64,000 nt of DNA. Source: Vulcanimicrobiales bacterium. Lineage in GTDB: Bacteria > Vulcanimicrobiota > Vulcanimicrobiia > Vulcanimicrobiales > Vulcanimicrobiaceae. Position 1 is the stretch's first letter. The number at the start of each line of letters is the position of its first letter. A program made the position numbers and the translations under genes. The notes under the pieces are model-generated. The model did no database searches, was not told where the DNA came from, and saw only the letters and a list, made by a program, of their open reading frames with translations. The stretch lies in assembly GCA_038215615.1 (NCBI GenBank), contig JBBQQR010000005.1:1-64000 (forward strand), read 5' to 3'. Of the stretch, positions 1 through 64,000 are shown piece by piece.

Positions 1-396
1 TGCAACGGTCAAGACGCTACGCGCGAGACGCTCTCGAGCACGCGTATGGAGCTGCCGCGTGTCGACGTTCGCGCCGAACGGCCGCGTTACGTCTATGCGC
101 CGCGCGTGGGCGAGGACGACTCGTTTACCGACGGCGTCTTACAGATCGACACTGCATCCGGATCGCAACGCATGTGGGAACGTCCGGACGAGTCTCCCGG
201 CGAAGCGATTTTCGTTCCGAAACCCGGCGGAAACGGGGAAACCGACGGCGCCGTGCTTTTCGTCGCGTTCAACGCGCGCGAAAAACGCTCGGCTCTGGTC
301 GTTGTGGACGCCGCGACGTTCGAAGAGTCCGCGCGCGCATGGGCGCCCACGATGCTTCCGTTAGGCTTCCACGGCCAGTTTTGGCCGGCTTACTGA
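1..396 (+). CDS. Carotenoid oxygenase (RPE65/CCD family), C-terminal part, 5'-truncated by the window edge
   Basis: Frame is open from base 1. Motifs ELPRV, PGEAIFVP..ETDG and terminal LPLGFHGQF are typical of carotenoid cleavage dioxygenases. Confidence 0.85.
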   Translation, partial: CNGQDATRETLSSTRMELPRVDVRAERPRYVYAPRVGEDDSFTDGVLQIDTASGSQRMWERPDESPGEAIFVPKPGGNGETDGAVLFVAFNAREKRSALVVVDAATFEESARAWAPTMLPLGFHGQFWPAY

Positions 397-1418
397 ATGA
401 TAAAGCCGGCGACCGGCGCCGTGGATCCGTCCGAATAGAGAACCGTTCCGAAACCCGCGCCATCCGCCCCGTAGAACGCCGCACTCGCCGAGTTGCTGAT
501 TTGCGTTACCACGCCCGCTGTGTTTCCGAAGGGGCCGCCCGTCATGTTTGCCGTAGCACTCGCATCAGCCGTCACGTCACTTAGCGTTACGCCAATCGCG
601 GTCGCCAAGTTAAAGGCGCCGACGGTGACCGTGAAGTTTCCAGAATCGTTGATGACCGGACTCCCGGCGCCGGTAATCGTCCAGGCCGCTCCCGAGGGCG
701 AGAGCGTCATCGCACTCAACCCTGACAAGTATGCTTTGAGCGTTGCGCCGCCCGAGTTGACGTTGCCGTTTTGCGTTCCGTTGAATGAAAATGTGTTGCC
801 GAACTCGATATTGAGCAGCGACACGTTTTGGATCCCGCCGAAACCGCATGTGTTGGATGCGCCGGTCGCGCTGCAGGTCAGTCCGAACGATGCGACCGCC
901 GGCGCCGCCGGGCTCGGCGCAGCAGTGCCGGTCACGCTGAAGGACGTCGTCCCTGCGCTCTTCGTGACGGTTCCGCTCAGTGAATTGTAGGCGATCACGG
1001 CGCCGGCAAGTGACGTGAACGTCGCCGTTCCCGAAAGCGTCGAGGCGGTCGGAGAGTTTTGCGTCTGGGTTAGCACGATGTGCCCCAGGATCGTCGTGCA
1101 GACCGGATCGTAGAAGACGTCGATCGTCGTCGCGATCGTCGTTGGGCCCGAGACGATTGAGACTTTGACACCGTTGCTGCAGACCGGCAACGTGTTGCTT
1201 CCGCCGAACGCTTGAGTCGTGCCCTGCCCGAAGATGAGCGTCAGGATTCCGACGCCGAATTCGCCGGCCAACGCCGCCTGCGCCGCGTTCCGCTGAGTTG
1301 CGATCGAGAGCGTGGTCTGCGGCGGACCCGGCGGCGGAGTCGTCGTCGTCCCCGCGCACGCGGAGAGTGCGAGTGATGCGATGCACGCCAAAGCTGAAAC
1401 CCGGCTTTTCGAAAGCAT
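390..1418 (-). CDS. Hypothetical lipoprotein, Thr/Ser/Gly-rich, beta-strand-rich
   Basis: Signal peptide with lipobox LSAC, Pro-rich linker, 342 aa. Confidence 0.75.
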   Translation of the reverse strand: MLSKSRVSALACIASLALSACAGTTTTPPPGPPQTTLSIATQRNAAQAALAGEFGVGILTLIFGQGTTQAFGGSNTLPVCSNGVKVSIVSGPTTIATTIDVFYDPVCTTILGHIVLTQTQNSPTASTLSGTATFTSLAGAVIAYNSLSGTVTKSAGTTSFSVTGTAAPSPAAPAVASFGLTCSATGASNTCGFGGIQNVSLLNIEFGNTFSFNGTQNGNVNSGGATLKAYLSGLSAMTLSPSGAAWTITGAGSPVINDSGNFTVTVGAFNLATAIGVTLSDVTADASATANMTGGPFGNTAGVVTQISNSASAAFYGADGAGFGTVLYSDGSTAPVAGFIIQ

Positions 1419-1529
1419 CGATCGCTCTTCCGTTAGCCCGACGATCGATACCTGCGAAGGTCCCTCGGCCGAAGTTCCGTAAGCCCTTTTTCCTATCGCT
1501 TCGCCTTTTAGGAACGAAGGGAGTTTTGT

Positions 1530-1874
1530 ATGGTTACTCGTTTACGTCACATCGCCATCGTGCAATTCGCGCTCGTAGCGGCGGTGCTCTATGCCCTGAT
1601 CGGCATTCTCATCGGATTAGCGTGGTGGCTGGTTATCAGCCCGATCATGATGGCGGGAATCAAGAGCAGCGGCATAACGACGCCGGGCATGGCCGCAATG
1701 ACCGGAATCGGGTTCTTCGCGATCATCTTTTTTCCGATCATGTACGGCATCATCGGTTTCATCGCGGGATTGCTCTACGCAGCGCTCTACAATCTCGCCG
1801 CCCGGTGGACCGGCGGTTTCGAATTGACGCTCGACCAGGTCCCCGTTAGAACGACGGGAATTACGACGGTCTAA
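1530..1874 (+). CDS. Small membrane protein (DUF3566-like)
   Basis: Two long hydrophobic segments and C-terminal LYNLAARWTGGFEL; GGGAG SD upstream. Confidence 0.7.
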   Translation: MVTRLRHIAIVQFALVAAVLYALIGILIGLAWWLVISPIMMAGIKSSGITTPGMAAMTGIGFFAIIFFPIMYGIIGFIAGLLYAALYNLAARWTGGFELTLDQVPVRTTGITTV

Positions 1875-1875
1875 A

Positions 1876-2874
1876 CTATTTGCGCGCGACGGCGCGGCGC
1901 ACCGCCGCTTCGATCGCGCCGGATCCCATGCCGTAGTGTTCGATCAGCTCGGCGGGATCGCCGGATTGACCGAACTGATCGGCCACGCCGACGAATTCGA
2001 TCGGCGTAGGCCGGCGCTGGGCCAAAATTTCGGCAACGCGCGAGCCCATGCCGCCGAAAATTTGGTGCTCTTCAACCGTAACGACCGCGCCGCAGCGTTC
2101 GGCGGCTTCGACGATGGTTTTTTCGTCCATCGGCTTGATCGTGTGATTGTTGACGACCGTGCATTCGATTCCGTCGCGAGCGAGCTTCTGCGCGGCGATC
2201 AGCGCATTGTACACCAAAATACCGCAGACGACGATCGCCGCATCCTTGCCTTCGCGGAAAATCTGCGCCTTTCCGAGTTCGAACGGCGTCTCTTCAGTCG
2301 TGACGACCGGCGTTTTTTCGCGGCCGAAACGTAAGTAGACCGGACCGTCCATCGCCGCGACGGCCAGGGTCGCTCGCTTCGTCTGAATGGAATCGCACGG
2401 AACGACGACGGTCATGTGCGGAATGCAGCGCATGATCGCGATATCTTCGATCGCTTGGTGCGTCGCGCCGTCGGGCCCAACCGAGACGCCGGCATGCGCG
2501 CCCGCGATTTTTACGTTGGTTTCGTTGAGCGCCATCGTCGTGCGGACTTGCTCCCACGAGCGGCCGGGATTGAACATCGCATAGCTCGCGATGAACGGAA
2601 TTTTTCCGGTGCTGGCCATACCCGCCGCCATGGCGACCAGCATCTGCTCCGAGACGCCGATCTCGATGTATTGATCCGGCAGCGCTTCCTTAAAACCGAG
2701 CATGCGGGTGGACTCGGAAAGGTCCGCGCAGATCGCGAGCACGTTGCGGTTACTTTTGCCCGCCTCGATCACGCCTTCGCCGAAGCCGTTGCGCGTGGGC
2801 ACTTGCTTGACGCTGGCAGGATCTTGGAGCTCGGCCAGCCGCATGGCGGCCACGCCGTCGAGCGCGCTAGCCAT
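1876..2874 (-). CDS. Transketolase, C-terminal subunit
   Basis: EIGVSEQ, GPDGATHQAIED, GPVYLRFGR and TVEEH motifs. Confidence 0.95.
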   Translation of the reverse strand: MASALDGVAAMRLAELQDPASVKQVPTRNGFGEGVIEAGKSNRNVLAICADLSESTRMLGFKEALPDQYIEIGVSEQMLVAMAAGMASTGKIPFIASYAMFNPGRSWEQVRTTMALNETNVKIAGAHAGVSVGPDGATHQAIEDIAIMRCIPHMTVVVPCDSIQTKRATLAVAAMDGPVYLRFGREKTPVVTTEETPFELGKAQIFREGKDAAIVVCGILVYNALIAAQKLARDGIECTVVNNHTIKPMDEKTIVEAAERCGAVVTVEEHQIFGGMGSRVAEILAQRRPTPIEFVGVADQFGQSGDPAELIEHYGMGSGAIEAAVRRAVARK

Positions 2875-3724
2875 TGGCCGCGATCCGTTCCCGTTCGGCC
2901 TGCAGTTCGCGCAGCGCGGTCTCAGCCTGTTCTTTGTTGGGCGGCTTACCGTGCCAGGTGTAATCGCCTTCCATATAACTCACGCCTTTGCCCGGAACCG
3001 TGTTGGCGATGATCACGCTTGGCTTGTCTTTGACGGCCTTGGCTTTTTCGATCGTCTCCGTAAACTGCGCGATGTCGTTGCCGTCGCACTCGAAGACTTC
3101 CCAGTTAAAGGCGCGGTATTTGTCGGCGAAGGGCTCCAGCGGCATGACGTCTTCGGTGCTGCCGTCGATCTGAATGAAGTTACGATCGACGATCGCGATC
3201 AGATTGTCGAGTTTAAATTTGGCGGCGGTCATGGCCGCTTCCCAGTGCAGTCCGCACTGGTGCTCGGCGTCCGACGTCACCACGTAGACGCGCCAGCTTT
3301 TCCCGTCCATCTTCGCGGCGAGCGCCATCCCCGTGCCCTGCGCCAAGCCTTCTCCCAGCGGGCCGGACGTCGTCTCAACCGCCGGCAGACGCATCCGCTC
3401 AGGGTGTCCTTGCAGACGCGTTCCGAACTTGCGCAGCGTCAGCAACTCTTCGACCGGAAAGTACCCGCCGTAGGCCATCGCACTGTAACGAACGGGTGCG
3501 ATATGCCCGCACGAAAGCAGCAACCGGTCGCGGTCGTCCCACAACGGTTCTTTTGGGCGGTGATTGAGCACGTGCTCGTAGAGCACGGTAAAAACGTCGG
3601 CCATATCAAGCGGTCCGGCCGAATGTCCGGAGCCCGCGGCCAATAGCGAGCGGATGATCCCCTCGCGCACGTCGGTGGCGTGGAGTTTGAGTTCGAGCAG
3701 ACGCTGCGGCGAGAGCGTGGGCAT
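2867..3724 (-). CDS. Transketolase, N-terminal (TPP-binding) subunit
   Basis: AGSGH, DRDRLLLSCGH, LQGHP, TSGPLGEG and SDAE..G..WEA motifs. Confidence 0.95.
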   Translation of the reverse strand: MPTLSPQRLLELKLHATDVREGIIRSLLAAGSGHSAGPLDMADVFTVLYEHVLNHRPKEPLWDDRDRLLLSCGHIAPVRYSAMAYGGYFPVEELLTLRKFGTRLQGHPERMRLPAVETTSGPLGEGLAQGTGMALAAKMDGKSWRVYVVTSDAEHQCGLHWEAAMTAAKFKLDNLIAIVDRNFIQIDGSTEDVMPLEPFADKYRAFNWEVFECDGNDIAQFTETIEKAKAVKDKPSVIIANTVPGKGVSYMEGDYTWHGKPPNKEQAETALRELQAERERIAANG

Positions 3725-3766
3725 ACCAGGCCGTAAATACCCGCCTTTGCCGGAGTCTCCTCGTCC

Positions 3767-4681
3767 TTACTCTACAAAACGCGGCAAGCGCACGACGAAT
3801 TCGGCGCCGCCCGCATTGCCGTCGCGCACAAATGCCTCACCTTCGTGCGCGCGTGCGATCCATCGCACCAGCGCCAAGCCTAATCCGCTACCGCGCGCAT
3901 CCCCGCTGAACGCGCGCTCGAAAATCTGCTCGCGATACGCGTCTTCAACCGCGTCGCCGTCGTTGAAGACGATCACGTCGACTGTGCGTCCGTTTGCGTG
4001 TGAATCGACCACGATGCGTCGGCGCGCGTGGCGCAGAGCATTTTCGAGCAGATTACGCAGCAGCTCGCGCAGCCTCAGTTCGTCGCCGTTGACGATCGCT
4101 GTCTGCGCGCGGTTATCGATCGCGAGTCCCCGCTCGGCCGCGCGCGCTTCAAATTCTTTCGAGACGTTTTTAGCAAGCACGGCGACGTCGACCGGTTCGA
4201 GTTGCAGCAGATGTGAATCGGCCGGCCGGGAAAGCGTTAGCAGCTCGCCCACGGTTTGCGACGCATCGAGCGCGGCTTGCGTGATCGTATCGAAATCTTG
4301 CGCGAGCTCGGAGGGCGCACCCGGTTTGGCAGCTTGTGAAACTGCCGCAATCGTCGCGAGCGGAGAACGCAAACGGTGCGCCGCGTCGGCGGCGAACTCG
4401 CGTTCGCGCTGGCGGCCGGCAATCAGCGGCTGCAGCGACGCGCGCGCCAAAAGCCAGGATGCCCCGCCGACAATCGCAAGCAGCGGAATATCGAAGCTCA
4501 GAATCGTCTCGACCACGCGCGTCATCGCGGCGCGATAGGCTTGTGCTGCTTCGGGCGTACCGATCGCGGGCTGAAGCAGTGACTGATATTCGCGCGACAT
4601 AAATGCGTAAGCGCCCGCGCTGAGCAGTGCCAGCACGATGGCGAATACGAGCAGGTACCGGAGCGTGAGCCGCGCGATCAC
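3767..4681 (-). CDS. Two-component sensor histidine kinase (short periplasmic loop, atypical H-box)
   Basis: Two TM helices; H-box FAADAAHRLRSPL, N-box NLLENALRH, G2 GSGLGLA; 4-nt overlap with the response regulator. Confidence 0.9.
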   Translation of the reverse strand: MIARLTLRYLLVFAIVLALLSAGAYAFMSREYQSLLQPAIGTPEAAQAYRAAMTRVVETILSFDIPLLAIVGGASWLLARASLQPLIAGRQREREFAADAAHRLRSPLATIAAVSQAAKPGAPSELAQDFDTITQAALDASQTVGELLTLSRPADSHLLQLEPVDVAVLAKNVSKEFEARAAERGLAIDNRAQTAIVNGDELRLRELLRNLLENALRHARRRIVVDSHANGRTVDVIVFNDGDAVEDAYREQIFERAFSGDARGSGLGLALVRWIARAHEGEAFVRDGNAGGAEFVVRLPRFVE

Positions 4682-5346
4682 GCTTCCAACTTATATCCGA
4701 CGCCCCATACCGTCTGAATCACGTCGCCGGCGCCGGCGCGTTTGAGTTTGCGGCGCAGTTGACTGACGTAGACGTCGACGATGTTGGTCGATCCGTCAAA
4801 GTCGTAATCCCAAAGATGTTCGAGCAAGTTTTCGCGCGAGAACGCGATTCCCGCGTTGCGCGCGAAAAACTCGAGCATCCGGAATTCGGTCGCGCCCAGC
4901 GGAAGACGCTTTCCGGCGACGCTGACCTCGCGTGCGGATGCGTCAATTTCCAGCGAACCCGCGCGCAGGGTGTCGTGGACGGGTCTATCGGCCCGCCGCG
5001 TGATCGCGCGCAAGCGCGCGAAGAGTTCTTCTTCGACGAATGGCTTGATCAAGTAATCGTCGGCGCCACAGTCCAACCCGCGAACGCGATCTTCGACCGC
5101 GTCGAGCGCGGTCAGCATCAGAATGGGAGTCTGTACGCCTTCGCCGCGAGCAGCCTTAGCGACCGCGAAACCGTCGCGCCCAGGAAGCACGACGTCGAGA
5201 ATTGCCGCGTCGTAATGCTGGCGCAAGAGATGATCCAAGCCCGCTTCCCCGTCCGGCGCGAGGTCCACCGCATACTTGCGGCGTTCGAGCATCGTGCGGA
5301 CGGCAGCGGCGATCGAGGCGTTGTCCTCGACCACCAAGATTCGCAT
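4678..5346 (-). CDS. OmpR/PhoB-family response regulator
   Basis: ILVVED, ILDVVLPGRDG, GADDYLIKPF; wHTH C-terminus IQTVWGVGY. Confidence 0.95.
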   Translation of the reverse strand: MRILVVEDNASIAAAVRTMLERRKYAVDLAPDGEAGLDHLLRQHYDAAILDVVLPGRDGFAVAKAARGEGVQTPILMLTALDAVEDRVRGLDCGADDYLIKPFVEEELFARLRAITRRADRPVHDTLRAGSLEIDASAREVSVAGKRLPLGATEFRMLEFFARNAGIAFSRENLLEHLWDYDFDGSTNIVDVYVSQLRRKLKRAGAGDVIQTVWGVGYKLEA

Positions 5347-5349
5347 GCT

Positions 5350-6480
5350 CTAGAGTTTCGGCGGCCAGGGAAATCCCACTGTCAGCGCCGCGCCGAGATG
5401 GCCTGACGCCCCAACCGGCGCTACCTGCTGGATCAGCAGCCGCGCATGCGGCGTAACGTGAAACGCCGCGTAATACACGATGTCGCGCGAGATGAACGGA
5501 ACGGCTTGCGCGTCGTAACGCACGCCCAGATACGCGTGCGGCGTGACGTAATATTTTAAACGGGCGTAACCGCCCGTACTTCCGGTTCGCGTGCCGAACC
5601 CGTCGGCGTTTTGATCGCTGCCCCACCATTGTTCGGCTTGCAGCTCGACGTTGCGCACGGTGAGTTTCGCAAGGACGCCTGCGCGTTGGTAGGCATCGGA
5701 AAAGGTGTTCCGACCGGCAGGGACGATTCGCCGCGATCCGGTGATGAAGTCACCGCCCACCGTAAGATTGGATGTTAGCGGCGCACGCAAGAACATGCCA
5801 AACTCCGGTGAATTCGCGGCGGTCGTCTCGCCGGTCGGAACAGGTTTGCCGCCGTACGCGGAGCCTTTGAACTCGCCGATGTCAACCGTAAAATCGGCGG
5901 TGACCGATCCTATGGCGCGTTCGGCTTGCAAGCCCCAGCGTGGCGACGACAGCGATAGATCGTTCAGGCCGACGTGCGCGCCGTAATACCCATAAGGCGC
6001 GAGGTCGTCGAGCCGCTGTCCCGGCGATTGCGCCAGCGGCAGCTCGAATAAGCCTAAACGATACAGCGATTGCGTGTGCGCGTTGTAAGTGGCGAGATAG
6101 GCCAAGAACAATCCCGCCGGGCCTCCGCCCGCGCCCAAATTATAATGAATGAAAGCGCTCACCGCGCCGATGTCGGCGTTCGAGAGCAAAACGCCGCCGG
6201 GTGAGAATCGCCGGGTGCCCGCTGCCGGGTCGGCTTCCCACTCGAGCTGATACCGCATGGCAACGCCCGTCGTGCCATGTTTTGGAATGGGCAGCCGGTA
6301 GCCGTGTGCGCGAAAAGAGTTGCCGAACGAGTTGAGCTCGGGCAACACGCTGTGACACGCCGAGCACTGCAGCTGGTAGCGCTGCGCGAACAGGGGAATA
6401 GCGCGCGCCGGAATGCGCAGCGCCAGCGTGAATGCGGCCGCAAGCACGCACGCCGCGAGGAATCGCGTGCTAGTGGGCAA
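5350..6480 (-). CDS. Monoheme cytochrome c-porin fusion (Cyc2-like)
   Basis: After the signal peptide: IPLFAQRY-x3-CSACH-x3-PELNSFGNSFRAHGY, then alternating amphipathic beta-strands with an aromatic C-terminus. Confidence 0.75.
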   Translation of the reverse strand: MPTSTRFLAACVLAAAFTLALRIPARAIPLFAQRYQLQCSACHSVLPELNSFGNSFRAHGYRLPIPKHGTTGVAMRYQLEWEADPAAGTRRFSPGGVLLSNADIGAVSAFIHYNLGAGGGPAGLFLAYLATYNAHTQSLYRLGLFELPLAQSPGQRLDDLAPYGYYGAHVGLNDLSLSSPRWGLQAERAIGSVTADFTVDIGEFKGSAYGGKPVPTGETTAANSPEFGMFLRAPLTSNLTVGGDFITGSRRIVPAGRNTFSDAYQRAGVLAKLTVRNVELQAEQWWGSDQNADGFGTRTGSTGGYARLKYYVTPHAYLGVRYDAQAVPFISRDIVYYAAFHVTPHARLLIQQVAPVGASGHLGAALTVGFPWPPKL

Positions 6481-6928
6481 CGATCTCCGCTCTCATCGGA
6501 CCGCCATAGTGATAGAAACAGCCGTAGAGGTACGTGCCGGCCTTATCGATGAGGAGCGTCTGCGACGATGCGCCGGCCGGCAAGGTTCCGCTACTCCAGT
6601 TTTGCGATATGGCGCTCCCGCTTTGCGTTTGCGCCGAAGACGAATAAGGCGATCCCGCCGGAAAGGTCGTCGCTGCCGGAATAGCGGTCGCGGTGTGCGC
6701 GAAGCCGTCGGAGTTGACGAATCGTACAGACGTTCCGACCGCAACGTTGGTCACGGCGGGCGAATACCCGCCCGCGCTGCCCGCCGGCGTTTGCGAGCTG
6801 GGATTGAGCGTGAGATTGACGTCGATCGTTTGTATCTGCGTGTTGCTCCCGCCGCCCGCCGGCGTCATCGTTCCGCCGTTGGTGCAGGCCGCGAGCAAGA
6901 GAAAAGCGGCACATAGTAGAGTCCTCAT
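6470..6928 (-). CDS. Cupredoxin (type-1 blue copper) lipoprotein
   Basis: Lipobox LAAC; His ligand in FAHTAT; C-terminal ligand loop YLYGC-FY-H-YGGP-M. Confidence 0.85.
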   Translation of the reverse strand: MRTLLCAAFLLLAACTNGGTMTPAGGGSNTQIQTIDVNLTLNPSSQTPAGSAGGYSPAVTNVAVGTSVRFVNSDGFAHTATAIPAATTFPAGSPYSSSAQTQSGSAISQNWSSGTLPAGASSQTLLIDKAGTYLYGCFYHYGGPMRAEIVAH

Positions 6929-7449
6929 TGCGCGAGCTGCGCTCCAAGATTGGTCGAAGCAAGGATTATTTTGCGTACCACCCCACGCGGGTCGACGAAA
7001 TACACGAAGGTCGTATGTTCCTCCGCATAACCCTTACGTCCGCGGCGGGTCATGACGCCGAACTCGCGCATCACGCGGTGCACGTTGGGAACGCTGCCTC
7101 CGGCGACGATCCACCTGCGGGGATCTGCTTGAAAGGTTTGCGCCAGCGCGCGCATGACGCGCGGCGGATCGTTTTCGGGATCGAGCGTGATCGTCACCAG
7201 ACGAACGTTCCGGTGCTCCGCAGTGAGCCAGCGCGCGGCGCGTGCGAACTGCGCGTTCACTAACGGGCACGCGTCGGTGCAATGCGCCGCGACGAACGTC
7301 ACGATCAGCGGCGTCCCACGCAGAGAGGTCATTGAAAATGTCCGGCCGGTCTGATCGACCAGTTGCGGCGGACGTTCGAATGCGGCGGCAGGAAGAGCGA
7401 AGAGGCTGAGCGCCAGAACGCATGCCGCGCGCGCATGCTTGAAACCCAT
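6925..7449 (-). CDS. SCO1/SenC family copper chaperone
   Basis: CTDACP (CxxxC), ITLDPENDPP and distal His in EEHTT. Start taken at ATG 7449. Confidence 0.9.
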   Translation of the reverse strand: MGFKHARAACVLALSLFALPAAAFERPPQLVDQTGRTFSMTSLRGTPLIVTFVAAHCTDACPLVNAQFARAARWLTAEHRNVRLVTITLDPENDPPRVMRALAQTFQADPRRWIVAGGSVPNVHRVMREFGVMTRRGRKGYAEEHTTFVYFVDPRGVVRKIILASTNLGAQLAQ

Positions 7450-7456
7450 TCCCGTC

Positions 7457-7488
7457 ACAATAGGCCCCAGGAATGAAGAAAGTTTGAA
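7457..7488 (-). promoter_or_regulatory. Putative OmpR-type direct-repeat box plus -10 element of the SCO operon
   Basis: Minus strand TTCA-aactttc-TTCA-N11-TATTGT-N7-ATG. Confidence 0.55.
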
Positions 7489-7490
7489 AG

Positions 7491-8309
7491 CTAGCGGGAT
7501 TTGATGGCGTCGCGCATCGCGACGGCCAGATTCCTCAGGGCCGGATCGGTCGCGGAGTCGCCCGCGACCGTTGCGAACGCCGCCCGCGCCTGGGCGCGTT
7601 TGCCTTCGCGCAGCAGCACCGTTCCAAGCGCGAAACGCGCCCGTGCGTACGCAGGTGCGAGGTCGACCGCGATCTGAAACTCACGCTCGGCCGACGCGAA
7701 GTCGTTGGTCTTGGCTTGCGCCAATCCGAGATTGTAGTGAGCGTAGGCGTACTTCGGATTCGCCTGCAGAAACTGGCCGAAATCGTTGCGGGCTGTGACC
7801 GTATCGCCTGAGCGCAACGCCACGAGACCCCGTTCATAGAGGGCGCGGGCCGAATCGGGAGCGGCGGCTACGAAACGGTCCGCCACCGCGCGCGCATCGC
7901 GCAAGTCGCCCCGGCTCAAATCGACCGCGATCAAATTTGCCATCGCCGCCAAAAAACCGGGATCGCGCGCGATCGCCGATTGCAGCTGGCGCGCGGCGTC
8001 GTCGAGCCGGTGCATGTTCGCATAAGCGATCGCCAAATCGTACCGCGCGGTCGAGTTCGCAGGCTCGCCCGGATTGAGCACGATAATGCGTTCGAATTCA
8101 GCCGCCGCGGATTGCCAGTCGGCGCGCTGTTCGGCGGCGAGGCCTAAATGAAAACGCTCGACGACCTCACGGCCGACGGCGAGCGCGCGCAACTCCGGCA
8201 CGCTGGTCGTGCGGGGAGCCGGGGTCGAGTGAGGATACATCTGCGCGCGCGCCAACGAGCCGCACGCGGCGAACACGATCAGCGCCGGCACCAGCCAGGA
8301 GTGTCGCAC
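7491..8309 (-). CDS. Secreted tetratricopeptide-repeat protein
   Basis: Signal peptide and several TPR units (ARYDLAIAY, AHYNLGLA, ARFALGTVL). Confidence 0.85.
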   Translation of the reverse strand: MRHSWLVPALIVFAACGSLARAQMYPHSTPAPRTTSVPELRALAVGREVVERFHLGLAAEQRADWQSAAAEFERIIVLNPGEPANSTARYDLAIAYANMHRLDDAARQLQSAIARDPGFLAAMANLIAVDLSRGDLRDARAVADRFVAAAPDSARALYERGLVALRSGDTVTARNDFGQFLQANPKYAYAHYNLGLAQAKTNDFASAEREFQIAVDLAPAYARARFALGTVLLREGKRAQARAAFATVAGDSATDPALRNLAVAMRDAIKSR

Positions 8310-8312
8310 GTC

Positions 8313-8561
8313 TTAGGGCCGGGGCAGTTCCGCGTTTTGCCAGGAGTTCGCGCCCGCGGCTTGTTCCGGTTTGCAGGCCCATCCAACCCGCCCGACTTCA
8401 GTTATAGGACCCAGAAGCGCAGGGGCGGCCGAGGGCTGGAGGGCGCCGTCGAGCATCGCCTCAAGCGACGCAGCGCCGGCATATCCGCGTTCGAAAGCCA
8501 ACGAGCAGACGGCTAAAACTGCCGCCAGCACGAAAAGCCTGAGCCATCGCCTTGACATCAT
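8313..8561 (-). CDS. Small secreted or membrane-anchored hypothetical protein
   Basis: N-terminal hydrophobic helix; ends 3 nt before the TPR gene start; -10 TATACT directly upstream. Confidence 0.6.
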   Translation of the reverse strand: MMSRRWLRLFVLAAVLAVCSLAFERGYAGAASLEAMLDGALQPSAAPALLGPITEVGRVGWACKPEQAAGANSWQNAELPRP

Positions 8562-8566
8562 CTATA

Positions 8567-8597
8567 AGTATAGCCGAATCTCTGAAGAATCCGTGAA
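8567..8597 (-). promoter_or_regulatory. Putative OmpR-type direct-repeat box plus -10 element
   Basis: Minus strand TTCA-cggattc-TTCA-N10-TATACT, same layout as 7457-7488. Confidence 0.55.
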
Positions 8598-10395
8598 GCG
8601 CGCCTTAGGAATTCCGGCCCTGCTCCTGACGCTGGCTGCGGTCCCGGCGCCGCTGGTCGTCGGCTCGGTCCGTGACCAGGAAGGCGCTCCCATTCCCGGC
8701 GCGTCGGTAGCCGCCGGGGCGTTGCGCACGACAACCGGCGCCGACGGTACTTTCGCCCTCCAGGCCGGCGGTGTTCGCTCGCTGCGCATAACGTGTTCTT
8801 ACTGCAAACCCGTCGTCGTCGGCGTGCAAGACTCGGAACCGGTTGTGGCCATCGTGCTGCGATACCGCGCGCTGAGCGACAGCTCGCCATCGGCGCGCGA
8901 TCTGCGCTCGCTTCCCTATTCGCGTGCGGAATCCGCAATCTCGCTGCATCCGTTCGTCGTGCTGACCGACAGCCGCGCATTCTTGCCGGGCGCGCGTCTG
9001 GCGGATCGCGCGGCTTCGGCACAAGGCGGCGCCATCATCGATAACGGCATTCCCGATTACGATATTGCCGCCAATGTCTCGATGCTGCCGGTCATTCCGC
9101 CGTTCGACCTGCGGTCGGCCGATGCGTTGGCTCCGGGTCAAACCTCATACACGGGCGATCAGCTCGCCGGCGGCGTCTTTTTTCTGAACGACATTCCGGC
9201 ACAGGGCTCAGATGCATCGCTCACCGGCGGCAGCGGCTACGCCGCACGCCGCGGAGTATTCACACCCGGCGCTGCATACGCGTTCTCCGCTGCCGCCAAC
9301 AACGCGGCAACGAGCGCGCGTGTCGCAGCGCAGCTGCACGTTCCCGCCGGCGGTGACTCGCTCGATCTTTCCCTAATCAGTGCGCGCGCCGGCCTCACGC
9401 GCAGCTCCATTTTAAGCCGCGAAGCGACCCAAGGTTTTCGGGCGCAATACCAGCGCGAACGCGACACGGCGCTGCAAGCCACTTTCGTTGCAGACCGCGC
9501 CGGCTACAACACCTCGTTCGCTTCGGCGCCGCTCAGCTCGACGTGGAGCGATCTCGTGGGCGACCTCTCCGTTTCGTCGCAAACGCACGCGCAAATCTTC
9601 GGAGACTTCGGGCTGCGCCAATCGACGGGCTCGTACGATGCGGATAGGTTTCGCTTGCGCATCGCCGGTTCGGTTTCGCAAACGCACATCGAGACGGGCG
9701 TGCAAACGAGCGGCGAAGGATACTCGGCGCGCGCGACAATCGGCGCTTACGCGATCGCTTACAACGGGGGAACCGACGGCAGAGCAAGGCCGCTGCAGGC
9801 GCAAGCACTGGTGCCGTCAGTGTACGTCTCGGGCGCACTTTCGCCGCAGTGGAACGTCGAGCTGTACGCCGGCTCGTCGTTCCGCCTGCCCACGTTGCTC
9901 GAAGCGTACGGAAGGGTACCCGATCCCGATCTGCACATCGACCGCTACGCCGAGTTCACTCAAACGCTGACGTACTCGGATTTAAACCGGATCAAGATTT
10001 CGATGACGTACATGAGCGAGCAGCTGAGCAGCCTCGACGCGGGGACAGTGCATTCCGCCGGCGCGTCGATCGCGTGGCAGATCGCGCCGGAGCTTTCGCT
10101 GCGCGCGTGGACGATGTGGTTCAACGACACCACCCAGCCGTACGAAAATATCTTGCGCTTCGGGCGCAGCGCGCCCTCGGGTACCCCCGGGTCTCTGTGG
10201 CTCACCTACGAGAACCCTTCGGGCTTGCGAATCGACACGATCTACCGCTCCGATTTTCTCGACGCGCAGCCCGACCGTCACGTGGACGCTTCGATCTCGG
10301 CCCCGCTGGGAAGCGGGCTGCGCTGGTTCGTGGGCACCGAGCGGCGCCAGGCCGCCCGGTCGATCGATGCGGGGATCAAATTCGACCAGCTCTAA
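8593..10395 (+). CDS. TonB-dependent-receptor-like outer-membrane beta-barrel with N-terminal carboxypeptidase-regulatory-like domain
   Basis: GTG start gives a signal peptide; VVGSVRDQEGAPIPGASV..TTGADGTF domain; YAGSSFRLPTLLE barrel motif. Confidence 0.7.
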   Translation: MKRALGIPALLLTLAAVPAPLVVGSVRDQEGAPIPGASVAAGALRTTTGADGTFALQAGGVRSLRITCSYCKPVVVGVQDSEPVVAIVLRYRALSDSSPSARDLRSLPYSRAESAISLHPFVVLTDSRAFLPGARLADRAASAQGGAIIDNGIPDYDIAANVSMLPVIPPFDLRSADALAPGQTSYTGDQLAGGVFFLNDIPAQGSDASLTGGSGYAARRGVFTPGAAYAFSAAANNAATSARVAAQLHVPAGGDSLDLSLISARAGLTRSSILSREATQGFRAQYQRERDTALQATFVADRAGYNTSFASAPLSSTWSDLVGDLSVSSQTHAQIFGDFGLRQSTGSYDADRFRLRIAGSVSQTHIETGVQTSGEGYSARATIGAYAIAYNGGTDGRARPLQAQALVPSVYVSGALSPQWNVELYAGSSFRLPTLLEAYGRVPDPDLHIDRYAEFTQTLTYSDLNRIKISMTYMSEQLSSLDAGTVHSAGASIAWQIAPELSLRAWTMWFNDTTQPYENILRFGRSAPSGTPGSLWLTYENPSGLRIDTIYRSDFLDAQPDRHVDASISAPLGSGLRWFVGTERRQAARSIDAGIKFDQL

Positions 10396-10434
10396 TACCC
10401 CTCACACCAACTTAAGAAAGAGGGTAGTTATCCT

Positions 10435-10692
10435 ATGACAGACTTCCTAAAGCGCTTCAACATCATCGCGCTGGTCCTGGGAGCGATGCTTCTGGGCTCG
10501 ATCGTCACCGGCACGACCGTTGCCGCCGCCTACCAAGGGCACATGGTTGCCGCCCAAAATCAGCTCGGATTCGCGCTGAATCAACTCAACATGGCAATGG
10601 CAGACAAAGCCGGCCACCGCGCACAGGCGATCTCACTCGTCAAACAAGCGCGGACGCAAGTGCAACTGGGCATCCAGGCGGGCGCGAAGTAA
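10435..10692 (+). CDS. Small secreted helical-hairpin protein
   Basis: Signal peptide followed by a QGHM...DKAGHRAQAISLV helical pattern. Confidence 0.7.
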   Translation: MTDFLKRFNIIALVLGAMLLGSIVTGTTVAAAYQGHMVAAQNQLGFALNQLNMAMADKAGHRAQAISLVKQARTQVQLGIQAGAK

Positions 10693-12482
10693 AGACCGCG
10701 ATCCGCTTCGCTGCGATTGGTGGATTGCTGATTTTCAGCTTTCTGCCGGTCGCGGCTTTTTCTGCGCCCGAACCCGTTGCGGGCGTCGTCGTCGATCGCG
10801 ACGGACAGGCGATCGATAAGGCCGACATCCATTTTTATGCCGAGAACGCGCGCGAAGTCGGGAAGGGCCGATCCGACAAACGAGGCCGCTTTTCGATCGC
10901 TGTGAGCGATCCGCCCGAAACCTGGAGCATCGAAGCCAAGGGTTTTGAAAGCCGCACGCTGCGCTTCACCGAACTCGGTTCGAACGCGATCGTTCTCTAT
11001 CCGCGCGAGCCCAAATCGCCCGCGAAAATCGACGGCGCGGATTTTGCCGTCCTGCCCTATCAAGATACCGGTTACATCTTCGCGCTCGCGCCTTTCGCCG
11101 TGATTCAAGGCGGCGGCGCCATCGGCGTGGGCGACCGTGGTTTGAGCGGCAGCGCAAATGCGCTCCAGAGCAACGGCACGACGTTTGAAAGCGTGCCCGC
11201 GCATTATCTTTCGTTCGCCGGAATCGCGGACGCATTTCATTCGTTCCGCTACTCCGACGGCGCCGCGGGACACTATACGCTCGGTTTCGATAAGGCCGCC
11301 GGAAGTTCGCTGCAAGCCGGCGGGGGATCGCTTCAGATCGACTCGCTGCAAGGCCGCGCCGGCGACGTCGCGTTCGGCTACGGATATAGCGCGGGCGATC
11401 TGACGCAGCATTCGCGCGTCGATCTGATTTCGCGGACTCCGCTGGGCGCCGGCAAACTGCTCGTGGTCGCGGGCCGCAGTTTCTTGGTCGATCAAAGCGG
11501 CAGCACCGAAGAACTCGGCAATTCGAGCGCGACGGAGCTGCGTCTCGACGAACCGTGGCTCGGCTCGACGGCAACGTTCGAACTCAAAGCCAAGCAAAAG
11601 ATCAAAAACAAACTCGCCGACTATCTGGAGTCCGATAGCGAGGTCGAAGGCGAGTTCCGGCTGCGCAACAGCGGCGCGCTTTTCGGCAACGAGATCGGCG
11701 TCAAGATGACGCGCGACACCGGCGTGCGTAATTATACGACCAAAATGTACAGCGGATCCGCGTTGACGAGCGAAATCTTCGCGACCCAAACGTATCAGGG
11801 CACGCGCTTCGCCGCCCACGCGACGGTCGCGTGGTACGGATTGCACGACGCGGGCGTTACAAAAAAACTTCCCGGCGGAGTCTCGCAGACCGCCGCGGGG
11901 CTAGCCGCCTCACTGCGGGCTAGCTGGCAGCTCACCAACCGCGTCGCGCTCGAAGCGTCGCGCGGAAATTTCGAGGATACGCCGTCGGTCAGCGGCCAAT
12001 TTTTCGCCGATCCCGTCCCGGGGCTCGTGCTCAACCGCAGCAACCTTACCGAGGGTTCAATCGTTTACGGTTCGCCGGGTGGATTCCAAGCGGAGGTGAC
12101 CGGTTATTCCGAGCGTTACACGACGGCACTTCCCACGACGCAGGTCAGCGGCTTTGGCGTTGCCGTGGACTGGCCGCTCGCGCGCGATTTTCGTCTGCGG
12201 GCCTGGACCCTTTCGCTTCACAACAGCGCCGCCGGCGTTTCTACGGCAAATCTTGGTCCGTCGCTGGGACGTGACGTCGCGTGGCTGACGTATTACGGCG
12301 GCCGCCGAACGCGCTTCGATGTGATCTACCGGCGCGAGACGGATCCCGTCGAGTTTGGCCGGTATGTCGACGCGGATGCGGCGATCGCGATCGCCCCGCA
12401 TCTTTCGCTGATCGGCACGATGGAACACCACAGCGCAACGTCGTCCTATGGACTGAGTCTGAGCTTCGAAGAACGGCCATGA
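10689..12482 (+). CDS. Second TonB-receptor-like outer-membrane protein, paralog of 8593-10395 (start uncertain; first canonical start TTG 10725)
   Basis: VAGVVVDRDGQAI N-domain; LPY, PF.V, LRAWT, WLTY and D.IYR motifs shared with the paralog. Confidence 0.65.
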   Translation, partial: VKTAIRFAAIGGLLIFSFLPVAAFSAPEPVAGVVVDRDGQAIDKADIHFYAENAREVGKGRSDKRGRFSIAVSDPPETWSIEAKGFESRTLRFTELGSNAIVLYPREPKSPAKIDGADFAVLPYQDTGYIFALAPFAVIQGGGAIGVGDRGLSGSANALQSNGTTFESVPAHYLSFAGIADAFHSFRYSDGAAGHYTLGFDKAAGSSLQAGGGSLQIDSLQGRAGDVAFGYGYSAGDLTQHSRVDLISRTPLGAGKLLVVAGRSFLVDQSGSTEELGNSSATELRLDEPWLGSTATFELKAKQKIKNKLADYLESDSEVEGEFRLRNSGALFGNEIGVKMTRDTGVRNYTTKMYSGSALTSEIFATQTYQGTRFAAHATVAWYGLHDAGVTKKLPGGVSQTAAGLAASLRASWQLTNRVALEASRGNFEDTPSVSGQFFADPVPGLVLNRSNLTEGSIVYGSPGGFQAEVTGYSERYTTALPTTQVSGFGVAVDWPLARDFRLRAWTLSLHNSAAGVSTANLGPSLGRDVAWLTYYGGRRTRFDVIYRRETDPVEFGRYVDADAAIAIAPHLSLIGTMEHHSATSSYGLSLSFEERP

Positions 12483-13945
12483 CACTTCGCAGCGGTTTCG
12501 CGCTTCTTGTTGTGGCGAGCGCCCTCACCGCGTGCCACGGCGCGATCGGCGGTTTACCCGACTCCAGCGCCACACCCCGGGCGCGCGCGACACCGCCGCG
12601 CTTCGGTCAGATCGCCGGGCACACGAACTACACCGCCTACATGTTTCACAATTACTCGGCCTCTAACGGTCTGCCGACGTCGCCGCCCAACGACGGCGGC
12701 CTGCCCAAGGGAACGCTGACCCTCGTGCAGTCGGGAAATGCAACGACGCTCTACGGACGCACGCCGGCCGGCGGAGCGAACATCGGACACAACGGCATCG
12801 GCTGCGGTACGGTCTTTAGTACGAACACCGCTTTCACGAGCTACAGCGTCGTGTACGCATTTAGTGGAAGCGATGGCTGCGATCCGCGGCACGATGCCAT
12901 GGTTCCGATCAACGGCTCGCTGTACTTCGCTACCCAAGGCGTCAACGATACGTCCACGGACACCTACAACAACGGCGACGCACACGCGCTCGTGCCGGGC
13001 GGCACGCCCTCGGTCGTGCTGGCCTACGCCGGCGCGCCGAACCAAGGCGCGCAGCAGCACAGCTCGTTCACCCTCGATCAAATGTTTGGCAACGTCATGT
13101 TCGGACAAACCGCCAACGGCGGTGCGAAAGACGAAGGCCAGGTATATGCGATCACACCGAGCGGGTCGGCATATTATCCCATCCACGAGTTCAGCAAGAG
13201 TGAAGGCACCGAACCGCACGGCCGGATCATTCAGCTCGGGTCGACGCTGTGGGGAATAACACGCAGCGACGGCGCCGGTGGGGGCGGGACCGTTTTTTCT
13301 TTGGCCTTGACCTACAGCAACGGCATTCCGCAGCCGCAGCCCACGATCAACATTATCCACGCGTTCGTCAGCGGCGGATCCGACGCGTACTTTTCCGATC
13401 ACGGCTATTTGACACCCGTGACTGAAGCCGGTCAAACGATGCTGTACGGCTTAACGCAATGCGGCGGCGGTGGAACCGGCGGCGACAGCCATCACTGCGG
13501 AAGCGGGATGGGCGACGGTGCTATCATCCGCGTCATTCCGCACCTGACCAACGGACAGTATGACGGTACGGGAACATACAGCGTCTACTATGCCTTCCAA
13601 GGGCAGGACACCGCGCTGCCCAACGGCGAGCACGACGGCGCCGATCCCTACGGATCGCTGTACTACGATTCGGCTTCCGGATATCTCTACGGCATGACCG
13701 CCTACGGAGGTTCGAGCGACGATGACGGCACGGTATTTCGCTTCATTCCGGGATCGCTCTCAACGTATGAAGTGCTCTATCATTTCACCGGCAAAAACGG
13801 CGACGGCGCCAAGCCCATCGACAACGTCGTTCTCTCGGGCGGATTGATATACGGAATGACCGTGTACGGCGGAACGACCGACGACTCGCTCGACGGCACC
13901 AAAGGCGGCGGCAACGGCACGATTTTCGCTATCCCCGTGCCGTAA
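12479..13945 (+). CDS. Lipoprotein with tandem beta-propeller-type repeats (GloVer-like)
   Basis: Lipobox LTAC; repeated LYG.T..GG....G.VF and Y.F.G..DG..P units; ATGA overlap with the upstream gene. Confidence 0.75.
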   Translation: MTLRSGFALLVVASALTACHGAIGGLPDSSATPRARATPPRFGQIAGHTNYTAYMFHNYSASNGLPTSPPNDGGLPKGTLTLVQSGNATTLYGRTPAGGANIGHNGIGCGTVFSTNTAFTSYSVVYAFSGSDGCDPRHDAMVPINGSLYFATQGVNDTSTDTYNNGDAHALVPGGTPSVVLAYAGAPNQGAQQHSSFTLDQMFGNVMFGQTANGGAKDEGQVYAITPSGSAYYPIHEFSKSEGTEPHGRIIQLGSTLWGITRSDGAGGGGTVFSLALTYSNGIPQPQPTINIIHAFVSGGSDAYFSDHGYLTPVTEAGQTMLYGLTQCGGGGTGGDSHHCGSGMGDGAIIRVIPHLTNGQYDGTGTYSVYYAFQGQDTALPNGEHDGADPYGSLYYDSASGYLYGMTAYGGSSDDDGTVFRFIPGSLSTYEVLYHFTGKNGDGAKPIDNVVLSGGLIYGMTVYGGTTDDSLDGTKGGGNGTIFAIPVP

Positions 13946-13957
13946 TGACCTTTGCGT

Positions 13958-13987
13958 TTGACGCGCACGGCGGTTGTGTGCCATAGT
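13958..13987 (+). promoter_or_regulatory. Sigma70-type promoter of the DEAD-box helicase
   Basis: TTGACG-N18-CATAGT with extended -10 TG. Confidence 0.55.
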
Positions 13988-14052
13988 GAAGGCCACTCCT
14001 GCGCGATCTTTCGAATACGATTGAGCCGCGCTCTCTTCGAAAGATCTCCAAA

Positions 14053-15234
14053 ATTAACACCTTCGATCAACTAGGCCTACAGCCGGCGTTGCTGCGTGCC
14101 GTGCACGACCTCAAATTCACCGAACCGACGCCGATTCAAATGCTGTCGATTCCGCCGGGTCTCGCCGGCCGCGACGTGCTCGCAAGCGCCGAAACGGGCA
14201 GTGGAAAATCCGCCGCTTTCGGCTTGCCGATTCTCAACAAATTGATGGGCATGCCGCGTGGAAAAACGCGCGCCCTGATTCTGGCTCCGACCCGCGAACT
14301 CGCCGACCAGATCGCAGCGCATTTGAAGCTGCTGGCGAAATATACCGACGTTCGCATAGCAGCCGTTTACGGCGGCGTCGGATTCGCTCCGCAGGCCGTC
14401 GCTTTTAAACGGGGCAGCGACATCATCGTCGCCACGCCGGGACGCCTGCTCGATCACATCGAGCGCGGCACGGCAAAACTGGGCGATGTCTCGCTGCTCG
14501 TCCTTGACGAAGCCGACCGCATGCTCGATATGGGCTTCCTACCGCCCGTACGGCGCATCCTGAGATACGTCGCTCGCGAGCGTCAAACGTTTTTCTTCTC
14601 GGCAACGCTGCCGCCGGCGATCGCCGGACTGGTTCGCGAGATGCTGCACGATCCGGAGCGGGTCGAACTGGCCGCCAAAGCGTCGCCGGTTGCCGGTCTG
14701 ACGCAAACGGTCTACGCCGTGCCGAACGAAAAGAAGACCGATCTCTTTTTGGAGTTGCTCAAAGACAACACGATCTACTCGGCGATCGCATTCACGCGAA
14801 CGAAAGCTCGCGCGAACCGGCTTGCAGCGGCGCTCGAAAAGCATCGCATTCCGTCGGATCTGATCCACGGTGACCGCTCGCAGTCGCAGCGCACGCGCGC
14901 GCTCGAAGATTTCAAACGCGGCAAGCACCGCGTGCTGGTCGCGACCGACATCGCGGCACGCGGCATCGACATCCTCGAACTCGGGCACGTGGTAAACTAC
15001 GACGTCCCGCGCGCGGCCGAAGATTATATGCACCGCATCGGCCGTACGGCCCGCGCGAAATCGACGGGTGATGCGATAACCTTCGTCTCCTCGGATGAAG
15101 AGCCGCTGATGAAGCAGATCGAGTACGCGCTGGGCAAGCGCCTGGATCGCACCAAGAATCCGCTCTTCCCCGACGCCAGCATCGCGCCGCCCAAGGCTCA
15201 GGTGGTCTACCGGTCGCGTACGCGCCGCCGCTAG
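14053..15234 (+). CDS. DEAD-box RNA helicase (RhlE/CshA-like); probable ATT start
   Basis: Q motif (FDQLGL..PTPIQ), ETGSGKS, PTRELA, DEAD, SAT, ARGID, HRIGRTAR. Confidence 0.95.
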   Translation: MNTFDQLGLQPALLRAVHDLKFTEPTPIQMLSIPPGLAGRDVLASAETGSGKSAAFGLPILNKLMGMPRGKTRALILAPTRELADQIAAHLKLLAKYTDVRIAAVYGGVGFAPQAVAFKRGSDIIVATPGRLLDHIERGTAKLGDVSLLVLDEADRMLDMGFLPPVRRILRYVARERQTFFFSATLPPAIAGLVREMLHDPERVELAAKASPVAGLTQTVYAVPNEKKTDLFLELLKDNTIYSAIAFTRTKARANRLAAALEKHRIPSDLIHGDRSQSQRTRALEDFKRGKHRVLVATDIAARGIDILELGHVVNYDVPRAAEDYMHRIGRTARAKSTGDAITFVSSDEEPLMKQIEYALGKRLDRTKNPLFPDASIAPPKAQVVYRSRTRRR

Positions 15235-15314
15235 AGCCAGGGCGATTCCGGCACCGTCCCGAACGGGACGGGCCTCATAATAAAACGATAAACAACTAAA
15301 AATAGGAGTAAATT

Positions 15315-17537
15315 GTGCCTGAATCCGTCTCATTAGAGATCGGCGGGCGCACGATGACCATCGAGACCGGCGAGCTCGCGAAACAAGCGAACGGCTCCGC
15401 CCTGGTCCGGTATGGCGACCAAAATGTCGTGCTCTGCGCCGTCACTGCCTCCGAGAAACCTCGTGAAGGCATCGACTTCTTCCCCTTAACCTGCGATTTC
15501 GAAGAGAAAATGTATGCGGCCGGAAAAATTCCGGGCGGTTACATTAAACGCGAAGGCCGCCCGTCCGAACACGGCGTGCTGAGTTCGCGGCAAATCGATC
15601 GCCCGATCCGTCCGCTCTTTCCCGACGGTTTCCGCAACGACATACAGATCGTCGCAAACGTGCTCTCGATCGATCGCGAGCTCGATGCCGACGTACTGGG
15701 CGTTTGCGCAGCCGGAGCCGCACTCGCGCTTTCGGATATTCCGTTCGACAAGACGGTGGCCGCCGTTCGCGTCGGCCGGGATGAAGACGGCGCATACATT
15801 TGCAATCCCACCCTGCCACAGTACGTGACCGGCGGCATGGACCTCGTGATCGCCGGCACGGCCGACGCGGTCATGATGGTCGAAGGCGGCGGAAATGAAA
15901 TCACCGAGGACGATTTCCTGGGTGCGATCGAATTCGCGCACGAGCAGATCAAACTGATCGTCGCGTCGATCGACAAGCTCGTGAAAAAATCCGGCAAGAA
16001 AAAACGCGAGTTCCCGCTGCTGCGCCCCAACTCCGATCTCGAAAAATGGATGCGCAAGACCTTCAAAGACGATGTTGCTAAGGGCATGCGCGTCACCGAG
16101 AAACTGGAACGGGAGCAGACGCTCGGCAAGATCAGTGTTGACGAAGCGATCGCGCGCTGCAAGGATCCGGAAATAAAGGCGCTCCTTGAGGATAAGGTGC
16201 TCGCCAAAGACTTCAGCAAGATCCTCAAATCCATGGAAGAGGACGAGCTGCGCGTCATGGTCGTCGACGAAAAAGTTCGTCCGGACGGACGCAAGCCCGA
16301 CCAAATCCGCGAAATCTGGTCCAAAGTCCATTACGTGCCGCGCGTGCACGGTTCGGGCCTTTTCCAGCGCGGACAGACGCAAGTTTTCACGGCTGCAACG
16401 CTCGGATCGATCGGCGATGCGCAGCGTTTGGACGGCATCCTCGATCTCGGATCGCAGAAGCGCTATATGCACTTCTACAATTTCCCGCCTTTCTCGGTCG
16501 GCGAGACACGTCCGATGCGCGGACCCGGCCGCCGCGAGATCGGCCACGGCCATCTGGCGGAACGCGCGCTCGTTCCGGTGCTGCCGTTAAAAGAAGACTT
16601 CCCCTACACGCTGCGACTGATCAGCGAAGTGCTTGAATCCAACGGATCCTCGTCCATGGCGTCGGTCTGCGGAAGCTCGCTCGCGCTGATGGACGCCGGC
16701 GTTCCGATTCGCGAGCACGTCGCGGGCGTCGCGATGGGCTTGATCCTTAAGGGCGACAAGTACACGATTCTCACCGACATCCAGGGAATGGAGGATGCGC
16801 TGGGCGAGATGGACTTCAAAGTTGCGGGCACCAAAAAAGGCATTACCGCAATTCAGATGGACATCAAAGTGCAGGGCGTCACCGTGCAGATCATGCGCGA
16901 AGCGATGGCCGAGGCCAAAAAATCGCGCCTGTTCATCATCGGTAAACTTGAAGAAACAATCGCGCAGCCGCGTGAAGAGCTCTCGAAGTACGCTCCGCGC
17001 ATGATCGTGGTCCAGATCAATCCGGCCAAAATCAAAGACGTTATCGGCCCCGGCGGAAAGATCATCAACAAGATCATCGAGGAAACCGGCATCGAGAAAA
17101 TGGATATCGAGGACGACGGCAAGGTGTATATCACCGCGCTCGACGGCGAGTCGGCTGAAAAAGCCCGCGCGCAAGTCGAGGCGATCACCAAAGACATTGT
17201 CGTCGGCGAAACCTACAAAGGTGAAGTCACACGCATCATTGCCATCGGCGCGTTCGTCAAGATCCTGCCGGGCAAAGAAGGCTTAGTGCACATCAGCCAA
17301 CTCGCGCCGACACGCGTTGAAAGAGTCGAAGACATCGTCAAAGTCGGAGACGAGCTCGCGGTCAAAGTCATGGAGGTAGACGGCCAAGGCCGTCTCAATC
17401 TCTCGCACAAGGCCACGCTGGCCGGCGCGTCCGGAAACGGGTCGTTCGAACCCGAACCCGCACGCAGCGGTGAAGGCGGCTTCGGCGGAGGCAGCGGCGG
17501 AAGCCGCCGTCCGCGCAGACCGCGGCGCCGCGAGTAG
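15315..17537 (+). CDS. pnp: Polyribonucleotide nucleotidyltransferase
   Basis: [38 protein letters not shown] and S1 domains; AGGAG SD. Confidence 0.98.
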
Positions 17538-17560
17538 CGACCGAACGACTGTCGAATGGT

Positions 17561-17590
17561 AAGAGCCGCAGAAATGCGGCTCTTTCTTCT
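17561..17590 (+). terminator. Intrinsic terminator after pnp
   Basis: AAGAGCCGCA-GAAA-TGCGGCTCTT followed by TCTTCT. Confidence 0.8.
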
Positions 17591-17605
17591 ATAAAAGGAA
17601 GTACT

Positions 17606-18091
17606 ATGAAGGCTCGCTCATCGATGATCCCTTTGGTCTTTGCCGTGCTCGCCGGATTCGCGGGCGGAATGCTTTCGCAGCAGCTGATCAGGCCCGTCCA
17701 GGCCGCGGCCGGCCCGGGCATCGTCACGGCGCAAGATATTCGTCTGGTCGACGCAAACGGCAAGCTGCTGGCGGAGCTCGCGCCGGTGAAGTATCCCGGA
17801 GCTAAGGCTGCGCAGACGCAACTCGTCTTTTTTTCGCCCGATCACTACCAGACGTCGCTGGGCAGCGGCGGACTGTACTTCGGAAAGGGTTACGGCAACG
17901 AGAACCTCGGGATCGGCTTCTCATACGGTAAGTCCGGAAAACCGAGCCCGTCGCTTTTTTTCTGGTTCAACAAAAAAGGCCGCATGGGATTCATGCTCGA
18001 TGCCGACAAAGCCGGCGCACCGTCCGCCTGGATGTACGATGAGAACGGCAAGACGATCTGGTCCGCTCCGGCTCCGGCGCCGACGCCTTGA
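17606..18091 (+). CDS. Hypothetical secreted or membrane-anchored protein
   Basis: AAGGAAG SD, N-terminal hydrophobic helix, beta-rich body. Confidence 0.7.
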   Translation: MKARSSMIPLVFAVLAGFAGGMLSQQLIRPVQAAAGPGIVTAQDIRLVDANGKLLAELAPVKYPGAKAAQTQLVFFSPDHYQTSLGSGGLYFGKGYGNENLGIGFSYGKSGKPSPSLFFWFNKKGRMGFMLDADKAGAPSAWMYDENGKTIWSAPAPAPTP

Positions 18092-18924
18092 AGGAAGCCG
18101 TCCTCGTCACCGGCGCGTCGACCGGAATCGGATACGCCGTAAGCGCGCTGCTCGCAAGTGAAGGCTACACGGTCTTTGCCGGCGTTCGCAACGCGGCCGA
18201 TTCACAACGCCTGGGCGCAATCCCGGGCGTCGCGCCGCTGCAGCTCGACGTCACCGATGCCGAACAGATACGCGATGCGTCGCATACCGTGCACGAAAGT
18301 GGTCAAACGTTGCGCGGCGTGGTCAACAATGCCGGCATCGCGATCCCGGGCCCGCTGGAGTTTTTGCCGGTCGATGAGCTGCGCCGTCAATTTGAGGTGA
18401 ACTTCTTCGGAGCGATCGGCGTCACGCAAGCCTATCTGCCGATGCTCCGCGCTTCGCAGGGACGGATCGTTTTTATCAGCTCGATCTCGGGCCAGATCGC
18501 TTCGGCCTTCGTCGGCGCTTACAGCTCTTCGAAGTTCGCGTTGGAAGCGGCCGCCGATGTGTTGCGCATGGAGCTGCGCGGTTCGGGCGTCGGCGTCTGC
18601 GTCGTTCAGCCGGGCAACGTCGACACGCCGATTTGGAATAAAGGGCGCGGCCAGAAAGACTCGCTCCTCGCGCGAGCTCCGCAAGTCAGCGACTACTACG
18701 AAAAGCACCTCAACGCGCTCGCGAGTTTGAGCGAAAGCCAGAAGCGCAGCGGAATCGATCCGGTCGTCGTCGCGCGCGTCGTGCTTCACGCGCTGACGGC
18801 GAAAAAACCGCGCGCGCGCTACTCAGTCGGAGCACCCGCGGGCTGGATGCGCCGGATCTTCACCGCGCTCCCCGAGCATGTGCGCGACCGCACGCTGATG
18901 CGCCGCATGGGGTTCGAGGAATGA
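18088..18924 (+). CDS. Short-chain dehydrogenase/reductase
   Basis: TGASTGIG, NNAG and YSSSK motifs. Confidence 0.95.
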   Translation: MKEAVLVTGASTGIGYAVSALLASEGYTVFAGVRNAADSQRLGAIPGVAPLQLDVTDAEQIRDASHTVHESGQTLRGVVNNAGIAIPGPLEFLPVDELRRQFEVNFFGAIGVTQAYLPMLRASQGRIVFISSISGQIASAFVGAYSSSKFALEAAADVLRMELRGSGVGVCVVQPGNVDTPIWNKGRGQKDSLLARAPQVSDYYEKHLNALASLSESQKRSGIDPVVVARVVLHALTAKKPRARYSVGAPAGWMRRIFTALPEHVRDRTLMRRMGFEE

Positions 18925-20402
18925 CCTACGATTCGCTTGGCGATTTCGTCGCGGCGCTGGAACGCGCCGGTCAGCTTCACCGCATCGAAACCGAAGTCGA
19001 TCCGCACTTGGAGATCAGCGAGATCACCGACCGCGTCGTTAAGCGCGGCGGTCCCGCGCTGCTTTTCACAAACGTGCGCGGATCGCAGTTTCCGGTTCTG
19101 ACCAACCAGTTCGGATCGCGGCGCCGTATGGCGATGGCGCTGGGAACCGGCACGCTCGACGAAGCCGGCGACCGCATTCGCAAACTGCTCGACATGTCGA
19201 TGCCGGAATCGGCCATGGAAAAGATCGGAAAATTGCTTTCGCTCGCGCCTCTTGCCGCCGCACTGCCGAAAACCGTTTCGTCGGGAAGCTGCCAGGACGT
19301 CGTGCTCGACACACCGGATCTCACAAAACTTCCCGTGTTGACGACGTGGCCGATGGATGCCGGACCGTTCATAACGCTCCCCTTGGTCGTGACGAAAGAT
19401 CCGCAGAGCGGGCGCTTCAACGTCGGCATGTACCGCATGCAAGTCTACGGTCCCAACGAAACCGCGATGCACTGGCAGCGGCACAAGCAGGGACGCGCTC
19501 ACGCCAAGGCCTGGGGAGATCGCGTTCCGGTCGCGGTGGCAATCGGATCGGATCCCGTTCTGACCTACGCGGCGACCGCGCCGCTTCCGCCGGTCGTCGA
19601 TGAATATCTCTTCGCCGGTTTACTGCGCGGAAAGCCCGTGAAACTCGTGGCGTGCAAAACCGTCGATCTCAAAGTTCCGGCCGACGCCGAATTCGTGCTC
19701 GAAGGCTACGTCGACAATACCGACGTGCGCGTCGAAGGCCCGTTCGGAGATCACACCGGCGTCTACAGTTTGGCCGACCGGTATCCAACCTTCCACCTGC
19801 AGTGCGTGACCCACCGGCGCAATGCGATCTATCCCGCAACCGTCGTCGGCAAACCGCCGATGGAAGACGCGTGGCTGGGAAAAGCGACCGAGAGAATCTT
19901 TCTCCCGCTTCTGCAAATGGTCGTGCCGGAGATCGTGGACATGAATCTTCCCGTCGAGGGCGGTTTCCAGAATCTGGCGATCGTTTCGATTCGCAAAGCG
20001 TATCCCGGCCAAGGCAAGAAGGTCATGAACGCACTGTGGGGGCTCGGACATATGATGATGCTGACTCGCGTGCTCGTCATTGTCGATGAAGACGTCGACG
20101 TCCAAAACCCGCGCACCGTCGCATGGTTCGTGCTCAACAATCTCGATGCACAGCACGACGTCGTCATGATGCCGGGACCGGTCGACGATCTCGATCACGG
20201 ATCGTACACGCCGGCGCTCGGCATGAAAGTCGGCGTCGACGCCACGCGCAAAACGGCAGCCGAAGGCTATACGCGCGAGTGGCCGCCCGACATGATCATG
20301 GACGAAGCGACGCGCTCGCGCGTCGACGCGCGCTGGAAAGAGTACGGCTTGGACCGCATCGAGCGCGCGCTCGAGCCCGACGACTGGTCGGGCCAAAAAT
20401 AG
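18921..20402 (+). CDS. UbiD-family decarboxylase (menaquinone pathway, MqnL-like)
   Basis: NVGMYRMQV, EGPFGDHTG, VVGKPPMED; adjacent to a UbiA-family gene. Confidence 0.92.
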   Translation: MTYDSLGDFVAALERAGQLHRIETEVDPHLEISEITDRVVKRGGPALLFTNVRGSQFPVLTNQFGSRRRMAMALGTGTLDEAGDRIRKLLDMSMPESAMEKIGKLLSLAPLAAALPKTVSSGSCQDVVLDTPDLTKLPVLTTWPMDAGPFITLPLVVTKDPQSGRFNVGMYRMQVYGPNETAMHWQRHKQGRAHAKAWGDRVPVAVAIGSDPVLTYAATAPLPPVVDEYLFAGLLRGKPVKLVACKTVDLKVPADAEFVLEGYVDNTDVRVEGPFGDHTGVYSLADRYPTFHLQCVTHRRNAIYPATVVGKPPMEDAWLGKATERIFLPLLQMVVPEIVDMNLPVEGGFQNLAIVSIRKAYPGQGKKVMNALWGLGHMMMLTRVLVIVDEDVDVQNPRTVAWFVLNNLDAQHDVVMMPGPVDDLDHGSYTPALGMKVGVDATRKTAAEGYTREWPPDMIMDEATRSRVDARWKEYGLDRIERALEPDDWSGQK

Positions 20403-21265
20403 AGCCCGTTCTGAACCGGACCGCAGCGTTTTTCAAAGAGATCCGCGTCGAGCATACGCTTTTCGCGCTGCCGTTCGCTTACACCGGCGCGATCTTTGCC
20501 GCCGGTGGGATTCCCCCGCTTCGCGCGCTGATCTGGATTACGCTCGCGGTGCTCGGCGCGCGCACGGCGGCGATGGCCGCCAACCGTTATTTGGATCGCG
20601 AGATAGACGCGCGCAATCCGCGCACGGCGACGCGCGCGCTCGCCGCCGGCAAGCTCGATCCGGCGATCATGCTGTGGGCGTGCGGCGCGGGGCTCGTGCT
20701 GCTCGCGATCGCGGCATGGCAGCTCAGTCCGCTTTGCGTGAAGCTCTTACCGCTCGCCGCGCTCGGCGCGCTCTTCTATCCGCTCTGCAAGCGCTACACG
20801 TGGCTGACGCACTTTGTGCTGGGCGCGGTCGACGCATTCGCACCGCTTGGAGCGTTCATAGCCATTCGCGGCGGGATCGATCTTGCGGCGGTTCTGTTGT
20901 TCCTCGCCGTGACCGTGTGGGTTGCGGGATTCGACGTGATTTATGCGCTGATGGACTTTGCGGTGGACCGCGCGCAGGCGCTCAGCTCGCTGCCGGCGCG
21001 CTTTGGCCAAAAAACGGCGCGCCGGTTGGCGGTCGGGCTGCACGCGCTCATGATCGTTCTGCTGACGGCCGCCGGCCTCGCCGGGTATGCAGGCAAGCTC
21101 TACGTTCTCGGCATCCTGGCGGCCGGCGTGCTGCTCCTGGCTGAAATCCGCGCGCTCGAGCGGGAGCCGGATATCTTCGCGCTCAACGATCTCGTTTTCA
21201 AGGCGAACATGGCGTTCTCGGTCGTCTTCTTGGCGACGACCGCTGCGGCGTTTTCGTTGGGGTAG
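20399..21265 (+). CDS. UbiA-family polyprenyltransferase (MqnP-like); start uncertain
   Basis: EHTLFALPFA, NRYLDREIDARNPRT, GFDVIYA.MD motifs; many TM helices. Confidence 0.9.
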   Translation: MEPVLNRTAAFFKEIRVEHTLFALPFAYTGAIFAAGGIPPLRALIWITLAVLGARTAAMAANRYLDREIDARNPRTATRALAAGKLDPAIMLWACGAGLVLLAIAAWQLSPLCVKLLPLAALGALFYPLCKRYTWLTHFVLGAVDAFAPLGAFIAIRGGIDLAAVLLFLAVTVWVAGFDVIYALMDFAVDRAQALSSLPARFGQKTARRLAVGLHALMIVLLTAAGLAGYAGKLYVLGILAAGVLLLAEIRALEREPDIFALNDLVFKANMAFSVVFLATTAAAFSLG

Positions 21266-21267
21266 CG

Positions 21268-22413
21268 GTGAAGCGGAAGCACTTTTTGACTTTGGCTGCG
21301 AGCGGCGCCGGCGTACTGCCGGGGGTCCGCGCGCTCGCGCAGTTCCAGCAGCAGGTAACGATCGGCATTATTGCCCCGCTCTCCGGAACGGGCAGCGACG
21401 CCGGGCGCCAAATCGTCAACGGCGTGCGCGCGGCCGTGGACGAAACCAACGTCAGCGTCGGGTCGTTCGGAACCGCATACGCCTATCGCGCCTTCGACGA
21501 TCAGGGCGCGCTCGCGCAGATGATTCAAAACGCGCAGTTTGCCGCGTCGGATCCGTCGATCGTCGCCGTCATCGGCGGCCTGGACGGCAAGCTCACCGCC
21601 GCCGCGCTTCCAACGTATGCAAACGCGCAGCTCCCGCTTCTCGTCTGCGCTTCAACCGCCAATGTGGTGACCGCTCGCGGCTACCGGAACGTTTGGCAAC
21701 TGCCGACCAAAGACGGAACCGAAGGCCAACTTTTCGCGCGCTATCTCGCGCGGCACGGAAAACCCAAACACGCGCTCGCCGTCACGCAAGACGGAGATTA
21801 TGGGCCGGACGTCGCCGCCGGTTTCGTCGATCAAGCCGGCGCGCTCGGAATCGCTGCGGAAACCTATTCCTTTTCGTGGGGTTCGCCCGCGTACGGAGCA
21901 GCGGCAAAAGTCATCCTGGCGAAAAAACCCGACTACATTTATCTGTGCGGCGAAACCAAAGGGTTAGGTCCGCTGGTAGATGCGCTAAAAGCCGCCGGTT
22001 ACGGCGGCGCGTTCGGGGCGAGCGAAGGGTTTTTTAATCAGGGAACGCTCGACAAGTATGCCGGGTCTTTGAACGGCGCGCTGGTCTCGACGTCGTTTCC
22101 GCCGCTCGACCGGGCACCCGACGTCGCCAACGTGCTCTCCGATTTTCGCGCGCGCACGCCGGTGACGGCGATATCGGCGTTCGCGTACGCCGCCACGCAG
22201 ATAGTTATCTCTGCTTCAAAACGCACGGGCGCGACGAACCGGCTGTCGATGCTCTCCGCGCTGCAAGCGCCGATCTCTTACGATACCGTCGTCGGTTCAT
22301 TTCAGTTCGGCTTCGACGGCGACCCGGTCGACCCGAACGTGTACTTCTATACCGTAACCGGCGCGTCGCTCAAGTATACGGGGGCCTCTCACCCGAGCGC
22401 GTTCATCCTTTAA
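21268..22413 (+). CDS. Branched-chain amino acid ABC transporter substrate-binding protein (LivJ/LivK family)
   Basis: IGIIAPLSG, FDDQG, VAVIGG and AYAATQI motifs; Tat-like leader KRKHFL. Confidence 0.85.
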   Translation: MKRKHFLTLAASGAGVLPGVRALAQFQQQVTIGIIAPLSGTGSDAGRQIVNGVRAAVDETNVSVGSFGTAYAYRAFDDQGALAQMIQNAQFAASDPSIVAVIGGLDGKLTAAALPTYANAQLPLLVCASTANVVTARGYRNVWQLPTKDGTEGQLFARYLARHGKPKHALAVTQDGDYGPDVAAGFVDQAGALGIAAETYSFSWGSPAYGAAAKVILAKKPDYIYLCGETKGLGPLVDALKAAGYGGAFGASEGFFNQGTLDKYAGSLNGALVSTSFPPLDRAPDVANVLSDFRARTPVTAISAFAYAATQIVISASKRTGATNRLSMLSALQAPISYDTVVGSFQFGFDGDPVDPNVYFYTVTGASLKYTGASHPSAFIL

Positions 22414-22559
22414 TTCAGCATGCTCTGCAGCGAAACCGGACGCTGCGCCGGCGCGGACTTCGGCTTCATCGCCGCAGCTTCGGAGTCTTCGAGCATCAGC
22501 ACGAACCGCAACCGCCACGCGCCCAGCGCGAGTGAAAACTTCATTCCGAATAGGTCCAT
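22410..22559 (-). CDS. 49-aa small protein at the end of the ytr-like operon (absent from the ORF track)
   Basis: GGAGG-cttaatc-ATG; MDLFGMKFSLALGAWRLRFVLMLEDSEAAAMKPKSAPAQRPVSLQSMLN*. Confidence 0.6.
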   Translation of the reverse strand: MDLFGMKFSLALGAWRLRFVLMLEDSEAAAMKPKSAPAQRPVSLQSMLN

Positions 22560-22561
22560 GA

Positions 22562-23605
22562 TTAAGCCTCCACCCGGCGCCATTGCAGCACCGAAAGCGT
22601 GAGATAGACGATGGTAAGTACGCCCAGCATGAGCGCCGAGAATCCAAGCGAGCCGACCGCGGTCTGAAATTCAAACCCCGAACTGCTCGAAACCGAAAAG
22701 GCTCCCCGGAAAGATAGATAGGCGATTGGATCGATGTATGAAAGCGATTGGAAGAGCATGTGAATACTGCGCCCGAGATCGCTTTGACTGCGTGCGGTAG
22801 CCTGTGAGATCGCAGGTATGACGAGGGCTGCGAGCCATCCCAAGCCGCATACCATGCCTAAGCCGCGCTTCAGCGATGCGCTGAATGCGGTCAGGCATGA
22901 GTACCACGCGATCGGGCCGAGCAGCGCGAGTGCCACGAACAGCGGCGTCATGGAATTGGTATAGAATCTGGGCCACACGAACATGGCGCAGATGAGCACG
23001 ATGACGACGAGCGTCGCGAGTTGAGAAACGACAATCGTCAAGACATCCGTGCCGATCGAGGCCAGCGCAAGGCGTTCTCGTGATACCGGTTTGGTCCATG
23101 CGAGCTCCAAATGTCCGTCGTTTTCTTTTGCCAGCACGCCGCCGAGCATCGTGGCCGTGATCAGCGCGTAAAACGAAGCGATTCCGAACAGAATGCCGAC
23201 GGGAATGTTGGCGCCGCTCATGTCTTGCGTTACGATGATGTGCGTCATGCCCGAGCTCCGGTTTTCCGTGATGTTCGAACTTCCCAGCGAAAAATTGTTG
23301 TGGCTCATTTGGTTGTCACTGGGGATCGTCGCGTTCATGTGAAAGTACCCGCTACGCCGGTCGATCACGGCGTGCACCCGCTTGACCGGGTCGACGATTG
23401 TGGTTTCGACAGTACCGTCCGCACGTATCTTTGATGTCACGTGCGCGCTCGGGGACCCCTGCAGCTGGGATGCGACAAACATGGGGCCGTGTTCGGCAAA
23501 AGCCCACAGGCGAAAGATGATCGCGACCGCCAGGAAAATTCCAAGAATAATAGCGATCACGCGCAGCGCGCGAATTCCGCGCAAAACTTCGGCGTAATAA
23601 TACAT
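22562..23605 (-). CDS. ABC-2-type exporter permease, paralog 2
   Basis: Six TM segments, LAKENDGHLELAWTKPVSR motif, extracytoplasmic beta insert. Confidence 0.85.
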   Translation of the reverse strand: MYYYAEVLRGIRALRVIAIILGIFLAVAIIFRLWAFAEHGPMFVASQLQGSPSAHVTSKIRADGTVETTIVDPVKRVHAVIDRRSGYFHMNATIPSDNQMSHNNFSLGSSNITENRSSGMTHIIVTQDMSGANIPVGILFGIASFYALITATMLGGVLAKENDGHLELAWTKPVSRERLALASIGTDVLTIVVSQLATLVVIVLICAMFVWPRFYTNSMTPLFVALALLGPIAWYSCLTAFSASLKRGLGMVCGLGWLAALVIPAISQATARSQSDLGRSIHMLFQSLSYIDPIAYLSFRGAFSVSSSSGFEFQTAVGSLGFSALMLGVLTIVYLTLSVLQWRRVEA

Positions 23606-23609
23606 GGAC

Positions 23610-24644
23610 TTACGCCTCCACCCGGCGCCATTGCAGCACCGAAAGAGAAAGATAGACGACGGTGAGGACGAGCAGCATGCCGGCCGAGACGCCGAGTGGC
23701 CCGAGCGGCGCGTTCTGCATGGCGCTCATTCCGCCCGAACCGTGGAAAGAAAGGTGCACGTATTCTATGGGATCGATGTAGGCGATCGGCTGGAATACCC
23801 AGTGAATCGCGCGGCCGAAATCGCTGCTGCTGCGGGCCGTGCCTTCCGCAATTGCGGGGATGGCGATCGCGGCGAGCCAACCTAAACCGACGACCATGCC
23901 AAGGCCACGTTTGAGTGAAGCGCTGAACGCCGTCAAACATGAGTACCACGCTATCGGACCCAGAAGCGTTATCGCGATCGAAGGCAGCGTCGTCGCATCG
24001 GAATAGAACGTCGGCCAGATAAACATGGCGCAAACGATGAGAACCAGCAGCACGGTCGCAAATTGCGAGACAAGGATCGTCGCGACATCGGTGCCCATCG
24101 TTGCCAGAGCTAAACGTTCACGCGAAACGGGTTTGGTCCAGGCGAGCTCCAGATGCCCGTCATTTTCTTTGGCGAGCACTCCGCCCAGCATCGTGGCCGT
24201 GACCAGCCCGATCACCTCGGCGATGGCAAAGAGTATGGCGACGGGGATGCTTGCGGTCATATCGTGCGTCAGGACGATGTGCGTCATACCGGCCTTTTGA
24301 ACCCGGTCTATGCTCGAATTGCCCAGTGAAAAATGGTTATGGCTCATCGGATCGCCGCTGGGCATCGACGCATCCATATGAAAGAGACGTCCGCGGCGGT
24401 CTATGACGGCGTGAACATTCTTGACCGGATCGTTCACGGTCGTTTCGATCGTGCCGTCGGCAAGCGTTTTGCTGGTCACGTGAGCCGTCGGTGACGACTG
24501 CATGGCTGTAGCCATAGCGGCGGGGTCGTGCTCGCTAAACGCCCACAGGCGGAACAGGATGGCAATCGCTAAGAAGACTCCTAAGATGATTGCGACCACG
24601 CGTAGGGCGCGCATTCCGCGCAAAACTTCTGCGTAGTAGTACAT
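23610..24644 (-). CDS. ABC-2-type exporter permease, paralog 1
   Basis: Same architecture; near-identical termini (MYYYAEVLRG...LQWRRVEA). Confidence 0.85.
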   Translation of the reverse strand: MYYYAEVLRGMRALRVVAIILGVFLAIAILFRLWAFSEHDPAAMATAMQSSPTAHVTSKTLADGTIETTVNDPVKNVHAVIDRRGRLFHMDASMPSGDPMSHNHFSLGNSSIDRVQKAGMTHIVLTHDMTASIPVAILFAIAEVIGLVTATMLGGVLAKENDGHLELAWTKPVSRERLALATMGTDVATILVSQFATVLLVLIVCAMFIWPTFYSDATTLPSIAITLLGPIAWYSCLTAFSASLKRGLGMVVGLGWLAAIAIPAIAEGTARSSSDFGRAIHWVFQPIAYIDPIEYVHLSFHGSGGMSAMQNAPLGPLGVSAGMLLVLTVVYLSLSVLQWRRVEA

Positions 24645-25549
24645 CAGCCGGCTTCCACGACGTCAGCCGTTTGTGACCCCGGCGCGACCGCGTTGAGGAA
24701 GATGTCTTCTAAATTCAAATCGACGATCCGCACGCTCTGCGCGCCCATGGTAGAAAGCGTTTCCGCCAATCCGCCGCCGTCGGCGGTGACCGTCAGCCGG
24801 AGGATCCGGCCGGATTGGTCGAGGCGCTCGATGCGCGAGTCGCGGCGCAAGCCGTCGAGCGCGATCGCCTCCGACGGAAAGATGCCTTCGACGATCTTGC
24901 GATCGGATTTCAGATCATCTACGGCACCGGCGAGAATCACGCGTCCGTTCTGGAGCACCGCGAGATGATCCGCCGCGCGCTCGACCTGTCCGATCTGGTG
25001 AGACGAGAGCACGATCGTGGCGCCTTGCGCGGCGCTTTCAATCATAAGATTTAAGACGGCGCGCTGATTGACCGGGTCGAGGCCGCTGGTCGGTTCGTCC
25101 AGCACCAGCGTTTCCGGATTGATCGCGAATGCCATGACGATCGCCAGCGCGGTACGCATGCCTTTCGACATCGCGCGAACGCGTTTGCGCGGATCCAATT
25201 TGAAAAGATCCATCAGCTGCTTCGCGCGTTTGGGATCGAAACGCTTGAATGTGCGCCGCTGCATCTCCAGATGCTCGGCCCCGTTCATCCACTCGTAGAG
25301 CACGCTGCGTTCGGGCACGTAAGAGATGCTTTCGAAGAGTGCCGGCGTCAGCTCGTTGCCGTCAAAGCGGATCACTCCCGAGGTCGAGCGTGCCAGCCCC
25401 AGAAGGCATTTGAACGTCGTGGTCTTGCCGGCCCCGTTGGGACCGAGCAGGCCGAAGACGGAACCGGTCGGGATCTCGATGGTTACGTCGTCGACGGCCA
25501 GAAAATTTCCGTACGACTTACTCAAATGTTCGATGGAGATGGTGCTCAT
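24644..25549 (-). CDS. ABC exporter ATP-binding protein (YtrB-like)
   Basis: GPNGAGKTT, MSKGM signature, LVLDEPTSGLD, SSH. Confidence 0.95.
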   Translation of the reverse strand: MSTISIEHLSKSYGNFLAVDDVTIEIPTGSVFGLLGPNGAGKTTTFKCLLGLARSTSGVIRFDGNELTPALFESISYVPERSVLYEWMNGAEHLEMQRRTFKRFDPKRAKQLMDLFKLDPRKRVRAMSKGMRTALAIVMAFAINPETLVLDEPTSGLDPVNQRAVLNLMIESAAQGATIVLSSHQIGQVERAADHLAVLQNGRVILAGAVDDLKSDRKIVEGIFPSEAIALDGLRRDSRIERLDQSGRILRLTVTADGGGLAETLSTMGAQSVRIVDLNLEDIFLNAVAPGSQTADVVEAG

Positions 25550-25941
25550 TTTTCCTCCGGAAACCAGCGCGTCAGTGCGGACTCAAAGAGTTCGCGCACG
25601 CCGGCGGCGGGTAAACCTAACGACTTTGCTTCACGGACCGCTTGCGTAACCGCTTCACCCGCGACGTCGGTCGCGGCGCGAGTCTGCTGAGCGACTCCAT
25701 CCGCTCGCACGAACGAGCCGCGCCCTGGCGCCGTCTCGATGACCGCATCATGCTCGAGGTCGCGGTACGCCCGCGCCACCGTGTTCGGATTGACAGTCAG
25801 GTCGACGGCAAGTTGCTTGACCGTTGGCAGCTGCTCGCCGGGAGCGAGGACGCCGAGGGCCACAGAGCGTTTGACTTGCTCGATCAGTTGGAGGTAGATC
25901 GGAACGCCGCTGCGCGGGTCTACCGTGAATACTGCAGGCAT
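25546..25941 (-). CDS. GntR-family regulator, YtrA subfamily
   Basis: PIYLQL..LAPGEQLPTVKQLA..VNPNTVARAY..GRGSFV; short C-domain; precedes an ABC ATPase. Confidence 0.93.
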   Translation of the reverse strand: MPAVFTVDPRSGVPIYLQLIEQVKRSVALGVLAPGEQLPTVKQLAVDLTVNPNTVARAYRDLEHDAVIETAPGRGSFVRADGVAQQTRAATDVAGEAVTQAVREAKSLGLPAAGVRELFESALTRWFPEEK

Positions 25942-25951
25942 GGCCAGCTCC

Positions 25952-26056
25952 TTAGAGCTTCGGACCCCAGCCTAGGAACAAGCTTCCCTGGTTCGAGAGC
26001 GGGAAACTCGGGCTGCGACGCTCGGTCGCTTCTTGGAAGTTGATGGGGAACGTCAT
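25952..26056 (-). CDS. 34-aa peptide, first gene of the ytr-like operon, ending FLGWGPKL (absent from the ORF track)
   Basis: TAAGGAG-aagcgaa-ATG; MTFPINFQEATERRSPSFPLSNQGSLFLGWGPKL*; its stop overlaps the GntR SD (TAAGGAG). Confidence 0.75.
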   Translation of the reverse strand: MTFPINFQEATERRSPSFPLSNQGSLFLGWGPKL

Positions 26057-26087
26057 TTCGCTTCTCCTTAGAGTACCAATACGCTGT

Positions 26088-26132
26088 TGTACTAGTACAC
26101 TAGTATAATAGCACGAAATTCTCCCTCGTCAA
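26088..26132 (-). promoter_or_regulatory. Sigma70 promoter with overlapping palindromic YtrA-type operator
   Basis: Minus strand TTGACG-N16-TATTAT with extended TG. Perfect palindrome TGTACTAGTACA (26088-26099) within TGTACTAG-TACA-CTAGTATA. Confidence 0.7.
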
Positions 26133-26173
26133 CCCCCTCCAACAATTTTTTTTTGGCTCCGCCGAGGCCGCCG

Positions 26174-27547
26174 CTATGCCGGCAGCTTCAGGTATTTCCG
26201 GAAGCGGCTGTCTCCGCGGACGACGTCGAGTCGCACGTCGGGCACCAGCGGAAAGGCGCTGGGCATCTTACGCCAGGCCCGCCCCAGGGTCGCTAGCGCT
26301 TCAGAACGGTTCCCCATGGCGACCAGAACGACGGCCACATCCAACGGATCGGCCTTGCCGATCCCACGGTTCGTCCGGGCGATCGCCAACTGCCGGCGAG
26401 CACTGGGAAGGTCGGCCGAAGCCGCATAAGCGTGCGCGAGAAGCGCCGCCGCCTCCGCTCTGCAGGTTCCGCAGCGTGCCGCATAGTGCTGATAGGCGTT
26501 CTCGGCGGCTCGATAGTTTCCAAGAGCCTCGTATCCCAGCCCCAGCGGCACGTACGCATCAATGCGGCCGGGAGAGAGATCGAGCGCTTCCCGCGCATAG
26601 GCGACTGCCTCGGGATAATGGCGAGAAAGGTAAGCTGCATCTGAAAGCCAGGCCAATGCGGCGACCGAGACCGGATCGAGCTGGGCGGCTTTCTTCAATT
26701 GATAAAAGGCTTCGCGATCTCGACCCTGTTCAAGCAGCGAAGACCCATACCACTGGCGCGCCGACGCATTGCCTGGATCCAATTGCAACGCTTGGCGGAA
26801 CTGCGCGCGCGCAGAAGCGAGCGTCCCTCGTACGTCCTCCGCGATTCCGAGCGCGGCGTGCGCCTCGGCAAGACCCGAATCCAGTTTAAGTGCTCGCCGC
26901 GCAAATTCGCGCCCTAACGCGTACGCTTGCGCCGGCTTGAGCGGCCCGTAAGCGTAATTGCCTTCTATTGCATAGGCTTCCGCGAGGGCGGCATAACCGC
27001 GCGCATTTTTTGGATCGGATCGGATCACCGCGCGAAAATAGCGAATGCTCTTTTGCACGCTTGCTTGCGTGCGCTGCTTCCAATAATATGTCCCCATCGC
27101 GAAGAGACGCTGCCCGTTGGCGCTGAGCCCGTCGGGTACCCGAGCCGAACGAGCGGTTCCGTGCACGAGCGTGAAACTCAATGAGATCGCAAGGGTTGCC
27201 GCCGCCGCTACGTACTGCCATCGGAATGCGAGCAGCTGCCGCGGCGGCGTTTTCGAAACCGCGCCCGAGAAGAGATAGCCGCGCCGCGGAACGGTCTGGA
27301 TGCAATCGATCCAGTATCGGCGCAGAACTTTTCGGAGCACGTAAACATTTTGCGCGAGGTTGCCTTCCTCAACGAACCCCTCCGGCCAAACTGCATCGAG
27401 CAGCTCGCGCTTGGTGATCACCTCGCCGGAATGTTCGGCGAGCGCGAGCAGCGTTCGCACGACCTTCGGGCCGAGCGGCAAAGGACGCTTGCCCACACTG
27501 AGGAGCAAGCGTTCGGAGTCGAGGCGGAATGGCCCTAAGAACAGCAT
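26174..27547 (-). CDS. Winged-helix (CadC/OmpR-type) plus TPR transcriptional regulator
   Basis: GEVITKRELLDAVW..VEEGNLAQNVYVLRK..IQTVPRRGY, a hydrophobic segment, then multiple TPRs. Confidence 0.9.
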   Translation of the reverse strand: MLFLGPFRLDSERLLLSVGKRPLPLGPKVVRTLLALAEHSGEVITKRELLDAVWPEGFVEEGNLAQNVYVLRKVLRRYWIDCIQTVPRRGYLFSGAVSKTPPRQLLAFRWQYVAAAATLAISLSFTLVHGTARSARVPDGLSANGQRLFAMGTYYWKQRTQASVQKSIRYFRAVIRSDPKNARGYAALAEAYAIEGNYAYGPLKPAQAYALGREFARRALKLDSGLAEAHAALGIAEDVRGTLASARAQFRQALQLDPGNASARQWYGSSLLEQGRDREAFYQLKKAAQLDPVSVAALAWLSDAAYLSRHYPEAVAYAREALDLSPGRIDAYVPLGLGYEALGNYRAAENAYQHYAARCGTCRAEAAALLAHAYAASADLPSARRQLAIARTNRGIGKADPLDVAVVLVAMGNRSEALATLGRAWRKMPSAFPLVPDVRLDVVRGDSRFRKYLKLPA

Positions 27548-27560
27548 TTTGATGGCTTTC

Positions 27561-27585
27561 TGAAGACGCTGAAACCGGTTGAAGA
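27561..27585. promoter_or_regulatory. Three TGAA direct repeats between divergent genes (probable wHTH binding site)
   Basis: TGAAGA 27561, TGAAAC 27570, TGAAGA 27580. Confidence 0.45.
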
Positions 27586-27616
27586 TTAATTTAGTAGTTG
27601 AAATGAGGAGTATCCT

Positions 27617-29881
27617 TTGAAGATTTCGTCATGCCTCGCCGCGGGCTTCGCCCTGGCAGCCGTGCTCGTTGCCGGGTCGTCCGCGCGTGCGTCGGTCGTT
27701 GCCACCTTGCAGCTTCCGGCCGTGAAAGCTCCGGCGCCGCCGCCGCTCGATCCGTCCATTCCAATCGCACTTTGGCAAGCCGGCGCCATTCCCCAATCGG
27801 GCGGGTTCGAGGATCTGACAACGCGGACGATAGCCCCGCATGCGACGGACGTGTGGATGATGTACGACGCGCGCAACTTGTACGTGGCCTTTCGCGCCGA
27901 GCAGCGCGGCACGCCAATCACGGCCACGCAAACGACGAACGACGTTGGTTTTGGCAACGATGACTTCGTGGGCGTGGAACTCGACACAAGCGGCTCGGGG
28001 TCTAATGTCTACTTCTTCGAAACGACGCCGCGCGGCGTGCGGTACGAACAAGCCAGTGAAAATTCGCGCTTCCGTCCTGTGTGGCAGTCAGCCGCTGCGA
28101 TAAACGGAGACTCGTGGAGCGCCGTCATGATCATTCCGCTCGATGTGCTGCGCATACGCGGCGGCACGAATCAAACCTGGCGCATCAATTTCATTCGCAA
28201 CGTTGCGGCGCCCGCGGAACACTATACGTGGGCGTACGACGGCGTCATGCAGGACGGCCAGGTAGGCAATCAGTTCCCACTCTTCAGCGACGCGCGCTTT
28301 TGGCCGTCGTGGACCGGCATCACGACCGGCGCGACGGCGGCCGCGCGGCCGAAGCCTCGCGCCGAACTCTACACGCTCGAGACGCTTGGCCGGGACCGCA
28401 AACTCTTTGCGCAAGCCAACGGACAATTTTTGCCCGAAACTGTGCGCGTTGCCGGTCTGGACGTCAGCTATCCCCTCACTAGCACAATCAACTTCGTCGG
28501 CACGGTCAATCCGGACTTTTCAAATGTTGAGATCGATCAGCAAACGATCGCTCCGCAAGAGTTCCGCCGTTTTTTGCAAGAGTACCGGCCATTTTTTTCC
28601 CAAGGCGCCACGTACCTCAATCCTAATCAGGCACCTGCGGGCGGGAACGAGCTCTTTTACTCGCCGTCGGTCGGCCCGTTCGACCGCGGTGAGAAGATTG
28701 AAGGAACGTTCGGCCGCCAGGCTTTCGGCGTGCTGAATTTCCGTGGATTCGATCAGACGACCGGGAACACGTTCGACGACACGGCTTTCGGATACACGCA
28801 CACGCTGCAAGACCGTACGTTTCTGTGGTGGGCCGACGGGGTGATGGCGCATCACAGCATCTTCGGCAACGACACGGCACTCGAGGCGGGCATAAAAGGG
28901 CGCAACCTCAAGAATGGTTTCGTCTACGGCATCAACGACGCCAGCGAGCACGGCTCGTGGGTTCCGGGCGGCGTGGCGCACAGCCTCAATGGGTTTATCG
29001 ATGTACATAAGCCCAATTACGAGGTGAACCTCGACTACAGCGACATCAGCCCCAACTACAACCCGCTAGACGGCATTACCGCAAATTCGGATATCCGCGG
29101 CTTTAATTTCTTCGCAGATGCCGGCGGATCGACCAAGGCGATCAAAAACTTCGTCGTCTTCGTGAACGCCGATCGCTTTTTGGACCGCTCCGGCGCCGTG
29201 CATCAAGCCGACTCAAGTATCTTCCTCAACGCGACGTTCAAGAACGCCTTTTCAATCGGCATAGGCCCGTCGATCGACGAGCTGCGCAGTTACTCGTTTG
29301 TCGACCCGGCCGCTTTTCACACCACCTGCAGCGATCCGAATCTTCCGCGCTCGTACTTCACGGGATTCCCCGGCTATTTCTGCGGACGAACCGATACGTT
29401 TAACCTCGCAACGGTGGCGGTGGGCTACCGCGACGGAACCGCCGCGCCGGTCGACTTCCAGGCGGCTTACGGAAAGTTTGGGTTCGGTTTTGTCGGACCC
29501 AACGACAACGGGCCGGACTATCTGCACATCTACTCGTTCACAACGTCGCGGCCGCTCGGGCGCGTCCTTTCGCTGGGACTCGAGTACGACGGCAGTTTCG
29601 AACGCGCGATGACGACGGGCGCGTTCGATTCGCAATGGCTGCGCCGCGTTTCGCTGGGCGCGCAACTCGGTCCGTATGAAAACTTCACGATCTCGCTGCG
29701 TTCGGTCAGCGGCCGAGGCGGTTTCTCGGCGCCGGGCGTCAATCTGGCGGCGACGTATCATCACCGCTTTCGTAGCGGCGACGAACTATTCTTGAACTTC
29801 GGCACGCCCGCGGCCGCGCGCACGCTCGACCGGTTTGTCGTGAAGTATCTCTTCCGCTTCGGCGGCGACGCCGGAACGTAA
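27617..29881 (+). CDS. Secreted CBM9-like/DUF5916-type protein with probable C-terminal outer-membrane beta-barrel
   Basis: Signal peptide; YDARNLYVAF, DDFVGVELD, WRINFIR, VNPDFSNVEID, EYRPFF; ends FVVKYLFRF; GAGGAG SD. Confidence 0.75.
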   Translation: MKISSCLAAGFALAAVLVAGSSARASVVATLQLPAVKAPAPPPLDPSIPIALWQAGAIPQSGGFEDLTTRTIAPHATDVWMMYDARNLYVAFRAEQRGTPITATQTTNDVGFGNDDFVGVELDTSGSGSNVYFFETTPRGVRYEQASENSRFRPVWQSAAAINGDSWSAVMIIPLDVLRIRGGTNQTWRINFIRNVAAPAEHYTWAYDGVMQDGQVGNQFPLFSDARFWPSWTGITTGATAAARPKPRAELYTLETLGRDRKLFAQANGQFLPETVRVAGLDVSYPLTSTINFVGTVNPDFSNVEIDQQTIAPQEFRRFLQEYRPFFSQGATYLNPNQAPAGGNELFYSPSVGPFDRGEKIEGTFGRQAFGVLNFRGFDQTTGNTFDDTAFGYTHTLQDRTFLWWADGVMAHHSIFGNDTALEAGIKGRNLKNGFVYGINDASEHGSWVPGGVAHSLNGFIDVHKPNYEVNLDYSDISPNYNPLDGITANSDIRGFNFFADAGGSTKAIKNFVVFVNADRFLDRSGAVHQADSSIFLNATFKNAFSIGIGPSIDELRSYSFVDPAAFHTTCSDPNLPRSYFTGFPGYFCGRTDTFNLATVAVGYRDGTAAPVDFQAAYGKFGFGFVGPNDNGPDYLHIYSFTTSRPLGRVLSLGLEYDGSFERAMTTGAFDSQWLRRVSLGAQLGPYENFTISLRSVSGRGGFSAPGVNLAATYHHRFRSGDELFLNFGTPAAARTLDRFVVKYLFRFGGDAGT

Positions 29882-29959
29882 CGCTGCGAGAAAAGTAACA
29901 TTGTGCGCGCGAAACAATTGTCGTATGCGCTCTGTATAAGAACATGTATGATGCGTAGT

Positions 29960-30109
29960 ATGAATACGGATGTGAGAGAACGGCACGAGCCGCTGAGCAC
30001 GCTTGCGTTGCCTGAAAATAGAGAGTCGGAACCAACGATTTTACGCGAACGCGTTACGACAATTCCGACACCCTCAGGCGTTTTTTCGGGCTGGGGCCCT
30101 AAAGCTTAG
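29960..30109 (+). CDS. 49-aa peptide ending FSGWGPKA (alternative in-frame ATGs at 29948 and 29951)
   Basis: MNTDVRERHEPLSTLALPENRESEPTILRERVTTIPTPSGVFSGWGPKA*; TATGAT lies 7 nt before the ATG; C-terminus matches 25952-26056. Confidence 0.6.
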   Translation: MNTDVRERHEPLSTLALPENRESEPTILRERVTTIPTPSGVFSGWGPKA

Positions 30110-30359
30110 ACAGGTCGCGCCAGCCGTAGAAGTGTTCGCGGTAGATAAAACCGTCGATCTCTTCGGTTGTTTCGCAGATGACCTCGGCGCCTAACTTCTC
30201 GTAGAAGCGCCGCGCCTGGGTGTTATCCGACAAAACTCGCAACCACGCAGATTGAAAGCCTTTGGCTCGCAGCGCCGTACTCGCGGCGCGGAGCAGTCTT
30301 TTCCCAAGGCCTTGACCTTGCGCCTCCGGCAGTATGTAAATGGCACCGATCTCGCCGGC
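30099..30359 (-). pseudogene. GNAT acetyltransferase, C-terminal fragment without start codon
   Basis: AGEIGAIYILPEAQGQGLGKRLL...WLRVLSDNTQARRFYEKLG...YGWRDLSKL*; N-terminal half missing. Confidence 0.8.
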
Positions 30360-30375
30360 TCGGCGGATCAGGACT

Positions 30376-31089
30376 TCATTTCGCTCGCTGCCAAACAGTC
30401 GTCTCTGACCGGCCGATCAAACTCGACATCGCGCGCACGACGGCCTCGCAATCGGGCGTGCTTACGATGCAGCGCAGCGTCGCCAGACGCCTTTCCGCGG
30501 TGATGGTGTCTCCCGAACGCGTGAGCGTTTCTGTACCGGTCAGGTCTGTGCCGTTGGCGCCTTCTCCGTTTCGCATCTTCCACTGACAGTGGGCCACGTT
30601 ACCGCTGAGCGTGCACGTGCCGGTGCCGGCCGCGCCGGCTGCGTTCTTGAAAGCGTACTCGAGCGATGAGCCCTCCGCGCTCAGGCGGTACGACCAGCCG
30701 CGACCCTCCCAACGCCCAGCCCATTGCGCGGCGCTTGTTGGAGTGCCCGCGCCTTGACACTTCGCGATCAACTCCTCGTAGTTCGCAACCGCGCCCTCCT
30801 CGTTCTTGAGGTTCTGCTCGTACCATTTTAGGAGCCCCTCGTGCTCCGCAAGATCTTTCTTTGCGGCAGCTTCGGCTTCGCCTGAAAGCACCGCGACGCG
30901 ACTTTGCGCAACCGCTATTTCACTCTTCTCGCGCGCGATCACTTGACGAAGCTTCTTGGCCTTGTCGAACGCAAGGTTGCGGCCCTTGACGTAGGCCGAA
31001 CACGGACCGGCCGATGCCGGCGCAGCGGCAATTGCGAACGTGACTGCAAGGAGACTGACGGACAATAGAACTCGAACTAGGTTTTTCAT
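30376..31089 (-). CDS. Secreted hypothetical protein (Cys-bracketed coiled coil plus beta domain)
   Basis: GGAGG SD before ATG 31089; signal peptide; six Cys. Confidence 0.7.
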   Translation of the reverse strand: MKNLVRVLLSVSLLAVTFAIAAAPASAGPCSAYVKGRNLAFDKAKKLRQVIAREKSEIAVAQSRVAVLSGEAEAAAKKDLAEHEGLLKWYEQNLKNEEGAVANYEELIAKCQGAGTPTSAAQWAGRWEGRGWSYRLSAEGSSLEYAFKNAAGAAGTGTCTLSGNVAHCQWKMRNGEGANGTDLTGTETLTRSGDTITAERRLATLRCIVSTPDCEAVVRAMSSLIGRSETTVWQRAK

Positions 31090-31119
31090 TGGACCTCCGC
31101 CATCAAAGGCGCAAAGCAG

Positions 31120-31701
31120 GTGTCGATCGCTCCCGGCCGCGGAGAACTTCAACATCACGACGCAAACTCCCTAAAGAAGGCAACGCGCCGCGAGCTTGGA
31201 AATCGCGGTGGCGTGAAGCCCGAATATCTCCCGGAGTTAAGCCAAGCGGCTTCCTTCATGCTGCATCGCGCCTCGATCGCAGAAATTATTCGTTCGCTAG
31301 AAGCAGAGCTGCTCACGACATCCGAACCATTCGTTTGGGCCTCGCTCGGGCTGCGCGCCCATGATGACACGATGCCCTCGGAGATTCAATCGGCTTGGAT
31401 TTTTGCGCTCAAAGCCGAAACCTGGTCGGGCGCGCATTATCATCCAAATAGCACCCAGCACATGATCGTTATCAGAGGTCAGGGCCGCTCGAGGATCGCC
31501 GGTTCCGAGCACGAGTTAACAACATTTGATCCTAACGCACCTTCAGACGATCAATGGAGCGTCACGGAGCCGGGCGTCCCCCACGAGTTCTATCCGCTAG
31601 CCGAAGACATGATCGTGATGTCGTTTCACACGGCAAAACCCGCCGAATTGCTAGAAGTTTCTGCGGTATCCGACGTAGCTCGTCATTACGGCGCGTCGTA
31701 A
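31120..31701 (+). CDS. Cupin-fold protein (start uncertain, possibly GTG 31213)
   Basis: HYHPNSTQHMIVIRGQG and PGVPHEF cupin motifs. Confidence 0.7.
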   Translation: MSIAPGRGELQHHDANSLKKATRRELGNRGGVKPEYLPELSQAASFMLHRASIAEIIRSLEAELLTTSEPFVWASLGLRAHDDTMPSEIQSAWIFALKAETWSGAHYHPNSTQHMIVIRGQGRSRIAGSEHELTTFDPNAPSDDQWSVTEPGVPHEFYPLAEDMIVMSFHTAKPAELLEVSAVSDVARHYGAS

Positions 31702-31733
31702 CCGACGCGGATGACTACGTCCGGCGGGCGCGG

Positions 31734-32297
31734 TCAGGTTTTCAGACAGGTGCCGATCGACTTGACGACCGTTTTGCCGGTGCTCTGAGCGAAGTGGAGC
31801 ATGTAGCGCGTGGGAGAGAGGCGATCGAACGCCTCGGTAATGGTCTTGTCCGGATAAACGCTGCGGTAGGCGATATGCCGCGCGTCGCTCCCGGTTGCCC
31901 GAAAGACGGTGACCGTGCCCGCGCTTTCGATGAGGACGGCAGTCCATACGGCGTGTTTTGGATCGAAAGTAAGCGTTTCTTCTTCGGATCCGCCGCCGGC
32001 GAATGAATCACGCTGGCGCAGCCAGCTTCCACCGAGATCGAATGCGTACTTCGTCTGGTATGCGATGCGCTGGGAGCCGCCTTCGTACGTGCACGACCAA
32101 CTGCCGACGAGGTACTGCATTGCGTCGAACGGCCCCGCGGCCGGCGGCGCCGTCGCGCCAAGCGCGCAGACCGATAGAGCGGTCGACAACTGACGCCACA
32201 GCGATATGCGCGTCGATGCTACAGTAGATTTCACGCTACGAACCAGTTTGCGCGCATGGATATCTTCCTTGGTGCGCCGAGAGGGGCATAAAACCAC
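31734..32297 (-). CDS. Secreted hypothetical beta-barrel protein (lipocalin-like; start uncertain)
   Basis: MQYLVGSWSCT motif after a hydrophobic leader. Confidence 0.6.
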   Translation of the reverse strand: MVLCPSRRTKEDIHARKLVRSVKSTVASTRISLWRQLSTALSVCALGATAPPAAGPFDAMQYLVGSWSCTYEGGSQRIAYQTKYAFDLGGSWLRQRDSFAGGGSEEETLTFDPKHAVWTAVLIESAGTVTVFRATGSDARHIAYRSVYPDKTITEAFDRLSPTRYMLHFAQSTGKTVVKSIGTCLKT

Positions 32298-32381
32298 GGA
32301 GCTTAAAGCACAAGGCGCGGCGCCACCCTAAGGAGCGAATCATGAGTTCGCGCCTTTGCTAGCGTGAAAGTTTAATCGAGT

Positions 32382-32756
32382 ATGCCGTCTACAAAGAAGA
32401 CCAGCGTGCCGCCCGACAAGAATCGTCTTTATGAGAAATTGGTCGCCAGCGTACCCGAAATAGCAACAAAAGCGAATTTCGGAGCGTCATACACGGCGAT
32501 CAACGGCAATATGTACTCGATGATCTCAAAGTACGGCGTCGTGGGCATCCGGTTACCCGAACCGGTGCGCTCCGAGTTTCTCAAGAAGTTCAACACCAAA
32601 GTTTTTCGCGCTGACCCGGCCTGGCCGCCGAACAAAGAATACGTTGCCGTTCCCGACAGTCTGCTTCCCAAGACTGCGTTGTTACGGCCGTATCTCAAGG
32701 CCAGCTACGAATTTGCGAAATCCCTGCGTCCCAAAGCCACCACGCGCAAGAAGTAA
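32382..32756 (+). CDS. TfoX-N/YjbR-like protein
   Basis: YTAINGNMY, GIRLP, KEYVAVP, SYEFAKSLRPK pattern. Confidence 0.6.
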   Translation: MPSTKKTSVPPDKNRLYEKLVASVPEIATKANFGASYTAINGNMYSMISKYGVVGIRLPEPVRSEFLKKFNTKVFRADPAWPPNKEYVAVPDSLLPKTALLRPYLKASYEFAKSLRPKATTRKK

Positions 32757-32771
32757 GCAACGGAGCTGTAT

Positions 32772-33194
32772 GTGAAGACCTACGGAAAGTCGCGTTCGAC
32801 GCTCGCCTCACCTGAACAAGTTTGGAGCGTCTGGTCGAATCCGGATAATTGGAACCGGTGGAACACCGGCATCAGGGCGTGCGTGATGAACGGGCCGCTG
32901 GTTTCCGGCGCCACGGCCAAAATGGAGACTGCGCACGGCAGCAGTCATGAGGTCCGGTTCGAGGACGTACAGCCGCCACGCGGTTTCACGATGAGCATGA
33001 CCGGTCCGCCCCTCTGCACGTTTACCTTCATCTGCGAGATTACGCCTGACGGTGGAGGCAGCACAATCGCGCAGCGGATCGCAATCCAAGGTCCCCTCGG
33101 TTTCCTATTTGGCGCGCTCATGGGCGCAAAGATGGCCGAACATTTCGTCCCGGTGCTCGACGGTTTGGCGGCTGAGTCGGAATCACGCTCGTAG
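32772..33194 (+). CDS. SRPBCC/START-fold protein
   Basis: ASPEQVWSVWSNPDNWNRW N-terminus and C-terminal helix. Confidence 0.85.
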   Translation: MKTYGKSRSTLASPEQVWSVWSNPDNWNRWNTGIRACVMNGPLVSGATAKMETAHGSSHEVRFEDVQPPRGFTMSMTGPPLCTFTFICEITPDGGGSTIAQRIAIQGPLGFLFGALMGAKMAEHFVPVLDGLAAESESRS

Positions 33195-33246
33195 CTCCGC
33201 GCGTTCTTCCCGCAAAAAACATGTGCGCTCGTTTTCTCGTTTTCTC

Positions 33247-33330
33247 TGCCCAGAAAGGGACTCGAACCCCCACGGCCTTGCGGCCACTGATACCTGAAAC
33301 CAGCGCGTCTACCAATTCCGCCATCTGGGC
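33247..33330 (-). tRNA. tRNA-Leu(CAG), no encoded CCA
   Basis: GCCCAGATGGCGGAATTGGTAGACGCGCTGGTTTCAGGTATCAGTGGCCGCAAGGCCGTGGGGGTTCGAGTCCCTTTCTGGGCA: cloverleaf with long variable arm and anticodon CAG. Confidence 0.97.
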
Positions 33331-33416
33331 TTACAGACTAGCCGCGTCCGCTTCGCGGCTTCCGCGCGGGGCCCTGCGCGAAGGCACCGCGCTTGCGGCG
33401 TTCGAACAGCTCTCGC

Positions 33417-34595
33417 GTGATCCGCCGCCTCGCGCCGATCCTCGGCATCACGTTCATCGACATCCTGGGATTCAGCATGCTGATTCCCTTGCTGCCATAC
33501 TTCGTGACGCACTTTGGCGCATCGCCGTTCGTCGTCGGCGTGCTCTTTTCGACGTTTTCGTTCTGTCAGTTAGTCTCCGGGCCGATCTGGGGCAACGTTT
33601 CGGATCGCATCGGGCGCAAGAGCGTACTGATTATCAGTCAGATCGGCGCGACCATCGGCTGGGCGATGCTAGGCGCCGCCGGCAGCATCGGTTTTGTTTT
33701 TGCCGCGCGCATCATCGAAGGCTTCTCGGGCGGAAACATCGGCGTAACGCAAGCGTACGTTGCGGATCTCGTCGAGCCAAAAGAGCGTTCGCGCGCTTTC
33801 GGTTTGATCGGCGCGACGTTCGGCGCCGGCATGATTTTCGGACCGCTGATCGAGTCGGTGCTTTTCCAGCACTTCGGATATAGCGCGCCGTTTTACGCGG
33901 CCGCCGCGCTACAGGCGGTAACGCTGCTGGCAACGATTCGCTATCTGCCCGAGTCCCGCGGAAAGGGTGAGGAAATCGTTGGACCCTCCGAGATCATTCG
34001 CACGTTCCAAAACAAGACATTCGCGCCGCTGCTGTGGCAAAAATTCGCCTTATCGCTTTCGCTCTACGGCTGGTTCAGCGTGATGGCGCTCTATCTCGCA
34101 AGGCAGCTGCATTTTACACCGGAGCAAACCGACTATTTTTTCTCAAGCACGTCTATGCTCAACGTTTTCGTCAATGTGTTCCTGATCAGCCGCGTCTCGG
34201 ATTGGCTGGGCGACCGCGGCATGTCTACGCTCGGACTAGGGTCGCTCTTTGTGGGGTTCGGACTGCTCTCCATCGTCCATTCGTTCTACGCGCTGGCGAT
34301 CGTTGCGGTGCTGTTTAGTCTCGGGCTCGCGCTGAGCAACAGCGGTTTGACCGCACTCATCAGCGTCGCCGCGGATGCAAAGCGGCAAGGGACGGTGCTC
34401 GGCGTTACGTCGTCGCTCGATTCGCTTTCCGGCATCATCTCGCCGCCGATCTCAACGGCGACTTTGGGCAGCTTCGGCCCTCAATGGTCGGGGGTGTATT
34501 CGTGTTTCTTTGCTTTCGTCGCGTTGATCGCCGGGTTGATACAAACGCGGCGAGAGCCGCGCCACCGCTCGCAACGAAAAGAAGAGGCCGTCTAA
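33417..34595 (+). CDS. MFS transporter (TetA/DHA1-like)
   Basis: FIDILGFSMLIPLLP, GNVSDRIGRK, ARIIEGFSGGN; about 12 TM helices. Confidence 0.92.
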   Translation: MIRRLAPILGITFIDILGFSMLIPLLPYFVTHFGASPFVVGVLFSTFSFCQLVSGPIWGNVSDRIGRKSVLIISQIGATIGWAMLGAAGSIGFVFAARIIEGFSGGNIGVTQAYVADLVEPKERSRAFGLIGATFGAGMIFGPLIESVLFQHFGYSAPFYAAAALQAVTLLATIRYLPESRGKGEEIVGPSEIIRTFQNKTFAPLLWQKFALSLSLYGWFSVMALYLARQLHFTPEQTDYFFSSTSMLNVFVNVFLISRVSDWLGDRGMSTLGLGSLFVGFGLLSIVHSFYALAIVAVLFSLGLALSNSGLTALISVAADAKRQGTVLGVTSSLDSLSGIISPPISTATLGSFGPQWSGVYSCFFAFVALIAGLIQTRREPRHRSQRKEEAV

Positions 34596-34598
34596 AGC

Positions 34599-35450
34599 TT
34601 AGGCGCTCTTGCGGCGTTTGGGCGCGGCCTTGTGGGCCGCGCGTTTCTCCGCATCTGCAGATCTTGCACCGCGCCGCTTCTTGCTCGCCTCGACGCTTTG
34701 CGCCAGCACATCCATGAGGTTGACCACTTTCGAACGCGCCGGCGCTTTCTTGGGCTTGGGCAGTTCCTTACCGGCGGCGCGCGCTTCGATCATTGCGAGC
34801 AACTCTTCGTGGTACGTATTGGTGAATTTCCCGGGTTCGAATTCGTCCACGCTCATCGCATCGATCAGCATCTTGGCCATCTTCATTTCGGGCTCGGGGA
34901 GTTTCGTTTCGCCGGGCAGATCGAGCGTCGACTCTTCGATCATCTCGTCGGCCCAGTGCATGATCTCAAGCACAAGCGCATCGCCCGACGGTTTGACGGC
35001 GGCGATCGTTTCTTTGGTGCGGATCACGACACGTGCGATCGCAACCTTGTTGGCCTTTTCGAGCGCTTCGCGCAGCAGCGCGTAGGCGTGGCGGCCTTGT
35101 TTGGTCGGCTCCAAATAGTACGGCTTGTCAAAATACATCGGGTTGATCTTGTCGAGCTCGACGAACTCCAGGATGTCTACGCTCTGCGTCGCCTCCGGAT
35201 TCACTTTCTTAAAGTCGTCATCGGTGAGGATCACGTAGTCGCCCTTTTCGTATTCGTAGCCTTTGACGATCTCGTCCCACGGCACGGGCTTGTTATCGAC
35301 GGTGCAGATACGCTCGTAGCGGATCCGGCCCTCGTCCTTGGCGTGCAGCATGTTGAACGAGAGATCGTTTCCGCGAACGGCCGTAAAAAGCTTCACCGGA
35401 ATGGTGACCAGCCCGAAGTTGATGGATCCCGACCAAATGGCGTGTGCCAA
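34599..35450 (-). CDS. ku: Ku protein (NHEJ)
   Basis: AIWSGSINFGLVTIPVKL, IVKGYEYEK, PYYLEP, VVNLMDVL and basic tail. Confidence 0.96.
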   Translation of the reverse strand: MAHAIWSGSINFGLVTIPVKLFTAVRGNDLSFNMLHAKDEGRIRYERICTVDNKPVPWDEIVKGYEYEKGDYVILTDDDFKKVNPEATQSVDILEFVELDKINPMYFDKPYYLEPTKQGRHAYALLREALEKANKVAIARVVIRTKETIAAVKPSGDALVLEIMHWADEMIEESTLDLPGETKLPEPEMKMAKMLIDAMSVDEFEPGKFTNTYHEELLAMIEARAAGKELPKPKKAPARSKVVNLMDVLAQSVEASKKRRGARSADAEKRAAHKAAPKRRKSA

Positions 35451-35462
35451 GCAAATGCCCCC

Positions 35463-35471
35463 TGTGGATAA
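35463..35471 (-). promoter_or_regulatory. Perfect DnaA box in the ku leader
   Basis: TTATCCACA on the minus strand. Confidence 0.4.
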
Positions 35472-35485
35472 CAGCGACTTGGATT

Positions 35486-35510
35486 ATACCCGACGAGGGC
35501 CCTCGAAAGC
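35486..35510 (-). promoter_or_regulatory. SigB/SigF-type promoter of ku
   Basis: GCTTT-N14-GGGTAT. Confidence 0.5.
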
Positions 35511-35569
35511 GACCCGCCCCGGCGCTCTCGCCTCAGGGAAACCCCCGAAGAAGCAGCAAATCACCTGCG

Positions 35570-37543
35570 ATGCTCATCCTAGCTGCCCTTGCCGCCACGC
35601 ATCTTATCGGCTGGCCGGCCGGGCCGGCCACCAGCCAAGAACTGCTCTGGGAGCGGATCTTCGCCACGGTTCCGAGCGCAGCGGCCGCGGCCAACATCGA
35701 GCAGCATATTTCGTCGAAACCGCACCGGGCCGGCACGCCAGCCGATTACGCGACCGCGCAATTCGTGCAGCAACGGCTGCAGGCCGACGGCTTTCAAACG
35801 CGCGTGGTTCCATACGACCTTGCATTCACTGCGCCCGTCGCCGAGCGCTTGGAGATGATGTCTCCCAGGCATGTCGCGTTCGATCTGCTTGAAGGAACGC
35901 CGGGCCATCACAGCGCGGCAGAGATCGCGGCCGGACCGCCGTTTAGCGAAAACTCCGGCGACGGCAACGTAACGGGCAATCTCTATTACGTCAACAACGG
36001 ATCCCCGGCAGATCTGACCGTGCTCGACGCAATGCACGTCGATCTGCGCGGCGCGATCGTGTTGATCAGAAACTTCGGCGGATCGTACGACGAATTGCGC
36101 AAGCGCGGCGTCGCCGGAATTCTCACCTTTGTCGATCCGGCCGACGACGGATACGGGCGAGGCGACGTGTGGCCGTACGGAAACTTTAAGAACATCGACA
36201 TGGCAGAGCGCGGCGGCGGGATCGCCCCCGCTGCTTCGCCGACCCCGCTGCCGCCCGGCGACGTAACGCTGCCCGGGCAAGCACCGCTTCCCGGAATTGC
36301 GCACCATCCATGGAACAGCGTGCCGCGCCCCGATATCCCGGAGCTACCGGTAACGCAACGCAGCGCGCGCGCTCTGTTGGCGGCGATGGCCGGCGCGGTC
36401 GTGCCGCGCGAGTGGCATCCACTTTTCGAAATCGTCGTTCACACCGGCGGAAACGTGCGCGTGCATCTTGCCGTGCAGATGTCGCGGCGAGTGGTGCGAA
36501 CCTGGAACGTGATTGGCGCTCTAACAGGCAGCGAAAATCCAAATTCGATCGTGATGATCGGCAGCCACCGCGACGCAATGGTATTTGGCGCGATCGATCC
36601 GGGCAGCGGAACGACCGCACTACTGCAAGTCGCCGACGGACTGCATGCGCTCGCAGCGCGCGGGTGGCGCCCGCAACGAACGATCGAGATAGCGTCGTGG
36701 GACGGACACGAGCTCGGGCTCTTCGGTTCGATTTCGTATGCCTATCAGTTCGATCCGCAGCTACGGAGTACGCTCTGGCAATACATCAACACCGACCAGA
36801 CTACAACCGGAAACCCGTTTGCCATTCGCGCGTCGCCGGGGTTGTGGGAATTTCTCAAGCAGATCGCCGACGTCGTTCCCGGTCCGGACGCTCTGATGCT
36901 AAGCGCACACGACGCGCCGGCCGTGCCGCTCCTCAATCCCCCCGCGAGCGGATCCGATCACCAAACCTTCGCCTATATGTTGGGGATTCCAAGTTCGTCG
37001 AACGGTTTTCGCGGCGTCTTCGGAGCGCACCACACCGCTGAAGACAACATCGCTGGAATCAAGACATACGATCCCGGTTTCAAAGAGGCAGTTAGCGACA
37101 CGATTCTGACGGGCATACAAGCGATGCGCACCGCCGGCGGTGCGGTTGCGCCGCTGCGCATGAGCGATCACGCGCAAGACCTGCTCACCGCGCTCAAACT
37201 CGGCGCGACGTCTACGACCTTCAAACCCGGCGTGGACATTACTGCGCTGCAAAACGCGCTGACCGAATACTTGGATGCCGCGCGCGCAACCGATGGCGCG
37301 CTCGATGCAGCTGAAAGCAACGGCAACCTTGCGGCGATGCAATCCCTTTCGGCCAAAGAACAAGCCGCATTTTCGGCGTTCTACATCCCCGCCGGTCTTT
37401 CGACCAACCCGTACCTTCACACGATCGATCGCGCGCCCAACGCATTTCCCGAAATCACCAATGGCGCCACGGCTCCCCAACAGCAGGCGGCCGTCGATCG
37501 GCTCGTCGCGGCGGTGCAGGAAGCAACAGCAGCGCTGCGCTAA
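35570..37543 (+). CDS. M28-family metallopeptidase with PA domain (glutamate carboxypeptidase II-like)
   Basis: PHRAGT, GSHRDA..FGAIDPGSGT, SWDGHELG, YINTD, SGSDH, HHT. Confidence 0.88.
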   Translation: MLILAALAATHLIGWPAGPATSQELLWERIFATVPSAAAAANIEQHISSKPHRAGTPADYATAQFVQQRLQADGFQTRVVPYDLAFTAPVAERLEMMSPRHVAFDLLEGTPGHHSAAEIAAGPPFSENSGDGNVTGNLYYVNNGSPADLTVLDAMHVDLRGAIVLIRNFGGSYDELRKRGVAGILTFVDPADDGYGRGDVWPYGNFKNIDMAERGGGIAPAASPTPLPPGDVTLPGQAPLPGIAHHPWNSVPRPDIPELPVTQRSARALLAAMAGAVVPREWHPLFEIVVHTGGNVRVHLAVQMSRRVVRTWNVIGALTGSENPNSIVMIGSHRDAMVFGAIDPGSGTTALLQVADGLHALAARGWRPQRTIEIASWDGHELGLFGSISYAYQFDPQLRSTLWQYINTDQTTTGNPFAIRASPGLWEFLKQIADVVPGPDALMLSAHDAPAVPLLNPPASGSDHQTFAYMLGIPSSSNGFRGVFGAHHTAEDNIAGIKTYDPGFKEAVSDTILTGIQAMRTAGGAVAPLRMSDHAQDLLTALKLGATSTTFKPGVDITALQNALTEYLDAARATDGALDAAESNGNLAAMQSLSAKEQAAFSAFYIPAGLSTNPYLHTIDRAPNAFPEITNGATAPQQQAAVDRLVAAVQEATAALR

Positions 37544-38493
37544 GCCCAGGCGCGCTGAGCTTTTTTGAGAGCCGGTTCGAGCGCGGCGGGCTTCCAATAT
37601 TTGGCGCTCCAGAGATCGCCCTCGACCTCCAGGCGCTTGCGGGCGTTGGCGATCGTCCAACGCGCGTTTGCCGCTTCAGGCGTGACGCGTTTGGAAGCAA
37701 GCTCCTCGACTTCCGACCAGTCGAGCGTCATCGAAACCGGCGCTTTATCGCGCGCGCGCACGCCATACGGCGGAACGACGGTTTTCCCGCGGCCGATCTG
37801 CACCCAATCCAACAAGACGGTGCCTTTGGGGCGGCGCGCGATCGAACGCTCGAGAGTCGTCAACTTCGGCAGCTCGCGCGCCACCCTGCGCGCGGATATT
37901 TCGCCGAACTGCTTGAGCGTTTCGTACGAATACTTCGGCTGCACTGGAATGACCAAGTGTAATCCGCTGCCGCCGGTCGTCTTCACAAGTGGCTTCAGCC
38001 CGATGTCCGCGAGCATGTCAGCAAACTCGATCGCGACTTTCGCGAGCGTTTTTACCGAGCAACCCTCACCCGGATCGAGATCGAACAGGGCGTAGTCCGG
38101 ATATTCGAGCGCCGGGCGGTGCGAATACCACACGTGCAAAACGATCGCCGCCAAGTTTGCGCACCATGCCAGCGTGGCTTCGTCGTTGCACATAATGTAT
38201 GAAATTCGGCGCGAGCCTTGGTCGGCTGACGTTTCGATCGTCTTGACCCATTCCGGCGTATACTTCGGAACCTGCTTTTCAAAAAACGATTGGCCGCCGA
38301 TCCCGTCGGGGTAGCGCTGCAGCGTCAGCGGCCGATCCTTCAGGTGCGGCAACAGCCATTTCGTCACGCTCAAATAATATGCGATCAAATCGCCTTTGGT
38401 GTAACCGTCGCGCGGAAACAAGACTTTCTCCAAATTTGAAAACGTTAGGTCGTGCCCGGCGACTTTCGCCGTCTGCGTGGTGCGCGCCGGCAC
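37540..38493 (-). CDS. LigD polymerase (primase-polymerase) domain protein
   Basis: SNLEKVLFP, RYPDG, FFEKQ, FDLDPGE, KTTGGSGLH. Confidence 0.93.
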   Translation of the reverse strand: MPARTTQTAKVAGHDLTFSNLEKVLFPRDGYTKGDLIAYYLSVTKWLLPHLKDRPLTLQRYPDGIGGQSFFEKQVPKYTPEWVKTIETSADQGSRRISYIMCNDEATLAWCANLAAIVLHVWYSHRPALEYPDYALFDLDPGEGCSVKTLAKVAIEFADMLADIGLKPLVKTTGGSGLHLVIPVQPKYSYETLKQFGEISARRVARELPKLTTLERSIARRPKGTVLLDWVQIGRGKTVVPPYGVRARDKAPVSMTLDWSEVEELASKRVTPEAANARWTIANARKRLEVEGDLWSAKYWKPAALEPALKKAQRAWA

Positions 38494-40163
38494 TACTTTA
38501 CCTCGTCCGTGTCGATCGGCACTTCACGCACGCAATCTCTCGGGCTTTTGTCGGTGCGCAATCCCAGAAATGCCGGGTGACGCATGACGCCGTCGCGCGT
38601 CCACTCCGTGAAACGGGCCTGCGCGACGAGCTCCGGCTCGACCCAGTGCGCCTTCGTATTCGACGCGACCTCGTTTGAAAAGGGAGACGTCTTGCGCTCG
38701 AGTTTCTTGAGCTGCGCGGTCATCGCCGCGAGCGTCTTGGTGTCGAAGCCCGTGCCGACGTGCCCAACGTAGTGCAGCTTCTTGCCTTGATATAAGCCCA
38801 GCAGAAGCGCGCCGAACCCTTTCCGGCTTCCGCGCGGCTCGGTGAATCCGCCGATGACGCACTCCTGCAGCAGCTGCGCTTTGATTTTCACCCAGTCGCG
38901 CGTGCGGCGCTCGTGGTAGGTTGAGTCGCGCCGCTTCCCGATGACGCCTTCGAGCTGCTGGCGCTGGGCTTGCTCGAAAAACACACGGCCGTCGCCGATC
39001 ACATGCTTTGAGTAGAGCACGAGATCCGTATCGCCGATCGCGTGCTCCAGGATCGCCTTGCGTTCTTCGAGCGGCGTCTTGCGCGCGTCTTTTCCGTCGG
39101 CGTAGAGGATGTCGAAAACCGCGAAGGTCAGCGGATATTGCTTGGCGTCACTCGATCGCGCGCTCGGGCGGTTGCGATTGAAACTTCCCTGTAAGCGTTG
39201 AAAAGAAGAGCGCCCGCGTTCGTCGAGGCTTACGATCTCGCCGTCCACCACGATCGGCAGCGTCCTCCAGGCGCCGCGCAGTTCTTCCAGCTCCGGAAAC
39301 TGCTTCAAAAAATCGAGTCCGTTACGCGAAACCAGCGAGATCTTGCCGTCTTCGCGTACGGTGCAAATCGCCCGGTATCCATCCCACTTTATTTCGAAGA
39401 GCCACTCGTCATCATCGAACGGTTCGTCCACGAGCGTCGCGAGCATAGGCGTGTGGATGACCGGCACCGGATCGCGTTTAGCGCTTTTTTTTTCCTTGGT
39501 TGCGCCGCGGGGCGCTGCTTTGCGTCCGGAATCCCAATGCGGCGCGCGCGGATCCTTCGCGTAAGATTCGACCGTCCGCCCGGTCTTCGCAGACGTGTTA
39601 TCCTTGGCAATGTCGTACTTCGGATCGACGAACTCGTCGTGGTCTTTGACGAGGAGCCACGGGTCGCCGCTGTCTTCGCCGCGCCCTTTGATCCGCACCA
39701 GCGTAAACTCGCCCTTGAGTTTCTTTCCGGAAAGGATGAACTTGATTTTTCCGCGGCCGATCTCGGCGGCGGGATCCTCGCCTTCGGCCAGCCGATACCA
39801 GCCCTCATCCCAGACGATGACTTCGCCGGCGCCGTATTGGCCTTTGGGAATGATGCCTTCGAACGTGCGATAGTCGAAAGGATGATCTTCGACGTGCATC
39901 GCGAGGCGTTTATCCGCCGGATCGCGCGACGGGCCTTTGGGAACGGCCCACGACTTGAGCACGCCGTCCGCTTCTAAACGGAAGTCGTAGTGCAGCCGCG
40001 ACGCGCGGTGCTTTTGAATGACGAAACGCAAACGCTTTCCGCCCTTAACCGGCTTTCCGCGCGGCTCGGGCGTCGCCTTAAAATCGCGTTTCGCGTGATA
40101 ACGTTTGAGCGAGCCGGGTTCCCGTACCCGACTCGCCCCTTTGGTCGTTTTCCTTGCCGGCAC
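38493..40163 (-). CDS. ligD: LigD phosphoesterase plus ATP-dependent ligase domains
   Basis: FVIQKHRASRLHYDFRLE; EIKWDGYR, DGEIV, EGVIGKR, WVKIK. Confidence 0.95.
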   Translation of the reverse strand: MPARKTTKGASRVREPGSLKRYHAKRDFKATPEPRGKPVKGGKRLRFVIQKHRASRLHYDFRLEADGVLKSWAVPKGPSRDPADKRLAMHVEDHPFDYRTFEGIIPKGQYGAGEVIVWDEGWYRLAEGEDPAAEIGRGKIKFILSGKKLKGEFTLVRIKGRGEDSGDPWLLVKDHDEFVDPKYDIAKDNTSAKTGRTVESYAKDPRAPHWDSGRKAAPRGATKEKKSAKRDPVPVIHTPMLATLVDEPFDDDEWLFEIKWDGYRAICTVREDGKISLVSRNGLDFLKQFPELEELRGAWRTLPIVVDGEIVSLDERGRSSFQRLQGSFNRNRPSARSSDAKQYPLTFAVFDILYADGKDARKTPLEERKAILEHAIGDTDLVLYSKHVIGDGRVFFEQAQRQQLEGVIGKRRDSTYHERRTRDWVKIKAQLLQECVIGGFTEPRGSRKGFGALLLGLYQGKKLHYVGHVGTGFDTKTLAAMTAQLKKLERKTSPFSNEVASNTKAHWVEPELVAQARFTEWTRDGVMRHPAFLGLRTDKSPRDCVREVPIDTDEVK

Positions 40164-40184
40164 GATGCCGTAAGGTGCGCGAGC

Positions 40185-40346
40185 CTAGACTCGCGCTCCT
40201 CGGCCGCTCAGTAAGTTGATGATGAGTAGGATCACCGCGATCACGATGACGATGTGGATGAGCGGGCTCGCAATGTGCGCAAACAGAAACCCAACCAGCC
40301 AGATAACCACCAAGATGACGATAATCGTCCACAATAAACCAGACAT
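40185..40346 (-). CDS. Small two-helix membrane protein (lmo0937/DUF5670-like)
   Basis: MSGLLWTIIVILVVIWLVGF..LIHIVIVIAVILLIINLLSGR; TAATG coupling. Confidence 0.8.
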   Translation of the reverse strand: MSGLLWTIIVILVVIWLVGFLFAHIASPLIHIVIVIAVILLIINLLSGRGARV

Positions 40347-40555
40347 TAAGGTTTGGTACCTCCTCCAGTGGTTGTGGTGTTGGTAGTCGTGGTACCACCG
40401 TTCACCGACGTGGTGCTGCTCGTCGAGGACCATGGATGCCAGACGAAGATCGCGATCAGGATCGCGATGAGGACGACGATAACGATGCCTACGGCAGCCG
40501 CTCCGCCTCCACTGCCATCGTTGACTACAACCGGGCCATCAGCCATACGAGTCAT
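40346..40555 (-). CDS. Small single-pass membrane protein with Thr-rich tail
   Basis: AAAGGAG SD; TM segment AVGIVIVVLIAILIAIFVW. Confidence 0.75.
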   Translation of the reverse strand: MTRMADGPVVVNDGSGGGAAAVGIVIVVLIAILIAIFVWHPWSSTSSTTSVNGGTTTTNTTTTGGGTKP

Positions 40556-40631
40556 TGCTCCTTTCGTAAGCTCGGCGAGGTTTATACCCAGAGTGCAAGC
40601 GAGCGTACCGGGGGGCGGCGAAGCGAGCGGT

Positions 40632-40910
40632 ATGTGGCTTGTGTCCGGTCTCATACTCTCCCTCAGCCTCGCGCTCGTGGCGTGGCTAAGGTCGAGGTCC
40701 CGCAGCACGACGTACTATGAAGGCGAGGTCTACGGCGTCTCCTCGGCGGGCCACCGCTACTATGCCCTGGCCTTTCTCGGGCTGGGGGCCTCCCTGCTGG
40801 CTTCCTCGGCCGCTCCGCCGGCCACCGTGCCCCTGCTCGCCATCCTGGCCCTAGCCGCGGTTCTCTACGGCGCGACGTTCCTGCGCGGAGCTTCCGGGGA
40901 AGACGAGTGA
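40632..40910 (+). CDS. Small membrane protein (three hydrophobic segments)
   Basis: ATG 40632; ends 1 nt before the next gene. Confidence 0.65.
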   Translation: MWLVSGLILSLSLALVAWLRSRSRSTTYYEGEVYGVSSAGHRYYALAFLGLGASLLASSAAPPATVPLLAILALAAVLYGATFLRGASGEDE

Positions 40911-40911
40911 G

Positions 40912-42666
40912 ATGAGCTCGGAGTTTCATTTTTCACCGCGGCCCAACCGCGCCGGCGAAATTGCCTGGCAGACGTGGGGAGCGGAGGCGTTCGCGCTAGC
41001 CGAGCGCGAGCACAAGCCTATCTTGCTGTCGATTTCCGCAGTCTGGTGCCACTGGTGTCACGTCATGGATGAGACCAGCTATTCCGACCCGCGCGTGATC
41101 GCAGCGATCAACGAACGCTTCGTCCCGGTACGGGTCGACAACGATCGCAGGCCCGACATCAACGCGCGCTACAACCAAGGCGGCTGGCCGACCACGGCGT
41201 TCTTGGCACCGGCCGGCGCCCTGCTCGCGGGCGCCACATACATGCCGCCCGAGCAAATGCTCGGCGCACTCGATCAGATCGCAAATTTCTACAAAGAGCA
41301 TCGCGAACACGTCGAAGAGCGGGCGGTCGAGCTGCGCAAGGAAAGCTCCTCCGAGCGGCCCGCCTCGGGCGAGCTGCGCGAAACCATGATCGCGCGCGTG
41401 CTCGAAGAGATCTCAGACGCCTACGATCCGGAATACGGCGGTTTCGGCAGCGAACCGAAGTTTCCGATGACCGACGTGCTCGACTTTCTGCTGCAAGAGC
41501 ATCGCGCAACCGGCGATCAGCGGCTCTACGACATGCTCGCCAAGACGCTGCTCGCGATGGCCGGCGGTGGTATGTACGATCGCGTCGAGGGCGGATTCTT
41601 CCGTTACTCAACGACACGCGACTGGAGCGTTCCGCATTTCGAAAAAATGACCGAAGATCATGCGGCGCTGCTGCGCATTCTCGCCGAGTTGACGCGGACG
41701 ACGCACAACGAAGCGTTTCGAACGACCCTCGAATCGGCGCTGCGCTACGTACGTACCGTGCTGCGCGATCCGCAGACGGGATTTTTCGCGGGCAGTCAGG
41801 ATGCAGACGAGGAGTACTTCGCGCTTCCACTCGAGGAACGGCGCAAACGCGAAGCGCCCTACATCGATCGCACGTCATACTCGAACTGGACCGCCGCGAT
41901 GGCCGGCGCATTGGCGCTGGCGGCCGCCGCACTCGAAGACGATGGCGTGATGCGCGAAGCGCAAGCGGCGCTCGATGGTTTGCACGAGCGCATGCGCGAT
42001 GAAAACGGCCTGCTCTACCATTTCCTCCAACCCGGCGGCAACCCGCGAGTGCGCGGACTCCTGACCGATCAGGTCGCCTACCTGCGCGCACTGCTCGACG
42101 CGCACGAATGTTCCGGCGAGCCGCGCTTTCTGGTGCGCGCGCGCGATCTTGCCGCCTCAATCGACGGCGCGTTCGCGACGCCCAACGGCGGGTACTACGA
42201 CCATGCGGGGACGGAAGAGCAGCTCGGTACCTTGGCCGTGCGGCAGCGTCCGCTCGCCGACAACTCGCTGCTGGCTGAGACTTTGCTGCGCCTTGCCGTT
42301 TTAGACGGGAACGATGGAAAGCGCGCGGCCGCCGAGCGCACGCTCCAACTCTATGCATCGAACTATGGAAGCATGCGTATGTTCGCCGCGCCTTTCGCAC
42401 GCGCGTTGCGCCGCTTTTTTGGTGGGATGACCTCCGTGGTGTTAGTTGGGACGCCTGAAACGACAAGCGATTTACGCGAAACCGCCCGTGCGCTGCCCGA
42501 TCCGCTCATTACGGTGGTGACGATCGATCCGTCCGATGCCAACGCTTTAAAAGAGCGCGGAATGGACCCGCATCTCGCTCCGGCCGCTTATTTTTGCCGC
42601 GGAAACATGTGCAGCGCTCCCGCGAGGACGGCGGCGGACCTGCGCGACGCGTTCGAAGTGCGCTAG
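40912..42666 (+). CDS. Thioredoxin-domain DUF255/YyaL (SPATA20-like) protein
   Basis: WCHWCHVMDE, GGWPTT, GGFG.EPKFP, GGMYD.VEGGFFRYS, PHFEKM. Confidence 0.92.
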   Translation: MSSEFHFSPRPNRAGEIAWQTWGAEAFALAEREHKPILLSISAVWCHWCHVMDETSYSDPRVIAAINERFVPVRVDNDRRPDINARYNQGGWPTTAFLAPAGALLAGATYMPPEQMLGALDQIANFYKEHREHVEERAVELRKESSSERPASGELRETMIARVLEEISDAYDPEYGGFGSEPKFPMTDVLDFLLQEHRATGDQRLYDMLAKTLLAMAGGGMYDRVEGGFFRYSTTRDWSVPHFEKMTEDHAALLRILAELTRTTHNEAFRTTLESALRYVRTVLRDPQTGFFAGSQDADEEYFALPLEERRKREAPYIDRTSYSNWTAAMAGALALAAAALEDDGVMREAQAALDGLHERMRDENGLLYHFLQPGGNPRVRGLLTDQVAYLRALLDAHECSGEPRFLVRARDLAASIDGAFATPNGGYYDHAGTEEQLGTLAVRQRPLADNSLLAETLLRLAVLDGNDGKRAAAERTLQLYASNYGSMRMFAAPFARALRRFFGGMTSVVLVGTPETTSDLRETARALPDPLITVVTIDPSDANALKERGMDPHLAPAAYFCRGNMCSAPARTAADLRDAFEVR

Positions 42667-43841
42667 TTTCCCGACCGCAAGAAAACGTCCCAGTACCAAA
42701 CGCCGTACGAACTCGCCCCGCATGAAATCGCGATGAGCGCCTTCACCCAAAGCGGCAAACGGGCGTGGGCGGCTAGCACGATCAGCGCGTAGAGAAACGG
42801 TATGAAATCCAACGCGTGCCGCATCCCATACTGCGCGAATCCGTTAACGTAGTACAGAAATGAGGGCACGGCTACGAGGATCGCCGCTGCCCACAACGCG
42901 AGCACGAACGCGCGCGGTTTGCGAGCCCAAAGTGCAAAGATGAGCGCCGGACTGGTCCACGTCAGCGCGATGCCCGAGTATGACGGACGTATCCACGGAA
43001 ATGCCGCCGAGAAATCCGGGCGTTGCGCGAAGAACGACCAGAGCTCGTAACCCAGATACTGCAAGCGGAAAGGCGAGCCCGTGGGCGAGCCCGCCGAATC
43101 CTGATGGTACCAGTTCGTGTAACCGATGTCGGCGGCCGTTCCCCAACGCGCGAAATTGTACGCCGCATACAGCGCGCCCGCTCCCGCCAGCACGCCGCTG
43201 AAGCCGAGCAAAACGGCGCGCAAGCGCGCGGAACAAAAACGCCAACTTTGCAGCTGCGGATCCGCAGCGATGAGGAGCGCCGCGTACACCGGAATTGCGA
43301 GCACCAAGGAAAAGCGCGAGCCCGCCGCAGCAACCGCCCACAATGCGACCAGCCAGCCTCGCCGCTTTCCTCGCAACTCTACGAGCGCGAGGAGCGTGAA
43401 CGCGGCTGCGCTGACATGTGCGATGAACCAGACGTCGCCGAGCATCGCGCACCATAAGAGATCGGTTCCGGCCAGCAAGAACGCGGTTAACCAAACGTTG
43501 GCCGTTGGGTCCAACCCCAAACGTTCGCCCAATTCCCAAGCGCCGCCGATCGCGATGCCGCAAAGAATCGCCGAGAGGAGCGTTTGATTTGCAGCCGTTC
43601 CAGCAAGCGCAACGTAAGGCAGAAGCAGCAGCGCCGGGACCGGACCTTCGATCACATAGTGCCGCCCGCGATATGCGAGCGCGTCGATGTAATTGCCCGA
43701 CCACGCGATCCACGTGTGACCGTGAAGCAACGCGTCCGCCAGCAGGACATAGTTATTATACGGAGTCGAGCGGAAATGGCCGGCGATCAGCGTGATCAGC
43801 GTCGCCACGATTCCCGCCGTCACGCATCCGCGCGCTTTCAT
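42663..43841 (-). CDS. Polytopic membrane protein, possible GT-C glycosyltransferase
   Basis: Many TM helices; YNFARWG, GFAQYGMRHALDF motifs; ATGA overlap. Confidence 0.7.
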   Translation of the reverse strand: MKARGCVTAGIVATLITLIAGHFRSTPYNNYVLLADALLHGHTWIAWSGNYIDALAYRGRHYVIEGPVPALLLLPYVALAGTAANQTLLSAILCGIAIGGAWELGERLGLDPTANVWLTAFLLAGTDLLWCAMLGDVWFIAHVSAAAFTLLALVELRGKRRGWLVALWAVAAAGSRFSLVLAIPVYAALLIAADPQLQSWRFCSARLRAVLLGFSGVLAGAGALYAAYNFARWGTAADIGYTNWYHQDSAGSPTGSPFRLQYLGYELWSFFAQRPDFSAAFPWIRPSYSGIALTWTSPALIFALWARKPRAFVLALWAAAILVAVPSFLYYVNGFAQYGMRHALDFIPFLYALIVLAAHARLPLWVKALIAISCGASSYGVWYWDVFLRSGN

Positions 43842-45295
43842 TGTTTTTCGATCCGGTAGAGATCGGGCGAACCGGGGATGCGAATTAAACGATAGCCCGG
43901 CACCGATCCGAAGACCTGATCCACCACGTACACGGGGCGTCCGGCGCGAATCCACCCGGGAACGCGTCCGGCTTCGTCGCTCAGCCACGCGCTGTCCACT
44001 ATCCGGCGGCCGAGCGAACGATCAACGTACGCTGCATACGCCAGCGCGGTCGAATCGATCCACGGCGCCAGCAGGACGGCGTCATTCGGCGTTGCGCTTT
44101 GCACCGTTCGAATCAGCCCTTCCGCACCGGTCGACTTCGGCTGCTCGAATGTGCCTCGATTGAGAATCAAGAGCGTTACCGCGATCGCCGGCAAGACGAG
44201 CGACGACGGAACTCGCAATTCCGGCATCGCCTTGGCGATTGCGTTCGCCCCATAACCCACGAGTATCGCGGTTACGATGAACGGAATCAGATAATAGCGC
44301 TGGATATCGGCTTCGACCGGATACCCGAAAGCGAACACCGCTGGACATACCGCCGCCAAGAACAGCGCGGCCGCCAGCCACGGGCGGCTGCGCGCGAGCG
44401 CAATTGCGCCCGCCGCCGCGATCAGGATTCCCAGGGCTGTAAACTCACGCCACAGCCACATGAAAAATGGCGGTGCGCCGGTGCGATATGTCTCCGGACT
44501 CAAGGCGGCCAAAAACGCTTTCAGCGCGCCGTAATCCGAGCCGCTCAAGAAACTGCGGAACCCGGCCCACGTCGCCGGATGATTCATATCCCAAAACGCC
44601 TTGCCGGGCGGCTCGCCCAGCGCGAGCGTCGGATCGAGCTGTGCGTGCGTGACGATGGCGCTGCGAATCGGCAGGTACGCGTAGAGCGAGAGACCGATTC
44701 CCAAGAGCAGCAACCCTTGCGCAAACGTGCGCAGGCGCAGCGTTCGCACACGCGCATAGAACGCGACGAGAAGCGCCGGCGCGAGCAGTACGGTCACGGG
44801 ATGGGTTGCGATCGCAAACCCCCAGCAGAGCGTGCCGAGCGCGAACGCCTTCGGTTCGCCGCGCTCGTACCAGCGTACGCAAAAATAAAGCGTCAGCGCC
44901 GCAAACGCCGCAGCCAGCGCGTGGACTTCAGCTCGCGTGCCGCGCGTCCAAGCAATCTCGCCGAAGGCAAACATCCAGCTTGCACCGAGCGCAATCCAGG
45001 GACCGCATTTGAGTTCGCGCAGCGATAAAAAAATCGCCCAGCATGCCGCGCTCATCGCGATCGCGCTGAAGAGTGCGATTCGCCAGGCAACCGTGCCGGC
45101 TGGAAAAAGGTGCGCGAATATCCCCGCGGCTAGTGTGAATGCCGGAAATCCCGTCGGATGCGCGATGCCGAAGATCCACGGCACCACTTGAGATTCACCC
45201 GTGTCCCAGTAGCTCACTGCGCCATCGAGCGACGCGGCGTAGACCGCCAGCGGCACGAGCCACGCGGCCCAAGGCGCTAGACTACGAGCGGTTAA
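43838..45295 (-). CDS. DUF2723/TMEM260-like membrane glycosyltransferase (start uncertain)
   Basis: WDTGE, GIAHPTGFP, AEVHAL, YAYLPIRS motifs. Confidence 0.85.
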   Translation of the reverse strand, partial: LTARSLAPWAAWLVPLAVYAASLDGAVSYWDTGESQVVPWIFGIAHPTGFPAFTLAAGIFAHLFPAGTVAWRIALFSAIAMSAACWAIFLSLRELKCGPWIALGASWMFAFGEIAWTRGTRAEVHALAAAFAALTLYFCVRWYERGEPKAFALGTLCWGFAIATHPVTVLLAPALLVAFYARVRTLRLRTFAQGLLLLGIGLSLYAYLPIRSAIVTHAQLDPTLALGEPPGKAFWDMNHPATWAGFRSFLSGSDYGALKAFLAALSPETYRTGAPPFFMWLWREFTALGILIAAAGAIALARSRPWLAAALFLAAVCPAVFAFGYPVEADIQRYYLIPFIVTAILVGYGANAIAKAMPELRVPSSLVLPAIAVTLLILNRGTFEQPKSTGAEGLIRTVQSATPNDAVLLAPWIDSTALAYAAYVDRSLGRRIVDSAWLSDEAGRVPGWIRAGRPVYVVDQVFGSVPGYRLIRIPGSPDLYRIEKQ

Positions 45296-45963
45296 AATGT
45301 CGGCAAGACCGCCGACGGCAGCGCTCGCGGAGAATGGAACGTCGACTTCGGCAGAGCCGGCGGAAACTGGTAGCCGCTGAACGTGATGCGTTCGCGTGCG
45401 GCCCGTCCGTTCACGGTACCCTGCACGGCAATCGAAAGCGGCACCCAATATTTTCCGGCCGCGGTGAACGCGAGCGTCCCGTCGCCGCGCGCTCCGGCGC
45501 CTGTGCTGTAAAAGCGGATCTCGCGCGGCAAGAACGTTTTTCCGTCGATGGTCAGCGTACGCACGGTAAAAGCGGCTGGCGGCCCGAGTGCGACGGCGCG
45601 GTAGAGGTAGTCGTACCTGCCGTTGGTCACGATCGGCCGAACGAACAGAAAAACGTACCGCGCCGTACGGGGCGCGAGATCGTGCAGCGTGTAACGGTTG
45701 CGGTAACGCGCGATGCGCGTCGTTTTTTGCTTGACGCCGTCAACGACCAGCGTTTCATCGCGCACAAGGCTGCCGCTGCGGTACACGCGATGCATTTGAT
45801 CGATATCTTGCGGACCGGCCTGCGAGACGGCATACAGAAAAACGAGCGTCTGCGGATCTTTGGTCGCGGTCAAACGCGCTTCATAACGCTGCAGCACCAG
45901 CTGCGAATCGAGCAATTTTGGCGCAGTCACCGATGCGGCGAACAGCGCGAGCGCGGCGATCAT
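45292..45963 (-). CDS. Secreted hypothetical protein (possible LolA-like fold)
   Basis: Signal peptide; LTIDGKTFLPREI motif; ATGA overlap with alaS. Confidence 0.65.
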   Translation of the reverse strand: MIAALALFAASVTAPKLLDSQLVLQRYEARLTATKDPQTLVFLYAVSQAGPQDIDQMHRVYRSGSLVRDETLVVDGVKQKTTRIARYRNRYTLHDLAPRTARYVFLFVRPIVTNGRYDYLYRAVALGPPAAFTVRTLTIDGKTFLPREIRFYSTGAGARGDGTLAFTAAGKYWVPLSIAVQGTVNGRAARERITFSGYQFPPALPKSTFHSPRALPSAVLPTF

Positions 45964-48581
45964 GCCGGGAGAACCGCGTCGCGGATCGCCTTGAGCGCAG
46001 CCTCGGCGCCGCCGGGATTTTTTCCGCCGCCCTGCGCTTGGCCCGGCTGTCCGCCGCCGCGCCCGTCGATCAGCGGCGCGGCCAGCTTGACCAGATTGCC
46101 GGCGTGCACGCCGGCTTTCACGAGATCGTCGCTAACGCTGACGAGTAAACTCACCGTCTGGCCATCAATTCCCGCCAATGCGATGGCGCCGCTGCGCACG
46201 CGTTGGCGTATCGCGCTGTTCAAATGCCGCAGCGCTTCGGCGCCTGCGTCGGGCACGACGGCGCCGACAAAGCTGCGGTCGCCCTTGCGTTCGACGCTGT
46301 CGACGTAGCTTTGCGCGTCGGCCGCCGCCAGTTTCGCTTTGAGATCGCCGACCGCGCTCTGTAGTTCCTTGACATCGCTTTGCAGTTTTTCGATGCGGTC
46401 GCCCAACTCGTCGGGGTTGGCCGCCAACGTAGTCGCGAGGTTGCCGACGAGCTCTTGCTGGTGCTGCACGAACTCTTCCGCAGTGCGCGAAACGCACGAC
46501 TCGATGCGCCGGATGCCGCTTCCAATCGAAAATTCGCTCAGGATCAGAAACAAGCCGAGCTCGCCGGTGGAATGGGCATGCGTGCCGCCACAAAACTCGA
46601 CCGACGGTCCGGCGGTCACGACGCGGACCTGCTCGCCATATTTTTCACCGAACATCATGATCGCGCCACTCGCGCGCGCTTCTTCGATCGGCAGCACGCG
46701 CGTCTCCAGCGGCGTGTCGTCGCGGATCATCTCGTTGACGCGGTGCGCGATCTGCCTTTTTTGCGCGGGCTCGAGCGCGCCGTGCGGCCAGCGAAAATCG
46801 AAACGCATCCGGTCGATGCCAACCCACGAACCGGCTTGCGTGACATCGTCGCCCAGCACGTCTTTAAGCGCGCGCTGCAGCAAGTGCGCCGACGTATGGT
46901 GGCGCCTGATCTCGCGCCTCCACTCCGCCGCAACTTCCGTGCGAACTCGATCGCCGACTCGAAGTTCGCCCGAACGAACCGTGCCCGAATGCGAGATCGC
47001 TTCACCGGCGTATTGCGTATCGGCGACTTCAAACGAGGCGCCGTTATCTGAATCCGCCTGATACAACATGCCGCGGTCGCCGATCTGTCCGCCTTTTTCG
47101 GCATAGAACGACGTCCGATCGAGCAGCACGTCACCGCGCTCGCCTTCGAACAGCTCCGCGACCGGTTCGCCGTCTTTGAGCAGCGCCGTGATCGTACCCT
47201 CGTCTTCCAATCCCTCGTAGCCGCTGAACTCGCTCTTGATTGCGGGCAGATCGGCGACGGCCACGGCCGGCCGCTTCGACGCGGCATCGCGGCGCGCGCG
47301 TTCGCGCTGCTCGTTCATGGCTAGTTCGAAGCCGGGCATGTCGACGCTCAAGCCTCGTTCCGCGGCGATCTCGCGCGTCAGTTCGACCGGAAAGCCAAAC
47401 GTGTCGTGCAGTTCGAAGGCCGCTTGTCCCGGCACGACGTTGCTCTTACGGATCTCGGGCTCGTCGAAGAGCGCGGCACTGCGCGCCATCCCGCGTTCGA
47501 GCGTGCGGTCAAAAGTTTGTTCTTCAATGCGCAGCGCATCGGCGATCCGCGCTTGATTCGCCCGCAGCTCGGGATAGCCGGATTCGAGTGACGTCACGAC
47601 GACGGGAACGAGGCCGGTCAAGAAACCGTCGGGATACCCGAGGAGCCGCCCGTTGCGAATGGCGCGGCGGATGAGAAAGCGCAGCACGTAGCCGCGATCG
47701 TTGTTACTCGGATAGACGCCGTCGTTGATCAGGAACGTGACGGCACGAATGTGATCGGCGATGATGTTGCGGCGTTCGAGCTGCTCTTTTTCGGAAAGCG
47801 TGATTTTCCCAACGCGCGGCTGCGCGTCGATGAGGCCGGTGAAGAGATCGGTTTCGTACATCGATCGCTTGCCGTTGGCAATCGCGAGCGTACGGTCAAA
47901 GCCCATCCCGGTGTCGATTTGTTTGCGCGGCAACTCTTCCAGCGCGCCGTCGGTGCCGCGATTGAACTGCTGAAAAACCAGATTCCAGAACTCGACGAAA
48001 CGATCGCCTTTGTTCGGTCCGTTGTCGTCCGGCCCGGCCGCGCATTCCGGGCCGTTATCGTAGAAGAGCTCCGTGCACGGACCGCATGGTCCGGTGGCTC
48101 CCATCGTCCAAAAGTTCTCTTCGTCGAAACGCGTGATCCGTTCGGGCGGAATGCCGAGCTCGTGCCAGATCTTTTCCGCCTCGTCGTCGCCGGTGTGCAC
48201 GGTGATCGCGATGCGCTTGGGATCGAGTTTGAGAACCTTGGTCACAAACTCCCACGCGTAGCCGATCGCCTCGCGTTTGTAGTAGCCGCCGAAACTGAAG
48301 TTGCCGAGCATTTCCATCAGCGTGCCGTGGCGGCCGGTCCGCCCCACGTGTTCGATATCGCTCTTTGCCCCGGCGACGCGCAGACAGCGCTGGACGGTCA
48401 CGACGTTCTCCGCCGGCGGCGGCTCGTCACCTATGAAGGCCGGAACGAATTGCTCCATGCCCGCGATTGTGAACAGCGTCGTCGACATCGCGTCCGGAAT
48501 CAAGCTCGCAGACTGAACGTGCTTGTGCCCTCGCGACGTAAAAAACTCGACGAACGCCGAGCGCAACTCCTGGCTCTTCAT
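45960..48581 (-). CDS. alaS: Alanine--tRNA ligase
   Basis: LFTIAGM, EMLGNFSFG, DTGMG, HHTSAHLL, EFCGGTH, GRGGG. Confidence 0.98.
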   Translation of the reverse strand: MKSQELRSAFVEFFTSRGHKHVQSASLIPDAMSTTLFTIAGMEQFVPAFIGDEPPPAENVVTVQRCLRVAGAKSDIEHVGRTGRHGTLMEMLGNFSFGGYYKREAIGYAWEFVTKVLKLDPKRIAITVHTGDDEAEKIWHELGIPPERITRFDEENFWTMGATGPCGPCTELFYDNGPECAAGPDDNGPNKGDRFVEFWNLVFQQFNRGTDGALEELPRKQIDTGMGFDRTLAIANGKRSMYETDLFTGLIDAQPRVGKITLSEKEQLERRNIIADHIRAVTFLINDGVYPSNNDRGYVLRFLIRRAIRNGRLLGYPDGFLTGLVPVVVTSLESGYPELRANQARIADALRIEEQTFDRTLERGMARSAALFDEPEIRKSNVVPGQAAFELHDTFGFPVELTREIAAERGLSVDMPGFELAMNEQRERARRDAASKRPAVAVADLPAIKSEFSGYEGLEDEGTITALLKDGEPVAELFEGERGDVLLDRTSFYAEKGGQIGDRGMLYQADSDNGASFEVADTQYAGEAISHSGTVRSGELRVGDRVRTEVAAEWRREIRRHHTSAHLLQRALKDVLGDDVTQAGSWVGIDRMRFDFRWPHGALEPAQKRQIAHRVNEMIRDDTPLETRVLPIEEARASGAIMMFGEKYGEQVRVVTAGPSVEFCGGTHAHSTGELGLFLILSEFSIGSGIRRIESCVSRTAEEFVQHQQELVGNLATTLAANPDELGDRIEKLQSDVKELQSAVGDLKAKLAAADAQSYVDSVERKGDRSFVGAVVPDAGAEALRHLNSAIRQRVRSGAIALAGIDGQTVSLLVSVSDDLVKAGVHAGNLVKLAAPLIDGRGGGQPGQAQGGGKNPGGAEAALKAIRDAVLPA

Positions 48582-48620
48582 AAAGATCGGTTCGGTATTG
48601 GCGGGTTTTGGGGCTGGGGC

Positions 48621-49409
48621 CTACTCCTGCAGCACGTGGCGGAGTTTTTCGAGCGCTTTCTGCTGGAGCCGCGAAACGTGCATCTGCGACACGTTCAACC
48701 GCTTTGCGATCTCCGTTTGAGAGATGCTCTCGTAAAAACGCAGGTAGAGAATGACGCGCTCTCGGCCGCTCAGCACTTCGAAAGCGTGCTCCAGGTTGGC
48801 TTTGTCCTCGAGCAGTGCCAGGCCGGCGTCGGTGGTTCCGATGTAATCGGCGAGCGTTTGCGATTTCTTATCGCCGTCGCCCGATAGCTCGGTGTCGAGC
48901 GAGAGCAGGTTGTAGGCTTGTCCGAGCTCTTGAGCTTCCAAGATATCTTCTTCGGTTGCATTCAAATGCTGGGCGAGCTCCGCGACGGTCGGGCTGCGGC
49001 CGACCTTCACCGAGAGTTTCTCGACCGCGCGATTGACCGCAAGATTGAGCTCTTGCAGCCGGCGCGGAACCTTCACCGCCCAGCCCTTGTCGCGGAAGTA
49101 TCGTTTGATTTCGCCGACGATGGTCGGGGTCGCGTAGGTCGTAAACTCGACGCCGCGCTCCAGGTCAAATCGATCGATCGCCTTGAGCAACCCAACGGTT
49201 CCGACTTGGATGAGATCGTCGAGCGCCTCGCCGCGGTTGGCGAATTTCACTGCCAAGTACCGCACCAAATTGAGATGCGCGACGACCAGCTCGCTGCGCA
49301 GCTTGTCGTATTCGGGCGTTCCGGGATGTTTTTTGGCTTCGGCAAAACGCCCGAAAGCTTCGCGCGTCTTGTGCCTATCCCAACGCTCTTCGTCGGAGTG
49401 CGAATGCAC
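48621..49409 (-). CDS. SigB/SigF/SigG-family sigma factor
   Basis: DDLIQVG.VGLLKAIDRFD, YATPTIVGEIKRYFRD, VSQMHVSRL. Confidence 0.95.
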   Translation of the reverse strand: MHSHSDEERWDRHKTREAFGRFAEAKKHPGTPEYDKLRSELVVAHLNLVRYLAVKFANRGEALDDLIQVGTVGLLKAIDRFDLERGVEFTTYATPTIVGEIKRYFRDKGWAVKVPRRLQELNLAVNRAVEKLSVKVGRSPTVAELAQHLNATEEDILEAQELGQAYNLLSLDTELSGDGDKKSQTLADYIGTTDAGLALLEDKANLEHAFEVLSGRERVILYLRFYESISQTEIAKRLNVSQMHVSRLQQKALEKLRHVLQE

Positions 49410-49418
49410 TACAGCACG

Positions 49419-49844
49419 CTAATGGGCGACTTTTTTTGTCATCACGAGATTCGTTCCACCATCGCCAACGTCGTACTCGACATAATCCATGAGGGATCGA
49501 ATCAGGAAGACTCCTAGCCCGCCAACGGTCGGTTCGTCCGTCCGGCGCGAGCGAATTCCCTCGGAACGCGTACCGCTCCCGAAGTCGCGAACGCGAACCG
49601 TCAAGCCTTCGGGTCCGGTCTCGCAAGTGATTTGGATTTGGTCGCTGCCTTCCGCGTGCTGTATGCAGTTGGTGCACGCCTCGGCGACGGCCAGCTTGAC
49701 GTCCTCGATATCTTCAATCGAAAAGTTCAGTCTGTTGGCGACTGCGGCCACCGCCAAACGGGCAACGGCAACCCACTCCGCCTTGCTTGGAATGCGCAGC
49801 TCGACGACACCGAGCGTCCCCGGCTGCGCGACGGGCTGGTTCAA
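49419..49844 (-). CDS. rsbW: Anti-sigma factor kinase (RsbW-like)
   Basis: IEDVKLAVAEACTNCIQHA, VRDFG.G, GGLGVFLIRSLMD. Confidence 0.92.
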   Translation of the reverse strand: MNQPVAQPGTLGVVELRIPSKAEWVAVARLAVAAVANRLNFSIEDIEDVKLAVAEACTNCIQHAEGSDQIQITCETGPEGLTVRVRDFGSGTRSEGIRSRRTDEPTVGGLGVFLIRSLMDYVEYDVGDGGTNLVMTKKVAH

Positions 49845-50185
49845 ACCAGAGCCTGCATCGCCGCATCCTCGTCATCGTATATGCCGAAGATCTTCACCAA
49901 GCCCGTGATGTCGAAGATCTTCTTGATCTGAGGATTCGTGCAAACGAGGTTCACCGTACCGCCGTGTTCGCGGACGCGTTTGAGTCCGCCGATCAGAACG
50001 CCCAAACCGGTCGAATCGATGTAGCGCACTTTCTCCAAGTTGATCACAAGATTGTAGTGACCCTTGTCGATCAGTTCGCCGATGGCATCTTTGACCTTGG
50101 GCGACGTGTAGACGTCGATCTCGCCGTTGAGGTCGACGACGTACGAATCGCCCTTGGATTCCCGAACGTCTACTTTGATATCCAT
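49841..50185 (-). CDS. rsbV: Anti-anti-sigma factor (RsbV-like STAS protein)
   Basis: GEIDVYTSP, YIDSTGLGVL. Confidence 0.94.
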   Translation of the reverse strand: MDIKVDVRESKGDSYVVDLNGEIDVYTSPKVKDAIGELIDKGHYNLVINLEKVRYIDSTGLGVLIGGLKRVREHGGTVNLVCTNPQIKKIFDITGLVKIFGIYDDEDAAMQALV

Positions 50186-50191
50186 GTGCTC

Positions 50192-50467
50192 CTATGTTTC
50201 CGACGCTTTGGGCGTCACATCGTCATTCATGTTCGAACGTGCCGAATCGACCACGTCCCGTCCGCGCTGATACAGGTCGCGCAAATCTCCCGTGGCATCC
50301 ATCGCGCGATTGCCCGCTTCCCGCGCTTTACCCACGATCATATCGCGCGCATCCTCTTGCAGGATGACATAGGCGAGGATTCCGCCGGCGATCGCACCGG
50401 CCACGAATCCGCCGATGAAGCCGTTTCCGCGCGGCCGCGCGCTACCGTTATTCTGCTGTTCGTTCAC
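50192..50467 (-). CDS. YtxH-like general stress protein
   Basis: GFIGGFVAGAIAGGILA N-terminal helix. Confidence 0.7.
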   Translation of the reverse strand: MNEQQNNGSARPRGNGFIGGFVAGAIAGGILAYVILQEDARDMIVGKAREAGNRAMDATGDLRDLYQRGRDVVDSARSNMNDDVTPKASET

Positions 50468-50871
50468 GATGGTTCTCCGTTCGAATTGCCGCGCACGATG
50501 CGACGCAGCCCCGCACTAATTCCGCCAAGTGTCGCTCCGACGTTGACGATCGCAGGCGAGATTGCTTCCTGCGTCACTTTGGCGGCGCTGGCAACCGAAC
50601 CGGCGACTTGCTCGAGCGACGAGACCGCTCCCGACAAACGCGCGATCGTGCGATCCGCGGTGTCGGCGATGCCGCCGACGTGCGTCAGCGTTTCGGCGAC
50701 CGGTTTCCCGAGCGCGGCCATCTGCTCGTCGACGCCGTCGAGCGTCCGGTTGACCCGGCGCAACGTGCGCGCCAAACTCAGCATCGCGAGAAAGATGCCC
50801 AGCCCCGCTAGAAATGCGCCCAGCCCTCCCGCAACATCGAGAAAGGCGGCCCAACTAAAGCCCGTATTCAA
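50464..50871 (-). CDS. DUF948/YtxG-like membrane-anchored coiled-coil protein
   Basis: GGAGG SD and TTG start overlapping the iscS stop; TM helix followed by heptad repeats. Confidence 0.75.
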   Translation of the reverse strand: MNTGFSWAAFLDVAGGLGAFLAGLGIFLAMLSLARTLRRVNRTLDGVDEQMAALGKPVAETLTHVGGIADTADRTIARLSGAVSSLEQVAGSVASAAKVTQEAISPAIVNVGATLGGISAGLRRIVRGNSNGEPS

Positions 50872-52082
50872 AAATGTCCTCCGCCGGCAGTGCCTTGGCG
50901 TGAACCAAGTATTCCCCGTTCTGCTTGGTTTGAAAAGCCGAATGCGGCGCGCATCCCCGACACTCCCCGTTCCAATATCTCCCCGGCGCGAGTTATTTCT
51001 TCCTCGGTGGTTAGGCGCCCGAGGGAGAGCCTTACCACGCCCCGCGACCACTCCGGACCCAGGCCGAGAGCCGCAACGACGTGACTGGGCTCGACCACAC
51101 CCGACGAGCAGGCGCTGCCGGCGGAAACTGCCAGCCCGTCGAGATCGAGCCGGGCTAACAGCCGGTCCCCTTCAATGCCCGAAAATGACAGGCTCAAGTT
51201 GTTGGGCAGGCGCGGCGCGCCGCCCCCGTTCACCCGCACTCCCTCGAGCCGCTCGCGGACGAGCCTCTGCAGACGGTCGCGCAATTTTTCCGCGCGGGGC
51301 GCGGCTTCGTCGCGCTCGGCGGCCGTCAGTTCCAGCGCGCGAGCCATCCCCACGATGCCCGCAACGTTCTCGGTCCCCGCGCGCTTGGCGAACTCTTGTC
51401 CGCCGCCATGCACCTGCGCCGCGAGTGGCGTCCCCTCGCGCACAAACAGTGCGCCGACGCCCTTCGGGCCGTAAAACTTATGGGCCGCAATCGACAGCAG
51501 ATCCACGCCGAGCTCGCGCACGTCGAGCGGCAAGTACGCCGGCGCCTGCACGGCATCGGTATGGAAGAGCGCGCCGCGTTCGTGCGCCAGCGCCGCGAGC
51601 TGCGCGATGGGCGCGATCGTTCCGATCTCGTTGTTTGCGTAAGCGACCGACGCAAGCACGGTATCGTCGCGCAGCGCTGCCGCAAACTCTTGAGGATCAA
51701 CGCAACCTTCCGTATCGACGGGCAAGAGCGTAACCTCCCAGCCTTCGTCGCGCAGCGCGTCGAGGGTATGCAAAACCGCATGGTGCTCGGTCACCACGGA
51801 GACCAGGTGGCGCCGCCGGGCTTGCGCCGCCTTCGCGACCCCGGCGATCGCGAGGTTGTCCGCCTCGGAGCCGCTGCCGGTGAAGACGATCTCCCTGGCC
51901 TTGGCTCCCAGAATGCGCGCGATCCGCTCCCGCGCGTCGTCCAGCGCCGCTCGCGCCGCCCGCCCCTCGGCGTGTACCGAGCTCGGGTTATAGCCGGCCG
52001 CGCCGTAAAACGGCAGCATGGCTTCGACCACTTCCGGGCTCACCGGCGTGGTCGCGGCGTGGTCCAAATAAATTCGCGGCAT
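50868..52082 (-). CDS. iscS: Cysteine desulfurase (IscS/NifS family)
   Basis: YLDHAATTP, FHTDAVQ, AHKFYGPKG, SAGSACSSG. Confidence 0.95.
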   Translation of the reverse strand: MPRIYLDHAATTPVSPEVVEAMLPFYGAAGYNPSSVHAEGRAARAALDDARERIARILGAKAREIVFTGSGSEADNLAIAGVAKAAQARRRHLVSVVTEHHAVLHTLDALRDEGWEVTLLPVDTEGCVDPQEFAAALRDDTVLASVAYANNEIGTIAPIAQLAALAHERGALFHTDAVQAPAYLPLDVRELGVDLLSIAAHKFYGPKGVGALFVREGTPLAAQVHGGGQEFAKRAGTENVAGIVGMARALELTAAERDEAAPRAEKLRDRLQRLVRERLEGVRVNGGGAPRLPNNLSLSFSGIEGDRLLARLDLDGLAVSAGSACSSGVVEPSHVVAALGLGPEWSRGVVRLSLGRLTTEEEITRAGEILERGVSGMRAAFGFSNQAERGILGSRQGTAGGGHF

Positions 52083-52159
52083 TTCAGGATATTCTCAGAA
52101 CTCGGAGGTAGCCTTTATTCGTGCGAAGCTCCATTGCACACTCCGAAAAGTAGCAACGG

Positions 52160-52197
52160 GAAAAGGGGGTCCGGAAACGCCGGGCCTCTTTCTTTTT
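52160..52197 (+). terminator. Plus-strand intrinsic terminator, antisense to the surrounding operon
   Basis: GGGGGTCCGG-AAACG-CCGGGCCTCT followed by TTCTTTTT; three G-U pairs form only on the plus strand. Confidence 0.7.
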
Positions 52198-52201
52198 GAT
52201 G

Positions 52202-52255
52202 GCATGCACGCAGCGAGCGCGTGGCCAAGCGAAATGGGACCCGCTGCGTGCATGC
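52202..52255. repeat. Perfect 14-bp inverted repeat with a 26-nt loop
   Basis: GCATGCACGCAGCG ... CGCTGCGTGCATGC. Confidence 0.8.
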
Positions 52256-52266
52256 GACAGAAGACC

Positions 52267-53610
52267 TCACTTCGGTTTCGTTTTCCGGCGTTTTTTTATC
52301 CAGTCGATGAAACGCGATTCTTCGCCCTGCGTTCCGGGATTGAAATAGGCGCGGCTGGCGATATTTTCCGGCAGATATGATTGCAGCCGTTCTGCGGGCG
52401 GCAAATCGCCGGACTCTGACCGATATTTTTCGGATGCGTGCGCGTACTCGTATTCTTTTCCGTAGCCTAATTCGCGCATGAGCCCGGTCGGCGCGTTGCG
52501 CAAATGTAACGGCACCGGATCGTTGCGGGTGCCCTCTACGTCGGCGAGCGCCGCGCTGTAGGCGCGGCCGACGCTGTTGCTCTTGGGCGCCGTCGCGAGA
52601 TAGAGCGTGCAGTGCGCAAGCGGATAGAAGCCCTCGGGCAGGCCGACGAAGTGCACGGCTTGCTGCGCGGCCATCGCAACGGAAAGGCCGCGCGAGTCGG
52701 CGAGTCCGACATCTTCCGACGCGAGTATAACGAGGCGACGCGCAATGAAAAGCGGGGCTTCGCCCGCATCGAGCATGCGCGCAAGCCAGTAGACCGCTGC
52801 GTCAGGATCGCTTCCGCGAATACTTTTGATGAAGGCGCTGATGACGTCGTAGTGGTTCTCGCCGCCCTTATCGTAACTGATCGAGCGCCGCTGCATCGCA
52901 TCGGCGATCAGCGTCGCGCTGATGGTGCGCGTGCCCTCCGATTCGGGCGCGGCGTTGACCGCGAACTCGAGGGTGCCGAGCGCGACGCGCGCGTCGCCGT
53001 TGGAAAGCGATACGAGCGCGGCGCGCGCGTTTGGTTCGAGGCAAACAGATCGCGTTCCGAGGCCGTTTTCCTTATCGATCAGTGCGCGATCGACGATTGC
53101 TGCGACCTGTTCGTCGGTCAGCGCTTTAAGAACGAAAACGCGCGAGCGGGAAAGTAACGCCGAGATGACTTCGAACGACGGGTTTTCCGTGGTCGCGCCG
53201 ATCAGCGTGATCGTGCCGTCCTCAACGTAAGGAAGAACCGCGTCTTGCTGCGCCTTGTTGAAGCGATGAATTTCGTCGACGAAAAGAACCGAGCGCTTTC
53301 CCAGGGCGCGGCGGTGCTGCGCCTCGGCGACGACGCGGCGCAGATCCGCGACGCCCGCACTCACTGCGGATAGCGAACTGAAATGCGCGCCGGTCATGTT
53401 GGCGATGATTTCCGCCAGCGTGGTCTTCCCGGTTCCGGGCGGACCCCATAAGATCAGCGACGGAACCGTGTCGTTCTCGATCGCGCGCCGCAGCGCGCGG
53501 CCTTCGCCGACGATCTGTTCTTGTCCGACGAACTCGTCGAGCGAGCGCGGCCGCATCCGGGCGGCCAGCGGCGCTGGACCCGCCGCGGAGCCGAACAGAC
53601 TAGGATCCAC
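52267..53610 (-). CDS. rarA: Replication-associated recombination protein A (RarA/MgsA)
   Basis: PLAARMRP, WGPPGTGKTT, DEIHRFNKAQQD, ISAFIKSIRGSDPD. Confidence 0.97.
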   Translation of the reverse strand: MDPSLFGSAAGPAPLAARMRPRSLDEFVGQEQIVGEGRALRRAIENDTVPSLILWGPPGTGKTTLAEIIANMTGAHFSSLSAVSAGVADLRRVVAEAQHRRALGKRSVLFVDEIHRFNKAQQDAVLPYVEDGTITLIGATTENPSFEVISALLSRSRVFVLKALTDEQVAAIVDRALIDKENGLGTRSVCLEPNARAALVSLSNGDARVALGTLEFAVNAAPESEGTRTISATLIADAMQRRSISYDKGGENHYDVISAFIKSIRGSDPDAAVYWLARMLDAGEAPLFIARRLVILASEDVGLADSRGLSVAMAAQQAVHFVGLPEGFYPLAHCTLYLATAPKSNSVGRAYSAALADVEGTRNDPVPLHLRNAPTGLMRELGYGKEYEYAHASEKYRSESGDLPPAERLQSYLPENIASRAYFNPGTQGEESRFIDWIKKRRKTKPK

Positions 53611-54276
53611 TTACGGAATCTTGGGGCCGCGCAGAATGATCGGTTTCGGCGTCGCAATCGAGGGAGTGATGCCGGGGAAGACCATCATGGCGTTGCCGTC
53701 CGCTTCGCCGTCGCCGGAGATCGTGTTGTAGGTAGCGGTGTCCGCGTCGAGCGTGCGTTCGCCTTGCACGACGTGCACTTTTCCGGAAAGGTCGAGCCGG
53801 TGGGTGATGTCGTTGAGGTGCGCCTTCTGCGCGTCGACAGTCGTTTGGCCCTGCACGTAATGAACGCTGCCATCGGCATCGTAAAGGTGCGTAACATCGT
53901 TTACTGTGACCGTGTCGGCGGTCAGCGTTGCGGCATCGCGTCTGACGGCCGCCGCACTCTTCAATCCGAACGTCCCGCTCGCGTCGTGCACGCTAACGTT
54001 TCCTGAAAGCACAGCCTGCTTTTTCCGGTAATTGCCGGTCGCGCGATCCGCTTGCACGATCGACCCGTCGGCTCGCGTCATCGTGACGTGTTTGGGAGCC
54101 TTGAATGCTCCCGTTTTTAGATTCGCTTCAACTTCGGTTGTGGTTAGCGTCCATGCGCCGACCGCTGCCGAGCTCTTGGCGGGCGGCGAGGCTTTTTTCG
54201 GCGCAGCGCTTGCCAAAGCTCCGCCAGCCGCGGCGAGCAGCATCAGCCAAGCGGCCACGGCTTTGCGCACGCTCAT
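53611..54276 (-). CDS. LptA/OstA-family beta-jellyroll protein
   Basis: Signal peptide; repeated ADRA..N, LSGNV and GSVHYVQG units. Confidence 0.75.
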   Translation of the reverse strand: MSVRKAVAAWLMLLAAAGGALASAAPKKASPPAKSSAAVGAWTLTTTEVEANLKTGAFKAPKHVTMTRADGSIVQADRATGNYRKKQAVLSGNVSVHDASGTFGLKSAAAVRRDAATLTADTVTVNDVTHLYDADGSVHYVQGQTTVDAQKAHLNDITHRLDLSGKVHVVQGERTLDADTATYNTISGDGEADGNAMMVFPGITPSIATPKPIILRGPKIP

Positions 54277-54761
54277 TGGTGCAGCGTTACGTTTCCATAG
54301 AGATGCAAGTCGTGAGTGAAGCCGTTCATGATCGCGCGATCGGCCGTGACGTAACTCCCGCCCTGAATAAAGTGCACGTGGCCCGTTGCGTTATACATTT
54401 TTGTAACGCCGTCAATTTGCAGCGCATCGCACGTGAGCGTAGCGGGTTTGGATCCGCCCAGCGTTCCGCTGCCGAAGTTCGTGAGCACGCCGTTGCGGTC
54501 GTGGAGCGACACGTTTCCCTGCAAGTAGGCTTGTTTGGTTTTCGTGTTGCCGTTGGCACGGTCGGCTTGGATGTCGCTCCCGGTACGCGTCAGCCGAACG
54601 TGTCCGGGCGTGGAGAACGAGCCCGTCTGGTAGTTCCAGTCGAGTTCGCCCGTGCTGACTTGCCAGTCGCTGAAGTTGAACCCGGCCGCCGGACGCGACA
54701 GCGGAGCCGCTGCCAGCAGCGCGACGCCAAGCACCAGGAACAGCGTATGTATCTTTTTCAT
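54273..54761 (-). CDS. LptA/OstA-family beta-jellyroll protein (paralog)
   Basis: IQADRANGN, LQGNVSLHD, ATGHVHFIQG; ATGA overlap. Confidence 0.75.
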   Translation of the reverse strand: MKKIHTLFLVLGVALLAAAPLSRPAAGFNFSDWQVSTGELDWNYQTGSFSTPGHVRLTRTGSDIQADRANGNTKTKQAYLQGNVSLHDRNGVLTNFGSGTLGGSKPATLTCDALQIDGVTKMYNATGHVHFIQGGSYVTADRAIMNGFTHDLHLYGNVTLHQ

Positions 54762-55408
54762 GTCGCGACCCGATAACGTACCAGAGGTCCTACCAGCTCG
54801 CTTAGCCGCTCGTACGGAACAACCCCCTCGCGCAGCAGCACCGGCTGGGGCGTCGTGAAATCGATGACGCTCGACTCGCGTCCGTACCTGGTCGGACCAT
54901 TTTCGACGATAAGATCTGCCGCCGGCAGCGCGGCGGAGTCTCCGCCTCCAAAGTAGGGCTGCTCGCCGCTGACGTTGGCGCTGGTCGCCGCCAGCGGACC
55001 GCACCGGTCGAGGATGGCGCCGCACACGGCGTCGTCGGGAACTCTGAATCCCAAGGTCGGCAAACCCGCGCTCATCTCCCGGTCGATGAATCCCGGGCGG
55101 CGCATGATAATCGTCACCGGTCCGGGCAGCAGTTTCCGTACCGCGGAAGCGACCTCGCGCTGATCGCGCACGTATTCCAGAAACTCGCCGACGGTGGCCA
55201 GATGCAGTGAGAGCGGTTTGTGTGCCGGGCGGCTCTTCGCGCCGTAGATGCGAGCGATCGCGTCGAGATCGAACGGATCGCAGCCGATGCCGTAAACGGT
55301 GTCGGTCGGAAAGATGACGATGCCTCCGCGCAAAACGACGCGGGCAACTTCCTCGGCGACGAGCTCGAGCGGCTCCGTTCGCGCATCGATCCTCTCCGGC
55401 GTGTGAAT
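54758..55408 (-). CDS. tsaC: L-threonylcarbamoyladenylate synthase (TsaC/YrdC); start uncertain (ATT 55408 proposed, first canonical TTG 55333)
   Basis: IFPTDTVYGIGC, KSRP.HKPL, LLPGPVT, LAATSANVSG. Confidence 0.92.
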   Translation of the reverse strand: MHTPERIDARTEPLELVAEEVARVVLRGGIVIFPTDTVYGIGCDPFDLDAIARIYGAKSRPAHKPLSLHLATVGEFLEYVRDQREVASAVRKLLPGPVTIIMRRPGFIDREMSAGLPTLGFRVPDDAVCGAILDRCGPLAATSANVSGEQPYFGGGDSAALPAADLIVENGPTRYGRESSVIDFTTPQPVLLREGVVPYERLSELVGPLVRYRVAT

Positions 55409-55417
55409 CTCCGAGGC

Positions 55418-56422
<1,005 letters not shown>

Positions 56423-57784
56423 TTATTGCGCTCTGGCTCGTGTCTTAGGATACGCGCTCGTTTCGAAAAGTCCGGTCGGTTCGACGAGAGGCGTGATACC
56501 GCTCGATCGCTGAACTTGCCCGCCTAAGCCGGAGAGCATCTCTTCGAGGCGTTCGTAACCCCGGTCGATGTATTCCAATCCGATGATCTCCGTTTCGCCC
56601 TGCGCGGCCAGCCCGGCCACGACGAGCGCGGCGCCGGCCCGGATATCCGGAGCTTCTACGGGCGCGCCCGAGAGTGGCGCACCGCCTTTGACGACAGCCG
56701 TGTTGCTTTCCATCGAAACGCGCACTTCCGCGCCCATGCGCGCGAGCTCGTTGACGTAAGAAAAGCGTGCGTTGAAGATCGATTCTTCCACGATGCTATT
56801 TCCCGGCGCCGTGCAGAGAAACGAGACCATTTGCGGCTGCAAATCCGTCGGAAATCCGGGGAACGGCGCCGTCAGGATATCCGTCCCACCGGTAATGCGC
56901 GTCGCATTGACGCGCAGCCAGTCATCACCGCTGGTCACGTCCGCTCCGCACTCTTGCAGTTTCAAGCTGAGGGCGTGCAGATGATCGGGCTGACAGCGCT
57001 TCACCGTTACGTCGCCGCGCGTGCTGGCACCGCACAGCAGCAGCGTGCCCGTCACGATGCGATCCGGAATGATTTCGTACTCCACGCCGTGCAGCTCGTT
57101 TACACCGTCGATAACGATCGTATCGGAAGCGGCGCCGCGAATCTTCGCGCCCATGGCGATCAAAAAATTTGCAAGGTCGACGACTTCGGGTTCCATGGCC
57201 GCATTCCGGACGGTCGTCGTGCCTTCGGCAACGACCGCCGCCAGCAGCGCATTTTTCGTCGCCCCGACGCTGGGCGAGCGGAATTCGATGTCCGCGCCCT
57301 GCAAACGGCGCTTCTTGGCTGTGGCGATAAAATAGCCGCCTTTATTTTTGACGTCGCAGCCGAGCGCCAAAAACGCTTGCTCGTGCATGTCGGTCGCGCG
57401 CGTTCCCAACACGCAGCCGCCGGGAAGGGGCACTTCCGCGCGGCCGAACCGGCCGATCAGCGGACCCACGAGATCGAACGACGCGGCAAGTTTGCGCACC
57501 AGCGTATACGGCGCCCGAATGAGCGCAACGTTGGAAGCGTCGATCGTCACGCTGCCTTCGCCTTCGTAGCGCAAGCGTGCGCCGAGTGCTTCGAGCAGCG
57601 ACCACATGACGGAGACGTCGGTGATGCGCGGCACCCGGTGCAGCGTCACCTTGCCCTTGGCCAGCAGCGCGGCGGCCATGATCGGAAGCGCCGCGTTCTT
57701 CGCACCGTGCGTGGCGATCGAACCTTCCAGCTGAGAGCCGCCGCGCACGCGCAGCGTTGTCTCGAGTCTGTCTAAAGTATTCAT
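56423..57784 (-). CDS. murA: UDP-N-acetylglucosamine 1-carboxyvinyltransferase
   Basis: GAKNAALP, LPGGC.LG.R (catalytic Cys), SVGAT, PGFPTDLQ, DRGYE. Confidence 0.96.
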   Translation of the reverse strand: MNTLDRLETTLRVRGGSQLEGSIATHGAKNAALPIMAAALLAKGKVTLHRVPRITDVSVMWSLLEALGARLRYEGEGSVTIDASNVALIRAPYTLVRKLAASFDLVGPLIGRFGRAEVPLPGGCVLGTRATDMHEQAFLALGCDVKNKGGYFIATAKKRRLQGADIEFRSPSVGATKNALLAAVVAEGTTTVRNAAMEPEVVDLANFLIAMGAKIRGAASDTIVIDGVNELHGVEYEIIPDRIVTGTLLLCGASTRGDVTVKRCQPDHLHALSLKLQECGADVTSGDDWLRVNATRITGGTDILTAPFPGFPTDLQPQMVSFLCTAPGNSIVEESIFNARFSYVNELARMGAEVRVSMESNTAVVKGGAPLSGAPVEAPDIRAGAALVVAGLAAQGETEIIGLEYIDRGYERLEEMLSGLGGQVQRSSGITPLVEPTGLFETSAYPKTRARAQ

Positions 57785-58266
57785 TGAACCAGAGGCTCGC
57801 AGGTGAGGACGTGCGCGTCGTAAGGCCCGCCACGCAGCTCGAGTTGCATGCGTCCCGTCGGCGTCACGCGCAAGAAGACTTCGCTCCACTCGTTGCGCTG
57901 CAGTTCCAGCAGATCGGCGTGTCCGCCGATGAGCGCGCCGGCGAAACGGCGGCCGCCCGAGTCCGCGAGCCTGATCCGGCCGTCCGAATACAAACCGGCG
58001 ACGAGTTCCGCGGTCGCGTCGTAAGCGCGGTAGTAGTTCGCGCCGTCGTCGGCGATTTCAAAAAGAAACTCTTGCGGGCCGCCCTCACGCTTAGCTTGCG
58101 GCGGTTTTTCAGCGGACGGCTCAACCGAGGGAGGCGCTGGCTTGGGCTGCGCCTTCGGCTTGGGCTGAGATCCGTTCGCCAATTCCATGGCAAACGAACC
58201 GAAGGCCAGAGCAGCAAGCTCCAGCGCAGGCCCGGCTAACTTCGTCCAGCCCGGAGTATGCGCCAC
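57781..58266 (-). CDS. Hypothetical protein
   Basis: Lies between atpC and murA with an ATGA overlap; hydrophobic N-terminus and Pro/Lys linker. Confidence 0.65.
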   Translation of the reverse strand: MAHTPGWTKLAGPALELAALAFGSFAMELANGSQPKPKAQPKPAPPSVEPSAEKPPQAKREGGPQEFLFEIADDGANYYRAYDATAELVAGLYSDGRIRLADSGGRRFAGALIGGHADLLELQRNEWSEVFLRVTPTGRMQLELRGGPYDAHVLTCEPLVQ

Positions 58267-58288
58267 AAAGGATGATTTCGCCGGGAGG

Positions 58289-58656
58289 CTAGTGGTGTCC
58301 GGTCAGCTGCAGTTTGGCGCATGCGAAGTCCGCAGCCGCCGAATCCGGCGCTGCCGCAAGCTCGGCGCGCGTTTGCGCGACGTCGACTTCATCGAACGTG
58401 ACCGCTCGATCGACCAAAACCGTGACGCGATCCGGCAGCGCTTGCATGAAGCCCTCGCCCGTGGCGAGTTCCAGCCTGCGCGACGCGCCGTTTTCCACGA
58501 TGTTGGCGCGCAGCACCCCCGGCTTGAGCGCCGCCAAAAACGGCGCATGCCGCGGCAAGATGCCCTCTTCGCCTTCGGTCGTTACCGCGATTACGAGCTC
58601 GGCGTCGCCTTCGAAGATCAACTTCGCGGGAGAGACGAGCTTGAACGGAACGGTCA

Positions 58657-58657
<1 letters not shown>
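58289..58657 (-). CDS. atpC: ATP synthase F1 epsilon (short C-terminus)
   Basis: LVSP, EGEEGILPRHAP, GFMQ. Confidence 0.93.
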
Positions 58658-60153
<1,496 letters not shown>

Positions 60154-60186
60154 TTACTTGGCTTTTGTAACGTTCGGTATGAACAA

Positions 60187-61050
60187 TCACGTTCCGGTCA
60201 AAGCCTCAGCGCCGGAGACGATCTCCAAGAGCTCCTTGGTGATCGCCGCCTGGCGTGCGTTGTTCATTGCGATCGTCAGTTCGTCGATCAGTTTGCCGGC
60301 GTTTTCGGTCGCGTTGTTCATAGCCAGCAGCTGAGCGGCGTAAAACGACGCGTCCGTTTCGAGCATCGCCGAAAACAGCGTGAACTCCAGATACTTGGGC
60401 AACAGCTTTGAAAGGACGAACTCAGGTGAAGGCTCGATTTCGACTGCGCCGCGTGGGCCGCCGGCTGCAGGCGCTGCCGTCTCGCGCTCGATAGGCACCA
60501 GCTGCCGCATCTCGGGGCGCTGCACCATCATCGAGACATGTTTGGAAGAAACGAGAGTAATGTCGCCAATCTCGCCGGCTGTAAAATCCGCGGTGACGCT
60601 CTGTGCCAGCTCGTGCGCCGTCTGCAATTTGGATGGCGCGTTCAGCGGCCAACTCGGGCGATCTCCGAGTCCCCAGCGGCGCACCGCGTTCCGGGCTTTT
60701 ATGCCTATAGTGTAAAAACGCGCGTCGCTATGCTGACGCCAATACCGTTCGGCTTCACGAATCACGTTCGAATTGAAGGCGCCCGCCAGTCCCTTGTCCG
60801 CGGTCATCAGGATCACGCCTGAGGGCGCGCCGGCTTTGCCGGCATTCATAAACGGATGATCGATGCCCGAAGAGGTCGCGATCAGGTCTTGCAGCATCTC
60901 GCTGAGCGCCTCGGCGTAGGGACGCGCCTGTTTCTGCGCCATTTCGGCACGGCGGATCTTGGCGGCCGCAACCTGCTTCATCGCCTTGGTGATCTGCTGC
61001 GTGTTCTTCAGAGACCTGATCCGTCCCCGAAGATCTTTTACCGATGCCAT
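60187..61050 (-). CDS. atpG: ATP synthase F1 gamma
   Basis: ITKAMKQVAAAK, DKGLAGAFN, RQAAITKELLEI. Confidence 0.97.
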   Translation of the reverse strand: MASVKDLRGRIRSLKNTQQITKAMKQVAAAKIRRAEMAQKQARPYAEALSEMLQDLIATSSGIDHPFMNAGKAGAPSGVILMTADKGLAGAFNSNVIREAERYWRQHSDARFYTIGIKARNAVRRWGLGDRPSWPLNAPSKLQTAHELAQSVTADFTAGEIGDITLVSSKHVSMMVQRPEMRQLVPIERETAAPAAGGPRGAVEIEPSPEFVLSKLLPKYLEFTLFSAMLETDASFYAAQLLAMNNATENAGKLIDELTIAMNNARQAAITKELLEIVSGAEALTGT

Positions 61051-62549
61051 TAGAAGCTCTTGTTGAACTCCGCCAGCGCCGCATCGAGTTTTTGCTTCGT
61101 TTCGTCGGCGAGCTGTCCGCTCTGCGCGATCGCAGCGGTAATCTCCGGATGCTTGTCGTGCAGAAACGCTACGAAACCGCGCAGCCAATCCTGGAGACGC
61201 GGCGTGGGAATATCGTTGACGAACCCTTTGGTTGCTCCGTAGAGGATCGCGACTTGGTCTTCAACCGCCATCGGCTGATATTGCGGCTGCTTGAGCAGTT
61301 CGGTCAGTTTCTCACCGCGAAGCAGCTGCATCTGCGTCGATTTGTCGAGGTCGCTCGCAAGTTTTGCGAACGCCGCGAGATCGCGGTACTGCGCCAGCTC
61401 CAGCTTTAACTGTCCCGCCACGCTCTTCATCGCTTTGGTCAGCGCGGAGCTGCCGACGCGCGAGACCGAGAGCCCGATGTCGACAGCCGGCCTAATGCCT
61501 TGAAAGAAGAGTTCCGGCGTCAAGTAAATCTGACCGTCGGTAATCGAGATGACGTTGGTCGGAATGTACGCCGAAAAATCTCCGGCTTGCGTTTCGATGA
61601 TCGGAAGCGCAGTCAGCGACCCGCCGCCCATCTCGTCGGAAAGTTTTGCCGCGCGTTCGAGCAGCCGCGAGTGAAGAAAGAAGACGTCGCCCGGATAGGC
61701 TTCGCGGCCCGGCGGACGGCGGAGCAGCAGCGACATTTCGCGATACGACTGCGCGTGCTTCGTCAAATCGTCATAGACGATCAGCACGTCTTTGTTTTGA
61801 TACATTAATTCTTCGCCCATCGCGCAGCCCGCGAAAGGAGCTATCCAGCGCAGCGCGGCCGCGTCGGACGGTCCGACGGTGACGATGGTCGTGTACTCCA
61901 TCGCGCCTTTTTGCTCGAGCAGCTGCGCCAGCGCAGCGACGGTCGACTTTTTCTGGCCGATCGCAACGTAGATGCAGAAGACGCCCTTGCCCTTCTGGTT
62001 GATGATCGTGTCGACGACGATAGCTGTTTTCCCGGTGCTGCGGTCGCCGATGATGAGCTCGCGTTGGCCGCGCCCGATCGGGATCAGCGCATCGATCGCG
62101 CGCACGCCCGTCTGCAGCGGCTGTTTGACCGGCTGGCGCTGCACGACGCTGGGCGCGACGTTTTCGATCGTGCGGAACTTGTTCGTTTCGATCGGCCCCT
62201 TGCCGTCGACCGGCTTGCCGAGCGGATCGACGACTCTTCCCAGCAGCGCTTCGCCGACCGGAACCGACGCGATTCGCCCAGTGCGCCGGACCTTGTCGCC
62301 TTCCTTAATCCCTTGGTCGGAGCCCATGATCACGACGCCGACGTTGTCCTCTTCTAAGTTCAGCGCGACGCCCTGCAGGCCGTTGGCGAATTCCACGAGT
62401 TCGGACGCTCGCACGCTGCGCAGTCCATAGACGCGCGCCAAGTTCGCACCGACCTCGATAACGGTGCCGACCTCGTCTTCTTGCACGCCCGCGGTAAACG
62501 TGGCGATCTGTTGTTTTAGAATACCGGCAATTTCGTCTGCGTTGATCAT
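61050..62549 (-). CDS. atpA: ATP synthase F1 alpha
   Basis: [26 protein letters not shown]. Confidence 0.98.
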
Positions 62550-62551
62550 TC

Positions 62552-63094
62552 CTAATTCCTAGCGAAGAGAGTGCGAGCTAATTCTTGAAAGCGGCCTTCG
62601 ACCGAGCCGTCGACGCGCCGGTCGCCCATGAGGATGCGCAGCCCGCCGATGAGGTCGGGCTGAACGATCTGCGTGACTTCGAACTTTTTCCCGTAGATGT
62701 TTTCGAGCTGCGATACGATGTCGCGCAGTTCGCCCGATTCAAGCGGTTTGGCCGACGTTATCGTGAGCGCGTTCACGCCGCGCGCCGCCATCTCCAGCGC
62801 GGCGTATTCGGCGACGATTTCGCGCAGCAAGGCTTCGCGCCGTTTGCGCACGAGCAGCAGCATCGTATGCAGCGCGACCGGGTGCGCCTTACCGTCGAAA
62901 GCGGCGACCAGCGTGCGCTCTTTTTCCTTGCGATCGACGACCGGAGACAAAAAGAAATTTAGCGCGCTCGCGTTATCGTCGATCGCGTCGCTGAGGATGC
63001 GCAGCTCCTTGCCGACCTGTTCGACCGCATTGGCTTCGGAGGCGAGTTGGAAGATCGCCGTCGCGTAGCGCCGCGCGAGCTTTTGATTGGCCAT
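62552..63094 (-). CDS. atpH: ATP synthase F1 delta
   Basis: [22 protein letters not shown]. Confidence 0.95.
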
Positions 63095-63579
63095 CAGCTG
63101 CCGCTCTCCAGGGATTGCACGAACGTATGGGCGAGCTTCTTGTCGGCGGCAGCGTCCATGCGGCGGACGGCCGTCTCGCGCGCCAGCCCGAGCGCCTTCT
63201 CGACCAGTTCGTCACGCAGCTGTCCGCGCGCCGCGCCGCGGGCGCGCGCAAGTTCTCCCTCGGCGTCACGCAAAGCGCGTTCGCCCGCTGCGCGAGCTTC
63301 GCGCAAGATCGCCTCGCGTTCCGCCGCTACGAACGCCGCATTGCAGTCCTTGATCGCCAGCGCGTCTTGCTGCGCCAGCCCGATATCGCCCTGCAGTCCT
63401 TCGAGTGCAGCTTTGGCTTCGTCGCGATGCCGTTCGGCTTCGTTAATGCGCGCATTTTGTGCGGCTTGGGCGGCCAGGACGGCCGGCTGAATGAATTTGA
63501 CCCACATCCAGACGAGTACGCCCAAGAAGAGCACGGACGACGCGACTTGGCTCCACTCCGCGATCGCCACGTAGTTCAT
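63094..63579 (-). CDS. atpF: ATP synthase Fo subunit b
   Basis: N-terminal TM helix plus Ala/Glu/Arg coiled coil, upstream of atpH. Confidence 0.85.
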   Translation of the reverse strand: MNYVAIAEWSQVASSVLFLGVLVWMWVKFIQPAVLAAQAAQNARINEAERHRDEAKAALEGLQGDIGLAQQDALAIKDCNAAFVAAEREAILREARAAGERALRDAEGELARARGAARGQLRDELVEKALGLARETAVRRMDAAADKKLAHTFVQSLESGS

Positions 63580-64000
63580 CGCGCGATCTCCGGTACTGCG
63601 CGCGCGAATATTTCGTTGGCCAATTCCTGGACCGTACGCGCCTGGTTCGAACGCGCGGCCTGAACTTCAGAATCGACGGTCTCGTGCGCCACGCGCACTT
63701 TTTCCGACGCTTGCTGCGCGAACTCAGTCGAAAGCCTCGCGCTTTCATTCGAAGCCTCGGCACGCGCCTGCGCTCCCAGCTGTTCGGCTTCGCGCCGCGC
63801 AGCCGCACGGATCGCCTCGGCTTGCGTACGCAGCGCGTTTCCTTCCGCCTGGTAACGCTCATAATCGCCGCTTACACTGTCGATGTACTCGCGGCGTTTG
63901 GCGATTGCGCGCGCGACGGGGCGCATGAAGACCACGTTCAAGATCGCGAAGAAGATCGCGAAGTTGAGCAGTTGGACGAAAATCGTCCCGTCGACCGAAA
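63576..64000 (-). CDS. ATP synthase Fo subunit b-prime, 5'-truncated by the window edge
   Basis: Frame open to the edge: SVDGTIFVQLLNFAIFFAILNVVFMRPV..IAKRRE. Confidence 0.85.
   Translation of the reverse strand, partial: SVDGTIFVQLLNFAIFFAILNVVFMRPVARAIAKRREYIDSVSGDYERYQAEGNALRTQAEAIRAAARREAEQLGAQARAEASNESARLSTEFAQQASEKVRVAHETVDSEVQAARSNQARTVQELANEIFARAVPEIAR

Follow-up and report, generated by a model that had tools for sequence, protein, structure and literature searches.

Two small open reading frames (ORFs) in the 64,000-nt stretch of Vulcanimicrobiales DNA analyzed here (the window) belong, as judged by sequence, to a peptide family that has no earlier description. We propose, with a probability of roughly 0.45, that the peptide is a trans-acting, cytoplasm-facing stress microprotein, which would be a common output of several envelope-stress regulons and would use a linear motif to dock on a single conserved machine of the host, probably one for membrane protein quality control or export. 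What points to a shared stress effector is that many copies sit behind different stress switches.

The two ORFs belong to a class-wide peptide family

Re-reading the ORFs placed both peptides where a sequence-only reading of the window had located them (Table 1), with copy 1 (34 aa) ending in SLFLGWGPKL-stop and copy 2 (49 aa) in GVFSGWGPKA-stop. The two are identical at 6 of the last 8 residues, have the stop in the same place, and write their shared motif with synonymous codon differences, just as that reading had stated. GWGPK had exactly two matches in a six-frame check of the 2.21-Mb genome, namely copy 1 and copy 2, and the chance expectation for F-x-G-W-G-P-K-x-stop calculated from residue frequencies is 0.0003 per genome. 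Which of three in-frame ATGs (29948, 29951, and 29960) starts copy 2 is uncertain, and no clear Shine-Dalgarno (SD) sequence was found for it in this genome, while an AGGA SD is present in 3/3 aligned congeners. The final 11 nt of copy 2 overlap a convergent GNAT remnant at its stop; the full-length orthologue of that remnant (locus L031) is a Pfam GNAT.

Table 1. Positions of the features discussed, in window coordinates.
Feature	Position	Strand	Basis or remark
ABC-2-like permease B	22562..23605	-	67% identical to permease A
ABC-2-like permease A	23610..24644	-	PF12679 weak, below cut-off
ABC exporter ATPase (DrrA/YtrB-like)	24644..25549	-	model matches
YtrA-subfamily GntR repressor, 131 aa	25546..25941	-	PF00392; PmtR model E 1e-17, below cut-off
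Peptide copy 1, GntR-linked subfamily, first gene of GntR-ABC-permease operon	25952..26056	-	HMM E 1.4e-9 in own genome; orthologues directly before gntR
Shine-Dalgarno AAGGAG of copy 1	26064..26069	-	read from sequence
YtrA-type operator, TACTAGTGTACTAGTA + downstream half-site	26073..26105	-	putative assignment to GntR
Predicted sigma70-type promoter TTGACG-16-TATTAT with TG extension	26105..26132	-	consensus match only
OmpR/CadC-type wHTH with hydrophobic stretch (residues 113-131) and TPRs, syntenic neighbor	26174..27547	-	Trans_reg_C, model matches
DUF5916 protein, start uncertain, syntenic neighbor	27617..29881	+	domain match
Predicted sigmaW-like ECF promoter of copy 2, GAAAC-N17-TGTA	29911..29936	+	congeners have GAAAC-N16-CGTA
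Peptide copy 2, 49 aa from ATG 29960, monocistronic, truncated member of extended subfamily	29960..30109	+	ORF, HMM, orthologue comparison
Convergent GNAT acetyltransferase 3' remnant	30099..30416	-	105-codon stop-to-stop frame; no start giving 60 aa

Homologous small ORFs were found across the window's class (Vulcanimicrobiota relatives): 186/193 genomes carry 1-6 copies each, with hardly any outside the class. A strict DNA pattern matched 121/251 genomes of the phylum, compared with 17 for the reversed control pattern. Searches of Pfam, NCBIfam, PDB, Rfam, and the ESM Atlas (large clusters only for the Atlas) returned no match to the peptide, nor did we find a family model, structure, or paper describing it, in agreement with the earlier view that the family is undescribed; in current annotation, its members are absent or merely "hypothetical".

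Family members are 31-56 aa long, with a variable, disordered N-terminus rich in Arg, Pro, and Thr. The motif, which ends the protein or lies inside it, is F-x-G-W-G-[PVT]-[KR]-hydrophobic and thus wider than GWGPK. Among 209 distinct peptides, a set biased to PK owing to the first searches, the residue after GWG is P in 183, V in 23, and T in 3, and the next is K in 147, R in 51, and another residue in 11. A second conserved element, roughly R-[ST]-x-hydrophobic-V-x-hydrophobic-P, precedes the motif by 5-6 residues, and the conserved part spans ~24 residues at near-fixed spacing. The motif can be followed directly by a stop, by 1-4 residues, by an 11-13-residue extension, or by an entire signal-peptide h-region. 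As had been proposed, the peptide is under purifying selection: across 58 disjoint pairs, dN/dS was 0.20 in residues -24 to -16 and 0.37 in residues -15 to -10, neither of which was fixed by any search pattern, and 0.055 in the last nine codons, a partly circular figure.

Family members sit behind many different control sites

Other copies sit behind BlaI-, CGNR-, PadR-, ECF-, and BTAD/STAND-linked control sites, each as the first or only gene. Upstream of the 114 copies not linked to GntR, we counted 30 ECF, 10 BlaI-linked, and 10 CGNR-linked sites and 10 GGACG repeats, compared with shuffled means of 0.4, 0.2, 0.0, and 0.9, respectively, although the BlaI, CGNR, and BTAD motifs were counted in the very sequences from which they had been derived and regulators were assigned by adjacency only. 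PadR-HAAS, Toastrack/DUF4097, and GntR-ABC are described as envelope-stress units in the accessible portion of bioRxiv 10.1101/2020.09.24.301986. The peptide family shares the neighbors of these PSP-linked modules (PadR-HAAS, DUF4097, ECF sigma, and GntR-ABC), but that portion mentions no shared small peptide, and the family is largely confined to this class. Three observations count against a common envelope-stress output: some downstream genes have no envelope link (MsrA, glyoxalase, YcaO, and GGDEF), this genome's own BlaI, DUF4097, and S9 genes work with no peptide in front, and genomes G077 and G055 have no free copy.

Most small stress proteins exist as a single copy under one regulator. 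In this class, nearly every genome keeps the one motif, which is re-used behind many regulators, and the family gives a mostly uncultured lineage a compact marker.

Copy 1 heads a YtrA-type GntR-ABC operon

Copy 1 precedes genes for a GntR repressor, an ABC ATPase, and two ABC-2-like permeases, as previously described. The operator core GT[AG]CTA[GAC] lies upstream of 125/132 GntR-linked copies versus 5/114 others (shuffled means, 10.0 and 3.5), while the sigma70-type promoter search returned 2 matches compared with 2.6 expected in shuffles of the same region. A local role would account more simply for the 135/250 sampled copies that directly precede gntR, which counts against a trans-acting peptide. 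The gene for an M48-RDD protease is often divergent from copy 1 orthologues.

The small genes that head YtrA operons have a Bacillus subtilis example in YtrG, the 45-aa first product of the YtrA-repressed ABC exporter operon ytrGABCDEF and a functional part of an envelope-stress unit (PMC13729164, accessible text). Copy 1 and 104/180 classified copies are likewise the first gene of a YtrA-type ABC operon, while copy 2 is not. By the description in that text, YtrG is set apart as a single-copy, single transmembrane helix, whereas the peptides have no transmembrane segment and no fold; they share a conserved linear motif, occur as 1-6 paralogues under other regulators, and are also found in fused forms. 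The family offers a concrete handle on the role of these leading genes.

It is unlikely, in our estimation, that the peptide is instead the cargo of the YtrB-like ABC exporter and the ligand of the YtrA-type GntR, with scattered copies feeding other stress signals into the operon. The precedent is the Staphylococcus aureus PSM-PmtR-PmtABCD system, in which, according to the part of PMC5080381 available, PSMs encoded at several loci bind PmtR, a YtrA-subfamily GntR, and are exported by an ABC system with two permeases. This resemblance holds at the subfamily level only, together with the presence of short peptides at several loci; the scores of the GntR and ATPase here fall far short of the PmtR and PmtA cut-offs. 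GntR-ABC is the commonest context of the family, a GntR orthologue occurs in 193/201 class genomes, and the three genomes in which no GntR orthologue was found (G077, G055, and G150) also have no free peptide. However, peptide and operon have been lost independently: genomes G045 (97% complete, in one contig) and G119 keep two peptides each although neither has a GntR or ATPase match, and genus g15 retains the operon but has deleted its peptide, so export by the neighboring ABC system, suggested earlier, is not supported as a general rule. PSMs are, moreover, described in that source as amphipathic helices dependent on Pmt, whereas the peptides are Pro/Gly-rich (11% Pro upstream of a Gly-rich motif) and not helical, and signal-peptide fusions would be membrane-tethered.

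Some copies are followed by no co-oriented gene

SecM, a ribosome arrest peptide, served as a comparison for a cis-acting role. We consider it similarly unlikely that the motif stalls the ribosome, during elongation or termination, to tune the next gene, as a portable leader copied before many autoregulated operons. As in TnaC, PepNL, and SecM, the ORF is short, upstream, tunnel-like in length, and conserved at its C-terminus (the last 8 residues are near-invariant, with the second element 10-11 residues upstream). The near-fixed spacing of the ~24-residue conserved part, with a total length of 31-56 aa, likewise resembles ribosome-tunnel peptides and counts against the trans-acting reading. 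Upstream ORFs make up most arrest peptides in the accessible sections of PMC11890864. A co-oriented gene follows 150/180 classified copies, gntR has no SD of its own in 49/76 loci, and paralogues most resemble the GntR-linked copy of their own lineage. Nevertheless, ~25/180 copies, in at least 10 contexts and with copy 2 of the window among them, face a convergent gene, which argues against an arrest leader as the general rule that had been considered. Copies with no co-oriented downstream gene keep both motif and control site (L031, L032, L197, L199, L214, L220, L236, L213, and L107), and monocistronic copies retain the motif over four genera (L214, L217, L220, and L223). The overlap noted between the copy 1 stop and the gntR SD is not typical of the family, given that gntR has its own SD in 27/76 loci and the spacer ranges from 1 to 34 nt without a fixed register. 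All three stop codons are used, stop position varies, and no RAPP/RAGP-type motif is present. Furthermore, the gntR start was equally accessible behind native and synonymously recoded leaders (0.48 vs 0.49 unpaired, n = 95, p = 0.40).

Copy 2 lies in an old arrangement with DUF5916 and wHTH-TPR genes

The promoter predicted for copy 2 (Table 1) resembles the sigmaW consensus of PMC5758882. GAAAC[AT] occurs upstream of 26/27 copy-2 orthologues, and the ECF sigma and DUF4097 genes of this genome have the same promoter motif in front. The copy-2 subfamily is present in 49/201 class genomes and adjoins DUF5916 or wHTH-TPR in 24/27 loci inspected, showing that the bracketing of these genes by the two copies, as first noticed, is old. 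No FxGWGP ORF accompanies the three further DUF5916 paralogues in the genome. Copy-2 orthologues carry 11-13 further residues after the motif, the window's copy being a truncated form.

In RRNPP pairs, a small peptide gene lies near the gene for a cytoplasmic XRE-HTH/TPR receptor, and the peptide has a hydrophobic export leader and a C-terminal mature form. A class-wide signal, in which a receptor senses the peptide, a cleavage fragment of it, or one released from a signal peptide, seems somewhat less probable still than the exporter and leader explanations. Regulators of the TPR, BTAD, and STAND types often adjoin family copies, an 11-13-mer with an invariant C-terminal Asn (23/23) could be released from the extended form, and the divergent M48-RDD gene and the copy-2 neighborhood are both consistent with such a signal. 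However, the M48-RDD protease was not found in 10/34 genomes tested and does not track the peptide, the hydropathy scan revealed hydrophilic N-termini with no hydrophobic export leader, a free C-terminus is not needed, and the motif is invariant over the class rather than strain-specific. The version with the neighboring wHTH-TPR protein as receptor, put forward in the sequence-only reading, makes up a small part of this share and is highly improbable. The likeness to RRNPP pairs ends with a small peptide gene near a TPR-containing regulator: here the regulator is of the OmpR/CadC type and has a hydrophobic stretch preceding its TPRs, and extended and TonB_C-fused forms carry the motif internally. 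The wHTH-TPR protein was not found in 16/34 tested genomes, of which 13 carry the peptide, including a congener with both copies; the peptide family does not need it. Indeed, copies exist without each of four features, namely a free C-terminus, a downstream gene, the wHTH-TPR protein, and the GntR-ABC operon, so none of these is indispensable.

Signal-peptide fusions suggest a cytoplasmic site of action

Some family copies form the n-region of signal peptides. The motif directly precedes the signal h-region in 10 TonB_C proteins and in 4/4 further homologues found by domain alone, and is tolerated in a free peptide, an extended peptide, and an n-region. The n-region of a signal peptide lies on the cytoplasmic side, and this position therefore puts the motif on that side. 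No transmembrane segment was detected among 214 peptides (highest 19-residue hydropathy, 0.99; window copies, 0.03 and 0.16), and structure prediction gave no fold and no helix (pTM 0.13).

For the stress microprotein that we favor, the site of action would be the cytoplasm or the inner face of the cytoplasmic membrane. Derepression would cause the peptide to be made in quantity; the first motif part may pair as a beta-strand, the Phe/Trp part may anchor either in a pocket of a single conserved housekeeping partner, encoded at another locus, or at its membrane interface, and the tail would set only how strongly the peptide is held at the membrane. Candidate partners, at a guess, are FtsH, SecYEG/SecA, or an intramembrane protease; by imitating the junction of the n- and h-regions of a signal peptide, the peptide would modulate this partner. 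In the window, copy 1 would be the readout of the YtrA signal and copy 2 that of the ECF signal, and translational coupling of gntR to copy 1, often present, would be a side effect. If there is one target, stress signals would be integrated after transcription, and a tunable site on a conserved machine would be named. More tentatively, and with clearly lower odds, one portable linear-motif microprotein could be the common currency of the class's stress network, with at least six unrelated one-component and ECF sensors each making a copy, and with free peptides and signal-peptide remnants all acting on one conserved membrane machine or receptor, through which export load and envelope damage would feed into a single response.

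A few copies precede YcaO genes

We regard it as quite improbable that the peptide is a RiPP precursor or leader matured by an enzyme from another locus, for example through YcaO-TfuA thioamidation at the F-x-G-aromatic glycine. YcaO does not track the peptide, being found in 28/121 class genomes and not in this one; the motif occurs within 1.5 kb of 0 of the best 20 YcaO loci, and the other contexts share no recurring modifying enzyme. On the other hand, the upstream element of the peptide is leader-like, and at four loci (L048, L059, L237, and L243) the peptide is followed by a 102-108-aa unknown protein and then YcaO, one with TfuA, the YcaO of L048 being closest to the McrA thioamidation model, below its cut-off.

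The shared motif marks a small-protein family selected as protein

Both small open reading frames proposed by the sequence-only reading were recovered where it had placed them (see table), and the same was true of their neighbours: a YtrA-type GntR, an ABC ATPase, two ABC-2-like permeases, a wHTH-TPR protein and a DUF5916 protein. Their products share F-x-G-W-G-P-K-x-stop, and sequence comparison showed the codon differences to be synonymous. A six-frame check of the 2.21 Mb genome found GWGPK twice, both times in these frames and nowhere else, while the complete motif has 0.0003 expected occurrences per genome; a profile search of the genome gave no convincing third copy. The selection on the peptide suggested earlier was borne out across 58 disjoint pairs, with dN/dS of 0.20 at residues -24 to -16 and 0.37 at -15 to -10, two stretches fixed by no search pattern, and of 0.055 over the last nine codons, a figure that the search pattern makes partly circular. 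Given the two genome occurrences, the expectation, the reversed control pattern and the dN/dS values, chance or a DNA repeat was ruled out as the origin of the motif, and the family is selected as protein. An SD word precedes the start in 132 of 137 distinct peptides, the start itself having been picked by SD score. Ten gntR orthologues were reached through the GntR protein and had intact upstream DNA; the peptide precedes eight (L312, L313, L340-L345) and is absent before two (L304, L305).

The conserved part is bipartite: R-[ST]-x-hydrophobic-V-x-hydrophobic-P lies ~16-23 residues from the end, and a polar spacer separates it from the F-x-G-W-G block that follows. No transmembrane segment was found in family peptides, AlphaFold2 on the peptide alone gave no fold, and the family had no match in Pfam, NCBIfam, PDB, Atlas or Rfam. 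When the GntR dimer was modelled together with copy 1, an alignment being supplied for each, both of two runs scored 0.00, a value uninformative either way. Presumed resemblances to apidaecin/drosocin C-termini, the ClpX IGF loop, the TatA hinge, the beta-clamp motif and ComX do not fit the range of variants. By position the nearest parallel is B. subtilis YtrG (PMC13729164), a 45-aa transmembrane protein of partly known function, whose defining transmembrane feature the window-family peptides lack. GWGPK occurred in none of the open-access full-text literature searched, and other motif words occurred only in papers unrelated by title and abstract; among papers listed on Eremiobacterota small proteins and Vulcanimicrobium transcriptomes, none was evidently about the family. 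The small-ORF catalogues GMSC and sORFdb may hold its sequences as unnamed clusters.

Features and loci described in the text (window coordinates unless a genome or locus is named)
Feature	Location	Description
Copy 1	25952-26056, minus	34 aa
Copy 2	29960-30109, plus	49 aa
Copy-2 ECF promoter	29911-29936	Own promoter; same type as before own-genome ECF sigma and DUF4097 genes
Two permeases	22562-24644	67% identical; recent tandem duplication
GNAT gene behind copy 2	30099-30416, minus	3' remnant; congeners full length, 170-185 aa
Secreted-looking protein	30376-31158, minus	260 aa; coiled-coil-like first half; without Pfam match
SigmaW-like regulon members in own genome (G000)	C1:12745-14831; C1:127267; C38:2822	Common GAAAC-N17-CGTA
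Copy-2 subfamily extension	L395-L424	Roughly V-x-G-x-x-S-hydrophobic-L-[KTV]-[RN]-W-N; terminal Asn 23/23
PD-(D/E)XK-like proteins	L203:2419-3090; L204:2974-3642; L207	200-224 aa, weak match; motif terminal (in L207, in another frame than the protein)
TonB_C-only clade of small secreted proteins	P0223-P0239; L212; L274-L278; L286	35-45-residue signal n-region with motif
Peptide, 102-108-aa protein, YcaO	L048:6053-7837; L059; L237; L243	TfuA in L059
Peptide pair flanking metallophosphoesterase	L008; L009; L061; L062; L133; L143	Genus g53
TTGACA[AG]GTTA word	L193; L196; L213; L362; L388; L008	Flanking GTAAC/GTTAC

The family is nearly universal in the class

Homologous small ORFs proved to be widespread: in tallies that take in as many as nine unpublished genomes, 186/193 class genomes matched a profile of 141 peptides (1-6 times each), the strict DNA pattern matched 121/251 phylum genomes, the GntR-ABC operon was present in 193/201 class genomes and the distinct copy-2 subfamily in 49/201. 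The reversed control pattern matched 17 genomes, a looser pattern exposed variants of the motif, and in other classes the profile matched 2/57 genomes (E 0.004-0.009). Of the seven profile-negative class genomes, G099 and G196 hold the extended form and G231 a variant, in G029 and G246 contigs break at the peptide site, and G077 and G055 are still without a free copy; the match in G150 is a fusion.

The GTDB collection yielded at least 119 matches, the named ones overwhelmingly Eremiobacterota/Vulcanimicrobiota; among the matches listed, five were chance-like and two were true members on short contigs of Alphaproteobacteria- and Acidobacteriota-labelled bins. Within the labelled phylum of the Acidobacteriota bin, G270, 1/151 genomes matched, namely G270 itself, and its family-bearing contig and locus L100 may be misbinned. 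Against 1.84 and 5.8 billion proteins, HMM searches found 111 and 265 matches, those listed being unnamed or "hypothetical protein" and nearly all 34-59 aa family members; longer matches with repeated F-x-G-W within large proteins were set aside (P0124, P0176, P0191, P0204). The strict pattern had 0 matches in viral contigs. Loci judged to be chance were dropped before counting (L001, L051, L056, L057, L093, L106, L149, L154, L175, L227, L228, L325).

Peptide copies lie under many control sites

Genomic context was classified for 180 copies out of 209 distinct peptides sampled non-randomly, the other 29 having too little downstream DNA. Copies stood before gntR in 104 cases and before another co-oriented gene in 46; one was unclear, and 29 were scored with a convergent gene behind, of which ~25, window copy 2 included, remain after removal of three longer proteins and one mis-call, so a downstream co-oriented gene is dispensable. 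The co-oriented partners include BlaI-M56, PadR-HAAS, ECF sigma plus anti-sigma, DUF4097-DUF6249, S9 peptidase, glyoxalase, MsrA, VUPS-GGDEF, BTAD/STAND regulators, and a small protein plus YcaO; the PadR and ECF examples L012 and L116 are drawn from unpublished genomes, and the two contexts recur independently at L183 and L037.

Copy 1 has a sigma70-type promoter, then a YtrA-type operator at 26073-26105, upstream, and heads gntR-ABC-permease-permease. A YtrA-type word lies upstream of 125/132 GntR-linked copies versus 5/114 others. These 114 carry a GAAAC-N16/17-[CT][GT]TA-type ECF promoter in 30 cases (shuffled mean 0.4), a BlaI-linked palindrome in 10 (0.2), a CGNR-linked word in 10 (0.0) and GGACG repeats in 10 (0.9). 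These words were derived from the very sequences counted, and apart from the ECF consensus (PMC5758882) they were assigned to owners by adjacency. As the control sites are many and distinct and precede monocistronic copies too, these sequence patterns argue that many regulators have the peptide as an output and that it is no single regulator's private partner.

Several neighbouring features were recorded. The own genome has a small sigmaW-like regulon comprising the ECF sigma gene, DUF4097-DUF6249 and two membrane-protein genes. In genus g53 a gene for a secreted metallophosphoesterase, next to an ABATE-CGNR regulator, has a family peptide on either side, and the TTGACA[AG]GTTA word, an upstream word shared by loci beside ABATE-zf-CGNR genes, is a candidate operator for that poorly known regulator family. 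Many relatives have either a single long permease or two shorter ones.

The copy-2 subfamily was inspected at 27 loci (30 returned, three from unpublished genomes omitted). DUF5916 or wHTH-TPR adjoins it at 24/27, the ECF -35 word lies upstream at 26/27, and at 23/27 the protein runs 11-13 residues past the motif, with Asn last; the 4/27 short members all belong to the window's genus, in which their end is overlapped by a convergent GNAT gene. The two-copy bracket around wHTH-TPR/DUF5916 is thus real as an old synteny, because subfamily neighbours are conserved, and window copy 2 is a truncated form. The extension may act as a second functional element, or it may be released as a peptide.

Neighbouring genes and a free C-terminus are dispensable

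A free C-terminus is dispensable, as seen from the extended copy-2 form and from signal-peptide fusions. In ten TonB_C proteins the motif forms a long n-region directly before the hydrophobic stretch and A-x-A site; F-x-G-W-G-P-[KQ]-L is kept in 4/4 TonB_C homologues found with the domain alone, and a genome search found the motif in 7 of the best 30 TonB_C loci. BTAD or XRE-NB-ARC regulators often adjoin genes of the TonB_C-only clade. In G055 and G150 a PD-(D/E)XK-like protein with the motif is the sole form found.

The wHTH-TPR protein, proposed earlier as the receptor, was not found in 16/34 genomes, 13 of them peptide-bearing, among these congener G043, which has both peptide copies. A class-wide peptide signal is given little credence, and its TPR-receptor version hardly any. 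An obligatory M48-RDD protease partner was rejected, the protease being not found in 10/34 genomes, most of these peptide-bearing. Nor did an obligatory link to GntR-ABC hold: neither G045 (one contig, 97% complete) nor G119 has a GntR or ATPase match, and each keeps two peptides, while genus g15 retains the operon, from which the peptide has been cleanly deleted. Counter-evidence comes from G077, G055 and G150, which lack both the operon and a free peptide. We consider a circuit like PSM-PmtR-Pmt, as outlined in PMC5080381, improbable.

Leader, RiPP precursor or effector

A cis-acting arrest leader, comparable to the ribosome arrest peptides covered in PMC11890864, would suit the lack of an own SD for gntR in 49/76 loci, but the native leader conceals the gntR start no more than recoded leaders do; we regard such a leader as just as improbable as the PSM-PmtR-Pmt-like circuit. 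No leader-dependent hairpin over the gntR start was found. RF1-specific termination arrest, hinted at by TGA avoidance in the strict all-stop pattern (genome background 462/1228), was given up because variant copies end in TGA; the stop is TGA in 15/209 copies, many of these loci having come from a TAA/TAG-only pattern. ARAGORN found no tmRNA in the own genome, a 100%-complete bin; a permuted, divergent or unassembled one may exist.

That the peptide is a RiPP precursor is very unlikely, since YcaO is missing from the own genome and present in 28/121 class genomes, and the motif lies near 0 of the best 20 YcaO loci.

We give a probability of roughly 45% to a trans-acting effector. Several stress sensors would each turn on one peptide copy; the disordered peptide would then dock through its two-part motif on one conserved partner at the inner membrane face, with its tail governing membrane affinity. 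The inner face is suggested by signal-peptide topology, because the motif sits in signal-peptide fusions with putative cleavage. Quality-control or export machinery is our guess for the partner, because the motif resembles, and can act as, a signal-peptide n/h junction and because the linked modules are described as envelope-stress units in bioRxiv 10.1101/2020.09.24.301986. We rate the family as belonging with stress-induced small regulatory proteins, a known type; a new type of shared signal integrator is possible, if doubtful.

At the YcaO-type loci (see table) GGACG repeats lie upstream, and 3/4 have a divergent BTAD-AAA-TPR regulator. Pfam gave no match for their 102-108-aa protein and Atlas none that was clear (TM under 0.5); the locus may represent a new cluster for a thioamide RiPP or for protein modification.
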